Assembly (NCBI RefSeq): GCF_044647545.1
Contig: NZ_CP172818.1
Reading direction: 5' to 3' (one strand)
From: Escherichia coli
GTDB taxonomy: Bacteria; Pseudomonadota; Gammaproteobacteria; Enterobacterales; Enterobacteriaceae
Length of the DNA: 64,000 nucleotides
The translations under genes and the position numbers were made by a program. Positions within the stretch are counted from its first letter, which is position 1. Every line of letters begins with the position of its first letter. The notes under the pieces were generated by a model, which did no database searches, had not been told where the DNA came from, and worked only from the letters and a program-made list of their open reading frames with translations. Of the stretch, positions 1 through 64,000 are shown piece after piece.

Positions 1-346
1 TAAAGATGACCCCGATTTCTCTATTTCTCTCGGCGCAGACGGTATTGAACGCAAACTGGAAATTGAAAAAGCGGTTACTGACGTTGCGGAATTGAACGGT
101 GAATTACGTAATCGTCAGTATCTTGTTGAGCAGCTAACAAAAGCAAATATCAACGATGTGAATTTTACGCCGTTTAAATATCAGTTAAGCCCGTCATTGC
201 CAGTGAAAAAAGACGGTCCGGGTAAGGCGATTATTGTGATCCTTTCTGCGATGATCGGCGGGATGGTGGCTTGTGGTGGCGTGCTGTTGCGCCATGCGAT
301 GGCATCCAGAAAACAGGATGCCGTGATGGAAGAGCACTTAGTTTAA
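1..346 (+). CDS. fepE: FepE (Wzz-like polysaccharide co-polymerase family), 3' portion only; 5' end lies upstream of the window
   Basis: Frame open from window edge (codons from pos 2) to TAA at 344-346; C-terminal hydrophobic helix AIIVILSAMIGGMVACGGVLL; sits divergent to fepC as in the E. coli fep locus. Confidence 0.8.
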   Translation, partial: KDDPDFSISLGADGIERKLEIEKAVTDVAELNGELRNRQYLVEQLTKANINDVNFTPFKYQLSPSLPVKKDGPGKAIIVILSAMIGGMVACGGVLLRHAMASRKQDAVMEEHLV

Positions 347-1158
347 ATCTTGGCAGTTGAAGGTGCCGTTCGTCCGAGCGGCACCACGAGCGGAGTTCCG
401 GCTACCGGATCGTCAATAATCATGCAGCGCAGACCATAAATGCGCTCGATCAATTCAGCAGTGACAATCTCCTTCGGCGCTCCCTGAGCAACAATTTTCC
501 CTTCCCGCAATGCAATCAAATGGCTGGCGTAACGACAGGCCTGATTAAGATCGTGCAGCACCGCCGCCAGGGTATAGCCTTTCTCGCGGTTCAGTTCGCT
601 TAACAGTTCCAGCAAATCAATCTGATGACTGATATCCAGCCAGGTCGTGGGTTCATCGAGCAGCATAATTGCCGTTTCCTGGGCCAGCACCATTGCTATC
701 CACGCTCGCTGGCGTTGTCCGCCAGAAAGGGTATCCACGCTTTGATCTGCCAGATGAGTGATTCCCGTGGCCTGCATCGCTTTCGTTACCGCGTCTTCAT
801 CCTCTTTGCGCCAGCGGGTAAACAGCGGTTGATGCGGGTAACGTCCACGCGCCACCAGCTCCTGCACGGTGATATCGCCCGGCGTGGTAGCATTTTGCGC
901 CAACAGACCAATCCGGCGTGCAACCTCTTTACTGGCGTAATGTTGAATGTGCTCACCATCCAGCCAGACATGCCCGTGAGCAGGTGTCATCAGGCGGCTT
1001 AAAGTACGCAGTAACGTGGATTTACCGCAGCCATTTGGCCCGATAATTGCCGTGAAGTGACCATCAGGTATTTCTACAGTCAGATTCTCCGCAACGGTAT
1101 ATTTGCCATATCCGAGGGTTAACTGTTCGCCGCGCAAACGGGCTACTGATTCGGTCAT
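343..1158 (-). CDS. fepC: Ferric enterobactin ABC transporter ATP-binding protein
   Basis: 271 aa from ATG at 1158 (ORF-track start 1299 is an upstream extension); Walker A GPNGCGKST, ABC signature LSGGQRQR, Walker B LLLDEPT; 4-bp overlap with fepG stop. Confidence 0.93.
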   Translation of the reverse strand: MTESVARLRGEQLTLGYGKYTVAENLTVEIPDGHFTAIIGPNGCGKSTLLRTLSRLMTPAHGHVWLDGEHIQHYASKEVARRIGLLAQNATTPGDITVQELVARGRYPHQPLFTRWRKEDEDAVTKAMQATGITHLADQSVDTLSGGQRQRAWIAMVLAQETAIMLLDEPTTWLDISHQIDLLELLSELNREKGYTLAAVLHDLNQACRYASHLIALREGKIVAQGAPKEIVTAELIERIYGLRCMIIDDPVAGTPLVVPLGRTAPSTAKI

Positions 1159-2147
1159 TTTTTGCGAGACTCCTGAATTAACAAGACGATAAGGTAAATA
1201 CCGCCGAGGCTGACGGTAACGACGCCAACCGGAAGTTGATACGGCATAAACAGTTGTTGGGCGCAGAGATCGGCCGCCAGCAGTAACAACGCCCCGCACA
1301 GCGCCGCCTGGGTCAGCCCCCAGCGAGCGGTGCCGCTAATGCGTCGGGCAATGTGCGGCGCGACTAAAGCAATAAAGGAAATCGGCCCGGCAAGCGCTGT
1401 TGCCGCAGCGGTAAGCACCACTGCAACCAGCATCATTAACAGACGCGAACGTTCGACGCTGACGCCCAGCGCACACGCGGTATCATCGCCCATTTCCAGC
1501 AAGCGCATCCGGCGTACCAGTAAGGCGGCGGCAATTAGCATCAATATAATGATGGGTGCGGAAGGCGAGGTTTTTGCCCACGTCAGGCCGTTGAGCGATC
1601 CGGCATTCCATAAACCCGCTGTTAGCGCCGTTTCTAAAGACGCTTTCAGCAACAGCCAGGTATTAAAGGCCACCAGCATGGCGCGAACGCCGATACCAAT
1701 AATAATCAACCGAAAGGTGTCGATGCCGTTACGCCAGGCGAGCAGCCAGACCAGCAGCGAAGTGACAATGCCGCCCACCATTGCTGCCAGCGCGATAGCC
1801 GTCAGATCCTGACCAAACAGCACCATCGCCACCAGCACGCCGCTCCACGCCCCGGTGTTAAAGCCCATTACGTCAGGGCTACCGAGCGGGTTACGCATCA
1901 GCGACTGAAAAATCGCGCCGCTGACGCCCAGAGCCGCGCCAATTAACAGCGCCATCAGCACGCGTGGTAAACGCCATTCAGTGACCACCATCGTCATACT
2001 GCGCGGCGCATCGCCCATCAGCGCGGCGAATACCTGCGAGGTTTCCAGCGTGACGGTACCGCTGCGTAATCCCCAGATACCTGCAACCACACAGGCGGTA
2101 ATTAGCAGCAAACAGGTGATGATTAATCGGCGAGAGACGTAAATCAT
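1155..2147 (-). CDS. fepG: Ferric enterobactin ABC transporter permease (FecCD family)
   Basis: 330 aa polytopic membrane protein; overlaps fepC and fepD by 4 bp each. Confidence 0.93.
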   Translation of the reverse strand: MIYVSRRLIITCLLLITACVVAGIWGLRSGTVTLETSQVFAALMGDAPRSMTMVVTEWRLPRVLMALLIGAALGVSGAIFQSLMRNPLGSPDVMGFNTGAWSGVLVAMVLFGQDLTAIALAAMVGGIVTSLLVWLLAWRNGIDTFRLIIIGIGVRAMLVAFNTWLLLKASLETALTAGLWNAGSLNGLTWAKTSPSAPIIILMLIAAALLVRRMRLLEMGDDTACALGVSVERSRLLMMLVAVVLTAAATALAGPISFIALVAPHIARRISGTARWGLTQAALCGALLLLAADLCAQQLFMPYQLPVGVVTVSLGGIYLIVLLIQESRKK

Positions 2148-3148
2148 GCGCCACCTCGCGTTTTACGTCGCACGAGGAAGATCAGCACCGGTGCGCCAAT
2201 AAAGGCACTGACTACAGAAACGCGTAACTCGCCGGGCACAATCACCCGCCCGATGATATCGGCAAACAGCAGCAGGGCAGGGGTGGCAAGTAGCGTGACG
2301 GGCAGCGACCAGCGATGATCGGCACCTACCAGCCAGCGCGCCATATGCGGCATCATCAGGCCAATAAAGGCAATCGGGCCAACTACCGCCGTCGCACTAC
2401 CACAAAGCACGGTAATCGCCAGCAGACCAATCAACTGTGTGCGCGCCACGCGGCTGCCCAGCGCCGTCGCGGTGTCACTGCCGAGGCTTAAACTGTTCAG
2501 CGCGCGGCTCAGTAATAGCGCGGTTGCTCCGGCGATCAGCACCGGGATCAGCACAACTTTTAAGGTATATAGATTGCGAATATCCAGCGAACCGGCTTGC
2601 CAGAAACGCAGTTGATCGTAGACGTCAGGATTAAGCAGGGCGATGCCGCTGGTCAGCCCTTCCAGCACCGCCGCCAGCGCCACGCCCGCCAGGGTTAAAC
2701 GCACCGGACTTAACTGCCCGCCGCCCTGGCTGCCGGTAAAGGCAACAATCAACGAGGCCACTAGCGCCCCGGCGAAGGCCATCGCCAGTTGTTCCTGCGC
2801 GGATGAGTATCCAAACAGCGCCGCACCCAGCACAATGGCAAAGCTGGCTCCGGCGTTTACGCCAAGCAAGCCGGGGTCGGCAAGTGGGTTTCGGGTGAGG
2901 GTTTGCATCAACGCCCCGGCAAGGCCAAGCGCACCGCCGGCCAGTAAACCGGCAAGGGTGCGCGGCAGTCGTGCGTCGAGCACGATGGTGCAGTCGGCGC
3001 TCTGGCAGGTGCCGGAGAGGGCCTCCAGCACTACGGAAGCGGGGAGTGATTTTGCTCCAATGAGCAGGCTTAATGCCGTCGCGATAATCAGTAATAACAG
3101 CAATCCGGGCACGGCAATGGCGCGTGTCACGGCAACAGAACCAGACAT
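2144..3148 (-). CDS. fepD: Ferric enterobactin ABC transporter permease (FecCD family)
   Basis: 334 aa from ATG at 3148 (MSGSVAVTRAIAV...); ORF-track start at 3160 adds 4 residues and remains a possible alternative. Confidence 0.9.
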   Translation of the reverse strand: MSGSVAVTRAIAVPGLLLLLIIATALSLLIGAKSLPASVVLEALSGTCQSADCTIVLDARLPRTLAGLLAGGALGLAGALMQTLTRNPLADPGLLGVNAGASFAIVLGAALFGYSSAQEQLAMAFAGALVASLIVAFTGSQGGGQLSPVRLTLAGVALAAVLEGLTSGIALLNPDVYDQLRFWQAGSLDIRNLYTLKVVLIPVLIAGATALLLSRALNSLSLGSDTATALGSRVARTQLIGLLAITVLCGSATAVVGPIAFIGLMMPHMARWLVGADHRWSLPVTLLATPALLLFADIIGRVIVPGELRVSVVSAFIGAPVLIFLVRRKTRGGA

Positions 3149-3160
3149 ACGAACTTCCAT

Positions 3161-3185
3161 GATAATGAAATTAATTATCGTTATC
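3161..3185. promoter_or_regulatory. Fur-box-like sequence in the divergent fepD / entS promoter region
   Basis: gataatgaaattaattatcgttatc resembles the GATAATGATAATCATTATC iron-box consensus; placed between divergent iron-uptake genes. Confidence 0.6.
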
Positions 3186-3258
3186 GATCTTATTTGGATA
3201 TGTTAGCATGTGCAGCCTAAGAATAGGTATTTAAAATATTTGATGGCAAGGCATTGTA

Positions 3259-4509
3259 ATGAATAAACAATCCTGGCTGCTTAACCTCAGCCTGTTGAAA
3301 ACGCACCCGGCGTTTCGCGCAGTATTCCTCGCTCGTTTTATCTCAATTGTGTCTCTGGGTTTGCTCGGCGTCGCGGTGCCGGTGCAGATCCAGATGATGA
3401 CGCATTCTACCTGGCAGGTGGGGCTTTCGGTGACGCTGACCGGCGGCGCGATGTTTGTTGGCCTGATGGTCGGCGGTGTGCTGGCGGATCGCTATGAGCG
3501 TAAAAAAGTGATTTTGCTGGCGCGCGGCACCTGTGGCATTGGCTTCATTGGACTGTGCCTGAACGCGCTGCTGCCGGAGCCGTCATTGCTGGCAATCTAT
3601 TTACTTGGTTTATGGGATGGTTTTTTCGCATCACTTGGCGTTACGGCGCTACTGGCGGCGACACCTGCACTGGTAGGGCGTGAAAACCTAATGCAGGCCG
3701 GGGCGATCACCATGTTGACTGTGCGTCTGGGATCGGTGATTTCGCCCATGATTGGCGGTTTACTGCTGGCGACCGGAGGCGTAGCCTGGAACTACGGGCT
3801 GGCGGCGGCGGGCACGTTTATTACCTTGCTACCGTTGTTAAGCCTTCCGGCGTTGCCACCACCGCCGCAGCCGCGTGAGCATCCGTTGAAATCATTACTG
3901 GCAGGATTTCGTTTTCTACTCGCCAGCCCGCTGGTGGGAGGGATTGCGTTGCTGGGTGGTTTATTGACGATGGCGAGCGCGGTGCGGGTCCTGTATCCGG
4001 CGCTGGCTGACAACTGGCAGATGTCGGCGGCACAGATTGGTTTTCTCTATGCGGCGATTCCGCTCGGCGCGGCTATTGGCGCGTTAACCAGCGGGAAGCT
4101 GGCACATAGTGCGCGACCAGGGTTATTGATGCTGCTCTCCACGCTGGGATCGTTCCTTGCCATTGGTCTGTTTGGCCTGATGCCGATGTGGATTTTAGGC
4201 GTGGTTTGCCTGGCGCTGTTCGGTTGGTTGAGCGCGGTTAGTTCGTTGCTGCAATATACAATGCTGCAAACGCAAACCCCGGAAGCGATGTTAGGGCGGA
4301 TTAACGGTTTGTGGACGGCGCAAAACGTGACGGGCGATGCCATAGGCGCAGCGCTGCTGGGCGGTTTGGGCGCGATGATGACACCGGTTGCTTCCGCAAG
4401 CGCGAGCGGTTTTGGTTTGTTGATTATCGGCGTGTTGTTATTGCTGGTGCTGGTGGAGTTGCGACGTTTTCGCCAGACGCCGCCGCAGATGACAGCGTCC
4501 GACAGTTAA
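3259..4509 (+). CDS. entS: Enterobactin exporter, MFS transporter
   Basis: 416 aa, about 12 hydrophobic segments; divergent from fepD with an iron-box-like sequence between them. Confidence 0.93.
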
Positions 4510-4512
4510 TGC

Positions 4513-5469
4513 TTAAAACAGCGCCTTAAGTCGTTCCAGCACTTGCATGGCGCTGTAGTAATCCAGGCGGAACGTCTCGGTTCCCAGCGCATAAACCTGC
4601 TTGTTTTGTACTGCAGGCAGGTGCGCGAGCAGTGGATTGGCATAAATCGCATCGGCATCTTTCTGATCACCAGCGAACAGGAATAGTGAATCGCCATTTA
4701 ACCCTGCAGCCAGATTTTCTCCACCAAGCTGAATGATGTCATGGCGTTTGCCCTGGCTTTGGCTGGCGTTTAACCCTGCGGGCAATTTCGCCAACGTAAA
4801 GCCGAGTTGTTCCAGCATCTGCCCTTGTGCTGATTCCGGCGTCCAGAGATTGGCACTGTGTGCAGCGGCGGTATAGACAATGGCAGTGACCGGCTGCGGC
4901 GGTAATTTGATTTGCTCTTTCGCCGCCGCCAGTTGCTTATCAAACTGTGCAATCCGCTCTGCCGCTTGTTTCTCATGCCCGGTAATTTCGCCAAGCTGCG
5001 TTAACAGCGACTGCCAGCTTTTGTCGTCGTAATTGATGATTAATGTTGGGGCGATGGTAGAAAGCTGATCGTACAGCGCCAGCGCCGAATCGCCGCCGGT
5101 TGCGCTAATTAAAATCAGATCCGGCATTTGCGCGGCAACGGCTTCGGCGCTCGGTTCGCCGATATAGATCCGTTGCAGTTTGCGTTCTTTCGCCACCTTG
5201 CTCCACTGGCGTAAAAAGCCCTGGTCATCCGCGACGCGGTTATTTGGCGTGGTCGCGCCGCTGGCGATCACCGGAGCATCAATCGCCAGCAGTGAGCCGG
5301 TCAGGGTGACGCTGGTGGAAACTATACGCTGCGGCTGGCTTTCCAGGGTATGAGTGCCCCGGCTGTCAGTAATCTGACGCGGCCAGTCGGCGGCCTGAAC
5401 TGCGACTATTCCTGAAAGCAAAAGTCCTGTTAATAGAAGGGCGTTGCGGTAGAGCGGGGCGAGTCTCAC
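4513..5469 (-). CDS. fepB: Ferric enterobactin periplasmic binding protein
   Basis: 318 aa; N-terminal signal peptide [26 protein letters not shown]; convergent with entS (3-bp gap). Confidence 0.93.
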
Positions 5470-5610
5470 AAATTAGCTTCCTGTTATTAATAGAGTTAAT
5501 GCTTCTCATTTTCATTGTAACCACAAACAGATGCAACCCCGAGTTGCAGATTGCGTTACCTCAAGAGTTGACATAGTGCGCGTTTGCTTTTAGGTTAGCG
5601 ACCGAAAATA

Positions 5611-5631
5611 TAAATGATAATCATTATTAAA
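5611..5631. promoter_or_regulatory. Fur box in the divergent fepB / entC promoter region
   Basis: taaatgataatcattattaaa is a near-consensus iron box; a second AT-rich half-match (ttattaatagagttaatg) lies near 5485-5505. Confidence 0.7.
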
Positions 5632-5657
5632 GCCTTTATCATTTTGTGGAGGATGAT

Positions 5658-6833
5658 ATGGATACGTCACTGGCTGAGGAAGTACAGCAGACCATGGCAA
5701 CACTTGCGCCCAATCGCTTTTTCTTTATGTCGCCGTACCGCAGTTTTACGACGTCAGGATGTTTCGCCCGCTTCGATGAACCGGCTGTGAACGGGGATTC
5801 GCCCGACAGTCCCTTCCAGCAAAAACTCGCCGCGCTGTTTGCCGATGCCAAAGCGCAGGGCATCAAAAATCCGGTGATGGTCGGGGCGATTCCCTTCGAT
5901 CCACGTCAGCCTTCGTCGCTGTATATTCCCGAATCCTGGCAGTCGTTCTCCCGTCAGGAAAAACAAGCTTCCGCACGCCGTTTCACCCGCAGCCAGTCGC
6001 TGAACGTGGTGGAACGTCAGGCCATTCCGGAACAAGCCACGTTTGAACAGATGGTTGCCCGTGCTGCCGCACTTACCGCCACGCCGCAGGTCGACAAAGT
6101 GGTGTTGTCACGGTTGATTGATATCACCACTGACGCCGCCATTGATAGTGGCGTATTGCTGGAACGGTTGATTGCGCAAAACCCGGTTAGTTACAACTTC
6201 CATGTTCCGTTGGCTGATGGTGGCGTTCTGCTGGGGGCCAGCCCGGAACTGCTGCTACGTAAAGACGGCGAGCGTTTTAGCTCCATTCCGTTAGCCGGTT
6301 CCGCGCGTCGTCAGCCGGATGAAGTGCTCGATCGCGAAGCGGGTAATCGTCTGCTGGCGTCAGAAAAAGATCGCCATGAACATGAACTGGTGACTCAGGC
6401 GATGAAAGAGGTACTGCGCGAACGCAGTAGTGAGTTACACGTTCCTTCCTCTCCACAACTGATCACCACGCCGACGCTGTGGCATCTCGCAACGCCCTTT
6501 GAAGGTAAAGCGAATTTGCAAGAAAACGCACTGACTCTGGCCTGTCTGCTGCATCCGACCCCCGCGTTGAGCGGTTTCCCGCATCAGGCCGCGACTCAGG
6601 TTATTGCTGAACTGGAGCCGTTCGACCGCGAACTGTTTGGCGGCATTGTGGGTTGGTGTGACAGCGAAGGTAACGGCGAATGGGTTGTGACCATCCGCTG
6701 CGCGAAGCTGCGGGAAAATCAGGTGCGTCTGTTTGCCGGAGCGGGGATTGTGCCTGCGTCGTCACCGTTGGGTGAGTGGCGCGAAACGGGCGTCAAACTT
6801 TCTACCATGTTGAACGTTTTTGGATTGCATTAA
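5658..6833 (+). CDS. entC: Isochorismate synthase
   Basis: 391 aa from ATG at 5658 (ORF-track GTG at 5646 is an extension); first gene of entCEBAH operon; Fur-box-like sequence upstream. Confidence 0.93.
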
Positions 6834-6842
6834 GGAGCGAGG

Positions 6843-8453
6843 ATGAGCATTCCATTTACCCGCTGGCCGGAAGAGTTTGCCTGTCGCTATCGGGAAAAAG
6901 GCTACTGGCAGGATTTGCCGCTGACCGACATTCTGACGCGACATGCTGCGAGTGACAGCATCGCGGTTATCGACGGCGAGCGGCAGTTGAGTTACCGGGA
7001 GCTGAATCAGGCGGCGGATAACCTCGCGTGTAGTTTGCGCCGTCAGGGCATTAAACCTGGTGAAACCGCGCTGGTACAGCTGGGTAACGTCGCTGAATTG
7101 TATATTACCTTTTTCGCGCTGCTGAAACTGGGCGTTGCGCCGGTGCTGGCGCTGTTCAGCCATCAGCGTAGTGAACTGAACGCCTACGCCAGCCAGATTG
7201 AACCGGCGTTACTGATTGCCGATCGCCAACATGCGCTGTTTAGCGGGGATGATTTCCTCAACACATTTGTTGCAGGGCATTCTTCCATTCGCGTGGTGCA
7301 ACTTCACAACGACAGCGGTGAGCATAACTTGCAGGATGCGATTAACCATCCGGCTGAGGATTTTACTGCCACGCCATCTCCTGCTGATGAAGTGGCCTAT
7401 TTCCAGCTTTCCGGCGGAACCACCGGCACACCGAAACTCATCCCACGCACTCATAATGACTATTACTACAGCGTGCGTCGTAGCGTCGAGATTTGTCAGT
7501 TCACACAACAGACGCGCTACCTGTGCGCGATCCCGGCGGCTCATAACTACGCCATGAGTTCACCGGGATCGTTGGGGGTATTTCTCGCTGGCGGCACTGT
7601 CGTTCTGGCTGCCGACCCCAGCGCCACGCTTTGCTTCCCATTGATTGAAAAACATCAGGTGAACGTCACCGCGCTGGTGCCACCAGCAGTCAGCCTGTGG
7701 TTACAAGCGCTGACCGAAGGTGAAAGCCGGACGCAGCTTGCTTCCCTGAAACTGTTACAGGTCGGCGGCGCCCGTCTTTCTGCCACGCTGGCAGCGCGTA
7801 TTCCCGTAGAGATTGGCTGCCAGTTACAGCAGGTGTTCGGTATGGCGGAAGGGCTGGTGAACTACACCCGACTTGATGATAGCGCGGAGAAAATTATCCA
7901 TACCCAGGGTTACCCAATGTGTCCGGACGATGAAGTGTGGGTTGCCGATGCCGAAGGAAATCCACTGCCGCAAGGGGAAGTTGGACGCCTGATGACCCGC
8001 GGTCCGTACACCTTCCGTGGCTATTACAAAAGCCCGCAGCACAATGCCAGCGCCTTTGATGCCAACGGTTTTTACTGTTCCGGCGATCTGATCTCTATTG
8101 ATCCAGAGGGTTACATCACTGTGCAGGGGCGCGAGAAAGATCAGATCAACCGTGGCGGCGAGAAGATCGCTGCCGAAGAGATCGAAAACCTGCTGCTGCG
8201 CCATCCGGCGGTGATCTACGCCGCACTGGTGAGCATGGAAGATGAGCTGATGGGCGAAAAAAGCTGTGCTTATCTGGTGGTAAAAGAGCCGCTGCGCGCG
8301 GTGCAGGTGCGTCGTTTCCTGCGTGAACAGGGTATTGCCGAATTTAAATTACCGGATCGCGTGGAGTGTGTGGATTCACTTCCGCTGACGGCGGTCGGGA
8401 AAGTCGATAAAAAACAATTACGTCAGTGGCTGGCGTCACGCGCATCAGCCTGA
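6843..8453 (+). CDS. entE: 2,3-dihydroxybenzoate-AMP ligase (adenylation enzyme)
   Basis: 536 aa; adenylate-forming core motif SGGTTGTPK. Confidence 0.95.
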
Positions 8454-8466
8454 AGGAGAGAACACG

Positions 8467-9323
8467 ATGGCTATTCCAAAATTACAGGCTTACGCACTGC
8501 CGGAGTCTCACGATATTCCTAAGAATAAAGTCGACTGGGCCTTTGAACCGCAACGTGCCGCGTTGTTAATCCATGATATGCAGGACTATTTTGTCAGCTT
8601 CTGGGGCGAGAACTGCCCGATGATGGAGCAGGTGATCGCGAATATTGCGGCACTACGCGACTACTGCAAACAGCACAATATCCCGGTTTATTACACCGCC
8701 CAGCCGAAAGAGCAGAGCGATGAAGATCGGGCGCTGTTGAATGATATGTGGGGGCCAGGCCTGACCCGTTCGCCGGAACAGCAAAAGGTGGTGGATCGCC
8801 TGACGCCAGATGCCGACGACACGGTGCTGGTGAAGTGGCGCTACAGCGCGTTTCATCGTTCCCCGCTGGAGCAAATGCTGAAAGAGAGTGGACGTAACCA
8901 GCTGATTATTACCGGGGTATATGCCCACATTGGCTGTATGACCACCGCAACGGACGCATTTATGCGCGATATTAAACCGTTTATGGTGGCAGATGCGCTG
9001 GCCGATTTCAGCCGTGACGAGCATTTGATGTCGCTGAAATATGTGGCCGGACGTTCTGGCCGGGTGGTGATGACCGAAGAATTGCTGCCAGCACCTATCC
9101 CCGCCAGCAAAGCGGCGCTGCGTGAGGTGATCCTGCCGTTGCTGGACGAGTCCGATGAACCGTTCGATGATGACAACCTGATCGACTACGGTCTGGATTC
9201 GGTGCGGATGATGGCGCTGGCGGCGCGCTGGCGCAAAGTGCATAGCGATATCGACTTTGTCATGCTGGCGAAAAACCCGACCATCGACGCCTGGTGGAAG
9301 CTACTTTCCCGCGAGGTGAAATA

Positions 9324-9324
<1 letters not shown>
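8467..9324 (+). CDS. entB: Isochorismatase / aryl carrier protein
   Basis: 285 aa; C-terminal carrier domain with phosphopantetheine-site Ser in GLDSVRMM; stop overlaps entA start by 1 bp. Confidence 0.95.
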
Positions 9325-10486
<1,162 letters not shown>

Positions 10487-10666
10487 GCCCGACAGAATTA
10501 AATGAGATTGCAGGAAAACGCGGTTAACGGAGTGATCGAGTTAACATTGTTAAGTTAAATATTGGTTTCAACTCTGATTTACATGGTTGCTGTGTTGTTA
10601 AATTGTACAAAGATGTTATAGAAACAAAATGTAACATCTCTATGGACACGCACACGGATAACAACT
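10487..10666 (+). promoter_or_regulatory. cstA promoter and leader (expected CRP and CsrA control region)
   Basis: 180-bp AT-rich non-coding region upstream of cstA; GGA-containing leader near the start codon; exact sites not resolved by eye. Confidence 0.4.
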
Positions 10667-12772
10667 ATGAACAAATCAGGGAAATACCTCGTCTGGACAG
10701 TGCTCTCTGTAATGGGAGCATTTGCTCTGGGATACATTGCTTTAAATCGTGGGGAACAGATCAACGCGCTGTGGATTGTGGTGGCGTCGGTCTGTATCTA
10801 TCTGATCGCTTACCGTTTTTATGGGTTGTATATCGCCAAAAATGTGCTGGCGGTTGACCCGACGCGTATGACGCCAGCGGTGCGCCATAACGACGGGCTG
10901 GACTATGTGCCGACGGACAAGAAAGTGCTGTTCGGTCACCATTTTGCGGCCATTGCCGGAGCTGGCCCGCTGGTGGGGCCGGTACTGGCGGCGCAAATGG
11001 GTTACCTGCCAGGGATGATCTGGCTGCTCGCCGGGGTGGTTCTCGCCGGTGCGGTGCAGGATTTCATGGTGCTGTTTGTTTCTACGCGCCGTGACGGTCG
11101 CTCGCTGGGTGAGCTGGTCAAAGAAGAGATGGGGCCAACCGCCGGGGTGATAGCGCTGGTGGCCTGCTTTATGATCATGGTCATTATCCTTGCCGTGCTG
11201 GCGATGATCGTGGTGAAAGCCCTGACTCATAGCCCGTGGGGAACGTATACCGTTGCGTTCACCATTCCGCTGGCGCTGTTTATGGGGATCTACCTGCGCT
11301 ATTTGCGTCCGGGGCGTATTGGCGAAGTGTCGGTGATTGGTCTGGTGTTCCTGATTTTCGCCATTATCTCTGGCGGCTGGGTGGCAGAAAGCCCGACCTG
11401 GGCACCGTACTTTGACTTTACCGGCGTGCAGCTGACCTGGATGCTGGTGGGCTACGGTTTTGTGGCGGCGGTGCTGCCGGTGTGGTTGCTGCTGGCCCCG
11501 CGCGACTACCTCTCAACCTTCCTGAAAATCGGGACTATCGTCGGTCTGGCGGTAGGCATTCTGATTATGCGCCCGACGCTGACCATGCCTGCGCTAACTA
11601 AATTTGTCGATGGCACTGGCCCGGTATGGACCGGTAACCTGTTCCCGTTCCTGTTTATCACCATCGCCTGTGGCGCGGTGTCTGGCTTCCATGCACTGAT
11701 CTCTTCCGGCACTACACCGAAGATGCTGGCGAACGAAGGGCAGGCGTGCTTTATCGGCTACGGTGGGATGTTGATGGAATCCTTCGTGGCGATTATGGCG
11801 CTGGTTTCCGCCTGTATCATCGATCCGGGTGTGTACTTCGCCATGAACAGCCCGATGGCGGTGCTGGCTCCGGCAGGGACGGCGGATGTGGTTGCTTCTG
11901 CCGCGCAGGTGGTGAGTAGCTGGGGCTTTGCGATTACCCCGGATACGCTAAACCAGATTGCCAGCGAAGTGGGTGAACAGTCGATCATTTCCCGTGCGGG
12001 CGGTGCGCCGACCCTGGCGGTGGGGATGGCCTACATTCTGCACGGTGCGCTGGGCGGCATGATGGATGTGGCGTTCTGGTATCACTTCGCCATTCTGTTT
12101 GAAGCACTGTTTATTCTGACGGCGGTGGATGCAGGTACGCGTGCTGCGCGCTTTATGTTGCAGGATCTGCTGGGCGTGGTGTCTCCGGGCCTGAAACGGA
12201 CCGATTCACTGCCTGCTAACCTGCTGGCAACGGCGCTGTGCGTACTGGCGTGGGGCTACTTCCTCCATCAGGGCGTGGTCGATCCGCTGGGCGGTATTAA
12301 CACTCTGTGGCCGCTGTTTGGTATTGCCAACCAGATGCTGGCAGGGATGGCGCTGATGCTCTGTGCTGTGGTGCTGTTCAAAATGAAACGTCAACGTTAC
12401 GCCTGGGTGGCGCTGGTACCAACGGCCTGGCTGCTGATTTGTACCCTGACCGCAGGCTGGCAGAAAGCGTTTAGCCTGGATGCAAAAGTCGGCTTCCTGG
12501 CGATTGCTAACAAGTTCCAGGCAATGATCGACAGCGGCAATATTCCGTCGCAGTATACCGAGTCACAGCTGGCGCAACTGGTGTTCAACAACCGTCTGGA
12601 TGCCGGGTTAACCATCTTCTTTATGGTGGTCGTGGTGGTTCTGGCACTGTTCTCGATTAAGACGGCACTGGCGGCATTGAAAGAGCCGAAGCCAACGGCG
12701 AAAGAAACGCCGTATGAGCCGATGCCGGAAAATGTCGAGGAGATCGTGGCGCAGGCAAAAGGCGCGCACTAA
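10667..12772 (+). CDS. cstA: Carbon starvation protein A (peptide/pyruvate transporter family)
   Basis: 701 aa polytopic membrane protein. Confidence 0.95.
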   Translation: MNKSGKYLVWTVLSVMGAFALGYIALNRGEQINALWIVVASVCIYLIAYRFYGLYIAKNVLAVDPTRMTPAVRHNDGLDYVPTDKKVLFGHHFAAIAGAGPLVGPVLAAQMGYLPGMIWLLAGVVLAGAVQDFMVLFVSTRRDGRSLGELVKEEMGPTAGVIALVACFMIMVIILAVLAMIVVKALTHSPWGTYTVAFTIPLALFMGIYLRYLRPGRIGEVSVIGLVFLIFAIISGGWVAESPTWAPYFDFTGVQLTWMLVGYGFVAAVLPVWLLLAPRDYLSTFLKIGTIVGLAVGILIMRPTLTMPALTKFVDGTGPVWTGNLFPFLFITIACGAVSGFHALISSGTTPKMLANEGQACFIGYGGMLMESFVAIMALVSACIIDPGVYFAMNSPMAVLAPAGTADVVASAAQVVSSWGFAITPDTLNQIASEVGEQSIISRAGGAPTLAVGMAYILHGALGGMMDVAFWYHFAILFEALFILTAVDAGTRAARFMLQDLLGVVSPGLKRTDSLPANLLATALCVLAWGYFLHQGVVDPLGGINTLWPLFGIANQMLAGMALMLCAVVLFKMKRQRYAWVALVPTAWLLICTLTAGWQKAFSLDAKVGFLAIANKFQAMIDSGNIPSQYTESQLAQLVFNNRLDAGLTIFFMVVVVVLALFSIKTALAALKEPKPTAKETPYEPMPENVEEIVAQAKGAH

Positions 12773-12778
12773 AGTCAG

Positions 12779-12870
12779 AGTGAGGGGGGATGTTGGCGAA
12801 TGTTGGCATGGTGCCGAGGGTTCCCCCTCACCCTAACCCTCTCTCCTGTGGGGCGAGGGGACTGACCGAG
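12779..12870. repeat. GC-rich imperfect palindromic intergenic repeat element between cstA and ybdD
   Basis: tgagggggga (12781-12790) pairs with ttccccctca (12821-12830), followed by ccctaaccctctctcctgtggggcgagggga; resembles E. coli intergenic palindromic repeat families, family not assigned. Confidence 0.5.
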
Positions 12871-12915
12871 CGCGTTGATAGCACCCTCTCAGCAACCTGT
12901 TTACCGGAGGTTTAG

Positions 12916-13113
12916 ATGTTTGATTCACTGGCAAAAGCCGGAAAATATTTAGGTCAGGCGGCGAAACTGATGATTGGTATGCCTGATTACGACAACTATG
13001 TCGAACATATGCGGGTTAACCATCCCGATCAAACGCCGATGACCTACGAAGAGTTTTTCCGTGAGCGGCAGGACGCGCGCTACGGTGGAAAAGGCGGCGC
13101 GCGCTGCTGCTAA
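12916..13113 (+). CDS. ybdD: Small protein co-located with cstA (DUF466 family)
   Basis: 65 aa; SD-like ggagg 7 nt upstream of ATG; conserved partner downstream of cstA-type transporters. Confidence 0.85.
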
Positions 13114-13122
13114 ATCTGTACG

Positions 13123-14211
13123 TCAGGCTTTAAACGATTCCACTTTTTCGAACGCTGCACGCAACGTATCCGGTGTCAGCGTGACCGGCAGGTAATGAAT
13201 GGATTCCACCGGACGTAAGGTGTGGGCAATCACTTTGTCGATCTCCGCCTGATTATTGATATCCACTTCCAGCTCCGCCAGCGTAGTCGGCAGATGAAAA
13301 CGCTGATACGCTCCAGTTAATTGCGCCAGCACATCATCCTGACCCAGCAAGGCGCTTTGCACCAGAATTCCGTAGGCGACTTTGGTGCCGTGGAGAAACT
13401 TCTCGGTTTGCGGCAGCACGGTCAGACCGTTATGCACGGCATGAGCTGCCGCCACACGCGTAAAACGATCGCCCAGACCACCAACCATCCCACCACCAGC
13501 AATAATGGCATCCACCACATCGCAAAATGATTGCGTTAACTGGTGATTTTGCTGATCGCTCAGCGCCTGTTCGCTACTGTTTAACAAGACGTCGCGAATG
13601 GCCTGCGCATTATTGATCCCCAGTCGCACGGTTAGCGGCAACGTTTCTGGTTGCGGGGCCAGCACCACCGCTTCATACCATTTCGCCAGCGTGTCACCGA
13701 TCCCCGCCAGCAGATATTGTTGCGGCGCGTTGAGGATAATCTCCGGTTCCACCAGCACCATAAAATTGGCGTCGTCGAAAATCTCATAATGCAGCGCCTG
13801 TCCGGCATCGTTATACCAGACAGAGAGCGGTGTCCAGGCGGCGCAGGTAGCGGCGATCGTCGGAACGGCAACAAATGGCAGACCGAGACGGCGGGCGAGG
13901 GCTTTCGCGGTGTCGAGCAGTGCGCCGCCGCCGACGCCAATCACCACGTTGCGATCGTCAGCGGATTCAGCCGCCAGTTGCTGTACATCGCTTTCGCTGC
14001 AATGACCACGAAACAAAATATGCTTTGCCCCTGGCAGTTCAAACGCTGGCGGCAGTTTGGTTTGCGCCGCAGCAATGGCGCGTTCGCCGTAGATCCACAC
14101 CGCGCGAGAAAGCTGTTCATCAGTGAAAAAATCGTGCAGGTGATTGAAACTTCCTGGATGTGAAAAGTAGTTAGCCGGGCCGACGACCACGCGGATAGGA
14201 TTGTGAGGCAT
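13123..14211 (-). CDS. ybdH: Iron-containing alcohol/glycerol dehydrogenase family oxidoreductase
   Basis: 362 aa; dinucleotide-binding motif GVGGGALLDTAKA. Confidence 0.9.
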   Translation of the reverse strand: MPHNPIRVVVGPANYFSHPGSFNHLHDFFTDEQLSRAVWIYGERAIAAAQTKLPPAFELPGAKHILFRGHCSESDVQQLAAESADDRNVVIGVGGGALLDTAKALARRLGLPFVAVPTIAATCAAWTPLSVWYNDAGQALHYEIFDDANFMVLVEPEIILNAPQQYLLAGIGDTLAKWYEAVVLAPQPETLPLTVRLGINNAQAIRDVLLNSSEQALSDQQNHQLTQSFCDVVDAIIAGGGMVGGLGDRFTRVAAAHAVHNGLTVLPQTEKFLHGTKVAYGILVQSALLGQDDVLAQLTGAYQRFHLPTTLAELEVDINNQAEIDKVIAHTLRPVESIHYLPVTLTPDTLRAAFEKVESFKA

Positions 14212-14319
14212 GTTGTGTTGTCCTTATTGTTTTATTTAGACATCTAAACGTCTTGATTGCCAAATACTAGCATCGTGTTATAGTGCCTTCAACACGCAAC
14301 TTCATCAGGCACAATAAAA

Positions 14320-15480
14320 ATGACAAATAACCCTCTGATTCCACAAAGCAAACTTCCACAACTTGGCACCACTATTTTCACCCAGATGAGTGCACTGGCG
14401 CAGCAACACCAGGCGATTAACCTGTCGCAAGGCTTTCCTGATTTTGATGGTCCGCGCTATTTGCAGGAACGGCTGGCGTACCACGTTGCCCAGGGGGCAA
14501 ACCAATACGCACCCATGACCGGCGTGCAAGCATTACGCGAGGCGATTGCTCAGAAAACGGAACGGCTGTATGGCTATCAACCAGATGCCGACAGCGATAT
14601 CACCGTAACAGCAGGGGCGACGGAAGCGCTATACGCAGCGATTACTGCATTGGTTCGCAATGGCGATGAAGTGATTTGCTTTGATCCCAGCTATGACAGT
14701 TACGCGCCCGCCATCGCGCTTTCTGGGGGAATAGTGAAGCGTATGGCACTGCAACCACCGCATTTTCGCGTGGACTGGCAGGAATTTGCCGCATTGTTAA
14801 GCGAGCGCACCCGACTGGTGATCCTCAACACCCCGCATAACCCCAGTGCAACTGTCTGGCAGCAGACTGATTTCGCCGCTCTGTGGCAGGCGATTGCCGG
14901 GCACGAGATTTTTGTCATTAGCGATGAAGTTTACGAGCACATCAACTTTTCACAACAGGGCCATGCCAGCGTACTGGCGCATCCGCAGCTGCGTGAGCGG
15001 GCGGTGGCGGTGTCATCGTTTGGCAAGACCTATCATATGACCGGCTGGAAAGTGGGTTATTGCGTTGCGCCAGCGCCCATCAGTGCCGAAATTCGCAAGG
15101 TACACCAGTATCTGACCTTTTCGGTGAATACCCCGGCACAGCTGGCACTTGCGGATATGCTACGTGCAGAACCTGAGCATTATCTTGCGTTACCGGACTT
15201 TTATCGCCAGAAGCGCGATATTCTGGTGAATGCCTTAAATGAAAGTCGGCTGGAGATTTTACCGTGCGAAGGTACATACTTTTTGATGGTGGATTACAGC
15301 GCCGTATCTACGCTGGATGATGTTGAGTTTTGCCAGTGGCTGACGCGGGAGCACGGCGTAGCGGCGATTCCGCTGTCGGTGTTTTGCGCCGATCCCTTCC
15401 CACATAAACTGATTCGTCTCTGTTTTGCCAAGAAGGAATCGACGTTGCTGGCAGCAGCAGAACGCCTGCGCCAGCTTTAG
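14320..15480 (+). CDS. ybdL: PLP-dependent aminotransferase (class I; methionine aminotransferase)
   Basis: 386 aa; PLP-lysine motif SSFGKTY. Confidence 0.92.
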   Translation: MTNNPLIPQSKLPQLGTTIFTQMSALAQQHQAINLSQGFPDFDGPRYLQERLAYHVAQGANQYAPMTGVQALREAIAQKTERLYGYQPDADSDITVTAGATEALYAAITALVRNGDEVICFDPSYDSYAPAIALSGGIVKRMALQPPHFRVDWQEFAALLSERTRLVILNTPHNPSATVWQQTDFAALWQAIAGHEIFVISDEVYEHINFSQQGHASVLAHPQLRERAVAVSSFGKTYHMTGWKVGYCVAPAPISAEIRKVHQYLTFSVNTPAQLALADMLRAEPEHYLALPDFYRQKRDILVNALNESRLEILPCEGTYFLMVDYSAVSTLDDVEFCQWLTREHGVAAIPLSVFCADPFPHKLIRLCFAKKESTLLAAAERLRQL

Positions 15481-16110
15481 TTATTTAACCGTCCAGGCGC
15501 GGGAAAATTGACGGTCGGCAAACAACTCTTGCAGGCCGTTAATTTGCTTCAGGCGCAACACTTCGTCGCTGTCCATTCCCAGCTCTTTGCCAATTTTATT
15601 ATCGTCCCATCCCAACTGGCTGAGTTCTCGGACGATTTCTGACATGGCAGTGATTTGGTGACGTCCACGAGCGCGATTATGACGAATAGTTGCGGCGATG
15701 CGTTGATTACGCGTACCTTCCAGACAGGTCACCGGCAAATAACCTTTTAAGCGTAATTTTAACGATGATGAGCCTTTACCAATTTCATGGCGGTGAAAAC
15801 CATCCACGATTTCCAGGGCATTTTTATCCGTATGCGTGACCACAATGGGTTGGGTAAAACCATCTATTTCAATGGATTTTTTCAGCAGTTTTTTTTCGGG
15901 TGGTGCCACGTTGTTTGGGTTGTAATCATTAGGCATAAGTTGGCTGTTTTTAACCCACAGAACGCAATCCACTGGCTCTTCACGAAAGGGGCTAACCTGA
16001 TGGATCGCCATGCGGATTTCATTAATCGCTTTGATGCGATCATCTTCCGGCAAGCTGGCGAGAAATTGGGTTAAATCCTGCGTTAATCGTTGTTGCATAG
16101 TATCCCCCAT
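15481..16110 (-). CDS. ybdM: ParB/sulfiredoxin-like domain protein
   Basis: 209 aa; ParB/Srx signature IVDGFHRHE; 28-bp overlap with upstream ybdN; stop abuts ybdL stop. Confidence 0.88.
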   Translation of the reverse strand: MGDTMQQRLTQDLTQFLASLPEDDRIKAINEIRMAIHQVSPFREEPVDCVLWVKNSQLMPNDYNPNNVAPPEKKLLKKSIEIDGFTQPIVVTHTDKNALEIVDGFHRHEIGKGSSSLKLRLKGYLPVTCLEGTRNQRIAATIRHNRARGRHQITAMSEIVRELSQLGWDDNKIGKELGMDSDEVLRLKQINGLQELFADRQFSRAWTVK

Positions 16111-17303
16111 TCCTGACGTTTTCCTTTTATCCGTTCGTTATAACGCTGATAGTTCTTCGCTTTCGTAGGACTAAATGATAATGCCCGGCACCAGTAATCG
16201 TTATTGAGTAAAACTTTGCATATTCGCCGCCAGGAGGGGATATCTTTCGCGCCAATGTCCCCTTGCTGGGTTTGTGGAACTTCGATGCCTTTTTTCTGAT
16301 ACCAGTGCAAATAAATGGCGATTTTATTGCGGTAATGCTCAGCTGTTTTTTCCGGCATGCTATTGAGCAGCAATAATGCATATTCTTGCCAGTCTAAATG
16401 TTCTGGCTTGAGGATTTTCCGATGACCATAAAAATGATTATCATGTCCGGCGTAAATGCCGCCACTTTTTACCCCGCTGACTCGTGCGCACATAGCAGCC
16501 CAGCGATCCGGTTCGATAACGTGATAGAGCCATAATCCTTGCCGTTGCTCCGGGCCAAAAGGTTCGCAAATTCGCATATGACGCAGAGGAACGCCTGCCT
16601 GATACATTATATTATACAGTGGGTTACAGAGCTGTTGATGGTTAGCATACCAGGTCCAGATATCAGCCACTTTCCAGTCGTAGATGGGGTAAATGTACCA
16701 ACTATGACCGCCTGGTGCGGCGGTGGTCCAGGGCTTATCATCGGCAAAACGTTGTTTATTTAAACTGGCGATGGCGACAAAACGGTTGTAGGACTCATCT
16801 GCACGGATGCCGATCATCATCGCCGCCGGACGTTTTTGTGAAAACCATTCAGCAAACTCACGCACAAATTGTTCGAAGGTCATGCCAGGCTGGTAAAAGG
16901 AGAAAAAGTCAGGATCGGTTATCGCATCTTGCGGGGGCTGACGCACCCATTCGACATCAGGTTCCCAGCACTGCCATTCGGGTTGGTATTGAGAAAGGGA
17001 ATTTTGCGTCGTAAGCGGGAGCGCAACCCAGTAAAACTCTTCGATGACATCGGCGTAAAACTCACGTAATGACTGAACATAGTTAATAGTGCATGAGAAC
17101 TGCGCTTCCCAGTCGATAAACAAAACGCAGATTTTTTTGCCCATTTGTCGGGCAATTTCGGCGGTCAGATGCAGCATTAATCCGGAATCTTTACCACCCG
17201 AAAAAGAAACGCAGACACGGGGTAGGGTATTAAGTGTCCAGGTAATACGTTCTTTTGCAGCTTCCAGAATATTCAGTGGAAGCGGGATTTTATAAATAGA
17301 CAT
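16083..17303 (-). CDS. ybdN: PAPS-reductase-like PP-loop ATP pyrophosphatase family protein
   Basis: 406 aa; PP-loop motif SFSGGKDS near N-terminus. Confidence 0.88.
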   Translation of the reverse strand: MSIYKIPLPLNILEAAKERITWTLNTLPRVCVSFSGGKDSGLMLHLTAEIARQMGKKICVLFIDWEAQFSCTINYVQSLREFYADVIEEFYWVALPLTTQNSLSQYQPEWQCWEPDVEWVRQPPQDAITDPDFFSFYQPGMTFEQFVREFAEWFSQKRPAAMMIGIRADESYNRFVAIASLNKQRFADDKPWTTAAPGGHSWYIYPIYDWKVADIWTWYANHQQLCNPLYNIMYQAGVPLRHMRICEPFGPEQRQGLWLYHVIEPDRWAAMCARVSGVKSGGIYAGHDNHFYGHRKILKPEHLDWQEYALLLLNSMPEKTAEHYRNKIAIYLHWYQKKGIEVPQTQQGDIGAKDIPSWRRICKVLLNNDYWCRALSFSPTKAKNYQRYNERIKGKRQEWGILCNND

Positions 17304-17449
17304 CTAAAAACGCTCTCTGAACGTTACGGGGTGACTCGTGAGATGAATCCGCTAATTATAGGATAAACGAAGCAAGATAGAGCACATTATTTTATATTCA
17401 CATAATGAATTAATTGATGCGTAATATATTATTTGCCAGTGGTAATGAA

Positions 17450-18352
17450 TCAGAAGCTATCATTTAAACGATCTATGAATCGGGAGAAGACAAGGTTGTT
17501 CAACGAAGCCTTGTTATAGGAAATATAAAGTTTAACCGCAGGAAGAGGTTGTTCCAGTTTTATTTCTTTTAACTTCAAAAAGTCACGATGTAAATTGTAC
17601 AGTTCGGTGGGCACAATGCCTAATAAGTCAGTAACAGAAATACTATTAATTATAGTCATCAAAGAAGAACTGCGAAATGAAACTTTACGGTTCATAAAAC
17701 GTTCATCTATGTCCATTTGAATTTCGTCAATCCCTGCTGATTTAGATATCAACAGGGTGAATTCTTCGGCGATAATTTGTTCATAGTTACTGGTATCGGT
17801 AATACGAGGATGTTTGTTGCTACATATAAGAGAATTGCGAATAGTATGTAACGGCATGCAGATGACAGAGCGGCTAATTACTGGTTGTAGTGTAATTGCC
17901 AGGTCAGTTTTGCGTTGAACCAACAGTTCTTCGGCATTTTCAGCTGAAAGCAGTATGTCATGGCATTCTATATCGATTGAAGTATCTTGTCTAAGACAGC
18001 GGATTAGCATGTTGTTATTAGTACAAGAAATAAGCTGAGGACCGTAGATAATAAAATTTTTCTTTAGCTCAGACTTATTAACAATATTGATCGTTTGTTC
18101 AATGCCTCTGAGATTTTTCTCAAGATGATGATGCAGATTTAACCCTGTCGTAGTCGGCGCGATACCTTTCCCTGAACGAATGAATAACGGGTCATTAAAT
18201 TGCGCACGTAAACGTTGTAACGACTGACTAACAGCAGAGGGCGTTATATATAATGATTCTGCCGCTTTACTAATGCTGAGATGTTGATAAATACATTCAA
18301 ATATGACCAGTAAATTGAGGTCAAATTTTTTTAGATCATAAAGATTCGCCAT
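17450..18352 (-). CDS. ybdO: LysR-family transcriptional regulator
   Basis: 300 aa from ATG at 18352 (alternative upstream ATG at 18388); N-terminal HTH; markedly AT-rich coding sequence. Confidence 0.85.
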   Translation of the reverse strand: MANLYDLKKFDLNLLVIFECIYQHLSISKAAESLYITPSAVSQSLQRLRAQFNDPLFIRSGKGIAPTTTGLNLHHHLEKNLRGIEQTINIVNKSELKKNFIIYGPQLISCTNNNMLIRCLRQDTSIDIECHDILLSAENAEELLVQRKTDLAITLQPVISRSVICMPLHTIRNSLICSNKHPRITDTSNYEQIIAEEFTLLISKSAGIDEIQMDIDERFMNRKVSFRSSSLMTIINSISVTDLLGIVPTELYNLHRDFLKLKEIKLEQPLPAVKLYISYNKASLNNLVFSRFIDRLNDSF

Positions 18353-18556
18353 AACATACTCCGTTGTATTGTCTCTTCCATAAATCATTCACTTGATCAA
18401 TATTGTTGTTGTATTTATATGTGTTATGTTTTTCTGCTTAACTTTGGATTAAGATTTTCTAAAATAGCATAGCTGTCAGGTGGGTTACGAGCAATTCATG
18501 CTTTTTTAGGATGGTTGAAAAGCAGGAATATATTTCAACCATCCATAAATTATCTT

Positions 18557-19303
18557 TTATTTATTCCCCATAATGATATTAAGCGTTTTCTGATCGGGCA
18601 ACCCCACGGCCTGTTGCAGTGTATTTTCCTTACTCATGTAATAGATAGCTGGCGTGACATTTGCCCCCAGATCGTCCATCAGTTTCTCGTTATCGCTTAA
18701 CACTTTCATTTGCTCTGTACTTACGTTTGCAGGCACGTTTAGTTTAAGCTTGCCACCAGAGGCTTCATATTCTTGCCAGGTTTTTGCGGGATCTTTGGAG
18801 GCAAGAATTGCCGCTGCTGTCGCCGGGCTTTCTGGCTTGATAACGCCAACCAACAATGTTCTTAATTGCACTTTGCCAGAATCTACCCACGGGCGAGCCT
18901 GCTGCCAGAACTGTTTACAATATGGGCAGAACGGATCGGCGAAGACGTAGACAATGACCGGCGCGTCTTTTTTACCGTCGAGGAGCCAGTGGGATTGTTC
19001 CATCCGTTGCCACATTTCGCGTCCGGCGGGTGCGTAAATTTCTTTTTCGATAAGTGTGTTACTCAGGTTTTCACCTTTCTCGTTGTACATGTAACCGGAG
19101 ATAGCGTGCTTACCATCTGGAGTCAGGTAGATGGTGACGCCCATATCCTGATACTTGCCGAGATAACCTTTCATTCCTCCGGGAGCATCGAACGTTTTGA
19201 TGATTGTAATGCCCTGTTTTTCAATCGCTTTTACTGGGGCAGGAAGTTCCTCTGCGAAGGCGATTGCAGGAAGCAGAGCCAGTAAAAGTATCTTTTTTAA
19301 CAT
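18557..19303 (-). CDS. dsbG: Periplasmic thiol:disulfide interchange protein
   Basis: 248 aa from ATG at 19303; signal peptide [17 protein letters not shown]; thioredoxin CPYC motif. Confidence 0.92.
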
Positions 19304-19589
19304 TAATTTGTCCTTTTCAGTCAGTGCAAAAGTCGAGTAAAAGGCATAACCTATCACTGTCATAGGTAAGAGCTTAGATCAGGTGATTGCCCTTTGTTTA
19401 TGAGGGTGTTGTAATCCATGTCGTTGTTGCATTTGTAAGGGCAACACCTCAGCCTGCAGGCAGGCGCTGAAGATACCAAAGGGTAGTTCAGATTACACGG
19501 TCACCTGGAAAGGGGGCCATTTTACTTTTTATCGCCGCTGGCGGTGCAAAGTTCACAAAGTTGTCTTACGAAGGTTGTAAGGTAAAACT

Positions 19590-19640
19590 TATCGATTTGA
19601 TAATGGAAACGCATTAGCCGAATCGGCAAAAATTGGTTAC
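19590..19640. promoter_or_regulatory. Putative OxyR-controlled ahpC promoter region
   Basis: AT-rich segment (gataatggaaacgcattagccgaatcggcaaaaattggttacc) about 40-90 bp upstream of ahpC; ahpCF is a classical OxyR target; site boundaries approximate. Confidence 0.35.
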
Positions 19641-19674
19641 CTTACATCTCATCGAAAACACGGAGGAAGTATAG

Positions 19675-20238
19675 ATGTCCTTGATTAACACCAAAATTAA
19701 ACCTTTTAAAAACCAGGCATTCAAAAACGGCGAATTCATCGAAATCACCGAAAAAGATACCGAAGGCCGCTGGAGCGTCTTCTTCTTCTACCCGGCTGAC
19801 TTTACTTTCGTATGCCCGACCGAACTGGGTGACGTTGCTGACCATTACGAAGAACTGCAGAAACTGGGCGTAGACGTATACGCAGTATCTACCGATACTC
19901 ACTTCACCCACAAAGCATGGCACAGCAGCTCTGAAACCATCGCTAAAATCAAATATGCGATGATCGGCGACCCGACTGGCGCCCTGACCCGTAACTTCGA
20001 CAACATGCGTGAAGATGAAGGTCTGGCTGACCGTGCGACCTTCGTTGTTGACCCGCAGGGTATCATCCAGGCAATCGAAGTTACCGCTGAAGGCATTGGC
20101 CGTGACGCGTCTGACCTGCTGCGTAAAATCAAAGCAGCACAGTACGTAGCTTCTCACCCAGGTGAAGTTTGCCCGGCTAAATGGAAAGAAGGTGAAGCAA
20201 CTCTGGCTCCGTCTCTGGACCTGGTTGGTAAAATCTAA
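19675..20238 (+). CDS. ahpC: Alkyl hydroperoxide reductase, peroxiredoxin subunit
   Basis: 187 aa; peroxidatic Cys motif FTFVCPTE. Confidence 0.97.
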
Positions 20239-20255
20239 TCGCAATCGCGTAATTA

Positions 20256-20282
20256 ATCGGGTGCTGCGGCACCCGATTTTCT
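20256..20282 (+). terminator. Hairpin plus T-tract immediately after ahpC (partial terminator/attenuator before ahpF)
   Basis: atcgggtgc ... gcacccgat stem followed by ttttctt. Confidence 0.5.
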
Positions 20283-20363
20283 TCCCCGCACCATGATGCA
20301 AGCTGCATCCAGGTAGCCGCAGAGGCCGCTTGCATGATGATGTTTAAAGCCCAGGAGATAAAC

Positions 20364-21929
20364 ATGCTCGACACAAATATGAAAACTCAACTCAAGGCTT
20401 ACCTTGAGAAATTGACCAAGCCTGTTGAGTTAATTGCCACGCTGGATGACAGCGCTAAATCGGCAGAAATCAAGGAACTGTTGGCTGAAATCGCAGAACT
20501 GTCAGACAAAGTCACCTTTAAAGAAGATAACAGCTTGCCGGTGCGTAAGCCGTCTTTCCTGATCACTAACCCAGGTTCCAACCAGGGGCCACGTTTTGCA
20601 GGATCCCCGCTGGGCCACGAGTTCACCTCGCTGGTACTGGCGTTGCTGTGGACCGGTGGTCATCCGTCGAAAGAAGCGCAGTCTCTGCTGGAGCAGATTC
20701 GCCATATTGACGGTGATTTTGAATTCGAAACCTATTACTCGCTCTCTTGCCACAACTGCCCGGACGTGGTGCAGGCGCTGAACCTGATGAGCGTACTGAA
20801 CCCGCGCATCAAGCACACTGCAATTGACGGCGGCACCTTCCAGAACGAAATCACCGATCGCAACGTGATGGGCGTTCCGGCAGTGTTCGTAAACGGGAAA
20901 GAGTTTGGTCAGGGCCGCATGACGTTGACTGAAATCGTTGCCAAAATTGATACTGGTGCGGAAAAACGTGCGGCAGAAGAGCTGAACAAGCGTGATGCTT
21001 ATGACGTATTAATCGTTGGTTCCGGCCCGGCGGGTGCAGCGGCAGCAATTTACTCCGCACGTAAAGGCATCCGTACCGGTCTGATGGGCGAACGTTTTGG
21101 TGGTCAGATCCTCGATACCGTTGATATCGAAAACTACATTTCTGTACCGAAGACCGAAGGCCAGAAACTGGCAGGTGCGCTGAAAGTTCATGTTAATGAA
21201 TACGACGTTGATGTGATCGACAGTCAGAGCGCGAGCAAACTGATCCCGGCAGCGGTTGAAGGCGGCCTGCATAAGATTGAAACAGCTTCTGGCGCGGTAC
21301 TGAAAGCACGCAGCATTATCGTGGCGACCGGTGCAAAATGGCGCAACATGAACGTTCCGGGCGAAGATCAGTATCGCACCAAAGGCGTGACCTACTGCCC
21401 GCACTGCGACGGCCCGCTGTTTAAAGGCAAACGCGTAGCGGTTATCGGCGGCGGTAACTCCGGCGTGGAAGCGGCAATTGACCTGGCGGGTATCGTTGAG
21501 CACGTAACGCTGCTGGAATTTGCGCCAGAAATGAAAGCCGACCAGGTTCTGCAGGACAAACTGCGCAGCCTGAAAAACGTCGACATTATTCTGAATGCGC
21601 AAACCACGGAAGTGAAAGGCGACGGTAGCAAAGTCGTAGGTCTGGAATATCGCGATCGTGTCAGCGGCGATATTCACAACATCGAACTGGCCGGTATTTT
21701 CGTCCAGATTGGTCTGCTGCCGAACACCAACTGGCTCGAAGGCGCAGTCGAACGTAACCGCATGGGCGAGATTATCATTGATGCGAAATGCGAAACCAAC
21801 GTCAAAGGCGTGTTCGCAGCGGGTGACTGTACGACGGTTCCGTACAAGCAGATCATCATCGCTACTGGCGAAGGTGCCAAAGCCTCTCTGAGTGCTTTTG
21901 ACTACCTGATTCGCACCAAAACTGCATAA
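20364..21929 (+). CDS. ahpF: Alkyl hydroperoxide reductase, flavoprotein subunit
   Basis: 521 aa from ATG at 20364 with SD aggag upstream; redox CHNC and CPHC motifs; FAD-binding GSGPAG. Confidence 0.96.
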
Positions 21930-21958
21930 GAAGAAGTAAGATTCACCTGCAATTGCTT

Positions 21959-21990
21959 AGCCGCCGGGGTCAAACCTGGCGGCTTTTTTA
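21959..21990 (+). terminator. Intrinsic terminator after ahpF
   Basis: agccgccgggg / cctggcggct stem followed by ttttttatt. Confidence 0.7.
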
Positions 21991-21995
21991 TTGCA

Positions 21996-22031
21996 TTAAA
22001 AAGCCCTGCAGGGATGGCTCCGGGCAGGGCG
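21996..22031 (-). terminator. Intrinsic terminator after uspG (minus strand)
   Basis: gccctgc ... gcagggc inverted repeat; on the minus strand the hairpin is followed by a T-run. Confidence 0.55.
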
Positions 22032-22049
22032 GGATATTTATTCTGGCAA

Positions 22050-22478
22050 TTAACGCACAACCAGCACCGGCAGATTGGCGTGGCGGATCACGCTCGAGGC
22101 GTTAGAACCCAACAGATGAGTTGAAATTGATGGGTTACGCGAACCAATCACTACTACATCTGCATCAAGTTCTTTCGCTAACTCGTTAACTTCATCCCGC
22201 ACACTACCAAAACGGACATGTTGCTTAATGCGGGAAGGATCGATGGTGAAGTGGCTGACCATCGTTTGCAGACGTTCTTCTGCTTCATGTTGCAGATGCT
22301 CTTCAAAACGACGTACATCAGCGGCAAAACGGTGCAGACTCAGGCTGGCGGACCCCGGTAGTACGTGAAGTAGATGAATAACTCCGTCATCCTGGGCGAG
22401 GAATTCAGCGTGGCGAACCGCTTTGTCGCTCAATTCCATTTCGAAAACATCCACTGGCATGATGATTGTTTTGTACAT
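22050..22478 (-). CDS. uspG: Universal stress protein G
   Basis: 142 aa from ATG at 22478; Usp fold, C-terminal GSRNPS ATP-binding-type motif. Confidence 0.9.
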
Positions 22479-22699
22479 AAGCATTCTCTCCTTGTTTTTG
22501 CATGTTATAAAGAACTAAAGCGTTGTTCAAGGTATAGCACTGCAGCACACAATAATTGCTGCTATGAATATATAAATATGCAGTGATATCGAGAGCTTCG
22601 CTCATATGAGGTTATTCCGCAGATGAATAACCAGTTCAGATTAGAATGCTGCAGCATAAGAGAAAAATGATAAATCTGGATAAATTGATATTTGAGCGG

Positions 22700-22725
22700 A
22701 AAGAGGATGCGAGTGCATCCTCTGG
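22700..22725 (-). terminator. Putative terminator hairpin after rnk
   Basis: Perfect 9-bp stem agaggatgc / gcatcctct with 4-nt loop, 34 bp past the rnk stop; weak U-tract. Confidence 0.35.
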
Positions 22726-22756
22726 GCAAAGCGAGTTGTCGCTTGTGCAGATGGGA

Positions 22757-23167
22757 TTAAAGCAGGTAGTCGCCAGCAGCTTCTGGCTGGTATTCGAGTT
22801 CCAGCACTTCAAGGTGGGTTGCAACGCCGCCCGGAAGTTCCCAGTGAATGGAATCGCCAACGCGCAGCCCCAGCAGTGCGGCACCTACCGGAGCCATAAC
22901 GGAAAGCTGAGTATTGCTGTCGGTCATTTTTGCCGGATACACCAGCGTGCGCACACGCACTTCGCCATCGCTAAGATTGCGGAATTTAACCCGGCTGTTC
23001 ATTGTCACCACGTCGTGTGGCATCTCTTCTGGCGAACACATTTGGGCGCGATCCAACTCTGCGTTTAACGCGTCGGCGATTGGCAAACCAGCATAGGCGG
23101 GTTGCTCCAGCAGAATATCGATGCGTTCGGCATCCAGGTCGTTAATGATGATAGTTGGTCTGGACAT
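22757..23167 (-). CDS. rnk: Regulator of nucleoside diphosphate kinase (GreA/GreB-like)
   Basis: 136 aa. Confidence 0.9.
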
Positions 23168-23221
23168 TTTTACTCCATGTCGTCGGTACTGCGAGTGTCG
23201 CAGATAAACATACCCAAAAGA

Positions 23222-23259
23222 AAACCCTCACCGTCAGGCGGCGAGGGTTTAACTCACAT
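23222..23259 (-). terminator. Intrinsic terminator downstream of rna (minus strand)
   Basis: aaccctc / gagggtt stem; minus-strand transcript continues with ttcttttggg. Confidence 0.5.
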
Positions 23260-23396
23260 GATGATACTGACTGTTGCTCACTCTTTGAAGTGATTTGCGT
23301 CACATTCAGGGAATTCCTCAATGTAGCGCATTATGTATAAATCTTAATCGTCATGGTTTATGGAAGACGAATTAGCGTGTTTTGTAAATCAGAGGA

Positions 23397-24203
23397 TTAA
23401 TAACCAGCTTTATCAATCACAAAGGTTTTGCCACAGTTGCCTGGGTGTGGTTGTGGCAAGAATGAGTTGGCAGAAAGCGGAGCGTTGATGGCGTCAGCTT
23501 TGATCGAGATCTGAATTTCAGTCAAATACGCAGGGTTACCCTGGCACGTTAGCTTAACTGCTTTCACGTTCTCTTTTCCCCAGCTTTTGGCAAAGGCGGC
23601 ATCAAAGTCACGGCGGCTCACTGTTTTACCGTAGTTATCCGCAAGGAATTTTCCGGCTTCGCTCTCTTTAATTTCTTGATTCAGGCGTACCATCGTGCCG
23701 AAGTATGCGTCTGGATCAAAACCAAAGCAGGCACCGTGTTTGGCATATTCGTAGCGTTCCAGGCAGGAACGTCCGCCAGCTCCTGGCATGACTTCACTTA
23801 GTTTAGCGGCCGTTTCCAGCGATAACCCGGTTTCCGGAGATGAACACATTCGGCTGGCGCGCGCTTCTGGTAGATTCGGGATTGGGCGAGTAGCGCAACC
23901 GAAGCGCATCCAGCGGCGTTCATCAACACCACGGGCAGCAACCGATTTAGGCAATCCTGGCCACAGACCATGTACGGTCAGAAAATCAGCTTTGTTGGTC
24001 GTTTCGGTTTGCAGGCGACATTCATCTCGTTCGTTACGATTTCGATCGTGTTGACTCTGGCAAAATCCGGTTTGCCAGGAGAGGGCCAGGACATAGCGAT
24101 CAAAATCGCCATACTGTTTTGCCTGCAACGCCACGGCGTTGGCAGAAGAGAAGGGAAGCAGAGAAACCGCGAGCAACGCGGCGTTACGCCAGAATGCTTT
24201 CAT
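23397..24203 (-). CDS. rna: Ribonuclease I (RNase T2 family), periplasmic
   Basis: 268 aa from ATG at 24203; signal peptide; T2 catalytic motif FLTVHGLWP. Confidence 0.93.
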   Translation of the reverse strand: MKAFWRNAALLAVSLLPFSSANAVALQAKQYGDFDRYVLALSWQTGFCQSQHDRNRNERDECRLQTETTNKADFLTVHGLWPGLPKSVAARGVDERRWMRFGCATRPIPNLPEARASRMCSSPETGLSLETAAKLSEVMPGAGGRSCLERYEYAKHGACFGFDPDAYFGTMVRLNQEIKESEAGKFLADNYGKTVSRRDFDAAFAKSWGKENVKAVKLTCQGNPAYLTEIQISIKADAINAPLSANSFLPQPHPGNCGKTFVIDKAGY

Positions 24204-24249
24204 AATGGGTGTGGAACTCATACATATACTGAATACTATCTATTAAATC

Positions 24250-24286
24250 ATAAAAAAGCCCGCCAGGTGGGCTTACCTGGCGGGCG
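24250..24286 (-). terminator. Intrinsic terminator after citT, end of the cit operon
   Basis: 11-bp stem gcccgccaggt / acctggcgggc with 6-nt loop; minus-strand transcript continues with tttttt. Confidence 0.75.
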
Positions 24287-24316
24287 TGATGATTTATTCA
24301 GCGTTTGGCGAACGTA

Positions 24317-25780
24317 TTAGTTCCACATGGCGAGAATCGGCCAGCCAACCAACAGCAGCATAGAGATGTAAATCACCCCGAAGATTGCACCAAGTCGCCA
24401 GTAATCTTTTGATTTCACATAGCCACAGCCGTAAATAATCACCCCAGGACCGGTTGCATACGGCGTCAGACAGCCCATGATACCGATAGACAGCACCAGC
24501 AGAATACACAGTTGTTCCATTGGTACGCCCGGAATACCTTTACCGACGGCCAGAATAACCGGCAGCATGGTTGCGGTGTGCGCAGACAGGCTGGCAAACA
24601 GGTAGTGTGCAAAGTAGAACACCAGAACCAGTACAATCACCGTTGCGTTTGGTGAGAAGCCTTCCAGGTGTGTACTCATCGTGTTGGCGAACCAGTCGAT
24701 AAAGCCAGAACGGGTCAGGCCATTCGCCATAACAACCAGCGTTGCCAGGTTGACCAGCGTGTTCCATGCGCTGTTATAGCGAGTAATGTCTTTCCACGGC
24801 ACAACGTGCAGCGCCAGCATCAGCGAAACTGCCAGCAGACCTACCGCAGTAGCATTAATGACTTCACTGCCAAATACCCACAAACCTAAGCTGAGCAATA
24901 CAAGGCCAATCAGCGTCCACTCTCTGCGCGTCAGCGCACCCATGGTTTTTAGTTCATCACCCGCCCAGGTTGCCACTTCTTCACTGTGTGTGATTTCCGG
25001 TTTGTACAGCACGTAGGAAAGCCACGGCGCAATGATAAGCAAGATAACCCCAACCGGCAGGAAGCAGAGGAACCACTGCAACCAGCTAATCTGGATACCA
25101 GCAATTTTGCTGACGAACTCCAGACCCAGCACGTTTGGTGCCGCACCGGTGACAAACATGGACGAACTCAGACTGGTACTAATGACCATCATCCACATCA
25201 AATAGCCGCCAATACGACGCGCGGACGGATCGTTCGGGAATGATTTAAACAGCGGCGGCAGGTTTTTAATGACCGGAAAAACCGTACCCCCGGTACGCGC
25301 GGTGTTGGACGGTGTAAACGGTGCCAGCAGAATGTCGATAATGACAATCGCATAACCCAACGTCAGCGTGCGTTTGCCCATGAATTTCACCAGGAAAAGG
25401 GCAATGCGACGACCTAACCCGGAAACTTCATACCCTAATGCAAAAATAAATGCGCCAAATACCAGCCATACCGTGGTGCTGGAAAAACCAGCCAGACCCC
25501 ATTTCAGCGCCTGTTTTTGCGCATTAAACGCTGGGTCAGCTAATTCTTTGGCATCAAAGAGCAGGTAATTACTGCCAATAACGCAAATAGTAACCGCAAT
25601 AAAACTGATCGCCGTTGCCGGAATTGGCTCGAGGATCATGCCGACAATCATTGCCACAAACACTGCAAAGTAATGCCACGCCTGCGGCGGCATACCGTCA
25701 GGTACAGGGATAAGAAACATGACACCCATCACCACCAGGGGCGCCAATAATTTCCATATATTATCTTTTGCTAAAGACAT
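24317..25780 (-). CDS. citT: Citrate:succinate antiporter
   Basis: 487 aa polytopic membrane protein; last gene of the cit operon. Confidence 0.93.
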   Translation of the reverse strand: MSLAKDNIWKLLAPLVVMGVMFLIPVPDGMPPQAWHYFAVFVAMIVGMILEPIPATAISFIAVTICVIGSNYLLFDAKELADPAFNAQKQALKWGLAGFSSTTVWLVFGAFIFALGYEVSGLGRRIALFLVKFMGKRTLTLGYAIVIIDILLAPFTPSNTARTGGTVFPVIKNLPPLFKSFPNDPSARRIGGYLMWMMVISTSLSSSMFVTGAAPNVLGLEFVSKIAGIQISWLQWFLCFLPVGVILLIIAPWLSYVLYKPEITHSEEVATWAGDELKTMGALTRREWTLIGLVLLSLGLWVFGSEVINATAVGLLAVSLMLALHVVPWKDITRYNSAWNTLVNLATLVVMANGLTRSGFIDWFANTMSTHLEGFSPNATVIVLVLVFYFAHYLFASLSAHTATMLPVILAVGKGIPGVPMEQLCILLVLSIGIMGCLTPYATGPGVIIYGCGYVKSKDYWRLGAIFGVIYISMLLLVGWPILAMWN

Positions 25781-25829
25781 ACGGGTTCTCCGACAATTAA
25801 TATTCCAATTTTATCAAGTGCTTAAATTA

Positions 25830-27234
<1,405 letters not shown>

Positions 27235-27237
27235 GGC

Positions 27238-28770
27238 TTATTCCTTCACCTGATGCACAACATCGATCACCGAGCCATCGCGGTAACGCACAACGGCAAC
27301 GACGCGGTCGGTGAATTCAATCGGCTGTGGTTCACCGGTCAGCAGACGCGCACGTTCACGCAGCCACTCAATAGAAACCACTTTGATCCCCGCTTCCTGC
27401 AGACGTTCTGCCAGCTCCGGACGTGCCGGGTTAACAGCGATGCCGTGGTCTGTGACCAGAATATCGACACTGGAGCCCGGGGTGATGCAGGTCAGCACGT
27501 TATCCACCAGCGTCGGAATACGACCGCGTACCAGCGGCGCGACGATGATGGAAAGCGCAGAGGCAATCGCGGTATCGCAGTGACCACCGGAAGCACCACG
27601 CAGTACGCCGTCAGAGCCGGTCAGCACGTTAACGTTGAACTGGGTGTCAATTTCCAGCGCACTCAGTACCACCACGTCGAGACGATCAACCGATGCGCCT
27701 TTCGACCCCCAGTTAGCGTACTGGTTGGCGCTGATTTCGATGTGATTGGGGTTACGGGCCAGCGATTGCGCAGCATGGCTGTCAAAGCTCTGCACATCCA
27801 GCAGTTTGCGGATCAAACCTTTTTCGTGCAGCTCAACCATCGTTGCGGTAATACCGCCGAGGGCGAAGTCGGCGCGAATATCGCGGCTACGCATTTTGTC
27901 TTCCAGGAAACGGGTTACCGCCAGCGAAGCGCCGCCGGTGCCGGTCTGCATGGAGAAACCTTCTTTGAAGTAGCCAGAGTTAACAATCACATCCGCAGCG
28001 CTACGGGCAATAAGCAGTTCGCGCGGGTTAGTGGTCATACGGGTAGCACCAGCGCCGATTTTTGCAGCATCGCCAACGCGATCAACTTTGACGATCAGAT
28101 CAACCTGATCTTGCTCAATGCTTGCCGGATTATGCGGATAAGGCAGCAGTTCTTCGGTAAGCATCACGACCTGTTTTGCGTTGTCGGCATCAACCATTGC
28201 ATAGCCGAGGGAGCCGCAGCAGGCTTTACCGGAGTAGCCGTTGGCATTACCGAATTCATCACAGGACGGGACGCCGAGGAAAGCCACGTCGATATTCAGT
28301 TCGCCGCTCTGTACCAGATGCACACGTCCGCCGTGAGAGTGGATTTGCACCGGTTCCGCCAGCAGACCACGGGAGATTTCTTCCGCCAGTGGACCGCGCA
28401 GGCCAGAGGTATAAATGCGGGTAACCACGCCCTGGCGAATGTGTTCTACCAGCGGCGCATGGCAATCACTCAGGGAGCTGGAGGCCAGAGTCAGGTTTTT
28501 AAAGCCCATCTTCGCGATGACGTCCATCACCATATTGACGGTCAGGTCACCGCCACGGAAAGCGTGATGGAAGGAAACCGTCATACCGTCCTGTAAGCCA
28601 GAGCGACGAATCGCTTCTTCCAGGTTGGCGCACAGTTTGCGATCGCGCGCTTTTTCAGCCTGGTAGGTTTGCTTTGGCGAGTTCTGGAAAGCGGCAAGAT
28701 CGCATTCAGCGCGACGATTCCAGGCCGCTACCCGTTCTTGTCGTTGAGATTGTTCAATTTTCTGCGTCAT
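27238..28770 (-). CDS. citF: Citrate lyase alpha subunit (citrate CoA-transferase)
   Basis: 510 aa. Confidence 0.95.
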   Translation of the reverse strand: MTQKIEQSQRQERVAAWNRRAECDLAAFQNSPKQTYQAEKARDRKLCANLEEAIRRSGLQDGMTVSFHHAFRGGDLTVNMVMDVIAKMGFKNLTLASSSLSDCHAPLVEHIRQGVVTRIYTSGLRGPLAEEISRGLLAEPVQIHSHGGRVHLVQSGELNIDVAFLGVPSCDEFGNANGYSGKACCGSLGYAMVDADNAKQVVMLTEELLPYPHNPASIEQDQVDLIVKVDRVGDAAKIGAGATRMTTNPRELLIARSAADVIVNSGYFKEGFSMQTGTGGASLAVTRFLEDKMRSRDIRADFALGGITATMVELHEKGLIRKLLDVQSFDSHAAQSLARNPNHIEISANQYANWGSKGASVDRLDVVVLSALEIDTQFNVNVLTGSDGVLRGASGGHCDTAIASALSIIVAPLVRGRIPTLVDNVLTCITPGSSVDILVTDHGIAVNPARPELAERLQEAGIKVVSIEWLRERARLLTGEPQPIEFTDRVVAVVRYRDGSVIDVVHQVKE

Positions 28771-28780
28771 TTTGATTGCC

Positions 28781-29689
28781 TTATTCTTCGCGGATGCCGG
28801 AAAGTTCTGCGCGGGAGAGCACCAGACGGGCGCGATCGATAACCGGACCGTCTACCATCTTGCCGTTCAGGGAAACCACGCCGAGGCCTTCGCGAGCGGC
28901 GGCTTCAGCGGCTTCTACGACGCGGCGGGCGTGATCCACTTCTTTCTGAGTCGGTGCGTAGAGGTTGTGCAGCAGATCAATCTGACGCGGGTTGATCAGC
29001 GATTTGCCGTCAAAGCCCAGCTGTTTGATGTGGGCGGCTTCTTGCAGGAATCCGGCTTCGTTGTTAGCGTCGGAATAGACGGTATCGAACGCCTGAATAC
29101 CCGCAGAGCGCGCGGCCTGCAAAATGGAGCAGCGTGCGAACAGCAGTTCAGTTCCTTCCGGAGAGCGTTCTGTACGCAGGTTGCGCACATAGTCTTCTGC
29201 ACCGAGGGCGATACCGATCAAACGCTCGGAAGCGTGAGCGATTTCCACTGCGCGGGTAATGCCCAGCGGAGATTCAATCGCTGCCAGCAGGCCGGTGCTG
29301 CCGGGTTCACGACCACAGGCTTTTTCGATGCGCAGGATCTCTTTTTCGATATCCAGAACATCCTGAGCGGTATCGGTTTTCGGCAGACGCACAACGTCCG
29401 CACCACCGCGAACGACGGCTTCCAGGTCGTTAACACCCCATTCGGAATCCAGCGCGTTTACACGCACAATGGTTTCAATATCGCGATACAGCGGATGTTG
29501 CAGCGCGTGGTAAACCATGCGGCGGGCTGTGTCTTTTTCACGCAATGCCACGGAGTCTTCGAGGTCAAACATCAGGGCATCAGCCGGGTAGATGAATGAG
29601 TTGCTGACCATCGCGGCATTGGCACCTGGCACAAACAGCATGCTGCGGCGGGTGCGAGTTTTACGTTGTTGCAGCGAAGCGGAAATCAT
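28781..29689 (-). CDS. citE: Citrate lyase beta subunit (citryl-CoA lyase)
   Basis: 302 aa from ATG at 29689; 4-bp ATGA overlap with citD stop. Confidence 0.93.
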
Positions 29690-29982
29690 TGGCAATCCTC
29701 CCATGGCAGAGCCGGGATACCGCTGGCGCGTGCCAGCAGGGCTTCCAGTCGTGCACGTAAAATGCAGTCCAGTGCGCCTTTGTCATCGACATTCAGCTGT
29801 ACGCCGCGCACGTTGTAGCGGGCGAGAACGTCCAGAATGGTGGTGCGAATTGCATCGCCAAACTGTTTCTCAACGCTGCTGTTGATTTGCAGGTCGATAT
29901 CCTGCGTATCGAGTGGGGCGATGCGTATCATCACATCCCCAGACTCAAGGGTGCCTGCAACGGCGGGCTGGTTTATTTTCAT
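29686..29982 (-). CDS. citD: Citrate lyase gamma subunit (acyl carrier protein)
   Basis: 98 aa. Confidence 0.93.
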
Positions 29983-29996
29983 TTTTCACCTGTTTC

Positions 29997-31055
29997 TCAT
30001 GCGGGGGTCTTTTGACGAGCTGCCGCGTCCTGGCGGGAGTGCTCAAGCAGGTTCTGCAAATAATGCAGCGTGACTGCAGGGACCAGCGGCGCGATAGCCG
30101 TGAGATCGTTTTTCGCCAGCAGTTGACGTACCCGGGAAGCGGATATCGGCATCTCCTGGTAACGCAGCCGCTCAATTTCAACCAGTTCGATGGGCGGTGC
30201 GGAGATAGTCGGCGTTTCCAGCCAGTAGCGCATATCCTGGTTGTACTGGGCGGTAACGCGACAAAAGGGTTCAGTACCGACAAAGCGGTGAGTTACACCC
30301 AGCGCGGGAGCGAGGTACTGACGGAAAATCTTCAGATCAATTTCGGTGTAACAATGGTTAATGACGCTCTGTTCTTTAATGAAGTAGCAAGGGAACGTAG
30401 CGCGGGAGATGATGTATTCGGAGCCGCGATGCACAGTCAGGCGTGGAATATCGGCGGTGCCTTTTAACACCAGATCCAGCCGGTCTTCATAGGGGAAGCG
30501 TGAAGAATCTTCTTTGACTAAAAACAGATGCAACCAGTCGCACTGTGCCGCAGCCTGTTGAATCAGATAACGGTGACCATTCGTAAAGGGATTGGCGTTC
30601 ATCACAATGCAGCCAATCTTGTTCCCTGGATGACGAAATTTTTTCAGCGATTCGGCATAGCGTTTCAGTCGCGTGGCGCTGTTTTCCATCAGCACCATCA
30701 CGCCGGGTACGCTGGTCAGCGTGGAAAAACCGCACTGGCGGAACAGCGCCTCGTATTCGGTTTTGGTATAAATAAACAGATGCGTGCTGTGCCGCTCATA
30801 GGCGAGGTTTATCAATTCAGTGGCTAATGTCAGCGCCAGTCCTTCACCGCGAACGGATTCACTGATAGCAACGCATTTAATAATATTTCCGGCAATTCCA
30901 CCGCACGCGATAAGCTTTTCATCGCGGGTTACGGTAATAAATACTTCGACTGTGGTGTCAACGCTCAAATCATTTTCATGCAGGAATTGGGCGATTTCCG
31001 CCATTTTTTTATTTTCTGAACGTTTTACACGGGTGAAAATATCATTGCCGAACAT
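29997..31055 (-). CDS. citC: [Citrate (pro-3S)-lyase] ligase
   Basis: 352 aa from ATG at 31055 (ORF-track start 31142 is an extension); first gene of citCDEFXG-citT. Confidence 0.9.
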   Translation of the reverse strand: MFGNDIFTRVKRSENKKMAEIAQFLHENDLSVDTTVEVFITVTRDEKLIACGGIAGNIIKCVAISESVRGEGLALTLATELINLAYERHSTHLFIYTKTEYEALFRQCGFSTLTSVPGVMVLMENSATRLKRYAESLKKFRHPGNKIGCIVMNANPFTNGHRYLIQQAAAQCDWLHLFLVKEDSSRFPYEDRLDLVLKGTADIPRLTVHRGSEYIISRATFPCYFIKEQSVINHCYTEIDLKIFRQYLAPALGVTHRFVGTEPFCRVTAQYNQDMRYWLETPTISAPPIELVEIERLRYQEMPISASRVRQLLAKNDLTAIAPLVPAVTLHYLQNLLEHSRQDAAARQKTPA

Positions 31056-31434
31056 AATAAATAGTATCCTGAAGGTGCATGTTGTTATCGATTTGCAACG
31101 AATGTTGTTCGATGTTGCAAACTGATAACCTTTTATTTTCACTTGGGAGAAAGGGGGGCGATCGAGGTATATCTTTTTCTCCTTTCGCTATACATCCTAA
31201 GGAGTATTGCTGCGTGAAATTTTGATTTATTTCACATAGAGTTAGTGGTTTTTTATTTATTTAATGGTTTTAAGTTTTTTAATTAATGTAATTACGAAAT
31301 GACCCGCAGGTTTAAGTGATTTAATTGATTTAATGAATAAAATTTGCCACGATTATATTTAATATCTATGTATTTTGATTCAACATTTTAATTACATCTG
31401 TCAAAGAGGCTCGGGACAACCCGCAAGGAAAACA
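31056..31434. promoter_or_regulatory. Divergent citC / dpiB control region
   Basis: 379-bp very AT-rich intergenic region with tandem gatttaat direct repeats (31318-31325 and 31327-31334) and further ttaatg/ttaatt motifs; expected location of DpiA and CRP sites. Confidence 0.5.
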
Positions 31435-33093
31435 ATGTTGCAGCTTAACGAGAATAAACAGTTTGCATTTTTCCAAAGACTGGCATTTCCGCTGCGTATC
31501 TTTTTGCTGATTCTGGTGTTCTCAATATTTGTCATTGCAGCCCTGGCGCAATATTTTACGGCCAGTTTTGAGGACTATTTAACGCTTCATGTGCGCGACA
31601 TGGCAATGAATCAGGCAAAAATTATTGCTTCTAATGACAGTATCATCAGCGCAGTGAAAACGCGTGACTACAAGAGGCTGGCGACCATCGCTGACAAATT
31701 ACAAAGAGATACTGATTTCGATTATGTGGTGATTGGCGATCGGCACTCGATTCGTCTTTACCATCCTAATCCGGAGAAAATTGGTTATCCTATGCAGTTC
31801 ACCAAACCGGGCGCGCTGGAGAAAGGGGAGAGCTACTTCATCACCGGGAAAGGGTCAATTGGCATGGCGATGCGTGCCAAAACGCCAATCTTTGATGACG
31901 ATGGAAAAGTCATCGGCGTGGTGTCGATTGGCTACCTGGTGAGTAAAATCGATAGCTGGCGGGCTGAGTTTTTATTACCGATGGCTGGCGTGTTTGTCGT
32001 GCTGTTAGGGATTCTGATGTTGCTATCGTGGTTCCTGGCCGCGCATATCCGTCGGCAAATGATGGGCATGGAGCCAAAGCAAATCGCACGCGTGGTCCGT
32101 CAGCAAGAGGCGCTGTTTAGTTCGGTTTATGAAGGGCTCATTGCGGTGGATCCGCATGGTTACATTACCGCCATCAATCGTAACGCAAGAAAGATGCTGG
32201 GTCTGAGTTCCCCCGGACGGCAATGGTTGGGTAAACCCATTGCTGAAGTGGTCAGGCCCGCCGATTTCTTTACCGAACAGATTGATGAAAAACGTCAGGA
32301 TGTGGTGGCGAACTTTAACGGTCTGAGCGTTATTGCCAATCGGGAAGCTATTCGTTCAGGTGATGATTTGCTGGGGGCCATTATCAGCTTTCGTAGTAAA
32401 GACGAAATTTCCACCCTCAATGCACAACTGACGCAAATTAAACAATACGTCGAGAGCCTGCGCACATTGCGACACGAGCATCTCAATTGGATGTCGACGC
32501 TCAATGGTCTGTTGCAGATGAAAGAGTATGATCGCGTGTTGGCGATGGTGCAGGGGGAGTCTCAGGCCCAGCAACAGCTTATTGATAGCCTGCGCGAGGC
32601 GTTTGCCGATCGCCAGGTGGCGGGGCTGCTTTTTGGTAAAGTGCAGCGCGCCCGCGAACTGGGGCTAAAAATGGTCATCGTCCCCGGAAGTCAGCTTTCG
32701 CAACTGCCGCCAGGACTGGACAGCACCGAGTTTGCCGCCATTGTTGGCAATTTACTTGATAACGCCTTCGAAGCCAGCCTGCGTAGCGATGAAGGAAACA
32801 AGATCGTTGAATTATTCCTCAGCGATGAAGGCGATGATGTGGTGATTGAAGTCGCCGATCAGGGCTGCGGCGTTCCAGAGTCTCTACGAGACAAAATATT
32901 TGAGCAGGGTGTCAGTACGCGTGCTGACGAGCCCGGCGAACATGGCATTGGGTTGTACTTGATTGCCAGTTACGTAACGCGCTGCGGTGGTGTTATCACT
33001 CTCGAAGATAATGATCCCTGCGGTACCTTATTTTCAATCTATATTCCGAAAGTGAAACCTAATGACAGCTCCATTAACCCTATTGATCGTTGA
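31435..33093 (+). CDS. dpiB: Sensor histidine kinase of the citrate two-component system
   Basis: 552 aa from ATG at 31435; two TM segments flanking a periplasmic domain; H-box LRHEHLNWMSTL; 32-bp overlap with dpiA. Confidence 0.93.
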   Translation: MLQLNENKQFAFFQRLAFPLRIFLLILVFSIFVIAALAQYFTASFEDYLTLHVRDMAMNQAKIIASNDSIISAVKTRDYKRLATIADKLQRDTDFDYVVIGDRHSIRLYHPNPEKIGYPMQFTKPGALEKGESYFITGKGSIGMAMRAKTPIFDDDGKVIGVVSIGYLVSKIDSWRAEFLLPMAGVFVVLLGILMLLSWFLAAHIRRQMMGMEPKQIARVVRQQEALFSSVYEGLIAVDPHGYITAINRNARKMLGLSSPGRQWLGKPIAEVVRPADFFTEQIDEKRQDVVANFNGLSVIANREAIRSGDDLLGAIISFRSKDEISTLNAQLTQIKQYVESLRTLRHEHLNWMSTLNGLLQMKEYDRVLAMVQGESQAQQQLIDSLREAFADRQVAGLLFGKVQRARELGLKMVIVPGSQLSQLPPGLDSTEFAAIVGNLLDNAFEASLRSDEGNKIVELFLSDEGDDVVIEVADQGCGVPESLRDKIFEQGVSTRADEPGEHGIGLYLIASYVTRCGGVITLEDNDPCGTLFSIYIPKVKPNDSSINPIDR

Positions 33094-33742
33094 GGACGAA
33101 ACGCCGCTGGCAGAGATGCATGCGGAATATATTCGTCACATTCCCGGATTCAGTCAGATATTACTGGCGGGAAACCTGGCGCAGGCCCGAATGATGATCG
33201 AGCGTTTTAAGCCGGGGCTAATCTTGCTCGATAACTATCTTCCTGACGGTAGAGGGATTAATTTACTGCATGAACTGGTGCAGGCGCATTATCCCGGCGA
33301 CGTGGTGTTTACCACTGCAGCCAGCGATATGGAAACGGTGTCTGAAGCCGTACGTTGTGGTGTATTTGATTATCTCATTAAGCCCATTGCCTATGAACGG
33401 CTGGGGCAAACGCTAACCCGTTTCCGCCAGCGTAAACATATGCTGGAAAGTATTGATAGCGCCAGCCAGAAGCAAATCGATGAGATGTTTAATGCCTATG
33501 CTCGCGGTGAACCCAAAGACGAACTGCCGACCGGCATTGACCCCTTGACGCTAAACGCGGTGCGAAAACTGTTTAAAGAGCCTGGTGTCCAACATACGGC
33601 AGAAACGGTGGCGCAGGCACTGACCATCAGTCGCACCACTGCCAGGCGTTATCTTGAATATTGCGCCAGCCGCCATCTGATTATTGCTGAAATTGTTCAC
33701 GGCAAAGTTGGCAGACCGCAACGCATATACCACAGTGGGTGA
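33062..33742 (+). CDS. dpiA: Response regulator of the citrate two-component system
   Basis: 226 aa; receiver domain with ILLDNYLPDG phospho-acceptor region. Confidence 0.93.
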   Translation: MTAPLTLLIVEDETPLAEMHAEYIRHIPGFSQILLAGNLAQARMMIERFKPGLILLDNYLPDGRGINLLHELVQAHYPGDVVFTTAASDMETVSEAVRCGVFDYLIKPIAYERLGQTLTRFRQRKHMLESIDSASQKQIDEMFNAYARGEPKDELPTGIDPLTLNAVRKLFKEPGVQHTAETVAQALTISRTTARRYLEYCASRHLIIAEIVHGKVGRPQRIYHSG

Positions 33743-33750
33743 CATGATAA

Positions 33751-33775
33751 AGCCGGAGGAAGCTTGCCTCCGGCA
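33751..33775. terminator. Shared hairpin between convergent dpiA and dcuC
   Basis: 8-bp stem gccggagg / cctccggc with 7-nt loop in the 40-bp gap between the two stop codons. Confidence 0.5.
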
Positions 33776-33782
33776 TGACTAT

Positions 33783-35168
33783 TTACTTGCCTGTGACCGC
33801 GGCTGCCGTTCCTGGCACCATCAGCTCTGTAGCAACGATAACAATCACCAGCCCAACAAGCACCGGTACCGAGGTGCGTTTTACGACTTCAAATGGTGAG
33901 ATTTTCGCCATCCCGGCAACCGCAACGACTACGCCAGAAACGGGTGACAGGGTACGACCGAGGTTTGACGCCTGCAGCATTGGGATAGTCAAATACGCCG
34001 GGTTAATGCCGGAAGAGTGCGCCAGTTTCGGGATCATCTCAACAAACGCATAAAACGGCGCATTGCCTGAACCGGTCGTGACTGCCGCCAGCATTGTCAG
34101 GATCACTAATACCAGCATCAGGATGATACTCGCCGAACCAAACGAGGTGGCGATAGAAATCAGACTTTGAATAAAGCCGATGGTGCTAAGCCCCTGAGCG
34201 AATACCCCAGCGGCAACCAGCAGCATCACCACGTTAGCAAACGCATCGGCCATCCCGCGATAAGCCACTTCCAGACCAGAGAAAACTTTCTGGGTATTAA
34301 AGCTGCGGATGAACTCCAGAATGGAGGCAATCAGCATACAAATCACCAGAATAGTGATGATGTGTAATTGCGGACCCCATTTGCCGTCAAAAATCAGCAC
34401 TCCGATGATCGGCGTGAACGGCAAAATGGCATAAAACGCAGGAGCAGTAGTGGTGATTTCACTGACATCTAACATTTCATGAGAGATATGCTCTTTTTTA
34501 TCCAGATAACGTTGCCAGAAGAAGTGGGCGATCGCCATGCCGATAATTGCAGCAATTGAGATAGGCAGCGTCGTTTTGAAGGCGAAGTCAATCAGCGACA
34601 TTTCGGAAGCCTGCGCCGCCAGCACCACATCCCCTGAAGTCGGTGCGAGAATAATCGCCGCCGGGGAGGCACAAATAGCAGCAGCTGCACCACGGCTGAT
34701 ACCAACGTTTACCATCACCGGAAACAGGGTTGCCATCAGCAAAACACCCAGACCGGTTGCGGAAGAGACGGCCAGAGACATCAGACAGGCGACAAAATAG
34801 GCGGCAATCATCAGCAGGTAAGGGGAGTTAATATACTGCAATGGTTTTGACGCCAGCTTGACCACCATATCATTCGCGCCGATATGGGTCATGTAAGCGG
34901 CAAAGCCACACAGCATCATAATCATCATGCCGAGGTCGCCGCCGCGGCTCATTAGCAATATTTTAACGTATTCAACGATATCCGTGGCGCTGTAGCCTGT
35001 TGAAGCCTGGCTGGACGGTAACACTTTGTGCCCCATAATGGCACTGATAATCAGCAATAACAGGCCACCGACAAATAACACGCCAGTGGCGGAATACCCT
35101 TTAATGATGTAGCGAGCTACACCCACAATAACCATAACCCCAATAAGGAGTTCAATGAATGTCAGCAT
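33783..35168 (-). CDS. dcuC: Anaerobic C4-dicarboxylate transporter
   Basis: 461 aa polytopic membrane protein; intact, no insertion. Confidence 0.93.
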   Translation of the reverse strand: MLTFIELLIGVMVIVGVARYIIKGYSATGVLFVGGLLLLIISAIMGHKVLPSSQASTGYSATDIVEYVKILLMSRGGDLGMMIMMLCGFAAYMTHIGANDMVVKLASKPLQYINSPYLLMIAAYFVACLMSLAVSSATGLGVLLMATLFPVMVNVGISRGAAAAICASPAAIILAPTSGDVVLAAQASEMSLIDFAFKTTLPISIAAIIGMAIAHFFWQRYLDKKEHISHEMLDVSEITTTAPAFYAILPFTPIIGVLIFDGKWGPQLHIITILVICMLIASILEFIRSFNTQKVFSGLEVAYRGMADAFANVVMLLVAAGVFAQGLSTIGFIQSLISIATSFGSASIILMLVLVILTMLAAVTTGSGNAPFYAFVEMIPKLAHSSGINPAYLTIPMLQASNLGRTLSPVSGVVVAVAGMAKISPFEVVKRTSVPVLVGLVIVIVATELMVPGTAAAVTGK

Positions 35169-35756
35169 AATTTTTCCTGTCTCCAGGCCCCAAAGTAAAT
35201 AATAAAAAATTCCTAAAAATTAAGGAAAAAATATGCCCAATAAATTGGCGGTGAATGCTGATTAAAATCAAGAAAAACTGCCATTAAGACATTGAAGTTG
35301 CTGTTTTTATACGTAGATAACAAAACGCATATTTAGCGGTTGGCAAATATCACATAATAATGTGTGTAAATTGATGGTGGATTGATGCAAATTTGTTAAT
35401 TGCAATGGTGTTAGCTGCGGCCATGCGCTCAAAAAATAATCTAATATGAGCATGGGTTGACGATATATATTATATACTTCGTTAAGATGATTGTTGTATC
35501 TCGTTAAAAAATAAAATAATTTTTCCTTGATTGCATTTTGTCATCAAAAAAGACTTGGTTTTTCTTTTTTGACTATTCCCATCGCAGAAAACGACGCATC
35601 ATCTTTAATCGATGCGCGGAAATATTTAACTTAAACAAGCGGAAATAAATAGAGCAGCTATTCAGATTATTTTTTATGTTGGGGCTATTAAGGTTATGTT
35701 AATTGTAGCTTTGCTATGCTAGTAGTAGATTTTTGATAAATGTTTAATGGTCACAA

Positions 35757-36317
35757 ATGAACGTGAGTAAATATGTCGCTATATTTTTCTTTGTTTTTAT
35801 TCAGTTAATCAGTGTTGGTAAAGTTTTTGCTAACGCTGATGAGTGGATGACAACGTTTAGAGAAAATATTGCACAAACCTGGCAACAGCCAGAACATTAT
35901 GATTTATATATTCCTGCCATCACCTGGCATGCGCGTTTTGCCTATGACAAAGAAAAAACCGATCGCTATAACGAGCGACCGTGGGGCGGCGGTTTTGGTC
36001 AGTCGCGTTGGGATGAAAAAGGAAACTGGCATGGCCTGTATGCCATGGCATTTAAGGACTCGTGGAACAAATGGGAACCGATTGCCGGATACGGATGGGA
36101 AAGTACCTGGCGACCGCTGGCGGATGAAAATTTTCATTTAGGCCTGGGATTTACCGCTGGCGTAACGGCGCGCGATAACTGGAATTACATCCCTCTTCCG
36201 GTTCTACTGCCATTGGCCTCTGTGGGGTATGGCCCCGCGACGTTTCAGATGACCTACATTCCGGGTACCTACAACAATGGCAATGTGTACTTTGCCTGGA
36301 TGCGCTTTCAGTTTTGA
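35757..36317 (+). CDS. pagP: Lipid A palmitoyltransferase (outer-membrane beta-barrel)
   Basis: 186 aa; signal peptide [25 protein letters not shown]. Confidence 0.93.
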
Positions 36318-36491
36318 GACAAATGAAGTTTTAGTAAATTCTTTAAAATCAACCACTAAAATAATTAACATCAAAAATAACGCGACTTTTATCACTTTTT
36401 AGTAAAGTTGCACTGGACAAAGCGTACCACAATTGGTGTACTGGTAACCGACACAGCATTTGTGTCTATTTTTCATGTAAAGGTAATTTTG

Positions 36492-36701
36492 ATGTCTAAG
36501 ATTAAAGGTAACGTTAAGTGGTTTAATGAGTCCAAAGGATTCGGTTTCATTACTCCGGAAGACGGCAGCAAAGACGTGTTCGTACACTTCTCTGCAATCC
36601 AGACTAATGGTTTTAAAACTCTTGCTGAAGGTCAGCGCGTAGAGTTCGAAATCACTAACGGTGCCAAAGGCCCTTCTGCTGCAAACGTAATCGCTCTGTA
36701 A
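36492..36701 (+). CDS. cspE: Cold-shock-domain protein
   Basis: 69 aa from ATG at 36492; RNP1 motif KGFGFI; ORF-track start 36408 is an extension. Confidence 0.95.
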
Positions 36702-36718
36702 GATACGTCAGCAAGAAT

Positions 36719-36750
36719 TCAAAACCCGCTTAATCAGCGGGTTTTTTTTG
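36719..36750. terminator. Bidirectional intrinsic terminator between convergent cspE and crcB
   Basis: aaaacccgct taat cagcgggtttttttt: A-tract, GC stem, T-tract. Confidence 0.8.
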
Positions 36751-36754
36751 GTCT

Positions 36755-37138
36755 TTAGTGTGCGGTTGAGGCGGAAAACAGCCAGAAAGCCAGTGCGGTC
36801 ATGGCAAAAGACCCCAGAAGGTTGACGAAAACGTTCAGTAACGCCCAGCCAAAGCGGCCCTCTTGTAACAAAAACACCACTTCTGCCGAAAATGTTGAGA
36901 AGGTTGTTAGACCGCCACAAAATCCGGTGGTGATTAATACTTTCCACACTGGATCAATGTTCGTCATCCTGCTAAACCAGGCGAATCCCATTCCTATGAT
37001 GAATGCCCCAATCAGGTTTGCAGCCAGCGTCCCCAACGGAATCGCCTGATGCAGCGGGTTAAATCGCATACTTAACAGCCATCTCGCCACGCTTCCCGTA
37101 CCACCGCCTATAAAAACTGCTAAAAGAAGTTGTAACAC
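36755..37138 (-). CDS. crcB: Fluoride channel (CrcB/Fluc family)
   Basis: 127 aa, four hydrophobic helices. Confidence 0.92.
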
Positions 37139-37233
37139 TGCAAAATCCTGCTATTTGATTTGTATGAGTGATAAGTGTAACGCCGAATAATCGCCGTTGG
37201 CGAATTTTACGACTCTGACAGGAGGAGGTGGCA

Positions 37234-38022
37234 ATGCTGGTTGCCGCAGGACAGTTTGCTGTTACATCTGTGTGGGAAAAGAACGCTGAGATTTGTGCCT
37301 CGTTGATGGCGCAGGCGGCGGAAAACGACGTTTCGCTGTTTGTCCTGCCGGAAGCATTGTTGGCGCGTGATGATCATGATGCAGATCTATCGGTTAAATC
37401 AGCACAGCTGCTGGAAGGCGAATTCCTCGGACGTTTACGGCGAGAAAGTAAACGTAACATGATGACGACAATTCTGACGATTCATGTTCCTTCAACGCCG
37501 GGGCGCGCATGGAATATGCTGGTGGCGCTACAGGCAGGAAACATCGTCGCCCGTTATGCCAAACTGCATCTCTATGATGCATTTGCCATTCAGGAATCAC
37601 GCCATGTTGATGCTGGTAATGAAATAGCTCCATTACTGGAGGTGGAAGGGATGAAGGTCGGTCTGATGACCTGTTATGACTTACGCTTTCCAGAGCTGGC
37701 GCTGGCACAGGCATTACAGGGAGCTGAAATCCTGGTACTTCCTGCCGCCTGGGTTCGCGGGCCGCTCAAAGAGCATCACTGGTCAACGTTGCTTGCCGCT
37801 CGTGCGCTGGATACCACCTGTTATATGGTGGCGGCGGGGGAGTGCGGGAACAAAAATATCGGGCAAAGCCGGATTATAGATCCCTTTGGCGTCACCATTG
37901 CGGCAGCGTCAGAAATGCCTTCACTCATTATGGCGGAAGTGACGCCCGAACGTGTGCGTCAGGTGCGCGCGCAACTGCCCGTCTTAAACAACCGTCGCTT
38001 TGCGCCGCCGCAATTATTATGA
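37234..38022 (+). CDS. ybeM: Nitrilase-superfamily C-N hydrolase (Nit1-like amidase); intact reading frame here
   Basis: 262 aa from ATG at 37234 with SD aggagg upstream; Glu (LPE), Lys (AKLHL) and Cys (MTCYD) triad residues all present, no frameshift or stop. Confidence 0.85.
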
Positions 38023-38150
38023 TGTTTTTTTACTCGGCGCTTGATTCACCTTGTTACAGATTGCTATTGTGTGCGCGCGTCGAATGACCGTTAATATTCT
38101 CTGGTTTTTAAGGCGCGTTCTGTTGCCGGTTATATGTCAAGAAGGTATCT

Positions 38151-38354
38151 ATGGGTGAGATTAGTATTACCAAACTGCTGGTAGTTGCGGCGCTGGTCGT
38201 TCTGCTGTTTGGGACTAAGAAGTTACGTACGCTGGGCGGAGACCTTGGAGCGGCCATTAAAGGGTTCAAGAAGGCGATGAATGATGACGATGCTGCGGCG
38301 AAAAAAGGCGCAGACGTTGATCTTCAGGCTGAAAAGCTCTCTCATAAAGAGTGA
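38151..38354 (+). CDS. tatE: Twin-arginine translocase subunit (TatA/E family)
   Basis: 67 aa; N-terminal TM helix followed by amphipathic helix. Confidence 0.93.
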
Positions 38355-38394
38355 CGTGGCGAGCAGGACGCTCCCTCAATATCTTGTTCGATAC

Positions 38395-38426
38395 AAAAAA
38401 CCCGCTTCAAAAAGCGGGTTTTTTAT
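38395..38426. terminator. Bidirectional intrinsic terminator between convergent tatE and lipA
   Basis: aaaaaacccgc ttcaaaaa gcgggtttttt: A-tract, stem, T-tract. Confidence 0.8.
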
Positions 38427-38454
38427 CAGACAGATGTAAGTAATTATTACAGGA

Positions 38455-39420
38455 TTACTTAACTTCCATCCCTTTCGCCTGCAAATCGGCGTGGTAAGAC
38501 GAGCGGACAAACGGACCGCATGCAGCATGGGTAAAGCCCATCGCCAGCGCTTCGGCTTTCATTTCGTCGAACTCATCCGGGCTAACGTAACGTTGAACCG
38601 GCAGGTGATGGCGGCTTGGCTGCAAATATTGCCCCAGCGTTAACATCGTCACACCATGACGGCGCAGGTCGCGCATTACCTCAATAATTTCTTCATTGGT
38701 TTCACCCAGACCCACCATCAGACCAGACTTGGTCGGGATTTCCGGATGCGCTTCTTTAAAGCGTTCCAGCAGCTTCAGCGACCAGTTGTAATCTGCACCA
38801 GGCCGTACCTGACGGTAAATACGCGGTACGTTTTCCAGGTTATGGTTGAACACATCTGGTGGTGTGGCGGTCAGAATATCCAGAGCACGATCCATACGAC
38901 CGCGGAAATCAGGCACCAGAGTTTCAATTTTGATTTGCGGGCTTTTTTCCCGAATGGCAGTAATGCAATCCGCAAAGTGCTGGGCACCGCCATCGCGCAG
39001 GTCATCACGGTCAACGGAGGTGATAACCACATAACGCAGCGCCATATCGGCAATGGTTTGCGCCAGTTTCACTGGTTCATTGGCATCCGGAGCTACCGGG
39101 CGACCGTGGGCAACGTCACAGAACGGACAACGGCGGGTACAAATAGCGCCGAGGATCATAAACGTTGCTGTGCCGTGGTTGAAGCATTCCGCCAGGTTAG
39201 GGCAGGAGGCTTCCTCGCAGACAGAATGCAGGCCATTTTTGCGCATTGCGGCTTTGATGCCCTGGATACGTGTAGAGTCCGCTGGAAGCTTGATTTTCAT
39301 CCATTCCGGCTTGCGCAGCAGGGCTTCGCGCTCTGTTGCCACGTTTTTAACCGGGATAAGGGCCATCTTATCGGCATCGCGGTATTTAACACCGCGTTCC
39401 ATCACAATGGGTTTACTCAT
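38455..39420 (-). CDS. lipA: Lipoyl synthase (radical SAM)
   Basis: 321 aa; radical-SAM CxxxCxxC as CTRRCPFC. Confidence 0.96.
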
Positions 39421-39628
39421 AGCGTGCGTGTTCCAGTTGCGAATTACGAAGGAAAGCGTTTCAATTCAATAGATTGTTGTAATTATCAACTATTTTTGAA
39501 TTAACGACTGGCAGTATATCATTGAAACGGACCTGAAAGCAGCCAAAGCGGTCGCGAAAATGTAAAATTGTTGTTGGATTGTGCCATTTTTTCGTTCTTC
39601 GCTGTGATCTGGCTGTAACAATACTTTT

Positions 39629-40582
39629 TCAAAATGCATTACGGATAACATCTATTACCCCGTGCAGGATGGGATCACGCAGGCTGAATTTGTTGTAGTG
39701 GATAGAGAAATCTATTTGCTCCTCATTTAAGGACGGAAAAGGCAGTTTTTCCAGCGGCCAGCAACGGCTAAACAGGTTATAAAAACGGCTGGGAATAATC
39801 GCTAACATGTCACTGTTGGCAACCAGTGCAGCGATTGTCAAAATGTTGTAGCTGGTGAAACTGATTTGCCGGTCCGGAAACATCTCTTGAACTCTCTGCC
39901 GCAGACCGCTGAAATTTTGCCCTTCCGGTAACAGGAGTATATGCGCAGCGTTGTCGATAGTCTCTCTGTCATCTTCTAAAGAGAGTAGTGGATTTCCCTC
40001 ACGGCAAATTAACACCATATTGTCGGTGAACAGAACATGATGTTGCACCGTACGATTGGTGCAAAACATGTTATCGATGATGAGATCGGTTTGAAACTGA
40101 CTGAGTTGGTTTTCCGCGTCGCTGATGGGGGGGTTGCGCAGTAAAAGCTGCGGATAGTGAGATTTAATCGCCCGATAGATGACAGGAAGGACCAGGGCTC
40201 CGACCGAGGGGGTGGTCGCAATAGTTATCGTTCGTTGCTTATCATAGCTTCCTTCGATATCCAGCGCGCCAAGAATGGACTCAAGGCCCTGACTGATATA
40301 CTCATGTAGATGCATCGCAAATGCGGTAGGAGTGACACCCTGGCCTTTGCGAATAAACAATGGGTCAGGGAATATAACGCGCAGTTTCTGAATAGACTGA
40401 CTGATTGCCGAGGGTGTCAGATTAAGCACTTTCGCTGCATTAACGATCCCTTTATGTACATATACAGCTTCAAAAATAGTCAGAAGGTTAAGATCAATAT
40501 TTCGTAAGGTTGTAAATATTTGTGGTTTACCTTCTGACGACTTTCTGCTTAAACAGGTTTCAATTTGATTATTACTATCCAC
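39629..40582 (-). CDS. ybeF: LysR-family transcriptional regulator
   Basis: 317 aa; N-terminal HTH closely similar to YbdO; AT-rich coding sequence. Confidence 0.87.
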   Translation of the reverse strand: MDSNNQIETCLSRKSSEGKPQIFTTLRNIDLNLLTIFEAVYVHKGIVNAAKVLNLTPSAISQSIQKLRVIFPDPLFIRKGQGVTPTAFAMHLHEYISQGLESILGALDIEGSYDKQRTITIATTPSVGALVLPVIYRAIKSHYPQLLLRNPPISDAENQLSQFQTDLIIDNMFCTNRTVQHHVLFTDNMVLICREGNPLLSLEDDRETIDNAAHILLLPEGQNFSGLRQRVQEMFPDRQISFTSYNILTIAALVANSDMLAIIPSRFYNLFSRCWPLEKLPFPSLNEEQIDFSIHYNKFSLRDPILHGVIDVIRNAF

Positions 40583-40841
40583 GCACTTACTCCAATTTTA
40601 TTCATGGAAAAATAATATTAAAAAAAATTACAATAATCTTATGTCTAATTGGAACGGAACGCTTTTGCTCACCATAATCAACTATTTCAATAAGTTAATC
40701 AATGGGGTGAGTTACGGAGCAAGGCGTAGCATCGCATTTCTGCTAGTGATAAAGAAAATATACAAACGCGAAGGAGATGTAAAGCATTAGCAGGTATTAT
40801 GAGTAATGACCCAGTGTAAATTGGGCCATTGATGTATGCAA

Positions 40842-41483
40842 TTAAGCGGTAATATATTCGAAGTCAGGATTGTTTAGTAGCGCTAAAATATTTTCCAGTA
40901 AACGCGGTGCAATATTATTAGTCGTCGCTTCGGGTTTCCATTGTGATATTTTAGCCATTTCCATTCCGGCATACCCACAAGGATTAATACGTAAAAATGG
41001 TGAAAGATCCATATTGACGTTTAATGCCAGACCGTGGAATGAACAACCGCGTCGAATACGTAAACCCAGTGAGCAAATTTTCTTTTCCCCGACATAGACA
41101 CCAGGCGCGTCAGCCCGAGGATGCGCTTCTATACCCAGTTCAGCCAGGGTATTCACCACTGTTTGCTCAAGCAAGGTTACCAGTTCACGCACACCGAGTT
41201 TACGGCGTTTCAGGTTAAGCAACACATACATCACCTGTTGCCCCGGCCCGTGATAAGTCACCTGCCCACCGCGATCGCTCTTAATCACCGGAATATCACC
41301 CGGCATTAAAATGTGCTCCGCTTTTCCTGCCTGCCCTTGGGTAAATACCGGATAGTGCTCGACCAGCCAGATTTCATCAAGGGTACTTTCATCGCGGGTA
41401 TCGGTGAATTCATGCATAGCCTGGGAGATTGGCTCGTAAGGCTGAAGACCGAGCTGGCGGACAAGAATTTTATCCTGATACAA
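40842..41483 (-). CDS. lipB: Octanoyltransferase (lipoate-protein ligase B)
   Basis: 213 aa. Confidence 0.92.
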
Positions 41484-41583
41484 AACGGCATCTCCGTGGA
41501 GAATGAGTAAAAGTGGGGGAAAAGTATATCACAGCGAGGAGAGGGGAGTTACCCGACCAGGAGCCGGGTAACGGAGAAGCGAG

Positions 41584-41847
41584 TTACAGAACCATGCGGA
41601 CAATATCGATTTTGCCCAGTTCTTCATACAGTGTTTCAACCTGCTCGATATGAGTCGCGTTGATAGTGATAGATACCGAGTGGTAGTTGCCTTTGCTGCT
41701 TGGTTTTACCGTTGGGGTGTAGTCACCTGGCGCATGGCGCTGTACCACTTCAACCACCTGATCAACCAGCTCAGGTAACGCCTGCCCCATAACTTTGTAA
41801 GTAAAAGGAGTAGGGAATTCAAGCAGTTCGTTAAGTTTGGTTTTCAT
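41584..41847 (-). CDS. ybeD: UPF0250 family small protein
   Basis: 87 aa; lies between dacA and lipB. Confidence 0.9.
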
Positions 41848-41876
41848 GTCAGCTCCGGCGTAACGTAATTAAATAG

Positions 41877-41908
41877 CAACTCCCGCCAGAAGGCGGGAGT
41901 TTTTTACT
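41877..41908. terminator. Terminator-like hairpin between dacA and ybeD
   Basis: 9-bp stem actcccgcc / ggcgggagt with 4-nt loop, followed on the plus strand by tttttt; both flanking genes are on the minus strand. Confidence 0.55.
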
Positions 41909-41956
41909 GATGCTTAGTATATGGGGACGGAAATTACACTTTCAAGTGTTCGATTT

Positions 41957-43168
41957 TTAACCAAACCAGTGATGGAACATTAATTTAATGTAATCAATGA
42001 TTTTGCCGAAGAAGTTGCCTTCCGGGATTTCTTGCAGCACAACCAGCGGGCGTTGTTCGATCGTTTTGCCATCAAGCTGGAAGTTGATAGTACCGACGAC
42101 CTGATTCTTTTGCAGCGGCGCATGCAATTCACTGCTGTTCAGCACATAGCTGGCTTTCAGATCTTTCATGCGGCCACGCGGAATGGTCAGATACACGTCT
42201 TTATCAACACCTAACGAAGCGCGATCAGAATCACCAAACCAAACCGGTTCAGAGGCGAACTCTTTACCTACTTTCAGTGGGTTAACGGTTTCGAAGAAAC
42301 GGAAGCCCCAGGTTAGCAGTTTTTTACTTTCGGCTTCACGGCCTTTAAAAGTACGTCCGCCCATCACCGCAGAGATCAAGCGCATCTGGCCTTCAGTCGC
42401 AGAAGCAACAAGGTTGTAACCTGCTTTGTCAGTGTGTCCGGTTTTGATGCCGTCGACATTCAGGCTGTTATCCCATAACAGGCCGTTACGGTTCAGCTGG
42501 CGAATACCGTTAAACGTAAATTCTTTTTCTTTATAGATCGAGTATTCATTCGGTACGTCACGGATCAACGCCTGGCCGATCAGCGCCATATCTCGCGCGG
42601 AGCTGTACTGACCATCAGCATCCAGACCATGTACCGTCTGGAAGTGGGTATTTTTCAGGCCCAGGGCGTTAACGTAGCTGTTCATCAAGCCAACAAAAGC
42701 GTCCTGGCTACCAGCGGCAAAATCGGCCATGGCGACACAAGCATCGTTACCCGATTGCAGGTTAATACCGCGGATTAGCTGAGAAACCGGAACCTGCATG
42801 CCCGGTTTGAGGAACATCAGTGAAGAACCTTTAAACACCGGGTTACCGGTGGCCCATGCGTCGTTGCCGATAGTGACTAAATCAGTTTCTTTAAATTTAC
42901 CGGCTTTCATTGCCTGGCCGATAACGTAACTGGTCATCATTTTGGTCAGGCTGGCAGGATCGCGGCGGACATCTGCGTTCTGTTCGGCGAGCACTTTGCC
43001 GGAGTTATAGTCAATCAGGATGTAGGACTCCGCATCGATCTGCGGTACACCCGGGATCATAGTTTTGATATTCAGGTCATCGGCATGTGCAGCAGAGATA
43101 AAGGCTGTGCAAAGAGCCGTGGTGAGCGCCAGGCGCTTCATGATACGAGCGGAAAAAATGGTATTCAT
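41957..43168 (-). CDS. dacA: D-alanyl-D-alanine carboxypeptidase (PBP5)
   Basis: 403 aa; signal peptide; active-site SxxK as SLTK. Confidence 0.96.
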
Positions 43169-43307
43169 GGTCTGAACTACGACATCCGTGATGGAATTAA
43201 AAAAAGTGCCCTACTATAGCAAATGCACTACCGGCAGGCATCTGACTTTCCGCGTGACTTTGTTAACGTCATTTACAGAAATTGACACATCAGATGCCTG
43301 CTTTACG

Positions 43308-44396
43308 CTACTGCGCGGTGGTAATAAATGACTGTAATTGGGCTTCGGTTTGCAAACGTTGCTGCAAGGTACTGGCTTCGGCTTTGCTGGCGAATGGGCC
43401 AAGCTGGATCCGCCAGACCGCGCCATTTTGAGTTACGCGACCGGGGACGCCGAACTTCTGTCCCAGTTGCTGTTGGTACTGTTGCGCACGAGCCTGATCG
43501 CTAACGGCCCCGACTTGCACCATAAAGTTGCCGCTGGCGCTTTGTGAGGCGGCTTGCGGTGTCACCATTGCAGGCGAGGTTGCAGGCGTTGTCGAGGGGG
43601 CTGTAACAACGGGCTGTGGTGCAGGTGTTGGTTCGCTGCCTTCCAGAACACCAGGCGCTAAGGTCGTTGGTGCACCGAGGAAACCGCTGCTGGTTACCGG
43701 CGCGCCGGTCGGATCTTCGCTTTTTAGCGTCGAATTACTGACCGGAAGAATGTCACCCTGCGGGCCAGACACTGAACTTGTTCCCGCGCCGCCGCTTAAA
43801 TCGGGAGGTGCAGGCAGGGCGTAAGTCTGTTTAGCAACTGTGGTACAGGCCATACCAGGACCAGAAAGCGAACCATCCTGGGCGACAATAATCGGATCGA
43901 TACGAACTTTGGTGTTGTTTGACGTGTTAAGACGGTCAGCTGCCGCGCGAGAAAGCGAAATAACGCGGTCGTTGCCGTAAGGACCGCGATCATTAATGCG
44001 CACCACGATCATTCGCCCGTTAGCCAGGTTAGTGATTCTGGCGTAGCTGGGGATCGGAAGCGTTGGATGGGCCGCCGTCAGCTGTGTCGGATCGAAAGCT
44101 TCGCCAGAGGCCGTCAGGTTACTGCCGGGTTCGGCATCATAGATTGCCGCCAGTCCCGCCTGGCTAAATCGAGACGGATCCTGCACGATTTTGTAGCTTT
44201 TACCGTCGCGCTGGTAATCCTGATTTGCCGTCGCGTTCAGTGGTTCGAAACGCGGGTCCGCCCCGCTAATTTCAACTATGGGGCCGTTACATACCGCAGG
44301 CTGCGGTACACTTACCGTCTGTTGCTGACCATCATCGCTTGTACATGCCGCGAGCATTCCTGCCGCGATGCAGATCCCGAGCCACTGCTTACGCAT
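43308..44396 (-). CDS. rlpA: Septal lytic transglycosylase lipoprotein RlpA (DPBB plus SPOR domains)
   Basis: 362 aa; lipobox LAACTS; Pro/Thr-rich linker; C-terminal SPOR-like region. Confidence 0.93.
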   Translation of the reverse strand: MRKQWLGICIAAGMLAACTSDDGQQQTVSVPQPAVCNGPIVEISGADPRFEPLNATANQDYQRDGKSYKIVQDPSRFSQAGLAAIYDAEPGSNLTASGEAFDPTQLTAAHPTLPIPSYARITNLANGRMIVVRINDRGPYGNDRVISLSRAAADRLNTSNNTKVRIDPIIVAQDGSLSGPGMACTTVAKQTYALPAPPDLSGGAGTSSVSGPQGDILPVSNSTLKSEDPTGAPVTSSGFLGAPTTLAPGVLEGSEPTPAPQPVVTAPSTTPATSPAMVTPQAASQSASGNFMVQVGAVSDQARAQQYQQQLGQKFGVPGRVTQNGAVWRIQLGPFASKAEASTLQQRLQTEAQLQSFITTAQ

Positions 44397-44406
44397 TGCG
44401 CACCTC

Positions 44407-45519
44407 TTACACGCTTTTCGACAACATTTTCCTGTGGGTGTGGATTGACATTACAATCCCGAACCCAGCCATCAGCACAATTAGCGCCGATCCTCCATAA
44501 CTGACCAGTGGGAGCGGAACCCCTACAACCGGCAGAATACCGCTTACCATACCAATATTTACGAAGACATAAACGAATAATATCAGCATTAAGCCGCCAG
44601 CCATGACGCGACCAAAGGTGGTTTGCGCTCTGGCGGCTATCCACAGCCCGCGCATGATCAGCAGAATGTAAAGAGCGAGCAGAATCAAAATGCCCACTAA
44701 TCCCAGCTCTTCCGCCAGTACCGCGAAGATAAAGTCGGTATGGCGTTCGGGGAGAAATTCAAGCTGTGACTGAGTGCCATGCAGCCAGCCTTTGCCGCGT
44801 AATCCGCCGGAGCCAATAGCAATTTTAGACTGAATAATGTGATAGCCCGCGCCGAGTGGGTCTGATTCCGGGTCCAGGAGCATCATTACGCGCTGGCGCT
44901 GGTAATCATGCATCAGGAAGAACCACAGAATCGGAATGAACGCCGCTACCAGCACTACTGCGACGCCAATCAGACGCCAGCTAAGGCCAGAGAGGAACAG
45001 TACAAACAGACCGGAAAGCGCAACGAGGATTGATGTTCCCAGGTCAGGCTGTGCAGCCACCAGCAGCGTGGGCATAAATATCAGCACCAGCGCGATAGCT
45101 GTATTCTTCAATGAAGGTGGGCAAACGTCGCGGTTGATAAAGCGTGCAACCATCAGTGGTACGGCTATCTTGGCAATTTCCGACGGTTGAAAACGAACAA
45201 TACCGAGGTCCAGCCAGCGTTGAGCGCCTTTAGAGATGGCACCGAAAGCATCTACCGCCACCAGCAAAATAATACAGATGATATAGAGATAGGGGGCCCA
45301 GCCTTCATAAACGCGTGGAGGAATTTGCGCCATCACCACCATGATGACCAGACCCATCGCAATCTGGCCGATTTTACGCTCCATCATGCCAATATCCTGA
45401 CCGCTGGCGCTCCAGATAACCAGGGCGCTGTAAACCAGCAATGCCAGTAAGATCAGCAGCATTGTGGGATCGAGATGGACTTTATCCCAGAATGTTTTTT
45501 TATTCGGATTATCCGTCAT
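44407..45519 (-). CDS. mrdB: Peptidoglycan glycosyltransferase RodA (SEDS family)
   Basis: 370 aa polytopic membrane protein. Confidence 0.95.
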
Positions 45520-45521
45520 GA

Positions 45522-47423
45522 TTAATGGTCCTCCGCTGCGGCAACCGCTGGATTTTCCGCAGGCAGATCGGTGTTGTTATCACCCAGCATAATGTGGTCG
45601 AGGATCTGGCGCATCAGCGTACCAACCGCCGGACCCGCGCCACCGTTCTCCAGAATCATGGCGACAGCCACTTGCGGATTGTTGTATGGCGCAAAGGCGG
45701 TCATCAGTTTGTGGTCACGTAAACGCTCGGCAATTTTGTGCGCATTATAGGTTTCGTTCGCTTTCAGGCCGAAGACCTGAGCCGTACCGGATTTTGCTGC
45801 AATTTTGTACGGTGCGCTGGCAAAGTATTTATGCGCCGTACCGTTAGGGCGGTTAGCAACACCGTACATACCGTCTTTTGCCAGCTCCCAGTAACCGGAA
45901 TGAATATCGCCGACGGGCGGTTCATGCGGTTGTACCCATGGCACCTGTTTGCCGTCTTCGGCGGTGCTCATCAGCAAATGCGGAACCTTCACGATACCGT
46001 CATTAATCAGGATCATCAGTGCCTTACTCATCTGGATTGGGGTCGCTGTCCAGTAACCCTGACCGATACCAACCGGAATGGTGTCACCCTGATACCACGG
46101 TTTTTTAAAGCGTTTCTGTTTCCATTCGCGGGTAGGCATGTTGCCGGAACGTTCTTCCGCCAGGTCGATACCGGTGTAATGACCATAACCGAATTTACCC
46201 ATCCATTCGGAGAGGCGATCGATTCCCATATCGTAGGCCACCTGATAGAAGAAGGTATCCGCAGATTCTTCCAGCGATCTTGTGACATTCAGACGCCCGT
46301 GGCCCCATTTTTTCCAGTCACGATAACGTTTTTCTGAACCTGGCAGTTGCCACCAGCCTGGGTCAAACAGCGTCGTATTGCGCGTGATCACCCCGGCACT
46401 CAATGCCGAAACCGCAACATAGGGTTTAACTGTAGACGCGGGAGGATAAACTCCCTGTGTGGCGCGGTTCACCAGCGGTGTATTCGGGTCGTTCAGCAAG
46501 GCGGAATAATCTTTGCTGGAGATACCGTCAACAAACAGGTTTGGGTCATAACTAGGCGTGGAAACCAGCGCCAACACCCCACCTGTACGCGGATCGGTGA
46601 CTACCACAGCTGCGCGGCTACCCGCCAGCAGCGTTTCAATATATTGCTGGAGTTTGAGATCCAGCGTCAGGTAAATATCGTGTCCGGCTTGCGGTGGTAC
46701 TTCTTTTAACTGGCGGATAACACGCCCACGGTTGTTAACTTCAACCTCTTCATAACCAGTCTGACCGTGCAGCACGTCTTCATAGTAACGCTCAATGCCC
46801 AGCTTACCTATATCATGCGTTGCCGCATAGTTGGCCAGTTTGCCGTCATTATTCAGGCGTTCGACGTCTTTATCGTTGATTTTCGACACATAGCCGATGA
46901 CGTGGGTCAACGCCGAACCGTAAGGATAGTAACGACGTTTATAGCCTTTAACTTCAACACCCGGAAAACGGTACTGATTGACGGCAAAGCGAGCTACTTG
47001 TACTTCGGTCAGGTTAGTTTTCACCGGAATAGAGGTGAAACGGTGTGAACGTGCGCGCTCTTTTCGGAATGCAGCAATATCATCATCGGTCAGATCAACC
47101 ACGCTGCGCAAAGCGTCCAGCGTTTGCTGCACATTATCGACTTTCTCCGGCATCATTTCTATCTGGTAGATAGTGCGGTTGAGAGCCAGAGGGATACCGT
47201 TACGGTCGTAGATAATGCCGCGGCTGGGTGCGATAGGCACCAGCTTAATGCGGTTTTCATTAGAGCGGGTCTGGTAGTCGGTAAAGCGAACAATTTGCAG
47301 ATTATACAGGTTGGCGATAAGCACGCCGGTCAGCAGCAAAATCCCCAAAAAGGCGACCAGCGCCCGGCGCACAAACAGCGCGGACTCTGCCGTATAGTCG
47401 CGAAAAGAGTTCTGTAGTTTCAT
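45522..47423 (-). CDS. mrdA: Peptidoglycan transpeptidase PBP2
   Basis: 633 aa; N-terminal TM anchor; transpeptidase STVK motif. Confidence 0.96.
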
Positions 47424-47453
47424 CCGCTGCGTTTTCTACTCAAAGCTCACTTA

Positions 47454-47921
47454 TCACTCACGGTGATAAGGATGGTTGGTGGTGATGCTCCACGCCCGGT
47501 ACAGACTCTCTGCGACCAGCACGCGAACCAGCGGATGGGGGAGGGTAAGCGCCGACAGCGACCAGCTCTGCTCCGCCGCCGCTTTACAGGCAGGCGACAA
47601 CCCTTCAGGCCCGCCAATCAGTAGACTGACGTCGCGACCATCCAGCTTCCAGCGTTCCAGCTCAGCGGCTAACTGCGGCGTATCCCAGGGCTTGCCTGGA
47701 ATATCGAGGGTGACAATGCGGTTTTTGCCTGCGGCCGCCAACATCTGCTCACCCTCTTTGTCGAGTATGCGCTTGATGTCCGCATTCTTGCCGCGTTTTC
47801 CGGCCGGAATTTCAATCAGCTCGAAGGGCATATCTTTCGGAAAACGACGCAGGTACTCGGTAAAACCGGTTTGTACCCAGTCCGGCATTTTCGTTCCCAC
47901 GGCGACAAGTTGCAGCTTCAC
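47454..47921 (-). CDS. rlmH: 23S rRNA (pseudouridine1915-N3)-methyltransferase
   Basis: 155 aa SPOUT-fold protein. Confidence 0.93.
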
Positions 47922-47924
47922 GCA

Positions 47925-48260
<336 letters not shown>

Positions 48261-48501
48261 TCAAATAGATAAAAATGGTCTGTCAGTATACCTGAACCAG
48301 AGGCGATTTCGGGACAATTGTCGCCGAATCGGCTTTCGAAAGTGGGCTATCATCCCACCCCGCGCCGCAGATTGCATCGCCATTTTTGTAAAACAATTTC
48401 TACAAAGTCGTGTCTGGCGAAAAAAGTCTGGCTGCGGAGAATATCAGCCTGCCCGGGGCTGTCAATGGTCGTTGCGGCTTACCCGTAAAAAAACAGAAAA
48501 G

Positions 48502-49113
48502 TCATGCATTCTCGACCCCGATGGCACGGCTATTGAGGACGCGTAGCGTCGCGAATTTTTGGTTGATATCAATGGCGCTCCAACACCCCTGGTCAACGCG
48601 AAAATGCCACATAGCCTCGGCAGGCATGCCAATTAAACGAGCGATTAACAGACTCAGTACACCCTGATGGCTGACGACTAAAATATTCTGATAGTGCTGA
48701 AATTCACTAAGCCTTGCGATAAACCGTTCCACACGTTGTGAAAATGCCTGAAATCCTTCACCGTTCGTGGGGATAGCATGCTGCCAGTCATTGCACCACG
48801 CGCTATAGTTTTCGGCATCTTCTTGCATGAGGTCGCGATGATGTCGCATCTCCCAGTCGCCAAAAAACATTTCGTTGAGTTCAGGGATGATTTGCACGGG
48901 GAGCTGGCGATCACTGAGAACCCGTCGAGCGGTATGCTGTGCCCGTTCCAGTTCACTGCATAAAACCAGGTCAAAGGAAACACCATGTAGCAGCGTATGC
49001 AGATTTTGCGCTTGCTCAATACCGCGCGCCGTCAGGGGAGTGGGCGCATGACCGCTGTACAGACCATCGACATTCGCTTGCGTTTCGCCATGACGAATTA
49101 ACCACAGTCGCAT
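48502..49113 (-). CDS. cobC: Phosphoglycerate-mutase-family phosphatase (adenosylcobalamin/alpha-ribazole phosphatase)
   Basis: 203 aa from ATG at 49113; catalytic RHGET motif. Confidence 0.9.
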   Translation of the reverse strand: MRLWLIRHGETQANVDGLYSGHAPTPLTARGIEQAQNLHTLLHGVSFDLVLCSELERAQHTARRVLSDRQLPVQIIPELNEMFFGDWEMRHHRDLMQEDAENYSAWCNDWQHAIPTNGEGFQAFSQRVERFIARLSEFQHYQNILVVSHQGVLSLLIARLIGMPAEAMWHFRVDQGCWSAIDINQKFATLRVLNSRAIGVENA

Positions 49114-49136
49114 CATGCCCTCCGTAACGACAGGTA

Positions 49137-49778
49137 TCAGCGATACAAGCCTTGTTGGTTAATGTAAGTCAGTACCGGTTCCGGCAATAAATCCTCACAC
49201 GATTCACCGTTTTGCAAACGTTCGCGGATGATGGTCGCCGAGATGTTAAACCACGGCGTTTCAGCCAGATAAATTTTACCGGCAGGCTGAAGGTGAAGAT
49301 CTTCCGGGTTATGTGTCAAATGATCTTCCAGCCATTGCTGGTATTGCGGTTGCGCCATTTCAAGTGGGTAACCTGGACGCCGACAGACGATCAAATGTGC
49401 ATTGTCGAGTATCGTTTCGTATTCGTACCAGGTCGGAAAGGTCAGCAATGAATCCTGACCTATAATAAACGCCAGCGGCACGTCCGGCCCTTGTTCCTGC
49501 CGCCACTCTTTCAGTGTTTGCGCAGTGTAAGAAGGGGCATTGCGCTTTAGCTCGCGTTCATCAAGAGTAAATAATGGCTTGTCGGCAATCGCCAGTTCAA
49601 GCATGTGTTTACGCTGTACGCTGTTCGCTTCCGGCTGGGGACGATGCGGAGGAACATTATTAGGGATGATTGTGACCCGCGTCAGACCAATCAAATTCGC
49701 CAGCGTTTCCACGGGTTTAAGATGACCATAGTGCACCGGATCAAAGGTGCCACCAAACAGAGCCTGTAAAGATTTCAT
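49137..49778 (-). CDS. nadD: Nicotinate-mononucleotide adenylyltransferase
   Basis: 213 aa; nucleotidyltransferase motif [11 protein letters not shown]. Confidence 0.95.
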
Positions 49779-49779
49779 A

Positions 49780-50811
49780 TCAACCGTCGATAAATACGTC
49801 CGCCAGGGGTTTATGGCACAACAGAAGAGATAACCCTTCCAGCTCTGCCCACACTGACTGACCGTAATCTTGTTTGAGGGTGAGTTCCGTTCGTGTCAGG
49901 AGTTGCACGGCCTGACGTAACTGCGGCTGGCTTAAGCGATTTAACGCCTCGCCCATCATGCCCCGGCGGTTCTGCCATACCCGATGCTTATCAAACAATG
50001 CTCGCAGTGGCGTATGGGCAGACTGGCGTTTCAGGTTAACCAGTAACAACAGTTCACGTTGTAATGTGCGCAACAAAATAACCGGTTCGCTGCCTTCCAG
50101 ACGCAGTTGCTGAAGAATATGCAACGCGCGCTTACTTTTTCCCATCAACAAAGCATCAACCCAATGAAAAGGGGTGAAATGCGCGGCATCATTCACCGCC
50201 TGTTCAACGCGAGGTAATGTCAGTTTGCCGTCTGGCCAGAGTAGCGATAAACGCTCCAGTGCCTGAGCCAGCGCCAGCAGGTTACCTTCATAACAGTAGC
50301 AGAGCACCTGATTCGCCGCGTCATCCAGTTCTAAGTTGAGCTGTTTTGCGCGCGCAGCAACCCAGCGGGGAAGCTGAGCCTGCTCCGGCGTCTGACAGGT
50401 CACCTGCACGCTGCGATTCGCAAGAGCAGTAAACCAGGCGGCATTTTCTTGCGCTTTGCTTAATTTATTACCGCGGACGATCAACAGCAGGTCGTCATGC
50501 AGAAGTCCGGTGAGTGTGAGAAGTTGTTCATTGATCGCCGCATTCGGTCCGTTTTCTGGTAACAACAGCAATAGCGTTTGTCGACTGGCAAACAGACTCA
50601 TGGCCTGGCATAACGAAAAGATCGCATTCCAGTCAGTGTTGGGATCAATGGAAAAAGTGTGGTGTTCTTCGAATCCTTGTACCGCAGCTACCTGACGAAT
50701 AGCGTCCTGGCTTTCCTGCAATAACAGAGGATCGTTACCAAGTAAAAGATACGCCGCGCGCAGCCCTTCATTGAGCTGCGCGCGGAGTTGTTCCGGGTAC
50801 AACCGAATCAT
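49780..50811 (-). CDS. holA: DNA polymerase III delta subunit
   Basis: 343 aa; 1 bp after nadD start, 1-bp overlap with lptE. Confidence 0.93.
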
Positions 50812-51392
50812 CAGTTACCCAGCGTGGTAGAGACGCGTGCAGGCGTTGCCGGAGTATCCGTTGTGGTCGACGTCTGTTCTTCGTCGGAACGAATATCCGC
50901 AGCACGGATGCTTGGCAGCTTACGAATCAGCTGTTCGGCAGCACGGTCGTACATCTCTTTTACGATCATGTCTTGTTCGTTATCTTTCGCTAACGCCATT
51001 TGCGGGTTATCGAAGAACGAACGGAAGACTTTGGCGCTAATCGGGTAGATGTCACGGCCGGGGATCAACACGGTCGCATTGACCGTCATGATCATCTGAT
51101 ACTCTGCTGTTTGACCGTTACGGAATACCGATGCGGTATCTTTCGCGATGCTCACTTTACCCAAACGCAGGGATGGAACGTCCTTACGCGTGGTTTCTTT
51201 ATCAAGCAACTCGACACCATTCAGACGTAACTGGTTACGCACCGCACGGCTTAATGGCCCGTTCGGATCGCCTGAGTCCAGGATCATGACCTTCATAGTG
51301 GAAGGAACCTGCGTGGTATCACGCAGATGCCAGCCACACCCGGCGGTGATTAACACCGCCAGAGATAACAACAATGTTGCCAGATATCGCAC
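50811..51392 (-). CDS. lptE: LPS assembly lipoprotein LptE
   Basis: 193 aa; lipobox LITAGCG. Confidence 0.93.
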
Positions 51393-51406
51393 GCTTCCTC
51401 CCGCGC

Positions 51407-53989
51407 TTAGCCAACGACCAGATTGAGGAGTTTACCGGGTACGTAAATCACTTTACGCACGGTAACGCCATCAAGATATTTTGCTACCAGATGTTCCTGG
51501 CCAGCACGTTCGCGAACCTGTTCTTCCGTTGCGTCCACCGGAACGGTGATTTTTGCACGGACTTTACCGTTAACCTGCACCACGACCAGCGTGGAGTCTT
51601 CCACCATCGCTTTTTCGTCGGCAACCGGCCACGGCGCGTTGTCGATATCGCCTTCGCCTTTCAGTTCCTGCCACAGCGTGAAGCAGATGTGCGGGGTGAA
51701 CGGGTTAAGCATACGGACAACGGCCAGCAGTGCTTCCTGCATCAGGGCGCGGTCCTGCTCGCCATCGGTCGGTGCTTTCGCCAGTTTGTTCATCAGCTCC
51801 ATAATCGCCGCAATTGCGGTGTTGAAGGTCTGACGACGGCCGATATCATCGGTCACTTTAGCGATCGTTTTATGCACATCGCGACGCAGCGCTTTCTGAT
51901 CTTCAGTCAGCGCATCAACGTTCAGTGCTGCAACATCACCTTTCGCTGTGTGCTCGTAAACCAGTTTCCAGACACGTTTCAGGAAGCGGTTAGCCCCTTC
52001 CACGCCGGATTCCTGCCATTCGAGAGTCATATCAGCCGGAGAAGCAAACATCATAAACAGACGAACGGTGTCCGCGCCGTAACGTTCAACCATCACCTGC
52101 GGGTCGATACCGTTGTTCTTCGACTTGGACATTTTGCTCATGCCGGTATAAACCAGTTCATGGCCTGCCGCATCTTTCGCTTTCACGATACGGCCTTTCT
52201 CGTCACGTTCAACGATAGCATCAACCGGGGAAACCCAGTTACGTTCGCCGTTTTCGCCAACATAGTAGAAGGCATCTGCCAGCACCATACCCTGACACAG
52301 CAACTGTTTTGCTGGTTCGTCAGAGTTCACCATGCCTGCATCACGCATCAGTTTGTGGAAGAAGCGGAAGTAGAGCAGGTGCATAATGGCGTGTTCGATA
52401 CCACCAATGTAGATATCCACCGGCAGCCAGTAGTTAGCCGCTTTGGAATCCAGCATACCTTCTTTGTACTCCGGGCAAGTGTAGCGCGCATAGTACCAGG
52501 AGGACTCCATAAAGGTGTCGAAAGTGTCGGTTTCACGCAGCGCTGGCATACCGTTAACGGTAGTTTTTGCCCACTCCGGATCTGCTTTAATCGGGCTGGT
52601 AATGCCGTCCATCACCACATCTTCCGGCAGGATCACCGGCAGCTGGTCGTCCGGGGTCGGCATTACGGTACCGTCTTCCAGCGTCACCATCGGAATCGGC
52701 GCGCCCCAGTAACGCTGACGAGAAACACCCCAGTCGCGCAGGCGGTAGTTCACTTTACGCTCGCCAACGCCCATCGCAGTCAGTTTATCGGCGATGGCGT
52801 TGAAGGCCGCTTCATGGTCAAGACCGTTGAACTCGCCAGAGTTGAACAGCACGCCTTTTTCAGTCAGGGCTTGCTGAGAAAGATCTGGCTCAGAGCCGTC
52901 AGCTGCCAGGATAACCGGTTTGATATTCAGGCCGTATTTAGAGGCAAACTCGTAGTCGCGCTGGTCGTGACCCGGAACCGCCATAACTGCGCCCGTGCCG
53001 TATTCCATCAATACGAAGTTTGCTGCCCAAACGGGAATTTCTTCGCCCGTTAATGGGTGAACCGCTTTAAAGCCAGTATCGACGCCTTTTTTCTCCATCG
53101 TCGCCATTTCAGCTTCGGCAACTTTGGTGTTACGGCATTCGTCAATAAAGGCCGCCAGTTCAGGATTATTTTCCGCCGCTTTCTGCGCCAGCGGATGACC
53201 CGCCGCTACCGCCAGGTAGGTACAACCCATAAAGGTGTCCGGACGGGTAGTGTAAACGGTCAGCGTGTTGTCATAGTCGTTAACGTTGAAGGTGATTTCC
53301 ACGCCTTCGGAACGACCGATCCAGTTACGCTGCATGGTTTTAACGGTGTCTGGCCAGTGATCCAGTTTATCCAGATCGTTAAGCAGCTCGTCAGCGTAAG
53401 CGGTGATTTTGATAAACCACTGCGGGATCTCTTTACGTTCAACTTTGGTATCGCAGCGCCAGCAGCAGCCGTCGATAACTTGTTCGTTCGCCAGTACGGT
53501 CTGGTCGTTCGGGCACCAGTTGACCGCAGAAGTCTTTTTATATACCAGGCCTTTTTTATACAGCTCGGTGAAGAATTTCTGTTCCCAACGGTAGTATTCC
53601 GGCGTACAGGTTGCCAGCTCGCGGCTCCAGTCATAACCAAAGCCCAGCATTTTGAGCTGGTTTTTCATGTATGCGATGTTGTCGTACGTCCACGGTGCCG
53701 GAGCGGTGTTGTTTTTTACCGCCGCGCCTTCCGCAGGCAGACCAAATGCGTCCCAGCCAATCGGCTGCAGAACGTTTTTGCCCAGCATGCGCTGGTAACG
53801 GGCGATCACGTCACCGATGGTGTAGTTACGTACGTGGCCCATGTGTAGTCGACCAGAAGGATAGGGAAGCATAGACAGGCAGTAATACTTCTCTTTGCTC
53901 TCGTCTTCGGTTACTTCAAATGTGCGCTTCTCATCCCAATGAAGCTGTACTTTGGATTCTATCTCTTCCGGGCGGTATTGCTCTTGCAT
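51407..53989 (-). CDS. leuS: Leucyl-tRNA synthetase
   Basis: 860 aa from ATG at 53989 (ORF-track start 54130 is a 47-codon extension); class I HMGH and KMSKS motifs. Confidence 0.96.
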
Positions 53990-54223
53990 GGCAGCCAGTG
54001 GTCCTGTTTTCAATACGGCTACAAATGTAGCGTTGAGGTGGTTTTTCAGATCCGCATAGCATAGCCCAAACGTCCGCGTCAAAACAGCCTTTCGCGCACT
54101 CGACGTTGAAATGATGCCCGGATTATTCATACATTAATTTACAGAGTTTGTGGGCGTATTAGCAAAGCAAGGAACAAAGAACGTCTATTATTATAGTCAG
54201 TTAACGACCCGGGAGATGAAACG

Positions 54224-54706
54224 ATGAACAAGGTTGCTCAATATTACCGTGAACTGGTCGCGTCACTGAGCGAACGCCTGCGTAATGGCGAACGTGATAT
54301 CGACGCACTGGTGGAACAGGCGCGCGAGCGCGTAATAAAAACAGGGGAGTTAACGCGAACCGAGGTCGATGAGCTGACGCGAGCTGTCAGACGTGACCTG
54401 GAAGAGTTCGCCATGAGCTATGAAGAGAGCCTGAAAGAAGAATCTGACAGCGTCTTTATGCGGGTGATTAAAGAAAGCTTGTGGCAGGAGCTGGCAGACA
54501 TCACCGATAAAACGCAGCTTGAATGGCGCGAAGTTTTCCAGGACCTCAATCATCATGGGGTTTATCACAGCGGAGAAGTGGTAGGGCTGGGAAATCTGGT
54601 CTGCGAGAAATGTCACTTCCATCTCCCGATCTACACACCGGAAGTGCTGACGCTATGCCCGAAATGTGGTCATGACCAGTTCCAGAGACGCCCGTTCGAG
54701 CCTTAA
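54224..54706 (+). CDS. ybeL: Conserved protein of unknown function (DUF1451-type, C-terminal zinc-ribbon-like CxxC pairs)
   Basis: 160 aa; C-terminal CEKC...CPKC; divergent from leuS. Confidence 0.88.
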   Translation: MNKVAQYYRELVASLSERLRNGERDIDALVEQARERVIKTGELTRTEVDELTRAVRRDLEEFAMSYEESLKEESDSVFMRVIKESLWQELADITDKTQLEWREVFQDLNHHGVYHSGEVVGLGNLVCEKCHFHLPIYTPEVLTLCPKCGHDQFQRRPFEP

Positions 54707-54736
54707 TGGTCTGATTTCGCACAGCAATAAAGATAT

Positions 54737-54771
54737 ATGGGCCGAATAAAATTCCCCGGCCCTTGTTTTTA
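54737..54771 (+). terminator. Putative terminator after ybeL
   Basis: gggccg ... cggccc short stem followed by ttgttttta; weak. Confidence 0.35.
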
Positions 54772-54775
54772 TCTC

Positions 54776-55753
54776 TTACAGTAAATCTTCAATCTCACGG
54801 ATTTTTTGACTGACATCCCTGGTACCGGATGACTGAGCTTTACGATACAGATCGAGAGCCTGTCGGAGATCGACAGGTCTTCCTTCTCCGTAATGATACA
54901 TAATGGCAAGGTTATACCAGGCAGTGGCATTATCGCATTCAGCGGCTTTCGTAAACCATTCAAAGGCGGCCTGATAATCTTTCTCAACGCCTTGTCCATG
55001 TTTATACATATAACCGATGTTGACGTAAGCGCCGACGCTTTCCTGAGCGGCAGCCTTCAGATACCAGTACATCGCTTGCTTATAGTCCTGGTCCACCCCT
55101 TCGCCAGCGTTATAATCCCATGCAATTTGAAACTGGGCATGCCGATTACCCTGCTGTGCGCTTTTCAAATACCAGAATGCGGCGAGTGTCTTATTTTGAG
55201 CAACGCCTTCTCCGTCTTTATAGAGATCGGCCAGGTTGTCTTGCGCGTAACTATGGCCTTGTAATGCAGCTTGTTTGTACCAGAAAAATGCCAGCGCATA
55301 GTCTTGTGCGACTCCGTTGCCATTTCTGTACATCCACCCAAGATTATTTTGCGCATAAGACATTCCGCTCTCCGCGGCTATCTGATACCAGGCAACCGCT
55401 TCTTTATAGTTGGGGTCTTCTCCACGATCCTGTATCCAGCCAAGGGCGTTGGAAGCGAAAGTATGGCCTTGTAGGGCAGCTTTTTTCAGCCAAAAGATGG
55501 CTTGCCCATTATCTTTATGACGGCTTTTATCCTCGGTATACTTTTGCCCTAAGGAATATTGTGCTTCACAATGACCTTGCTCAGCGGCAAGCTTCAGCCA
55601 GTAAAAGGCCTTTTCGTCGTCCGGAGAGTCAATTGCGCTATCGCGATTATAATAAAACCCAATAATATATTGAGCCTCGCAATCGCCTTTTTCAGCACGT
55701 TCGATAATCTCATCTATTGATAAATTATCGCAGCAACTTGACGTAAAAATCAT
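54776..55753 (-). CDS. ybeQ: Sel1-repeat (TPR-like) protein, no signal peptide
   Basis: 325 aa from ATG at 55753; tandem roughly 36-aa repeats with recurring A-x-QG-x-x-A-Q-x-x-L-G / YxxG motifs. Confidence 0.88.
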   Translation of the reverse strand: MIFTSSCCDNLSIDEIIERAEKGDCEAQYIIGFYYNRDSAIDSPDDEKAFYWLKLAAEQGHCEAQYSLGQKYTEDKSRHKDNGQAIFWLKKAALQGHTFASNALGWIQDRGEDPNYKEAVAWYQIAAESGMSYAQNNLGWMYRNGNGVAQDYALAFFWYKQAALQGHSYAQDNLADLYKDGEGVAQNKTLAAFWYLKSAQQGNRHAQFQIAWDYNAGEGVDQDYKQAMYWYLKAAAQESVGAYVNIGYMYKHGQGVEKDYQAAFEWFTKAAECDNATAWYNLAIMYHYGEGRPVDLRQALDLYRKAQSSGTRDVSQKIREIEDLL

Positions 55754-55916
55754 TATCATTTCCTTATGGTTGCATATAAAGCATATTATATTTTTATGTG
55801 TTCCATTTTTGCGTAAGCCTTATTTTATGCGTATTATGTTGCGTCAGAAAAGTATAAATAAATGAGCCTCGCAACGTGGTTAATATTCATTGAATGAATA
55901 TTTAAGGATAAATTAT

Positions 55917-56624
55917 ATGGACATGGAGTCGCAAAAAATATTGTTTGCACTTTCCACTCCGATGGAAATACGCAATGAATGCTGTTTACCTTCGCATTCA
56001 TCCCCCAAAATGTATTTAGGTACACGCTTTTTTGACCTTTCTTCCTCCTGGGGAATTGATGACCGTGATGACCTGCTGCGCACAATTCACCGAATGATCG
56101 ATAACGGTCATGCCGCTCGGTTGGCAGGGCTTTATCACCGCTGGTTTCGTTATTCTCCGTGTGAATGGCGTGACTATCTTGCTGAACTAAATGAGCAAGG
56201 TCAGGCTTATGCGCAATTTGTCGCCAGCACCGCCGAATGCTGTGGCGAAGGGGGAATCAAAGCCTGGGATTATGTCCGGATGGGTTTTTTAAGCCGAATG
56301 GGCGTACTTAATAACTGGTTGAGTGAAGAAGAAAGCCTGTGGATCCAGTCGCGCATTCATCTACGGGCTCTACGTTATTATAGTAACTGGCAGCAATACT
56401 TTGCCGGTTATACCTTTGGTCGGCAATATTGGCAGTCTCCCGAGGATGATGATCTGCCTTTATTACGTGAATTCTTAGCGCGTAAAGAATACGACGATTC
56501 CGGCAATGATATGTTTTATCAATTATTTGCCAGTGACGATGCATATTACGCGACCTTACCCTGGCAACCACTGGCTGACTACCCCACATGCCCGGAAACG
56601 CTTAAGGATATGAGCGACCTATGA
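55917..56624 (+). CDS. ybeR: DUF1266-family protein, paralog of YbeU
   Basis: 235 aa from ATG at 55917; stop overlaps djlB start (ATGA). Confidence 0.88.
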
Positions 56625-58048
56625 AAAATTGCTGGAAGATTCTCGAAATAGAGGAAACGACTGACGTCGATATTATCCGCCGCGCTTATCTGGCGCTGTT
56701 ACCGTCCTTTCATCCAGAAACCGATCCGCAGGGTTTTAAACAACTTCGTCAGGCGTATGAGGACGCGCTACGGATTGCGCAGTCGCCTGCTAAATCTGTT
56801 TGGCAACCAGAAGAACATGAAGTTGCAGAACATGAAATTCTGCTCGCCTTTCGTGCGTTACTCGCCTCTGATAGCGAACGTTTTCTGCCCTCTGCCTGGC
56901 AGCGATTCATTCAGCAATTAAATTATTGCTCGATGGAAGATATTGATGAATTACGCTGGTCGCTGTGCACAATAGCCATGAACACTGCCCATTTATCCTT
57001 CGAGTGCGTGGTGTTATTAGCAGAAAGATTGCGGTGGTTGCAGGAGGAAAACGTCGGGGAAATAGACGAAGAAGAACTGGAATCCTTTTTATATGCCATT
57101 GCGAAGGGGAATGTTTTTAACTTCCAGACCATTCTGCATCTGCCCGTTGCCGTACAAAATGACACCATTGATTTTTACCAAATGTTCGCTCGGATTTGGT
57201 CATCGCATCCAGAATGGCTGACATTGTATTTAGCGCAACATCGCGCAGTGATTATCCCCGATGATGCAAATTTGCACAGAAATTTACTCCGCTGGTATAG
57301 CACAAGCCGTCTGGATATCCCCGAACTTCTGGATTACGCCCGGTCGTGGCGGGAAGCTGAACCTGATAATGAAGATGCGCGTTATTATGAATACGCGCAA
57401 CGCGTCTATTGTGGAGAAGGCGAAAGCCTGCTGGCAGAACTTTGTGACTACTGGCGCGAGTATCCCTCCACCCAGGCGGATGCTTTAATGTTGCAATGGT
57501 GCCGTCAGCATCGGGTCGATTATTACCCGTTAGTGGTGATGATGATTGAAGCGCGTGATCTGGTTAACGATCAGGGAAAACCGCTACTTTATGTCCCTGG
57601 TGACAGCGCTCGTACGCGTTTTCATTTATACGAAATACTCAGTGATGAAAAACTCTCTGCGCTGGGGCGTTCTCTGGTCGAGATGGTTTTGCACAAAGGA
57701 CGTAAGCCGCGGATCTCACTCACGCGTGATACAGAACATACCTTATGGTCATTATATCTAGTTGCCAAACAATTAGTGCAGGCCAGCCAACCGACAGAAG
57801 AATCATTAATGCCGATTGTGAGCCGCCTTGATGCAGAAGATCGTTGTCCTCTGGAAGCATTAATTATTCGACGGTTATTAATTCAGGCGGCGAATTTTAC
57901 CGAGAAGCAAACCGTCGAACCGGAGCCGCAACCGCAGTCGATGCCCGTTGACGATGGTGGGCCGGGCTGTCTGGGCGTCATCAAAATTATTTTCTACATT
58001 TTTATCTTTGCCGGTTTAATAGGGAAAATACTCCATCTGTTCGGGTGA
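56621..58048 (+). CDS. djlB: J-domain-like protein with C-terminal membrane anchor, paralog of DjlC
   Basis: 475 aa; N-terminal J-like helix pair with HPE where HPD is expected (HPETDP); C-terminal hydrophobic tail [20 protein letters not shown]. Confidence 0.9.
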
Positions 58049-58057
58049 CAGTCGACG

Positions 58058-58612
58058 TTAATGTGCGGGAAGCCCGGCAAGTAATCTTTCCGCGTTTTTG
58101 TAATGTTGTTTGGCGGCCAGTTTTAACCATTTTTGAGATTCATAATGGTTAACATTAATACCTGAGCCATTTCTGTAGATCAAACCCAAAGTATATTGAG
58201 CATGAGCATACCCTTGTTCAGCTGCTTCCTTATACCAGAGAATTGCTTTACGGGTATCGGGTTTGACCCCCAGACCTTTGAGGTAGATCCACCCCAGTTT
58301 ACTTTGCGCGCGTGGATTTTCCTGTTCCGCTGATTGCTCATACCAGTATCTCGCCTGTGTATAATCCAGTGGTTTACCGTCGCTACCATGAAGATAAAAT
58401 TCTCCAAGGCGATATTGCGACGTTGAGTGACCATGAATCGCGGAAAGCTCCGTGGCTGCCGTGGTGAATGGAAGACTGCCCGGTGAGCTTAAATAATCAA
58501 AGGCATAATTCGCCATGGCTTTATCACGCAACGTCGTTTTCTTGGGTTGGCTAATACAGGTTATTGCTGCAACTATAAATATTGCGAATGTATACATTAA
58601 TTTTTTATTCAT
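58058..58612 (-). CDS. ybeT: Sel1-repeat protein with N-terminal signal/anchor sequence
   Basis: 184 aa; hydrophobic N-terminus [21 protein letters not shown] then Sel1-type repeats. Confidence 0.88.
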
Positions 58613-58713
58613 GTGTGAATGCTTCGATTTTCTTTTTATTTTGAAAGCGTCAAGTTTATACTCATCAATAATAAAAAAGTAGTCAGTTAATGCACTTAAG
58701 GGATTATTAACAA

Positions 58714-59421
58714 ATGAATAAGGAAGAACAATATCTTCTTTTTGCGCTTTCTACGCCCATGGAAATACTTAATCAGGGTTGCAAGCCCGCGCATGACTCG
58801 CCAAAAATGTATACCGGGATAAAAGAATTCGATCTCTCATCATCCTGGGGAATAAATAATCGTGATGATTTAATTCAGACTATTTATCAGATGACCGATG
58901 ATGGTCATGCCAATGATTTAGCTGGCTTATATCTGACATGGCATCGCTCTTCCCCTGAAGAGTGGAAAGCATTAAATGCTGGTGGCTCGGAGAGAGGGTT
59001 GATTTATACCCAATTCGTTGCCCAAACCGCTATGTGTTGTGGGGAAGGGGGAATCAAAGCCTGGGATTATGTGCGGATGGGTTTTTTATCACGGGTTGGT
59101 GTGCTCAACAAGTGGCTGACGGAAGACGAGAGTTTATGGCTGCAATCGCGCGTCTATATACGAGCACACCATTACTATCACAGCTGGATGCACTATTTTT
59201 CCGCCTATTCGTTAGGGCGTCTCTACTGGCAATCTTCTCAGTGCGAAGACAACGCTTCGCTACGCGAGGCGCTAACCCTGTACAAATACGATAGCGCCGG
59301 GAGTCGGATGTTCGAAGAGCTGGCAGCGGGAAGCGACCGTTTCTATGCCACGCTTCCCTGGCAGCCATTAACTGTCCAGCCTGAATGCCCGGTAACGCTT
59401 AAGGATGTGAGCGACCTATGA
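58714..59421 (+). CDS. ybeU: DUF1266-family protein, paralog of YbeR
   Basis: 235 aa; stop overlaps djlC start (ATGA). Confidence 0.9.
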
Positions 59422-60869
59422 AAACATGTTGGCAAATCCTCGAAATTGAAAGCACGACGCAAATAGACATTATCCGCCAGGCTTATCTTGTTCGCTTACC
59501 GTTGTGTCATCCCGAAACCGATCCGCAGGGGTTTAAAGCATTACGCCAGGCCTATGAAGAGGCGCTGCGACTGGCGGTAAATCCTGTCGAGGAGGCAGAT
59601 GATGAAGAAAAAGATGCCGCCGCTGAACATGAAATACTACGTGCATTCAGGGCATTACTGGATTCTGAAAGTGATCGTTTTCAGCCCTCCGCCTGGCAGA
59701 AATTTATTCAGCAATTAAATACCTGGAACATGGAGGATGTCGATCAATTACGCTGGCCGCTGTGTGCAGTCGCTATAGAAGCGCGATATCTTTCATTAAA
59801 TTGTGCTTCTTTGCTGGCAGAGCGTTTGAACTGGCATTCGTTTAATGACAGCGAAGGAATGGATGAGGAAGAAAGGGAGGCTTTTCTTGAGGCCATTCAG
59901 GCTGGTGATTGTTTCGATTTCCTTAGCCTTCTGGAATATCCCGTCGCGTTGCAGAACCAGACTGTTGAGTATTACTTCGCGCTGGAACGCTGCTGCCGTT
60001 ACCATCCTGACTATGTCACTGCGTTTATGGCAATGGAAGGTCCGTGGTTCATTCCTGATGATGTCAAGTTACATCGCAAACTGTTGCGCTGGTACAGCTC
60101 GGTGAAAACAGGTATGGCGGAACTTATTCCTGTTGCCCAACAGTGGCAAGCAGAAAATCCAGAAAGCGAAGATGCCCGTTATTACCAGTGTGCGCAACGG
60201 TTGTACTGTGGCGAGGGGGAAAGCCTGCTTGCCGATCTCTGCGCATACCGGGAGAGTTACCCATCTACACAAGCTGATAATTTGTTGTTGCAGTGGAGCA
60301 AGCGTCATTGCCCGGATTATTTCGCGTTATTAGTGATGGTTATCGAAGCGCGAAGCATGATAGATGCGCAAGGTCAACCGTTGAAATATGTTCCTGGTGA
60401 GAGCGCCCGGACGCGGCTGTTATGGGCGGAAATTTTACATAGCGGAAAATTATCGCCGTTAGGTCAATCGTTTATTGAGTCGTTATTCTTCAAGCGCAAA
60501 GCATGGGCATGGTGGAAATCGAGAGTCGGTAGCGAGACAGAACAAGATTCACCGTTACTGGATTTGTATCGGGTAGCGGAACAGGTTGTGCTGGAAGCGT
60601 TCCCGAAACAAGAGATGCTGGCCCGTCTTAATACAAGGCTGGAAGGTGGAGATGCTCATCCATTAGAGGCCATTATCACGCGGATGCTGTTGACGAAAGT
60701 GAAACTCGAGCCGGAGGATGAAGATGTCGATGAGCCAACACCTGAAAACCACGAAGAAAAAAATGATGAGGATGAAAAACCACAGAGCATTACCAGCATT
60801 ATCAAAATCAGCTTAACGGTGCTGGTGATAGGTTATGCTCTCGGAAAAATCGCGATGTTGTTTAGCTGA
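59418..60869 (+). CDS. djlC: J-domain-like co-chaperone of HscC with C-terminal membrane anchor
   Basis: 483 aa; N-terminal J-like region with HPETDP; acidic linker; C-terminal TM tail [17 protein letters not shown]. Confidence 0.92.
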
Positions 60870-60884
60870 GGATGTGTTTTTTGC

Positions 60885-60925
60885 GCCGATGCCGGATGCA
60901 GCGTTTATGCCGCATCCGGCAGCCG
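60885..60925. repeat. REP (repetitive extragenic palindrome) element between convergent djlC and hscC
   Basis: gccggatgcagcgtttatgccgcatccggc matches the GCCGGATGCGGCG... REP consensus family. Confidence 0.6.
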
Positions 60926-60928
60926 TGT

Positions 60929-62599
60929 TTAAGGGATCTCAATAGCCAAATAATCGCTCGCCCGTCGCCGAACTTCATCGACGCGGGCCATATCGTTTGA
61001 CTGCAACGCCGCATCAAAATCGGTGATCACCCGGCCGATCTCTTCTCGCTCGTCACCCAGCGCCCGCGCCCACAACTCTTCCAGTTTGGCCTTAAAGGTG
61101 CGGTTGATGAGCATATCGCGCGGATAAATTTTCAATGCGGATAACCGCGTCCGACTCTCTTCAATCTGCTGTGCGCTCAATGTTACAGGACTGTGATTAA
61201 TGACTCTGGACTTAACGCTGCCGTCTTCCAGAAGCACGTCAACTTCAAGCAACCCGTTGATATCATAACTAAAGCGAATATCAATCGACTGATAAGCCCC
61301 GGTTTTCTTCAACGGCACATCGAAGGATTCCACCAGAATGTTATTTTTAACTTTGTGGTTTTCTCCCTGATAGACGTTAACCGTAATTGAATCCTGTTCC
61401 CGGTGCATGGTCGAGTAAGTTTCTACACGCGACACCGGTACAGTGGTGTTTCGTTCAATAATCGGCGAGAAAATGCCGGAAACGCCCTGGCGGTTAACTT
61501 CAACACCCAACGAGTAAGGGCAAATATCAGTGAGGATCACCTCTTCAATATCTTCACTGCGTAAGCGGCAGGCGGCCTGGATTGCTGCGCCCAGCGCGAC
61601 AATGGTGCTCGGATCGTAACTTTGATACGGTAATTTGCCAAACAGACGCACGGCGATTCGCTGCACCAGCGGCATTTGTGATGCGCCGCCAACCAGCACC
61701 AGACTGTCGATTTGACTTGGCTTCAGACGTGCATCGCGCAACGCCTGTTCAATCGGTACTCGCAAGCGATTGAGCAGCGGCAACCACAAATCTTCCAGTT
61801 CGTTCTCGTAAAATTCGCACTCACGCGTTTCTTCCTGACACTGCCAGCTAATTTGCAGCGGTAATTGATTGCTGCATTTTGCCGCTTCCACGCTGGTGTA
61901 CAGGGCTGCCAGCTCACTTTCGTTGAGCATGTTTTTAGCCACTGCGGCGCGTTTTAAAACTTCATCCACCAGCATATGAGTAAAATCTTCGCCGCCAAGA
62001 AAGTTGTCGCCAGCGGAGGCGTGAACTTCAATCACCGGCGTGGCGTATTCGAGCACCGTGACGTCAAACGTGCCGCCACCGAGATCAAAAACCAGCGAGC
62101 GGGTATTTTGTTGCGTATGCAGGCCATATGCCATCGCAGCTGCTGTGGGTTCATTAATTAAGCGTACCGCATTTAACCCGGCTAACTCCGCTGCTAAACG
62201 GGTATGCTTGCGTTGTTCATCGCTGAAATAAGCCGGAACGGAGATCACCACATCTTTAATCGGACGTTGCAGAAATTCTTCGGCATCTTCTTTTAATGAG
62301 CGTAATACCAAAGAGGACAGTTCTGGCGCGTTAAATGTGTCGCTGCCTAACCGCCAGTTGGTATTACTGCCCATTGCACGTTTAAATAACGCTGCCGTTT
62401 TATCCGGATGCGAAGTACGCCGTGATACAGCCGGTTTTCCGACTAAAATATGATTATTTTCATCCATGCTAATTATGGATGGTGTTAAATATTCACCGAA
62501 CTTATTTGGAATTAATTGCGCGGCACCGTCTTTCCAGACGGCAATTAAACTATTGGTAGTACCGAGATCGATACCAATGGCGAGTTCTGCATTATCCAT
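60929..62599 (-). CDS. hscC: Specialised Hsp70-family chaperone (Hsc62)
   Basis: 556 aa; Hsp70 ATPase motifs IDLGTTNS and DLGGGTFD; shorter C-terminus than DnaK. Confidence 0.95.
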   Translation of the reverse strand: MDNAELAIGIDLGTTNSLIAVWKDGAAQLIPNKFGEYLTPSIISMDENNHILVGKPAVSRRTSHPDKTAALFKRAMGSNTNWRLGSDTFNAPELSSLVLRSLKEDAEEFLQRPIKDVVISVPAYFSDEQRKHTRLAAELAGLNAVRLINEPTAAAMAYGLHTQQNTRSLVFDLGGGTFDVTVLEYATPVIEVHASAGDNFLGGEDFTHMLVDEVLKRAAVAKNMLNESELAALYTSVEAAKCSNQLPLQISWQCQEETRECEFYENELEDLWLPLLNRLRVPIEQALRDARLKPSQIDSLVLVGGASQMPLVQRIAVRLFGKLPYQSYDPSTIVALGAAIQAACRLRSEDIEEVILTDICPYSLGVEVNRQGVSGIFSPIIERNTTVPVSRVETYSTMHREQDSITVNVYQGENHKVKNNILVESFDVPLKKTGAYQSIDIRFSYDINGLLEVDVLLEDGSVKSRVINHSPVTLSAQQIEESRTRLSALKIYPRDMLINRTFKAKLEELWARALGDEREEIGRVITDFDAALQSNDMARVDEVRRRASDYLAIEIP

Positions 62600-62682
62600 T
62601 GCATTTATATCTTGAAAGAAAAAGAGATAAACAGATTAAGACCACCCAGGTAACGCGTGGTGATCTTAATCAATGACGTGTG

Positions 62683-63618
62683 TTAAGCGTAAAATTTCAG
62701 ACGATCGGCCAGTAAATCAACAAAGCCCTGACGATCAACATCGACCATTACAGTGGCATTCGGTTTATTGCCAGTCAGATAATAATAATCAACAACCGTC
62801 ATACCCTGGGTATATTTCCCTTGTGTTTCCACGCCAACCCAGCGCTCAACAGTGGTAAACAACTCCGGTTTTAACAGCCAGGCGATGGTGCATGGGTCAT
62901 GCAGCGGTGCGCCGACAAAGCCCCATTTTTCGTCTTTATGATATTCGAGGAAGAAATCCAGCAGTTCGGCAACAATGGTTGAAACAGGGTTGCCAATCGC
63001 GCGGAAACGCTCAGTGTCTTCAACGTGGATTTGTGCTTTGTGAGTAACATCCAGACCGGCCATCACCACCGGAATTCCTGACTGGAAGACAATTTCTGCC
63101 GCTTCCGGGTCAACGTAAATATTAAATTCAGCCGCAGGCGTCCAGTTACCAAGCCCCATTGCGCCGCCCATAATCACGATACGGGCAATTTTGCTATGCA
63201 GTTCCGGGTGGCTATTGAGCAGCAAGGCAACGTTCGTTTGCGGTCCGGTAGAAACAATGGTGACAGGTTCCGCACTTTCACGCAGCGTTTTCGCCATCAG
63301 CTCCACCGCCGTACAGTTTTGCGGTGCGAACGTCGGTTCCGGTAATGCAGGGCCGTCGAGACCGCTTTCGCCGTGCACATTGTCCGCGATAATCAAATCA
63401 CGCATTAATGGTTTTACCGCACCGCTTGCTACCGGAATATCGGTGCGATTAAGCAAGGTCAGCATACGCAGAACATTGCGTAAGGTTTTTTCTGGTGTCT
63501 GGTTTCCGGCGGAAGACGTAATTGCTTTGACATCAAGCTCTGGTGAGGCGAGGGCGAGAACGATTGCGATAGCGTCATCATGACCAGGGTCGCAATCTAA
63601 CAGAATTGGCAGTGCCAT
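62683..63618 (-). CDS. rihA: Pyrimidine-specific ribonucleoside hydrolase
   Basis: 311 aa from ATG at 63618; nucleoside hydrolase motif DCDPGHDD. Confidence 0.93.
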
Positions 63619-63735
63619 TGTTGCTCCTTGTTGTGTGCTTCTTTGCGACAAGGGTACCGCCAGGATGTAACAGATACGAGGAGCGAAACGATAAAGCGTG
63701 AGATGGCGCGCACTTGGGTATGCGCGCCAGAGTGA

Positions 63736-64000
63736 TTAATGCAGGATTTTTGCGAGGAAGTCTTTTGCGCGGTCCGATTTCGGATCATCGAAGAAAGCGT
63801 CTTTCGGCGAGTCTTCGACAATTTTACCCTCGTCCATAAAGATCACCCGATTCGCCACTTTACGGGCAAAGCCCATTTCGTGGGTCACCACCATCATGGT
63901 CATTCCTTCGTTCGCCAGTTCCACCATCACGTCCAGCACTTCGTTGATCATCTCCGGATCCAGCGCCGATGTCGGTTCGTCGAACAGCATCGCGATAGGA
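63736..64000 (-). CDS. gltL: Glutamate/aspartate ABC transporter ATP-binding protein, 3' portion only (5' end beyond window)
   Basis: C-terminal ABC ATPase region: Walker [11 protein letters not shown] and H-loop VVTHEM; frame open to window edge. Confidence 0.85.

Follow-up and report, generated by a model that had tools for sequence, protein, structure and literature searches.

The perfect 12-nt inverted repeat in the spacer between rlpA and dacA of Escherichia coli probably encodes the stem closing a large RNA hairpin with which the rlpA message ends; this hairpin would fix and protect the 3′ end and mark the boundary with the independent dacA promoter. Our verdict is that the hairpin is real and functional and that it represents a neat but ordinary kind of gene boundary. 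The evidence comes from the co-variation of the two arms among related species, the stability of the predicted fold, and published RNA 3′ ends that lie just beyond the stem.

The inverted repeat and its genomic setting

We analyzed a 64,000-nt stretch of E. coli DNA (the 64-kb window, on which all positions are numbered). Both rlpA and dacA lie on the minus strand, an orientation that was absent from the earlier sequence-only reading, and they are separated by 139 bp (43169-43307). The repeat that had been described in this gap was confirmed, with its arms, coordinates, and 44-nt separation as claimed; GCAGGCATCTGA (43234-43245) and TCAGATGCCTGC (43290-43301) are 100% complementary, and they do bracket the dacA upstream region. 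The genes and the parts of the predicted hairpin are as follows.

43308-44396, minus strand: rlpA open reading frame.
43308-43310 (read 43310-43308), minus strand: rlpA stop codon TAG (UAG), at the base of the extended hairpin.
43290-43301, minus strand: hairpin 5′ (left) arm, GCAGGCAUCUGA, which starts 7 nt past the rlpA stop; the variable arm, tracking its partner across species.
43246-43289, minus strand: loop region of 44 nt, at approximately -40 to -83 relative to the predicted dacA start, with conserved primary-sequence motifs.
43234-43245, minus strand: hairpin 3′ (right) arm, UCAGAUGCCUGC, nearly invariant and holding the dacA -35 hexamer.
43223-43313, minus strand: predicted terminal structure of the rlpA mRNA, with a 13-bp main stem and weaker outer pairs that take in the UAG stop.
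41957-43168, minus strand: dacA open reading frame.

Read in the sense of the genes, the order is UAG, 6 nt, the left arm, the 44-nt loop, the right arm, CCGGTAGTGCATT, TGcTATAGT, AGGGCAC, a T-run, a 30-nt leader, and ATG. Perfect 12-nt inverted repeats with a loop of at most 100 nt occur at three loci only in the window; first-order Markov shuffles gave a mean of 0.56 such repeats per 64 kb, and approximately 0.001 would be expected per 139-bp spacer. The 12-mer of the repeat is unique within the window. Of 5,426 complete E. coli genomes, 5,424 contain the spacer (≥95% identity), at a median of one place per genome, and the 88-nt hairpin region is ≥99% identical in 5,264 of the E. coli genomes. 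Because the spacer is single-copy in these genomes, the repeat is not a dispersed element, and we ruled out a REP sequence for the same reason. Two other perfect inverted repeats were noted in the window. The one at 38395-38424 (AAAAAACCCGCTT-caaa-AAGCGGGTTTTTT) is preceded by an A-tract and followed by a T-tract, the textbook form of a bidirectional intrinsic terminator, and the one at 18509-18544 (GGATGGTTGAAA / TTTCAACCATCC; arms of 12 nt) has a 12-nt loop and lies in an AT-rich stretch.

Predicted fold of the sense-strand RNA

The RNA from the rlpA stop codon to the mapped 3′ end (described below) was predicted to fold with an energy of -36.1 kcal/mol (z = -6.26), and none of 200 shuffled sequences was equally stable. 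A separate calculation on the hairpin gave -33.2 kcal/mol (z = -5.2 versus shuffled sequence). The corresponding antisense-strand RNA yielded -25.7 kcal/mol, with the sense fold being 10 kcal/mol more stable. The stem comprises 12-13 bp, including 7 G-C pairs, and closes the 44-nt loop; the E. coli fold consists of 13 bp, a 7-nt internal loop, and 7 bp, such that the 13-bp stem together with the inner helices approaches two helical turns. The 3′ flank of the stem (CGGUAGUGCAU) is poor in U, with only 3 in 11 nt, and forms no U-tract, the upstream side offers only UAAA and no A-tract, and a consensus promoter/terminator scan found no canonical terminator on the minus strand. An Rfam scan of 42500-44000 returned only chance-level matches, none of which reached the gathering threshold; the sole match overlapping the hairpin was to the plant microRNA family MIR477 (16.4 bits versus a threshold of 65, E = 3.8).

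Compensatory changes maintain the pairing of the arms

We retrieved 80 orthologous loci from other Enterobacterales by using DacA as the query, extracted the spacers, and aligned those of 46 Enterobacteriaceae species. The 12 pairs of the stem were formed in 82.9% of the alignment cells, compared to 28-39% when the partner strand was slid by 1-3 columns. Double-sided changes were observed in 7 of the 12 pairs (49 cells), and the covariation score of 0.255 (shuffled, 0.147) was reached by none of 500 shuffles. At pair 31-92, UA was present in 23 species, CG in 17, and UG in 3, whereas CA never occurred; this pair underwent at least 13 state changes on a neighbor-joining dacA tree, and the UA/CG switches are thus independent events. 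Further compensated arms were found in Mangrovibacter (GGCACCAG/CUGGUGCC) and Phytobacter (GGCACCUGA/UCAGGUGCC). Conservation in relatives, which had been proposed as a check on the repeat, was seen at the level of pairing kept by compensatory change across the 46 species. RNAalifold recovered six core pairs when applied to the hairpin region alone, and missed the long-range stem when applied to the full spacer alignment; it detected no conserved inner structure in the loop, and the inner helices are not conserved.

The two arms differ in their conservation, with a mean column identity of 0.87 for the right arm versus 0.70 for the left (0.92 versus 0.80 in the core). GATGYC is kept at the -35 position of dacA even in Pantoea, Rahnella, and Yersinia, all of which lack the long-range stem. 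The simplest reading of these alignments is that the right arm would be held by its promoter role, while the left arm would evolve to stay complementary. Departures from Watson-Crick pairing were biased toward G·U over A·C, with 23 versus 13 independent events overall (p = 0.066) and 18 versus 7 in the nine core pairs (p ∼0.02). These wobble departures and the fold energies favor pairing on the sense strand, an asymmetry that is real but modest. The compensatory changes and the unequal arms indicate that the arms would pair in RNA of the rlpA/dacA sense strand, as opposed to serving as two protein half-sites.

The loop is conserved in another manner, with TTGTCA, TGTAAA, and CATTAACAAAGTCAYGCG.AAAGTC of the minus strand (43246-43289) retained in primary sequence across the 46 species. 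These motifs may represent DNA-level upstream promoter elements (activator or UP-like) or single-stranded RNA motifs. CpxR, CRP, ArcA, and LacI-family sites were considered for the loop, but the spacing is a misfit and none is proposed here. A 14-codon open reading frame (MTLTKSRGKSDACR; ATG at 43272 to TAG at 43228, minus strand) spans the loop and right arm, but its ATG is lost in Enterobacter and other genera and it is probably non-coding.

Mapped RNA 3′ ends flank the hairpin

The spacers of K-12 and the window are identical save for one T in the T-run, so published K-12 coordinates transfer directly; for positions above the T-run, the window coordinate equals the K-12 coordinate minus 620,794. 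The following ends were taken from published Term-seq data (PMC7815308).

43223-43224 (K-12 664017/664018), minus strand: steady-state sense RNA 3′ end, ...GCCUGCCGGUAGUGCA(U)-3′.
43307 (K-12 664101), plus strand: weak antisense RNA 3′ end, ...GCCUGCUUUACG-3′, situated 6 nt past the hairpin within UUUACG.

In MG1655 grown in LB to an OD of 0.4, the sense end at 664018 averaged 91,306 reads (Adams et al. 2021, PMC7815308, Supplementary file 1). A second minus-strand end, at 664017, had 41,794 reads, with its assignment to LB at an OD of 2.0 being made from its position in the file (PMC7815308). These counts are comparable to those of neighboring ends (73,288 for the ybeD terminator and 84,415 for the SroC end; PMC7815308). 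The sense end falls 11-12 nt past the 12-bp stem, 9-10 nt past the CG-extended stem, and 2-3 nt past the last pair of the extended fold; this position is within the dacA promoter spacer, approximately 17 nt upstream of the predicted dacA start. Both sense ends were labeled “orphan” because they are 84-85 nt past the rlpA stop, beyond the 50-nt rule of that study (PMC7815308). In one growth condition the end was retained as a possible 5′-UTR event, a listing that reflects the presence of a start site no more than 200 nt upstream (PMC7815308). The antisense end at 664101 was supported by 1,166-1,788 reads and was present in all three growth conditions (PMC7815308). Thus, 3′ ends on both strands flank one hairpin and the RNA of both strands folds, as is characteristic of a bidirectional 3′-end former.

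The right arm covers the dacA -35 box

The elements of the dacA promoter, both on the minus strand, are:

43236-43241, minus strand: dacA -35 hexamer ATGCCT, inside the hairpin 3′ arm and separated from the -10 element by a 17-bp spacer.
43213-43221, minus strand: dacA extended -10 element TGcTATAGT, invariant in the 46 species.

The combination of the ATGCCT -35 and TATAGT -10 elements was previously named promoter PdacA-3, and a fragment carrying it drives GFP (PMC9338883). TGcTATAGT and the leader up to the ATG are almost invariant in the 46 Enterobacteriaceae, with a distance of 42-45 nt from the -10 element to the ATG in all loci but one (47 nt). The dacA start is predicted at approximately 43206-43207. 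The consensus scan missed this promoter because of its poor -35 box; no other promoter-like sites were found on the minus strand in 43150-43460, where a looser scan identified the TATAGT promoter only. Since the right arm covers the dacA -35 element, upstream of the predicted start, the hairpin would be made only in transcripts arriving from rlpA, and it is unlikely to be present in the 5′ region of the main dacA transcript. The proposal in the sequence-only reading of an RNA stem-loop in the rlpA 3′ or dacA 5′ region was accordingly upheld for rlpA, by the fold, the covariation, and the mapped end just past the stem, and not for dacA.

Two features of the dacA leader (43169-43207, minus strand) deserve mention. 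It is almost invariant in Enterobacteriaceae and has no Shine-Dalgarno sequence 5-10 nt from the AUG, the nearest GGA being 16 nt upstream; insertion of a Shine-Dalgarno sequence was reported to double the level of DacA (PMC9338883). The T-run at 43199-43205, corresponding to approximately +2 to +8 of the dacA transcript, has 7 T in the window and in most E. coli and 6 T in K-12 derivatives, which makes the initially transcribed region polymorphic in length.

Potential transcription from the opposite strand

The core of the dacA -10 element is pseudo-symmetric, reading TATAGT on the minus strand (43218-43213) and TACTAT on the plus strand (43212-43217).

43212-43217, plus strand: predicted divergent -10 element TACTAT, sharing the pseudo-symmetric CTATAG core; a sequence inference.

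A plus-strand start is predicted at approximately 43224, which would place the predicted divergent starts (∼43206 and ∼43224) 18 bp apart. This spacing is the commonest one between divergent starts at bacterial bidirectional promoters (PMC12825309), and an opposite-strand transcript upstream of dacA has been observed in vitro (PMC3141248). The predicted antisense start at 43224 falls on the mapped sense 3′ end (43224/43223), and an RNA extending from there to the antisense end (43224-43307) would be the exact mirror of the rlpA tail. Taken with the plus-strand end at 43307, the divergent start may point to a short antisense RNA of this kind, for which the palindrome would act as the stop. Separately, a perfect -35 hexamer, TTGACA (43282-43287, plus strand), is oriented antisense to rlpA and is followed after 16 nt by TACGCT (region 43282-43310); its complement TTGTCA is conserved across genera. 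The TTGACA/TACGCT pair may weakly promote antisense transcription into rlpA.

Arrangement of the spacer in other taxa

At every Enterobacteriaceae locus, the stretch that pairs with the -35 segment starts 1-12 nt downstream of the rlpA stop, and the arm duplex energies at these loci range from -16 to -33 kcal/mol (z = -1.9 to -8.5). The same architecture was found in Erwinia and Mixta, and Serratia has the same arrangement with a shifted 8-bp stem (CCGGCAGG/CCUGCCGG). At five loci (from Rahnella, Hafnia psychrotolerans, and one Enterobacterales bacterium), a canonical GGGGCYNNGGCCCC hairpin with a U-run directly follows rlpA, within the first 45 nt of the spacer, and replaces the long-range hairpin. 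Brenneria has a canonical terminator inside the loop of the long-range stem. Because that stem encloses the terminator, it would form there only in read-through RNA, which hints at a role in such RNA as well. From these comparisons, a structure at the 3′ end appears to be a general requirement of rlpA, with the long-range hairpin being the form used by the Enterobacteriaceae and Erwinia.

Nature of the 3′ end structure

We propose that the hairpin would close the 3′ end of the rlpA (mrdA-mrdB-rlpA) message. With the 5′ arm 7 nt past the rlpA stop and the 3′ arm over the dacA -35 element, the entire untranslated tail would be held inside one structure, and rlpA transcripts would extend approximately 11-12 nt beyond the stem and end in the spacer of the dacA promoter. 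Most likely, the hairpin would act as a barrier, such that RNA released or cut further downstream would be trimmed back to it by exonucleases. The structure would set the border between rlpA transcription and the independent dacA promoter, and the same palindrome would also terminate a weak divergent antisense transcript from the dacA -10 region. Formation of the primary 3′ end by Rho, by RNase E, or by hairpin-driven termination is possible, and the steady-state role of the hairpin would be the same in all three cases. A collision with polymerase bound to the dacA promoter was considered as a cause of the 3′ end and rejected by reasoning, as the stall would be expected far upstream of -17. 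We also set aside an alternative in which the left arm pairs near the dacA start (UCAGA...AUG), because the complementarity is not conserved, with UCUGACC present in other genera.

Among known systems, the hairpin best fits the terminal stem-loops that lack a U-tract and serve to set and shield the 3′ ends of mRNAs. Such stem-loops, located at precise steady-state 3′ ends of Rho-dependent or processed E. coli mRNAs, protect the message from PNPase and RNase II after diffuse termination downstream (Dar and Sorek 2018, PMC6061677). The rlpA structure resembles this class in being a stable stem-loop just upstream of a precise 3′ end, with few U residues after the stem and no A-tract before it, in its location just past the stop codon, and in not being a REP element (PMC6061677). 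It differs in its 44-nt sequence-conserved loop, in a 3′ arm that doubles as the -35 element of the next promoter, and in the flanking antisense 3′ end; we regard it as a probable member of the class. The 44-nt loop is far longer than those of typical terminal stem-loops, and the conservation of its sequence lies outside what our model accounts for. REP/BIME elements are likewise intergenic palindromes able to shield upstream mRNA from 3′ exonucleases, but the rlpA-dacA element is single-copy and confined to this locus, bears no relation in sequence to the REP consensus, and co-evolves with the dacA promoter. The bidirectional promoters described by Warman et al. (PMC12825309) share with this locus the CTATAG core of the dacA -10 element and the 18-bp separation of predicted starts; that likeness, however, concerns the neighboring promoter and not the repeat, and the antisense start here is a predicted one.

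The loops of intrinsic terminators typically contain 3-8 nt. The rlpA hairpin resembles a canonical intrinsic terminator in directly following the gene, with a 3′ end approximately 10 nt past the stem, and in possibly acting in both directions; it differs in having fewer than the ≥5 U in 8 that define a U-tract, in its 44-nt loop, and in its mapped end ...GUGCA(U). The absence of a U-tract, the size of the loop, and the empty terminator scan together exclude a canonical intrinsic terminator. One alternative is that the hairpin terminates transcription in both directions by a non-canonical, co-transcriptional route. Its folding would then dislodge polymerase approximately 10 nt past the stem despite the lack of a U-tract, perhaps aided by NusA/NusG, so that transcription of rlpA would end ahead of the dacA promoter and divergent antisense transcription would end ahead of rlpA. 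The precise ends on both strands around one hairpin would be explained, at 9-10 nt past the CG-extended stem on the sense side and 6 nt past the stem, within UUUACG, on the antisense side, and an element in this position, immediately ahead of a promoter, would keep that promoter from being occluded. In addition, Supplementary file 2 of Adams et al. lists no Rho-termination region near 664,0xx (PMC7815308), although the dacA promoter 17 nt downstream would mask any read-through. Against this, the flank CGGUAGUGCAU has few U residues, the terminator scan was empty, and the loop is far outside the usual range; moreover, efficient termination by E. coli polymerase is not known in the absence of a U-tract. 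RNase E reportedly prefers U at +2, and the context of the mapped end, GCA|UUUGC, is also compatible with an RNase E cut, making an endonucleolytic origin possible. On balance, we regard a non-canonical terminator as unlikely. The same GCA|UUUGC context is compatible with the hairpin acting in rlpA-dacA read-through or long-leader RNA, either as an RNase III/RNase E processing site or as an attenuator of dacA expressed from upstream promoters. Such a function would also agree with the near-two-turn length of the stem and inner helices, with retention of the end as a candidate dacA 5′-UTR event in one condition (PMC7815308), and with the terminator-enclosing stem of Brenneria. The TATAGT promoter nevertheless stands alone on the minus strand in 43150-43460, the inner helices are not conserved, and the RNase III supplementary tables examined contain no rlpA or dacA entries; we consider this role quite improbable.

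The sequence-only reading had also raised a pair of regulator binding sites. In this scenario the arms would serve a dimeric or looping regulator of dacA, such as BolA (YYGCCAGH), with one site on the -35 element and the other approximately 56 bp upstream. BolA was reported to bind the dacA promoter region (PMC4337573), the arms contain, as inverted copies, GCCTG (E. coli) or GCCAG (Cedecea, Buttiauxella, and other genera), and the right arm is almost invariant. However, its promoter role explains why the right arm hardly varies, given that GATGYC persists at the -35 box even in hairpin-less taxa, and a site pair leaves unexplained both the unequal conservation of the arms (0.70 versus 0.87) and the flanking positions, which co-vary through U·G intermediates that protein half-sites do not need. 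The centre-to-centre distance of 56 bp, or approximately 5.3 helical turns, would place the sites on different faces of the DNA. The suggested comparison to known operators produced only a loose resemblance of the arms to the BolA motif: ATGCCTGC of E. coli has one core mismatch and other genera have TGCCAG, and the motif is itself weak and of low specificity (P = 6e-3, with a one-mismatch match in 39.5% of all genes). The arms co-vary instead of preserving a fixed motif, and a regulator site pair is very unlikely. A final alternative is that the 85-nt rlpA tail accumulates as a stable 3′-UTR-derived regulatory or protein-binding RNA, paired with the mirror antisense RNA from the bidirectional dacA promoter and thereby coupling the expression of rlpA and dacA, both of them cell-wall genes. 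This reading was considered because the loop sequence is conserved and the Term-seq counts are as high as those of neighboring abundant RNA ends, and we assign it a low probability.

Implications

If the hairpin closes the rlpA message as we propose, a strongly conserved and previously unlabeled element would be annotated within a heavily studied cell-wall gene cluster, and the “orphan” Term-seq end would find its explanation as the genuine terminus of the rlpA mRNA. The locus would provide an example of one DNA segment under two constraints, in which the right arm stays a -35 box while the left arm stays complementary to it in the RNA. Mutations in the left arm, and in that arm alone, would leave the promoter intact, which would make the locus a convenient natural test bed for the function of U-less terminal hairpins. 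Edits made in this region during dacA promoter engineering or rlpA tagging can, by the same reasoning, alter the end of the rlpA mRNA.

Follow-up and report, generated by a model that had tools for sequence, protein, structure and literature searches.

Escherichia coli has a third Hsp70 system, composed of the Hsp70 HscC (Hsc62) and the J-proteins DjlC (Hsc56/YbeV) and DjlB (YbeS) (Yoshimune 2002 and Kluck 2002, as cited in PMC8215388). In the account of Kluck 2002 given there, the ATPase of HscC is stimulated by DjlC only; this in vitro stimulation took place without any DUF1266 protein. Insertion of DjlC into the plasma membrane has been demonstrated by experiment, and a tail anchor is ascribed to DjlB too (PMC8215388). 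Both J-proteins carry HPE, a tolerated variant of the HPD motif, and Cd2+ sensitivity follows deletion of hscC, or of djlB together with djlC (PMC8215388, PMC13254874). The HscC cassette is also mentioned once in passing (PMC6935094).

Three other systems invite comparison. The HscA–HscB–IscU system likewise combines a specialised Hsp70 with an exclusive J-protein and a third protein encoded alongside, but DUF1266 is not homologous to IscU, nor Djl to HscB, and the Djl system is membrane-anchored and has duplicated pairs. In CbpA–CbpM, as here, a J-protein has an operon-encoded partner protein, there a specific inhibitor that masks the J-domain of CbpA; however, CbpM is encoded downstream of cbpA, whereas the DUF1266 gene lies upstream of djl with overlapping stop and start codons, and DUF1266 also exists as an exported module unrelated to J-proteins. 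Hop and CHIP, eukaryotic TPR co-chaperones of Hsp70/Hsp90, resemble the HscC locus in that TPR-type repeats accompany an Hsp70 machine (in Clostridium and Paenibacillus as part of Djl, in enterics as the neighbouring Sel1 protein YbeQ), a relationship by domain class only.

We analysed a 64,000-nucleotide stretch of E. coli DNA (GCF_044647545.1 NZ_CP172818.1, the window), whose genes described here are the already known locus of HscC, the "third Hsp70". The DNA is 100% identical to a RefSeq E. coli chromosome annotated with hscC, djlC and djlB, and the HPE J-domains, tail anchors and short Hsp70 of the described system are all present. The published system has two components, Hsp70 and J-protein; to these the locus adds the DUF1266 genes coupled to djlB and djlC.

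The HscC locus in the window

ORF calls and the RefSeq annotation of identical DNA give the gene order ybeQ-ybeR-djlB-ybeT-ybeU-djlC-hscC (Table 1). All ORF coordinates of the initial annotation were reproduced, and RefSeq assigns the same seven names. A hairpin formed by the palindrome GCCGGATGC...GCATCCGGC (dG -27 kcal/mol, z -3.3) does lie between djlC and the convergent hscC, where a REP element had been placed, and by the REP consensus it would be REP-like. An Rfam scan of the intergenic regions returned nothing at the gathering threshold, and a promoter and terminator scan gave no excess over shuffle expectation.

Table 1. Features of the HscC locus, in positions counted from the first nucleotide of the window
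Feature	Position	Strand	Description	Basis
ybeQ	54776..55753	-	Cytoplasmic, 8 Sel1 repeats, divergent from ybeR	ORF, RefSeq, Pfam
ybeQ/ybeR putative promoter region	55754..55916	.	AT-rich, divergent; GC dips to ~41%	Sequence
ybeR	55917..56624	+	DUF1266 copy 1; 61% identity with YbeU	RefSeq (DUF1266 domain-containing protein)
DNA duplication copy 1	56207..56979	+	Holds 29-nt block (56247-56275) and junction (56601-56627)	
djlB	56621..58048	+	Tail-anchored class C J-protein, HPE motif, copy 1; start overlaps ybeR stop (ATGA)	
ybeT	58058..58612	-	Small, 3 Sel1 repeats, N-terminal signal/anchor segment	Pfam, hydrophobicity
ybeT/ybeU putative promoter region	58613..58713	.	AT-rich, divergent	Sequence; literature on H-NS/SlyA
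ybeU	58714..59421	+	DUF1266 copy 2	Pfam PF06889, E 3e-44; AF2 model
DNA duplication copy 2	59004..59776	+	Holds 29-nt block (59044-59072) and junction (59398-59424)	
djlC	59418..60869	+	Tail-anchored HPE J-protein; start overlaps ybeU stop (ATGA)	
REP-like palindromic hairpin	60883..60928	.	Between convergent djlC and hscC	Folding analysis
hscC	60929..62599	-	Specialised 556-aa Hsp70	RefSeq; NCBIfam scores

HscC shows Hsp70 homology and scores well below the NCBIfam cut-offs for DnaK (385 versus 648 bits) and HscA (379 versus 708 bits). It has the features of the HscC type, namely a short Hsp70 that stands apart from DnaK and HscA and an adjacent HPE class C J-protein with a C-terminal anchor. 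DjlB and DjlC both carry HPETDPQGF, and the HPE..DP.GF motif recurs in 82 of the 86 Djl proteins of the loci surveyed below and in most Vibrio and Firmicute Djl proteins checked; the Pfam DnaJ match is weak (E 0.084). Each protein has a single predicted hydrophobic transmembrane segment at its C-terminus (DjlB 446-475, DjlC 457-483). The membrane tethering that had been proposed for this Hsp70 system is thus upheld through the Djl tail anchors (predicted segments; PMC8215388). For the helical domain of DjlC, a PDB sequence search and Foldseek on the fused model described below gave only insignificant TPR-superhelix matches.

Duplication of the DUF1266–Djl pair

The initial annotation had seen in this locus a three-part module of Sel1, DUF1266 and J-like genes that occurs twice. 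We find that the duplicated unit consists of two genes, encoding a DUF1266 protein and a tail-anchored HPE J-protein, and does not include Sel1. The DNA duplication follows a single register of 2797 nt and relates ybeR/djlB to ybeU/djlC only, with 72-75% identity between the two copies, and the DNA matches between ybeQ and ybeT fall outside it. Paralogy extends over the full length of both protein pairs, as claimed (YbeR/YbeU, 61% identity, E 3e-109; DjlB/DjlC, 49% identity, E 8e-161). The alignment of YbeQ with YbeT retains similarity at the level of the Sel1 repeat (33-37%, in several registers) and loses the idea of collinear duplicates. Also, in Salmonella and Citrobacter the two pairs lie back to back without ybeT and with a single ybeQ ortholog upstream, an arrangement at odds with a duplicated three-part module.

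Both occurrences of the identical 29-nt block were recovered at the expected positions, with no match in 100 shuffles, and so were the near-identical stop/start junctions and the ATGA overlap of DUF1266 stop with djl start in both pairs. Within the block, the two Escherichia paralogs use identical synonymous codons, which the Salmonella and Citrobacter paralogs do not. Conservation alone was rejected as its origin, since even the synonymous codons are identical and in the Escherichia paralogs only; this pattern points to a short gene-conversion tract. In the reading we prefer, ybeR-djlB and ybeU-djlC arose by a tandem duplication predating the Escherichia/Salmonella/Citrobacter split and share one HscC. 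The positional ortholog of the first Salmonella DUF1266 gene is ybeR (66% versus 60% identity).

Pfam detects tandem repeats of the Sel1 type, which has a length of about 36 residues, eight in YbeQ and three in YbeT. The difference in topology noted earlier is real: YbeT alone has a hydrophobic segment at its N-terminus (residues 4-23). YbeT looks exported or signal-anchored, which would place it on the other side of the membrane from HscC, DUF1266 and the J-domain, all of them cytoplasmic. Orthologs of ybeQ occupy the same position in Salmonella (49% identity) and Citrobacter (60%), and ybeT lies between the two pairs in all four Escherichia genomes examined and is not found there in Salmonella or Citrobacter. 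A Sel1 gene occurs within 10 kb of the trio of DUF1266, djl and hscC genes at only three of 78 loci scanned, all from Escherichia, and Klebsiella spallanzanii has a short-Djl trio without a Sel1 gene. Judged by this distribution, the Sel1 genes appear to be late, lineage-specific additions to the HscC locus. A weaker form of the Sel1 idea survives, since TPR-type repeats are fused to Djl in Firmicutes (Clostridium, Paenibacillus) and, in one protein, to a J-domain and DUF1266 together.

Conservation of the trio and status of the island

We surveyed genomes with an alignment of the YbeU clade, which sets the scope of the survey. The 78 loci come from Escherichia, Klebsiella, Erwinia, Rahnella, Yersinia, Pectobacterium, Gilliamella, Marinobacter and Pseudomonas (about 55 loci), and four of them are not evaluable because a contig end interrupts the locus. 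A DUF1266 gene, an overlapping djl gene and an HscC-size Hsp70 gene are present at all 74 evaluable gammaproteobacterial loci (74/78 in total), a count that is anchored on DUF1266, so that hscC–djl loci without DUF1266 fall outside it. All 83 DUF1266–Djl junctions overlap (79 ATGA, one GTGA and three by 1-3 nt), and both E. coli pairs show the same module, with the DUF1266 stop overlapping the djl start and an HscC-size Hsp70 adjacent. The predicted co-occurrence with djl/hscC homologs therefore stands for DUF1266 and fails for Sel1. Paralogy and co-occurrence together support the view that the locus is an Hsp70 system centred on HscC, in which DUF1266 and J-protein form two paralogous pairs.

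In Vibrio aerogenes and Clostridium carboxidivorans, DUF1266 proteins with no more than 22-26% identity to YbeU are encoded within such a trio too, and Paenibacillus has it as well. In E. coli, Salmonella, Citrobacter, Pokkaliibacter and Paenibacillus, duplication has affected DUF1266 and Djl jointly, as a pair; Pokkaliibacter also has a third Djl without DUF1266. In a sample of three Firmicute/Negativicute loci anchored on HscC, Djl is adjacent in all three and DUF1266 is found in Paenibacillus only. DUF1266 accompanies HscC and Djl very often, yet not universally. Translation of djl is coupled to that of the DUF1266 gene at every related gammaproteobacterial locus examined, and DUF1266 genes also accompany djl in some Firmicutes.

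The seven genes together make up a dispensable island, silenced by H-NS under laboratory conditions. Of 5,426 E. coli genomes, 968 have an empty site in its place, IS1 deletions are seen, and its GC content is below that of the flanks. The genes ybeT and ybeU-djlC belong to the H-NS regulon and are upregulated on SlyA overexpression (PMC5797941), and a DUF1266 gene, not mapped to ybeR or ybeU, is 308-fold up in an EAEC 042 hns mutant at 25 °C (PMC7582179). From Citrobacter to Escherichia the chromosomal site of the locus is unchanged. A tblastn search of plasmids returned only mislabelled pieces of E. coli chromosome and megaplasmids of Erwinia persicina; with no genuine E. coli plasmid copies, a mobile element was rejected.

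Between E. coli and Salmonella, HscC is 83% identical, the DUF1266 proteins 63-66%, the Djl proteins 47-54% and YbeQ 49%, and the flanking genes 91-95%. All seven genes are under purifying selection, with a whole-gene dN/dS of 0.035-0.065 in hscC and 0.07-0.18 in the other six, accessory genes; the accessory-gene values also led us to reject decay of a silenced island into pseudogenes. These evolutionary rates would fit a conserved engine with diverging specificity subunits.

The DUF1266 proteins and their possible role

Residues 41-216 of YbeU match positions 2-175 of the 175-position PF06889 model (E 3.2e-44), and its AF2 model has a confident all-α fold (pLDDT 94). A structural relative of this fold was sought in the PDB and none was found, and sequence and fold searches show no detectable relative of DUF1266 beyond its own family. 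Invariant polar residues of DUF1266 include H65, D118, R121, R127 and E139; these could form an enzymatic or small-ligand pocket instead of a protein-docking surface. Among 43 multidomain relatives are 26 in which the N terminus resembles a signal peptide and DUF1266 is joined to Cu_amine_oxidN1, SLH or LRR modules. Judging from these architectures, DUF1266 would be a self-standing module that works also where Hsp70 and ATP are absent.

The metagenomic protein P0260 combines an HPE J-domain, TPR repeats and DUF1266 in a single chain. An Hsp70 gene as its upstream neighbour was considered and rejected, the partial upstream ORF not being an Hsp70. An AF2 model of YbeU joined to DjlC(1-440) through a linker (paired alignment, n=28) reached a pLDDT of 84.5 and a pTM of 0.77, with a disordered linker of 30 residues. 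A lower pTM would be expected of a model in which the 235-residue body of YbeU moved freely, so that the value is an indirect sign of contact.

The reading we prefer, with a confidence not far above even, is that HscC and membrane-anchored Djl form a core to which the coupled DUF1266 protein is a cognate partner or adaptor, directing the core to inner-membrane clients. The conserved core would comprise the HscC-type Hsp70 and a Djl protein with HPE motif and helical DjlB_C domain. Each DUF1266 protein would be made in step with its cognate Djl and bind the cytoplasmic helical domain of the latter, and the resulting two-subunit platform on the inner side of the membrane would pick clients. The HPE J-domain would then trigger ATP hydrolysis by HscC, which clamps the chosen client, and two diverged DUF1266–Djl pairs would provide two specificities. 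TPR-type repeats may be a scaffold that recurs as an option, through fusion with Djl in Firmicutes and possibly in the form of cytoplasmic YbeQ in enterics; YbeT, a probable late Escherichia insertion and probably exported, is most likely no direct partner. Since DjlC stimulates HscC in vitro without DUF1266, the latter is dispensable for basic J-protein function.

DUF1266 might instead be a dedicated client of the HscC system, delivered by the J-protein and remodelled by the Hsp70 in the manner of IscU. HscA, also a specialised Hsp70, has essentially one client, which is encoded in its operon, and both the tight conservation and translational coupling of the trio and the conserved polar residues of an independent module, which suggest that the module has its own activity, open to switching by a chaperone, are in keeping with such a role. 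We nevertheless regard it as rather unlikely: a J-domain–TPR–DUF1266 chain is the architecture expected of a class C targeting domain and not of a client, each extra DUF1266 comes with an extra Djl whereas HscC remains single, and the conserved N- and C-terminal stretches of DUF1266 are folded helices of high pLDDT and not exposed linear Hsp70 motifs. A CbpM-like regulator that gates the access of Djl to HscC would be expected in matched amounts from one operon, has a precedent in an E. coli J-protein-specific inhibitor (PMC8215388), and is also compatible with the high pTM of the fused model if DUF1266 docks on the J-domain. Yet many DUF1266 domains lack a J-domain to regulate, being exported or joined to modules of the cell surface, and a module that works also without Hsp70 or ATP suits a binding or adaptor role better than nucleotide exchange or J-protein inhibition; covalent fusion to a J-domain would be odd for an inhibitor, and general sequence and fold searches link DUF1266 to no other family. 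A regulator thus seems unlikely to us.

That the Sel1 proteins are obligate subunits of a duplicated Sel1, DUF1266 and J-protein unit is quite unlikely, although the arrangement does occur twice in the window, the position of ybeQ is conserved in Escherichia, Salmonella and Citrobacter, and other loci encode Djl or DUF1266 proteins with fused TPR-type repeats; the rarity of Sel1 genes near the trio, the Klebsiella spallanzanii locus, the missing ybeT in Salmonella and Citrobacter, the off-register, repeat-level similarity of YbeQ and YbeT and the export or anchor signal of YbeT all speak against it. Very unlikely, in our judgement, is a role of the block in conflict or defence, directed at phage or host, with fast-evolving adaptors that sense the invader and HscC as effector engine. 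The empty sites and IS1 deletions of an accessory island, its low GC and H-NS silencing, and an adaptor divergence that far outpaces the flanks would suit this role. However, the PADLOC scan of the seven proteins gave no match for DUF1266, Djl or HscC and only weak, repeat-level matches of the Sel1 proteins to PtuA, and PHROGs matched neither DUF1266 nor Djl and returned only generic Sel1 and Hsp70 families, so the suggested presence in a defence island finds no sign in either scan. Furthermore, whole-gene dN/dS is purifying and not diversifying, the chromosomal position is fixed, plasmid loci are confined to the Erwinia megaplasmids, and the proteins lack any effector-like domain. A literature search for an anti-phage system of Hsp70 and J-domain proteins returned only unrelated DnaJ-bNACHT work.

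A wider proposal, which has a small chance of being right, is that HscC, Djl and DUF1266 form a three-component membrane surveillance machine conserved across phyla, with TPR/Sel1 repeats as an option. DUF1266 would sense a ligand or protein through its invariant His, Asp, Arg, Glu and Trp residues and so control the timing and the targets of an Hsp70 that is silent otherwise. Its targets could be, for instance, one specific class of proteins at the membrane that are damaged or foreign, and the fast-diverging duplicated pairs would differ in sensing specificity.

The HscC system was first described about 25 years ago, and the leads to its role are Cd2+ and UV sensitivity and an effect of HscC on sigma-70, reportedly observed by Arifuzzaman in 2002. 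The new point is the DUF1266 gene, which is coupled to djl at all surveyed gammaproteobacterial loci and also associated with it in some Firmicutes and in one single-chain fusion. In the literature searched, DUF1266 turns up in a single paper, within a transcriptome table, and djl-coupled DUF1266 genes and their conservation across phyla go undiscussed. The association of DUF1266 with Djl shifts the working model from a two-component to a three-component machine, and earlier in vitro work with DjlC alone may have missed a subunit. It also provides a first functional context for DUF1266, a Pfam family without assigned function or solved structure, and cognate DUF1266–Djl complexes offer a concrete handle on HscC, through binding, the effect on its ATPase and their use as client bait.

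Extent and history of the duplication

The DNA of the locus is 100% identical to that of strain FDAARGOS_497 and shares ~96.5% identity with most other E. coli. Our ORF coordinates agree with the RefSeq annotation, in which ybeL and rihA flank the genes ybeQ(-), ybeR(+), djlB(+), ybeT(-), ybeU(+), djlC(+) and hscC(-). Pfam searches identify DUF1266 in YbeU (E 3e-44), eight Sel1 repeats in YbeQ and three in YbeT, and a DnaJ match in DjlC whose weakness (E 0.084) is consistent with an unusual HPE J-domain. The Hsp70 HscC falls well short of the DnaK and HscA cut-offs of NCBIfam, and DjlB and DjlC have one C-terminal transmembrane segment each. As described in the initial annotation, ATGA overlaps join the stop codons of ybeR and ybeU to the following djl starts, a hairpin containing a REP-like palindrome lies between djlC and hscC, and a hydrophobic N-terminal segment is present in YbeT and absent from YbeQ.

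All factual points of that annotation were borne out. It had also proposed a tandem duplication of a three-part Sel1/DUF1266/J module, and this holds for two of the parts. YbeR and YbeU (61% identity) and DjlB and DjlC (49%) are paralogous from end to end, and both the 29-nt block and the junction motif occur exactly twice and never in shuffled sequences. The single-register DNA duplication (2797 nt, 72-75% identity) is, however, restricted to ybeR-djlB versus ybeU-djlC. DNA matches between ybeQ and ybeT fall outside this register, their proteins resemble each other repeat to repeat only, and Salmonella and Citrobacter have no ybeT. The duplicated unit is thus the DUF1266-Djl pair.

Across the 29-nt block the two Escherichia paralogs share their synonymous codons, which those of Salmonella and Citrobacter do not, and the identity is best explained by a short tract of gene conversion between ybeR and ybeU. 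In this strain, unlike K-12, ybeU matches ybeR for 16 nt further, with one mismatch.

Klebsiella spallanzanii has a single trio (DUF1266, short Djl and Hsp70 genes) and no Sel1 gene. Salmonella and Citrobacter carry ybeL, a YbeQ ortholog (49% and 60% identity, respectively), two back-to-back DUF1266-Djl pairs and hscC. Positional orthologs are mostly closer than paralogs; this is clear for YbeR, YbeU and DjlC but ambiguous in the case of DjlB. Together with the two pairs in both genera, these comparisons argue that the pair duplication is older than the Escherichia/Salmonella/Citrobacter split. The ybeQ gene was acquired around that time, and ybeT is an insertion specific to Escherichia.

Two further ORFs were seen at related loci. 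Upstream of ybeQ, Escherichia sp. MOD1-EC7003 has two extra Djl-like fragments, of 93 and 344 aa, which probably represent a broken third copy of Djl. In Salmonella, a 412-aa ORF lies between hscC and rihA; it has no counterpart in the E. coli window or Citrobacter and no match in Pfam, NCBIfam or PHROG.

Positions of the features discussed (L-numbers are retrieved genome loci with their own coordinates)
Feature	Sequence	Position	Strand
ybeQ to hscC	window	54776-62599	
29-nt block, first copy	window	56247-56275	
29-nt block, second copy	window	59044-59072	
Tract region, first copy	window	56247-56291	
Tract region, second copy	window	59044-59088	
Junction motif, first copy	window	56601-56627	
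Junction motif, second copy	window	59398-59424	
IS1 between ybeL and rihA, E. coli	L002	7288-7985	
Extra Djl-like fragments, MOD1-EC7003	L008	3648-5003	
412-aa ORF, Salmonella	L086	15082-16320	-
P0260, metagenomic J-TPR-DUF1266 protein	L092	233-1726	
HscC and two pairs, Paenibacillus sp. RC67	L093	7001-13119	

Association of DUF1266, Djl and HscC across genomes

A YbeU-clade profile search of one-genome-per-species contigs yielded 78 loci, whose ORFs were annotated by phmmer with the seven window proteins as queries. The order DUF1266, Djl, HscC-size Hsp70 is found in 74 of these, the remaining 4 being cut off inside DUF1266 or Djl, and the Hsp70 gene is convergent in 73. The DUF1266 and Djl genes overlap at each of their 83 junctions, with ATGA at 79. 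Sel1 genes within 10 kb are confined to the three Escherichia loci. The expected co-occurrence with djl and hscC is borne out for DUF1266 but not for Sel1. Outside core Enterobacteriaceae, Djl proteins are ~890-920 aa long. They share the HPE J-domain and the helical region, which correspond by homology to residues 1 to ~350 of the E. coli proteins; after these come ~450 more residues, two transmembrane segments and a tail resembling DUF805.

DUF1266 relatives just 22-26% identical to YbeU also keep the association, in the order DUF1266, J/DjlB_C protein, Hsp70 in Vibrio aerogenes and Hsp70, J-TPR-DjlB_C protein, DUF1266 in Clostridium carboxidivorans. Reverse sampling of three loci, seeded by Firmicute proteins named HscC at NCBI, showed HscC followed by two (TPR-)Djl/DUF1266 pairs in Paenibacillus sp. 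RC67, an independent pair duplication in a Firmicute. Because Acetivibrio and Sporomusa have HscC and Djl with no DUF1266 found within 7 kb, HscC and Djl are the invariant core, and DUF1266 is a very frequent but not universal third member.

Several individual loci deserve mention. Pokkaliibacter sp. GCA_046614695.1 (L005/L007) has two DUF1266-Djl pairs and a third Djl without DUF1266, followed by one Hsp70, and adjoins a PspA/DUF2170/DUF2491/DUF350 membrane-stress cluster. In Erwinia persicina (matches H31-H34), a YbeU-like DUF1266 gene (38% identity) is on 130-165 kb plasmids and not on the chromosome. A DUF1266 fragment at the end of a contig labelled Paenibacillus sp. USDA918EY (L012) is 97% identical to E. 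coli YbeU and probably represents E. coli contamination or a chimeric contig; an AFDB entry labelled 'Trichuris trichiura' (94% identity) is a similar case.

Maintenance of the block in E. coli

At least 80% of the block's length is found in 3,661 of 5,426 complete E. coli genomes and at least some part of it in 4,448 genomes, and ybeL and rihA are adjacent in 968. Both internal deletions and IS1-mediated ones are seen. In several strains (L002, H13-H16) the block is entirely or mostly gone and IS1 lies between ybeL and rihA; some of these strains keep fragments annotated as tetratricopeptide repeat protein and Hsp70 family protein. GC content is 41-50% in the block versus 51-54% in the flanks. 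The H-NS regulon includes ybeT and ybeU-djlC, which are induced by SlyA overexpression (PMC5797941), and expression of a DUF1266 gene goes up 308-fold when hns is mutated in EAEC 042 at 25 °C (PMC7582179). The genes are maintained despite H-NS silencing, with dN/dS at 0.07-0.18 in the six accessory genes and 0.035-0.065 in hscC, compared with 0.005-0.034 in the flanks.

Identity between E. coli and Salmonella is 91-95% for the flanking genes, 83% for HscC, 63-66% for DUF1266, 47-54% for Djl and 49% for YbeQ. Such fast divergence of the adaptors, the accessory nature of the block and its silencing by H-NS would suit a conflict or defence system. This is nevertheless unlikely, as PADLOC and PHROG scans of the locus proteins gave no relevant matches, a plasmid search found the locus on no plasmids except Erwinia megaplasmids, its chromosomal position is stable and purifying selection extends over whole genes.

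A candidate third component of HscC-Djl systems

Reviews report that only DjlC stimulates the HscC ATPase, DjlB being presumed to act in this way too. They describe the two J-proteins as tail-anchored, insertion into the membrane having been demonstrated for DjlC, and name their HPE motif as the tolerated variant of HPD (PMC8215388, PMC13254874). Deletion of hscC, or of djlB and djlC together, causes Cd2+ sensitivity, and HscC contributes to UV resistance (PMC8215388, PMC13254874). A large survey lists ~1,700 prokaryotic HPE J-proteins, mostly without other annotated domains (PMC10410713). In the literature searched, the ybeQ-ybeR-djlB-ybeU-djlC cassette receives one passing mention (PMC6935094) and DUF1266 appears in one paper only, within a transcriptome table, and we found no functional statement on the DUF1266 or Sel1 genes, in line with the initial annotation.

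The AF2 model of YbeU is confident and all-alpha (pLDDT 94, pTM 0.91). Residues (near-)invariant across the family include W45, H65, W117, D118, R121, R127, E139, W158, G168 and W172. Distant relatives are multidomain proteins, fused to Cu_amine_oxidN1 (7/43), TPR (4-6), SLH, LRR and, in one case, a J-domain; signal-peptide-like N termini are seen in 26 of the 43 but in none of 22 YbeU-clade proteins. Given that DUF1266 is also found as an exported module, an activity of its own, either binding or catalytic, is probable. P0260 (497 aa) combines an HPE J-domain, TPR repeats and DUF1266 in a single chain; its contig has no Hsp70 gene in the 5 kb downstream and extends just ~230 nt upstream. This fusion, the universal stop/start overlap and the one-to-one co-duplication with Djl all suggest that DUF1266 and the J-protein work jointly. 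The prediction for a fused YbeU-(G4S)6-DjlC(1-440) chain, made from a paired alignment of 28 sequences, has a pLDDT of 84.5 and a pTM of 0.77, which we infer to be above the ~0.5-0.6 expected were YbeU (one third of the chain) unplaced relative to DjlC.

The probable intrinsic activity of DUF1266 would suit a client-selecting or ligand-sensing adaptor more than an inhibitor of the J-domain or a nucleotide-exchange factor. Less probably, and by analogy, DUF1266 may be a dedicated client of the chaperone, like IscU, or a regulator of the J-protein, like CbpM. YbeQ, a cytoplasmic protein whose position is kept in three genera, may plausibly serve as a scaffold, since TPR-type repeats recur as fusions in HscC-Djl systems. 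YbeT is recent and has an export or anchor signal; as the Djl tail anchors leave few residues in the periplasm, a direct partnership with the Djl system is unlikely.

Of the interpretation of the locus as a whole, the pairing of Hsp70 and J-protein, already known like the locus itself, and the co-occurrence of DUF1266 stand, and the three-part module does not. These comparisons bring out DUF1266 as a putative third component of HscC-Djl systems, some Firmicute ones among them. Conserved and translationally coupled, it offers a testable lead on HscC function.

What the first reader, a model, noticed from the sequence alone, without database searches (positions are those of the whole stretch)
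56621..60869. Both J-like proteins carry HPE instead of the canonical HPD and end in a hydrophobic tail anchor
The DNA directly encodes cat-cc(a/c)-gaa-acc-gat-ccg (H-P-E-T-D-P) in both djlB and djlC, at the position where J-domains normally have the invariant HPD tripeptide that contacts Hsp70. Both proteins end in a single hydrophobic segment ([20 protein letters not shown] and [17 protein letters not shown]), consistent with tail-anchored membrane proteins. A non-canonical motif shared by two paralogs suggests dedicated pairing with HscC rather than with DnaK.
Basis: seen in the sequence. Interest (0 to 1): 0.6.

Follow-up and report, generated by a model that had tools for sequence, protein, structure and literature searches.

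The report
Known HPE J-proteins DjlB and DjlC
These are the E. coli membrane-anchored co-chaperones DjlB and DjlC, whose HPE motif (in place of the usual HPD), C-terminal membrane tail and exclusive partnership with the Hsp70 HscC are all real but already published.

Summary
The window is the E. coli ybeQ-ybeR-djlB-ybeT-ybeU-djlC-hscC locus. Both J-proteins encode H31-P32-E33 exactly where J-domains carry HPD, in the loop between helix II and helix III. Both end in the only strongly hydrophobic segment of the protein.

HPE in DjlB and DjlC is stated in a 2023 PNAS survey and a 2026 review. DjlC is an experimentally proven tail-anchored protein. HscC is stimulated only by DjlC, and the DjlC J-domain cannot replace that of DnaJ.

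What I add:
- The Glu is invariant: 109/109 close homologues and 116/116 distant cluster representatives, with no HPD. It is more invariant than the His, since NPE, SPE and LPE variants exist.
- Almost every relative I examined lies beside an HscC-type Hsp70.
- HscC keeps the DnaK residues that touch the HPD Asp (R167, Q378). It has lost acidic J-docking residues (deletion of 208-211, D477S) and has D481N, so specificity is probably spread over several positions.
- A DUF1266 gene overlaps the J-protein start codon in 78 of 80 loci from Enterobacterales, Gilliamella, Pseudomonas and metagenomes. This looks like an unstudied third component.

The parts
56621..58048 (+). djlB (ybeS) coding sequence, 475 aa: J-domain, helical middle domain, disordered linker, C-terminal membrane helix
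   Evidence: ORF. RefSeq annotation djlB in a 100%-identical genome. 49% identical to DjlC.
56621..56782 (+). DjlB J-domain (residues 1-54, helices I-III; no helix IV seen)
   Evidence: Pfam DnaJ matches residues 4-47, E=0.0011. phmmer alignment to solved J-domains. The family profile hits only J-domains in the PDB.
56711..56719 (+). DjlB H31-P32-E33 codons (CAT CCA GAA)
   Evidence: Aligned on HPD of DNAJA1 and dnj-12.
57974..58045 (+). DjlB C-terminal hydrophobic tail (about residues 452-475, [23 protein letters not shown]), predicted tail anchor
   Evidence: Only Kyte-Doolittle peak in the protein, 2.37. The tail is conserved in homologues.
59418..60869 (+). djlC (ybeV) coding sequence, 483 aa, same architecture as DjlB
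   Evidence: ORF. RefSeq annotation 'co-chaperone DjlC'. AlphaFold model with mean pLDDT 81.
59418..59579 (+). DjlC J-domain (residues 1-54)
   Evidence: Pfam DnaJ matches residues 4-47, E=0.084 alone and E=0.0018 for the 66-residue N-terminus. 38 of 39 family N-termini match at E<=0.001. Model helices 4-8, 16-26 and 36-54. Foldseek to 5nro_B: rmsd 2.0 over 56 columns.
59508..59516 (+). DjlC H31-P32-E33 codons (CAT CCC GAA)
   Evidence: Lies in the loop between helices II and III of the model.
60789..60866 (+). DjlC C-terminal membrane helix (about residues 458-483), the tail anchor
   Evidence: Kyte-Doolittle peak 1.99. AlphaFold helix 458-482 after a disordered linker 433-456. Published as a bona fide tail-anchored membrane protein (PMC6794478).
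60929..62599 (-). hscC, 556-aa specialised Hsp70, convergent with djlC; the partner chaperone
   Evidence: ORF. RefSeq hscC. 33% identical to DnaK, with the HscC hallmarks.
55917..56624 (+). ybeR, DUF1266 protein; its stop codon overlaps the djlB start codon (ATGA)
   Evidence: Same arrangement in 78 of 80 related loci.
58714..59421 (+). ybeU, DUF1266 protein, 61% identical to YbeR; its stop codon overlaps the djlC start codon (ATGA)
54776..55753 (-). ybeQ, Sel1-repeat protein, first gene of the first copy of the duplicated module
   Evidence: RefSeq annotation. Sel1/TPR-type weak NCBIfam hits.
58058..58612 (-). ybeT, Sel1/TPR-repeat protein, first gene of the second copy of the duplicated module
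   Evidence: RefSeq annotation. NCBIfam hits. Found beside the djlC orthologue only in the three Escherichia loci.

Best explanation
The two genes are djlB and djlC of E. coli. They encode class C J-domain co-chaperones that sit in the inner membrane by a single C-terminal helix, with the J-domain and a helical middle domain (Pfam DjlB_C_2nd) in the cytoplasm. Their J-domain is a divergent, three-helix version whose catalytic loop reads HPE-x-DP-x-GF instead of HPD.

The J-domain docks on the ATP form of the neighbouring specialised Hsp70, HscC, and triggers its ATPase, recruiting HscC to the membrane. The Glu takes the role of the canonical Asp. HscC keeps the residues that DnaK uses to bind that Asp (R146 = DnaK R167, Q341 = Q378), the linker Leu (L356 = L391) and the Pro (P388 = P419).

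Orthogonality to DnaK probably comes from a co-evolved set of changes rather than from D-to-E alone. HscC lacks the acidic loop 208-211 (including D211), has Ser for D477 and Asn for D481. The J-domain has lost R27, often has Gln at K48, and has a loop six residues shorter after the motif.

Shown here: the sequence features, the fold, conservation and synteny. Shown in the literature: HscC stimulation by DjlC only, no replacement of the DnaJ J-domain, and tail-anchored insertion of DjlC. Inferred: which residues confer specificity, and that DjlB behaves like DjlC.
For: - Identity of the locus: 100% match to annotated E. coli genomes.
- HPE at residues 31-33 in both proteins.
- J-domain homology, with hPE aligned on HPD. 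Single sequences versus the PDB give E down to 0.0027. The family profile versus the PDB returns 41 listed matches (E up to 0.01), all J-domains or J-like domains, best E 5e-8, including 5nro_B at 4.6e-7. Pfam DnaJ matches 38 of 39 family N-termini.
- Structure: helices 4-8, 16-26/29 and 36-54, with HPE in the loop, pLDDT 82. Foldseek top hits are J-domains; 5nro_B gives rmsd 2.0 and TM 0.63/0.66.
- Purifying selection on Glu: HPE in 109/109 homologues that include the N-terminus. H31, P32 and E33 are invariant in an alignment reaching down to 16% identity. xPE in 116/116 representatives, with 0 HPD.
- Tail anchor: the only hydrophobic peak is at the C-terminus, with helix 458-482 following a disordered linker.
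- Synteny with HscC: 76 of 78 genome loci, plus distant TPR-fused relatives.
- HscC interface residues: R167, Q378, L391 and P419 equivalents invariant; deletion of 208-211, D477S and D481N in 74/74, 74/74 and 73/74 sequences, and also in distant partners.
- Literature: HPE in DjlB/DjlC (PMC10410713; PMC13254874). HscC is stimulated only by DjlC, and both proteins are described as tail-anchored (PMC8215388). The DjlC J-domain cannot replace that of DnaJ (PMC1906734). The DjlC transmembrane segment is required and sufficient for insertion (PMC6794478). DnaJ D35 contacts R167 and Q378, and K48 contacts D477 (PMC8215388).
Against: - Single-sequence Pfam matches are weak (E=0.0011 and 0.084). Foldseek E-values for the 66-residue model are all 0.07 or higher. 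The J-domain call therefore rests on the family profile and on consistency across methods.
- No helix IV is predicted, so the domain is atypical.
- The direct partners of the Asp are unchanged in HscC. Nothing here explains why Glu rather than Asp is fixed.
- No experimental data for DjlB were found. All of the biochemistry and localisation work concerns DjlC.
- The hydrophobic tails contain a conserved Lys/Arg 6-7 residues from the end, which makes them only moderately hydrophobic.
- The genome scan used HPE in its search pattern, so that set cannot measure HPD frequency. Only can.
Confidence: 0.88

Rival explanations
1. The Glu is itself the specificity switch. HPE was fixed as negative design so that these J-domains cannot fire DnaK, and HPD J-domains cannot fire HscC. 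A single E33D or D35E swap would be enough to cross the systems.
For: - Glu is absolutely invariant in the family, while His is not.
- All examined relatives with xPE that have enough flanking DNA neighbour an HscC-type Hsp70.
- HscC is not stimulated by the HPD proteins DnaJ, CbpA or HscB (PMC8215388).
- HscC has Asn where DnaK has D481, the residue that pairs with R167/I168. The environment of the Arg that receives the acidic side chain therefore differs.
Against: - R167 and Q378, the direct ligands of D35, are invariant in HscC.
- Several other interface positions have changed together on both partners: deletion of 208-211 with loss of R27, D477S with K48Q, and a shorter loop. A single-residue switch is therefore unlikely to be sufficient.
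- The 2023 survey reports HPE in about 1,200 eukaryotic J-domains, in organisms with no HscC (PMC10410713).
Confidence: 0.25
2. HPE marks a degenerate, catalytically dead J-like domain (a 'type IV' J-protein) that only tethers or scaffolds and does not activate an Hsp70.
For: - The canonical HPD is missing.
- Individual Pfam scores are weak, and helix IV is absent.
- Some relatives even lack the His, reading NPE, SPE or LPE.
Against: - Stimulation of the HscC ATPase by DjlC is published (Kluck 2002, as cited in PMC8215388). I recall the effect as 8-fold from the abstract of that paper, which I could not read here.
- The 2026 review calls HPE the only tolerated replacement (PMC13254874).
- P, E, DP and GF are invariant across sequences only 16-25% identical, which indicates a selected functional loop.
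- The Hsp70 residues that read the motif are invariant in HscC.
Confidence: 0.04
3. The C-terminal hydrophobic segment is not a membrane span. It would instead be a buried or amphipathic helix of a soluble protein.
For: - The DjlC tail is only moderately hydrophobic (Kyte-Doolittle 1.99).
- Both tails carry a conserved basic residue inside the segment.
- No dedicated transmembrane predictor was available here.
Against: - The segment is separated from the folded part by a disordered acidic linker of more than 20 residues (pLDDT below 50).
- It is the only hydrophobic peak and is conserved as a hydrophobic tail despite low sequence identity.
- The DjlC transmembrane segment alone targets a fluorescent reporter to the inner membrane and cross-links to YidC (PMC6794478).
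Confidence: 0.03

Closest known systems
E. coli DjlB (YbeS) and DjlC (YbeV), co-chaperones of HscC (Kluck et al. 2002; Peschke et al. 2018; Pfam PF27158 DjlB_C_2nd)
   Same: They are the same genes. The locus is 100% identical to annotated E. coli genomes, with the same lengths, HPE motif, tail anchor and hscC neighbour.
   Different: Nothing differs at the level of the finding. This strain's alleles are 95-99% identical to those of most other E. coli.
DnaJ J-domain with DnaK (structure 5NRO)
   Same: Helix I-II-III architecture with the catalytic tripeptide in the II-III loop. R22, Y25, F47, K51 and Y54 equivalents are conserved. The Hsp70 residues R167, Q378, L391 and P419 are conserved in HscC.
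   Different: HPE instead of HPD. The loop after the motif is six residues shorter. No helix IV and no G/F region. R27 is lost. K26 is Leu in the Escherichia/Salmonella group but Arg in most relatives. HscC lacks D211 and D477 and has D481N. The DjlC J-domain cannot substitute for that of DnaJ (PMC1906734).
HscB with HscA (the Fe-S cluster Hsp70 system)
   Same: A dedicated class C J-protein paired with a specialised, GrpE-independent Hsp70 encoded nearby. Both are orthogonal to DnaK/DnaJ (PMC8215388).
   Different: As far as I know HscB keeps the canonical HPD; this was not checked here. It is soluble and delivers a known client (IscU). DjlB/DjlC have HPE, are membrane-anchored, and their client is unknown.
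DjlA, the membrane-anchored J-protein of E. coli
   Same: An inner-membrane J-protein with a single transmembrane helix and a cytoplasmic J-domain.
   Different: From my own knowledge of DjlA, not checked here: it is anchored by an N-terminal helix and carries its J-domain at the C-terminus, with canonical HPD. It works with DnaK (PMC8215388). DjlB/DjlC have the reverse topology (J-domain at the N-terminus, tail anchor at the C-terminus) and work with HscC.

Membership tests
J-domain (Pfam PF00226, DnaJ) | Significant sequence-profile match to the J-domain | tested here: met
   Alone the matches are weak: E=0.0011 (DjlB) and 0.084 (DjlC) over residues 4-47. 38 of 39 family N-termini match at E<=0.001, best 1e-8. 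The family profile versus the PDB returns only J-domains or J-like domains among its 41 listed matches, best E 5e-8.
J-domain (Pfam PF00226, DnaJ) | Helical hairpin of helices II and III with a short helix I (and usually helix IV) | tested here: met
   AlphaFold helices 4-8, 16-26 and 36-54, pLDDT 82. Foldseek top hits are J-domains, probability 0.99, 5nro_B rmsd 2.0. Helix IV is not predicted.
J-domain (Pfam PF00226, DnaJ) | Invariant His-Pro-Asp tripeptide in the helix II-III loop | tested here: not met
   The loop reads His-Pro-Glu in both proteins and in every relative: 109/109 and 116/116 xPE. The field accepts HPE as the one tolerated replacement (PMC13254874), so they are classed as functional J-domain proteins despite missing the literal motif.
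J-domain (Pfam PF00226, DnaJ) | Stimulates the ATPase of a partner Hsp70 | not testable with these tools
   Published for DjlC with HscC (Kluck 2002, as cited in PMC8215388). Not reported for DjlB.
Tail-anchored membrane proteins | A single transmembrane segment at the extreme C-terminus, no signal peptide and no other hydrophobic span | tested here: met
   Kyte-Doolittle windows of at least 1.6 occur only at residues 446-475 (DjlB) and 457-483 (DjlC). The hydrophobic tail runs to within a residue of the C-terminus. Helix 458-482 follows a disordered linker.
Tail-anchored membrane proteins | The transmembrane segment is necessary and sufficient for post-translational membrane insertion | not testable with these tools
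   Published for DjlC (PMC6794478, citing Peschke 2018). Only inferred for DjlB.
DjlB/DjlC family (Pfam PF27158, DjlB_C_2nd) | Helical middle domain after the J-domain | tested here: met
   Cluster representatives 95-100% identical to the window proteins carry precomputed PF27158. The profile of the family recovers relatives over positions 3-425. The Pfam copy behind profile_search did not report this family.
HscC-type Hsp70 (the partner encoded at 60929-62599) | Short Hsp70 (~556-570 aa) with subfamily-specific deletions relative to DnaK, encoded next to a DjlB/DjlC-type J-protein | tested here: met
   556 aa, 33% identical to DnaK, with a 23-residue and a 4-residue deletion in the nucleotide-binding domain. 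The hallmarks are invariant in 74 orthologues and in distant partners.

The most novel reading that the evidence does not exclude
The HscC system may be a conserved three-part machine whose J-domain uses a different activation geometry from the canonical HPD mechanism.

The Pro-Glu of the loop, not the His, is the invariant element. NPE, SPE and LPE variants still sit beside HscC-type Hsp70s. This loop would have co-evolved with HscC's D481N, D477S and 208-211 deletion.

The DUF1266 protein (YbeR/YbeU), translationally coupled to the J-protein across Enterobacterales, Gilliamella and Pseudomonas, would be an obligate subunit, adaptor or client that nobody has studied.
Probability: 0.3. Interest if true: 0.55.

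Novelty: already known. Interest (0 to 1): 0.2.

Why it matters
For the finding as written, it matters little: the motif, the tail anchor and the HscC pairing are all in the literature.

The residual value is as a testable model of how Hsp70/J-protein pairs are kept orthogonal inside one cell. The E. coli HscC-DjlB/DjlC pair offers a natural D-to-E change, together with a small, defined set of co-varying interface residues. It also has an uncharacterised, tightly coupled DUF1266 partner that could point to the still unknown client or function of HscC.

Tried and rejected
- Fold search of the full-length DjlC model against the PDB gave no significant match (best E 0.024). The hits were only generic TPR-like helical repeats, so the middle domain stays unassigned.
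- PADLOC showed no link to anti-phage defence systems for any of the seven genes. One marginal hit on YbeQ was disregarded.
- NCBIfam has no model for DjlB, DjlC, YbeR or YbeU.
- YbeU has no relative with a solved structure by sequence.
- I considered modelling an HscC-linker-J-domain fusion to inspect the Glu contacts. I dropped it because the structure tool returns no coordinates or contacts.
- Covariation analysis on Glu33 is impossible because it never varies.
- The primary papers Kluck 2002, Kityk 2018, Peschke 2018 and Barriot 2020 are not held (one search did not find Kityk). Their results are quoted through papers that cite them.
- The internal HPD of DjlC (residues 196-198) was considered as an alternative catalytic site and rejected.
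Full report
**What is there**

The window is the E. coli chromosome around leuS-ybeL-ybeQ-ybeR-djlB-ybeT-ybeU-djlC-hscC-rihA-gltL. The 6.9-kb stretch 55800-62700 is 100% identical to several complete E. coli genomes. It is present, at least in part, in 4439 of 5426 genomes. RefSeq annotation gives djlB at 56621-58048, djlC at 59418-60869 and hscC at 60929-62599 on the minus strand.

**The observation**

The 18-base string CATCC(A/C)GAAACCGATCCG occurs exactly twice, at 56711 and 59508, with none expected by chance. In both genes it encodes H31-P32-E33-T-D-P. DjlB (475 aa) and DjlC (483 aa) are 49% identical end to end.

The quoted C-terminal strings are there. A 19-residue Kyte-Doolittle scan exceeds 1.6 only in the last 30 residues of each protein. 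The peaks are 2.37 and 1.99, against 1.53 and 1.34 for the best windows elsewhere.

DjlC also has a literal HPD at residues 196-198. It is unconserved, lies in the helical middle domain and matches no J-domain profile, so the stated refutation condition is not met.

**Is HPE at the HPD position?**

Yes.
- Each protein alone matches Pfam DnaJ only weakly, over residues 4-47 (E=0.0011 and 0.084).
- phmmer against solved structures aligns fHPEtdP on fHPDknP of dnj-12 and DNAJA1.
- A profile of 39 diverse N-termini of the family returns 41 listed PDB matches (E up to 0.01), all J-domains or J-like domains. The best E is 5e-8, and the DnaJ chain of 5NRO scores 4.6e-7. hPE is again aligned on HPD.
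- 38 of the 39 N-termini match Pfam DnaJ at E<=0.001.
- AlphaFold models (pLDDT 81-82) give helices 4-8, 16-26/29 and 36-54, which puts residues 31-33 in the helix II-III loop.
- The Foldseek top hits are J-domains. 5nro_B gives rmsd 2.0 Å over 56 columns, although E-values are weak for so short a domain.
- No helix IV is predicted. An acidic disordered linker follows helix III.

**Is the tail a membrane anchor?**

The model shows a disordered stretch 433-456 followed by a helix 458-482 that runs to the C-terminus. The full-length ~480-aa homologues listed keep a hydrophobic tail, with a conserved Lys/Arg 6-7 residues from the end.

The literature settles this for DjlC. Its transmembrane segment is required and sufficient for targeting and insertion, and it is called a bona fide tail-anchored protein (PMC6794478, citing Peschke 2018). 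For DjlB the same is an inference from homology.

**Is it new?**

No.
- The 2023 PNAS survey of J-domain proteins names DjlB and DjlC as examples of the ~1% of J-domains with HPE (PMC10410713).
[quoted passage not shown] - The DjlC J-domain cannot replace that of DnaJ (PMC1906734).

**What the comparative data add**

(a) The Glu is invariant.
- HPE is found in 109 of 109 homologues that include the N-terminus.
- H31, P32 and E33 are invariant in an alignment reaching 16% identity.
- Among the 150 best representatives of an exhaustive profile search, 116 of 116 with the motif region read xPE: HPE 105, NPE 8, and PPE, SPE and LPE one each. None reads HPD.
- The Glu is therefore more constant than the His.

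(b) The partner is always HscC-like.
- In 78 species-representative genome loci (Escherichia, Klebsiella, Pragia, Limnobaculum, Pectobacterium, Brenneria, Rahnella, Yersinia, Budvicia, Leminorella, Gilliamella and many Pseudomonas), an HscC homologue lies convergently downstream in 76.
- TPR-fused relatives with HPE, NPE or SPE, from contigs of unidentified organisms with quite different gene neighbourhoods, also abut a 563-567-aa Hsp70.
- One short contig showed no Hsp70.

(c) The interface.
- Across 74 HscC sequences, the residues that in DnaK contact the HPD motif (R167, Q378, L391, P419; PMC8215388) are invariant.
- Three changes are fixed: DnaK 208-211 (including D211) is deleted in 74/74, D477 is Ser in 74/74, and D481 is Asn in 73/74. 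The two distant partner Hsp70s that were aligned share these changes, with Thr instead of Ser at the D477 position.
- On the J side, R22, Y25, F47 and K51 equivalents are kept. R27 is lost, K48 is Gln in 50 of 82 sequences, M30 is Pro, and the loop after the motif is six residues shorter.
- D211 and D477 are docking partners of helix II and K48 in the DnaK-DnaJ structure. Loss on both sides looks like co-evolution.
- D481A raises DnaK's basal ATPase 80-fold. As I recall from the abstract of Kluck 2002, which I could not read here, HscC has a high basal rate, so the natural Asn may relate to that. This is my inference.

**Mechanism**

The best-supported account has four steps.
1. The tail helix places DjlB/DjlC in the inner membrane, with the N-terminus in the cytoplasm.
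2. The three-helix J-domain docks on HscC-ATP.
3. Glu33 replaces Asp35 in contacting R146 and Q341 and triggers hydrolysis, so HscC is activated at the membrane on an unknown client.
4. Orthogonality to DnaK arises from the co-varying interface set, with Glu as one member of it.

The first two steps and the stimulation are published for DjlC. The contact geometry and the specificity determinants are inferred.

**Side observations**

- A DUF1266 gene precedes the J-protein gene in 78 of 78 genome loci. Its stop codon overlaps the J-protein start by 4 nt in 71 of 80 loci and by 1 nt in 7 of 80. In the window this is at 56621-56624 and 59418-59421.
- DUF1266 is essentially absent from the searchable literature.
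- Outside the Escherichia/Salmonella/Klebsiella group the J-protein is 880-910 aa with hydrophobic segments near its C-terminus. One carries a DUF805 domain. The E. coli proteins therefore look like a shortened form.
- The Sel1-DUF1266-J-protein triplet is duplicated in tandem in this window.

**Verdict**

Interest in the finding itself is low. The moderate leads are the DUF1266 coupling and the invariance of the Pro-Glu.

Noticed in passing
window 55917-56624 / 56621-58048 and 58714-59421 / 59418-60869; loci L003, L006, L008-L085: A DUF1266 gene (ybeR, ybeU) lies directly upstream of each J-protein gene, with its stop codon overlapping the start codon (ATGA; both junctions read GACCTATGAAAA). 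The same arrangement holds in 78 of 78 genome loci from Enterobacterales, Gilliamella and Pseudomonas. The overlap is 4 nt in 71 of 80 loci and 1 nt in 7 of 80. This suggests translational coupling and an unstudied third component of the HscC system. DUF1266 is almost absent from the searchable literature.
   Followed up: partly
proteins P0218, P0219, P0242, P0243, P0246, P0249, P0255, P0263 (NPE), P0256 (SPE), P0258 (LPE); loci L086, L090, L092: Distant TPR-fused relatives replace the His of the motif by Asn, Ser or Leu but keep Pro-Glu-x-Asp-Pro-Glu-Gly-Phe. The three checked each lie next to a 563-567-aa Hsp70; the one aligned (L086) carries the HscC hallmarks. His-to-Gln inactivates canonical J-domains, so these may be inactive or may work differently.
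   Followed up: partly
loci L012-L085, L003, L006; proteins P0127-P0171: Outside the Escherichia/Salmonella/Klebsiella group the orthologous J-protein is 880-910 aa. It has an extra ~450-residue C-terminal part ending in one to three hydrophobic segments (Pfam DUF805 in one case). The ~480-aa single-tail E. coli DjlB/DjlC look like a shortened derivative.
   Followed up: partly
window 54776-60869: The triplet Sel1-repeat gene (minus strand), DUF1266 gene and J-protein gene is present twice in tandem: ybeQ-ybeR-djlB and ybeT-ybeU-djlC. Protein identities are 61% for the DUF1266 pair and 49% for the J-protein pair. Among the 78 genome loci, Sel1-repeat neighbours were found only in the three Escherichia ones.
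   Followed up: partly
window 60929-62599 (hscC, minus strand): HscC, and 73 orthologues adjacent to HPE J-proteins, share invariant differences from DnaK at the J-domain and clamp interface: deletion of DnaK 208-211, L392T, K414R, K421S, D477S and D481N. R167, Q378, L391 and P419 are kept.
   Followed up: yes
window 58022-58024 (DjlB K468) and 60846-60848 (DjlC K477): A basic residue (Lys or Arg) sits inside the hydrophobic tail, 6-7 residues before the C-terminus. It is conserved in all 25 aligned family members. It may snorkel to the periplasmic face or tune the hydrophobicity of the tail anchor.
   Followed up: no
locus L010 (Escherichia sp. E1V33), 7001-8449: The DjlC orthologue of this genome reads YPE instead of HPE ([13 protein letters not shown]). 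It could be a natural loss-of-function allele or a sequencing error.
   Followed up: no
window 60003-60011 (DjlC residues 196-198): DjlC contains a literal HPD tripeptide in its middle domain. The position is not conserved (DjlB has HPE there) and lies outside any J-domain match, so it is coincidental.
   Followed up: yes
window 55800-62700: The locus is not universal in E. coli. 4439 of 5426 complete genomes have some match, and only 3661 carry at least 80% of the 6.9-kb stretch in one place.
   Followed up: no
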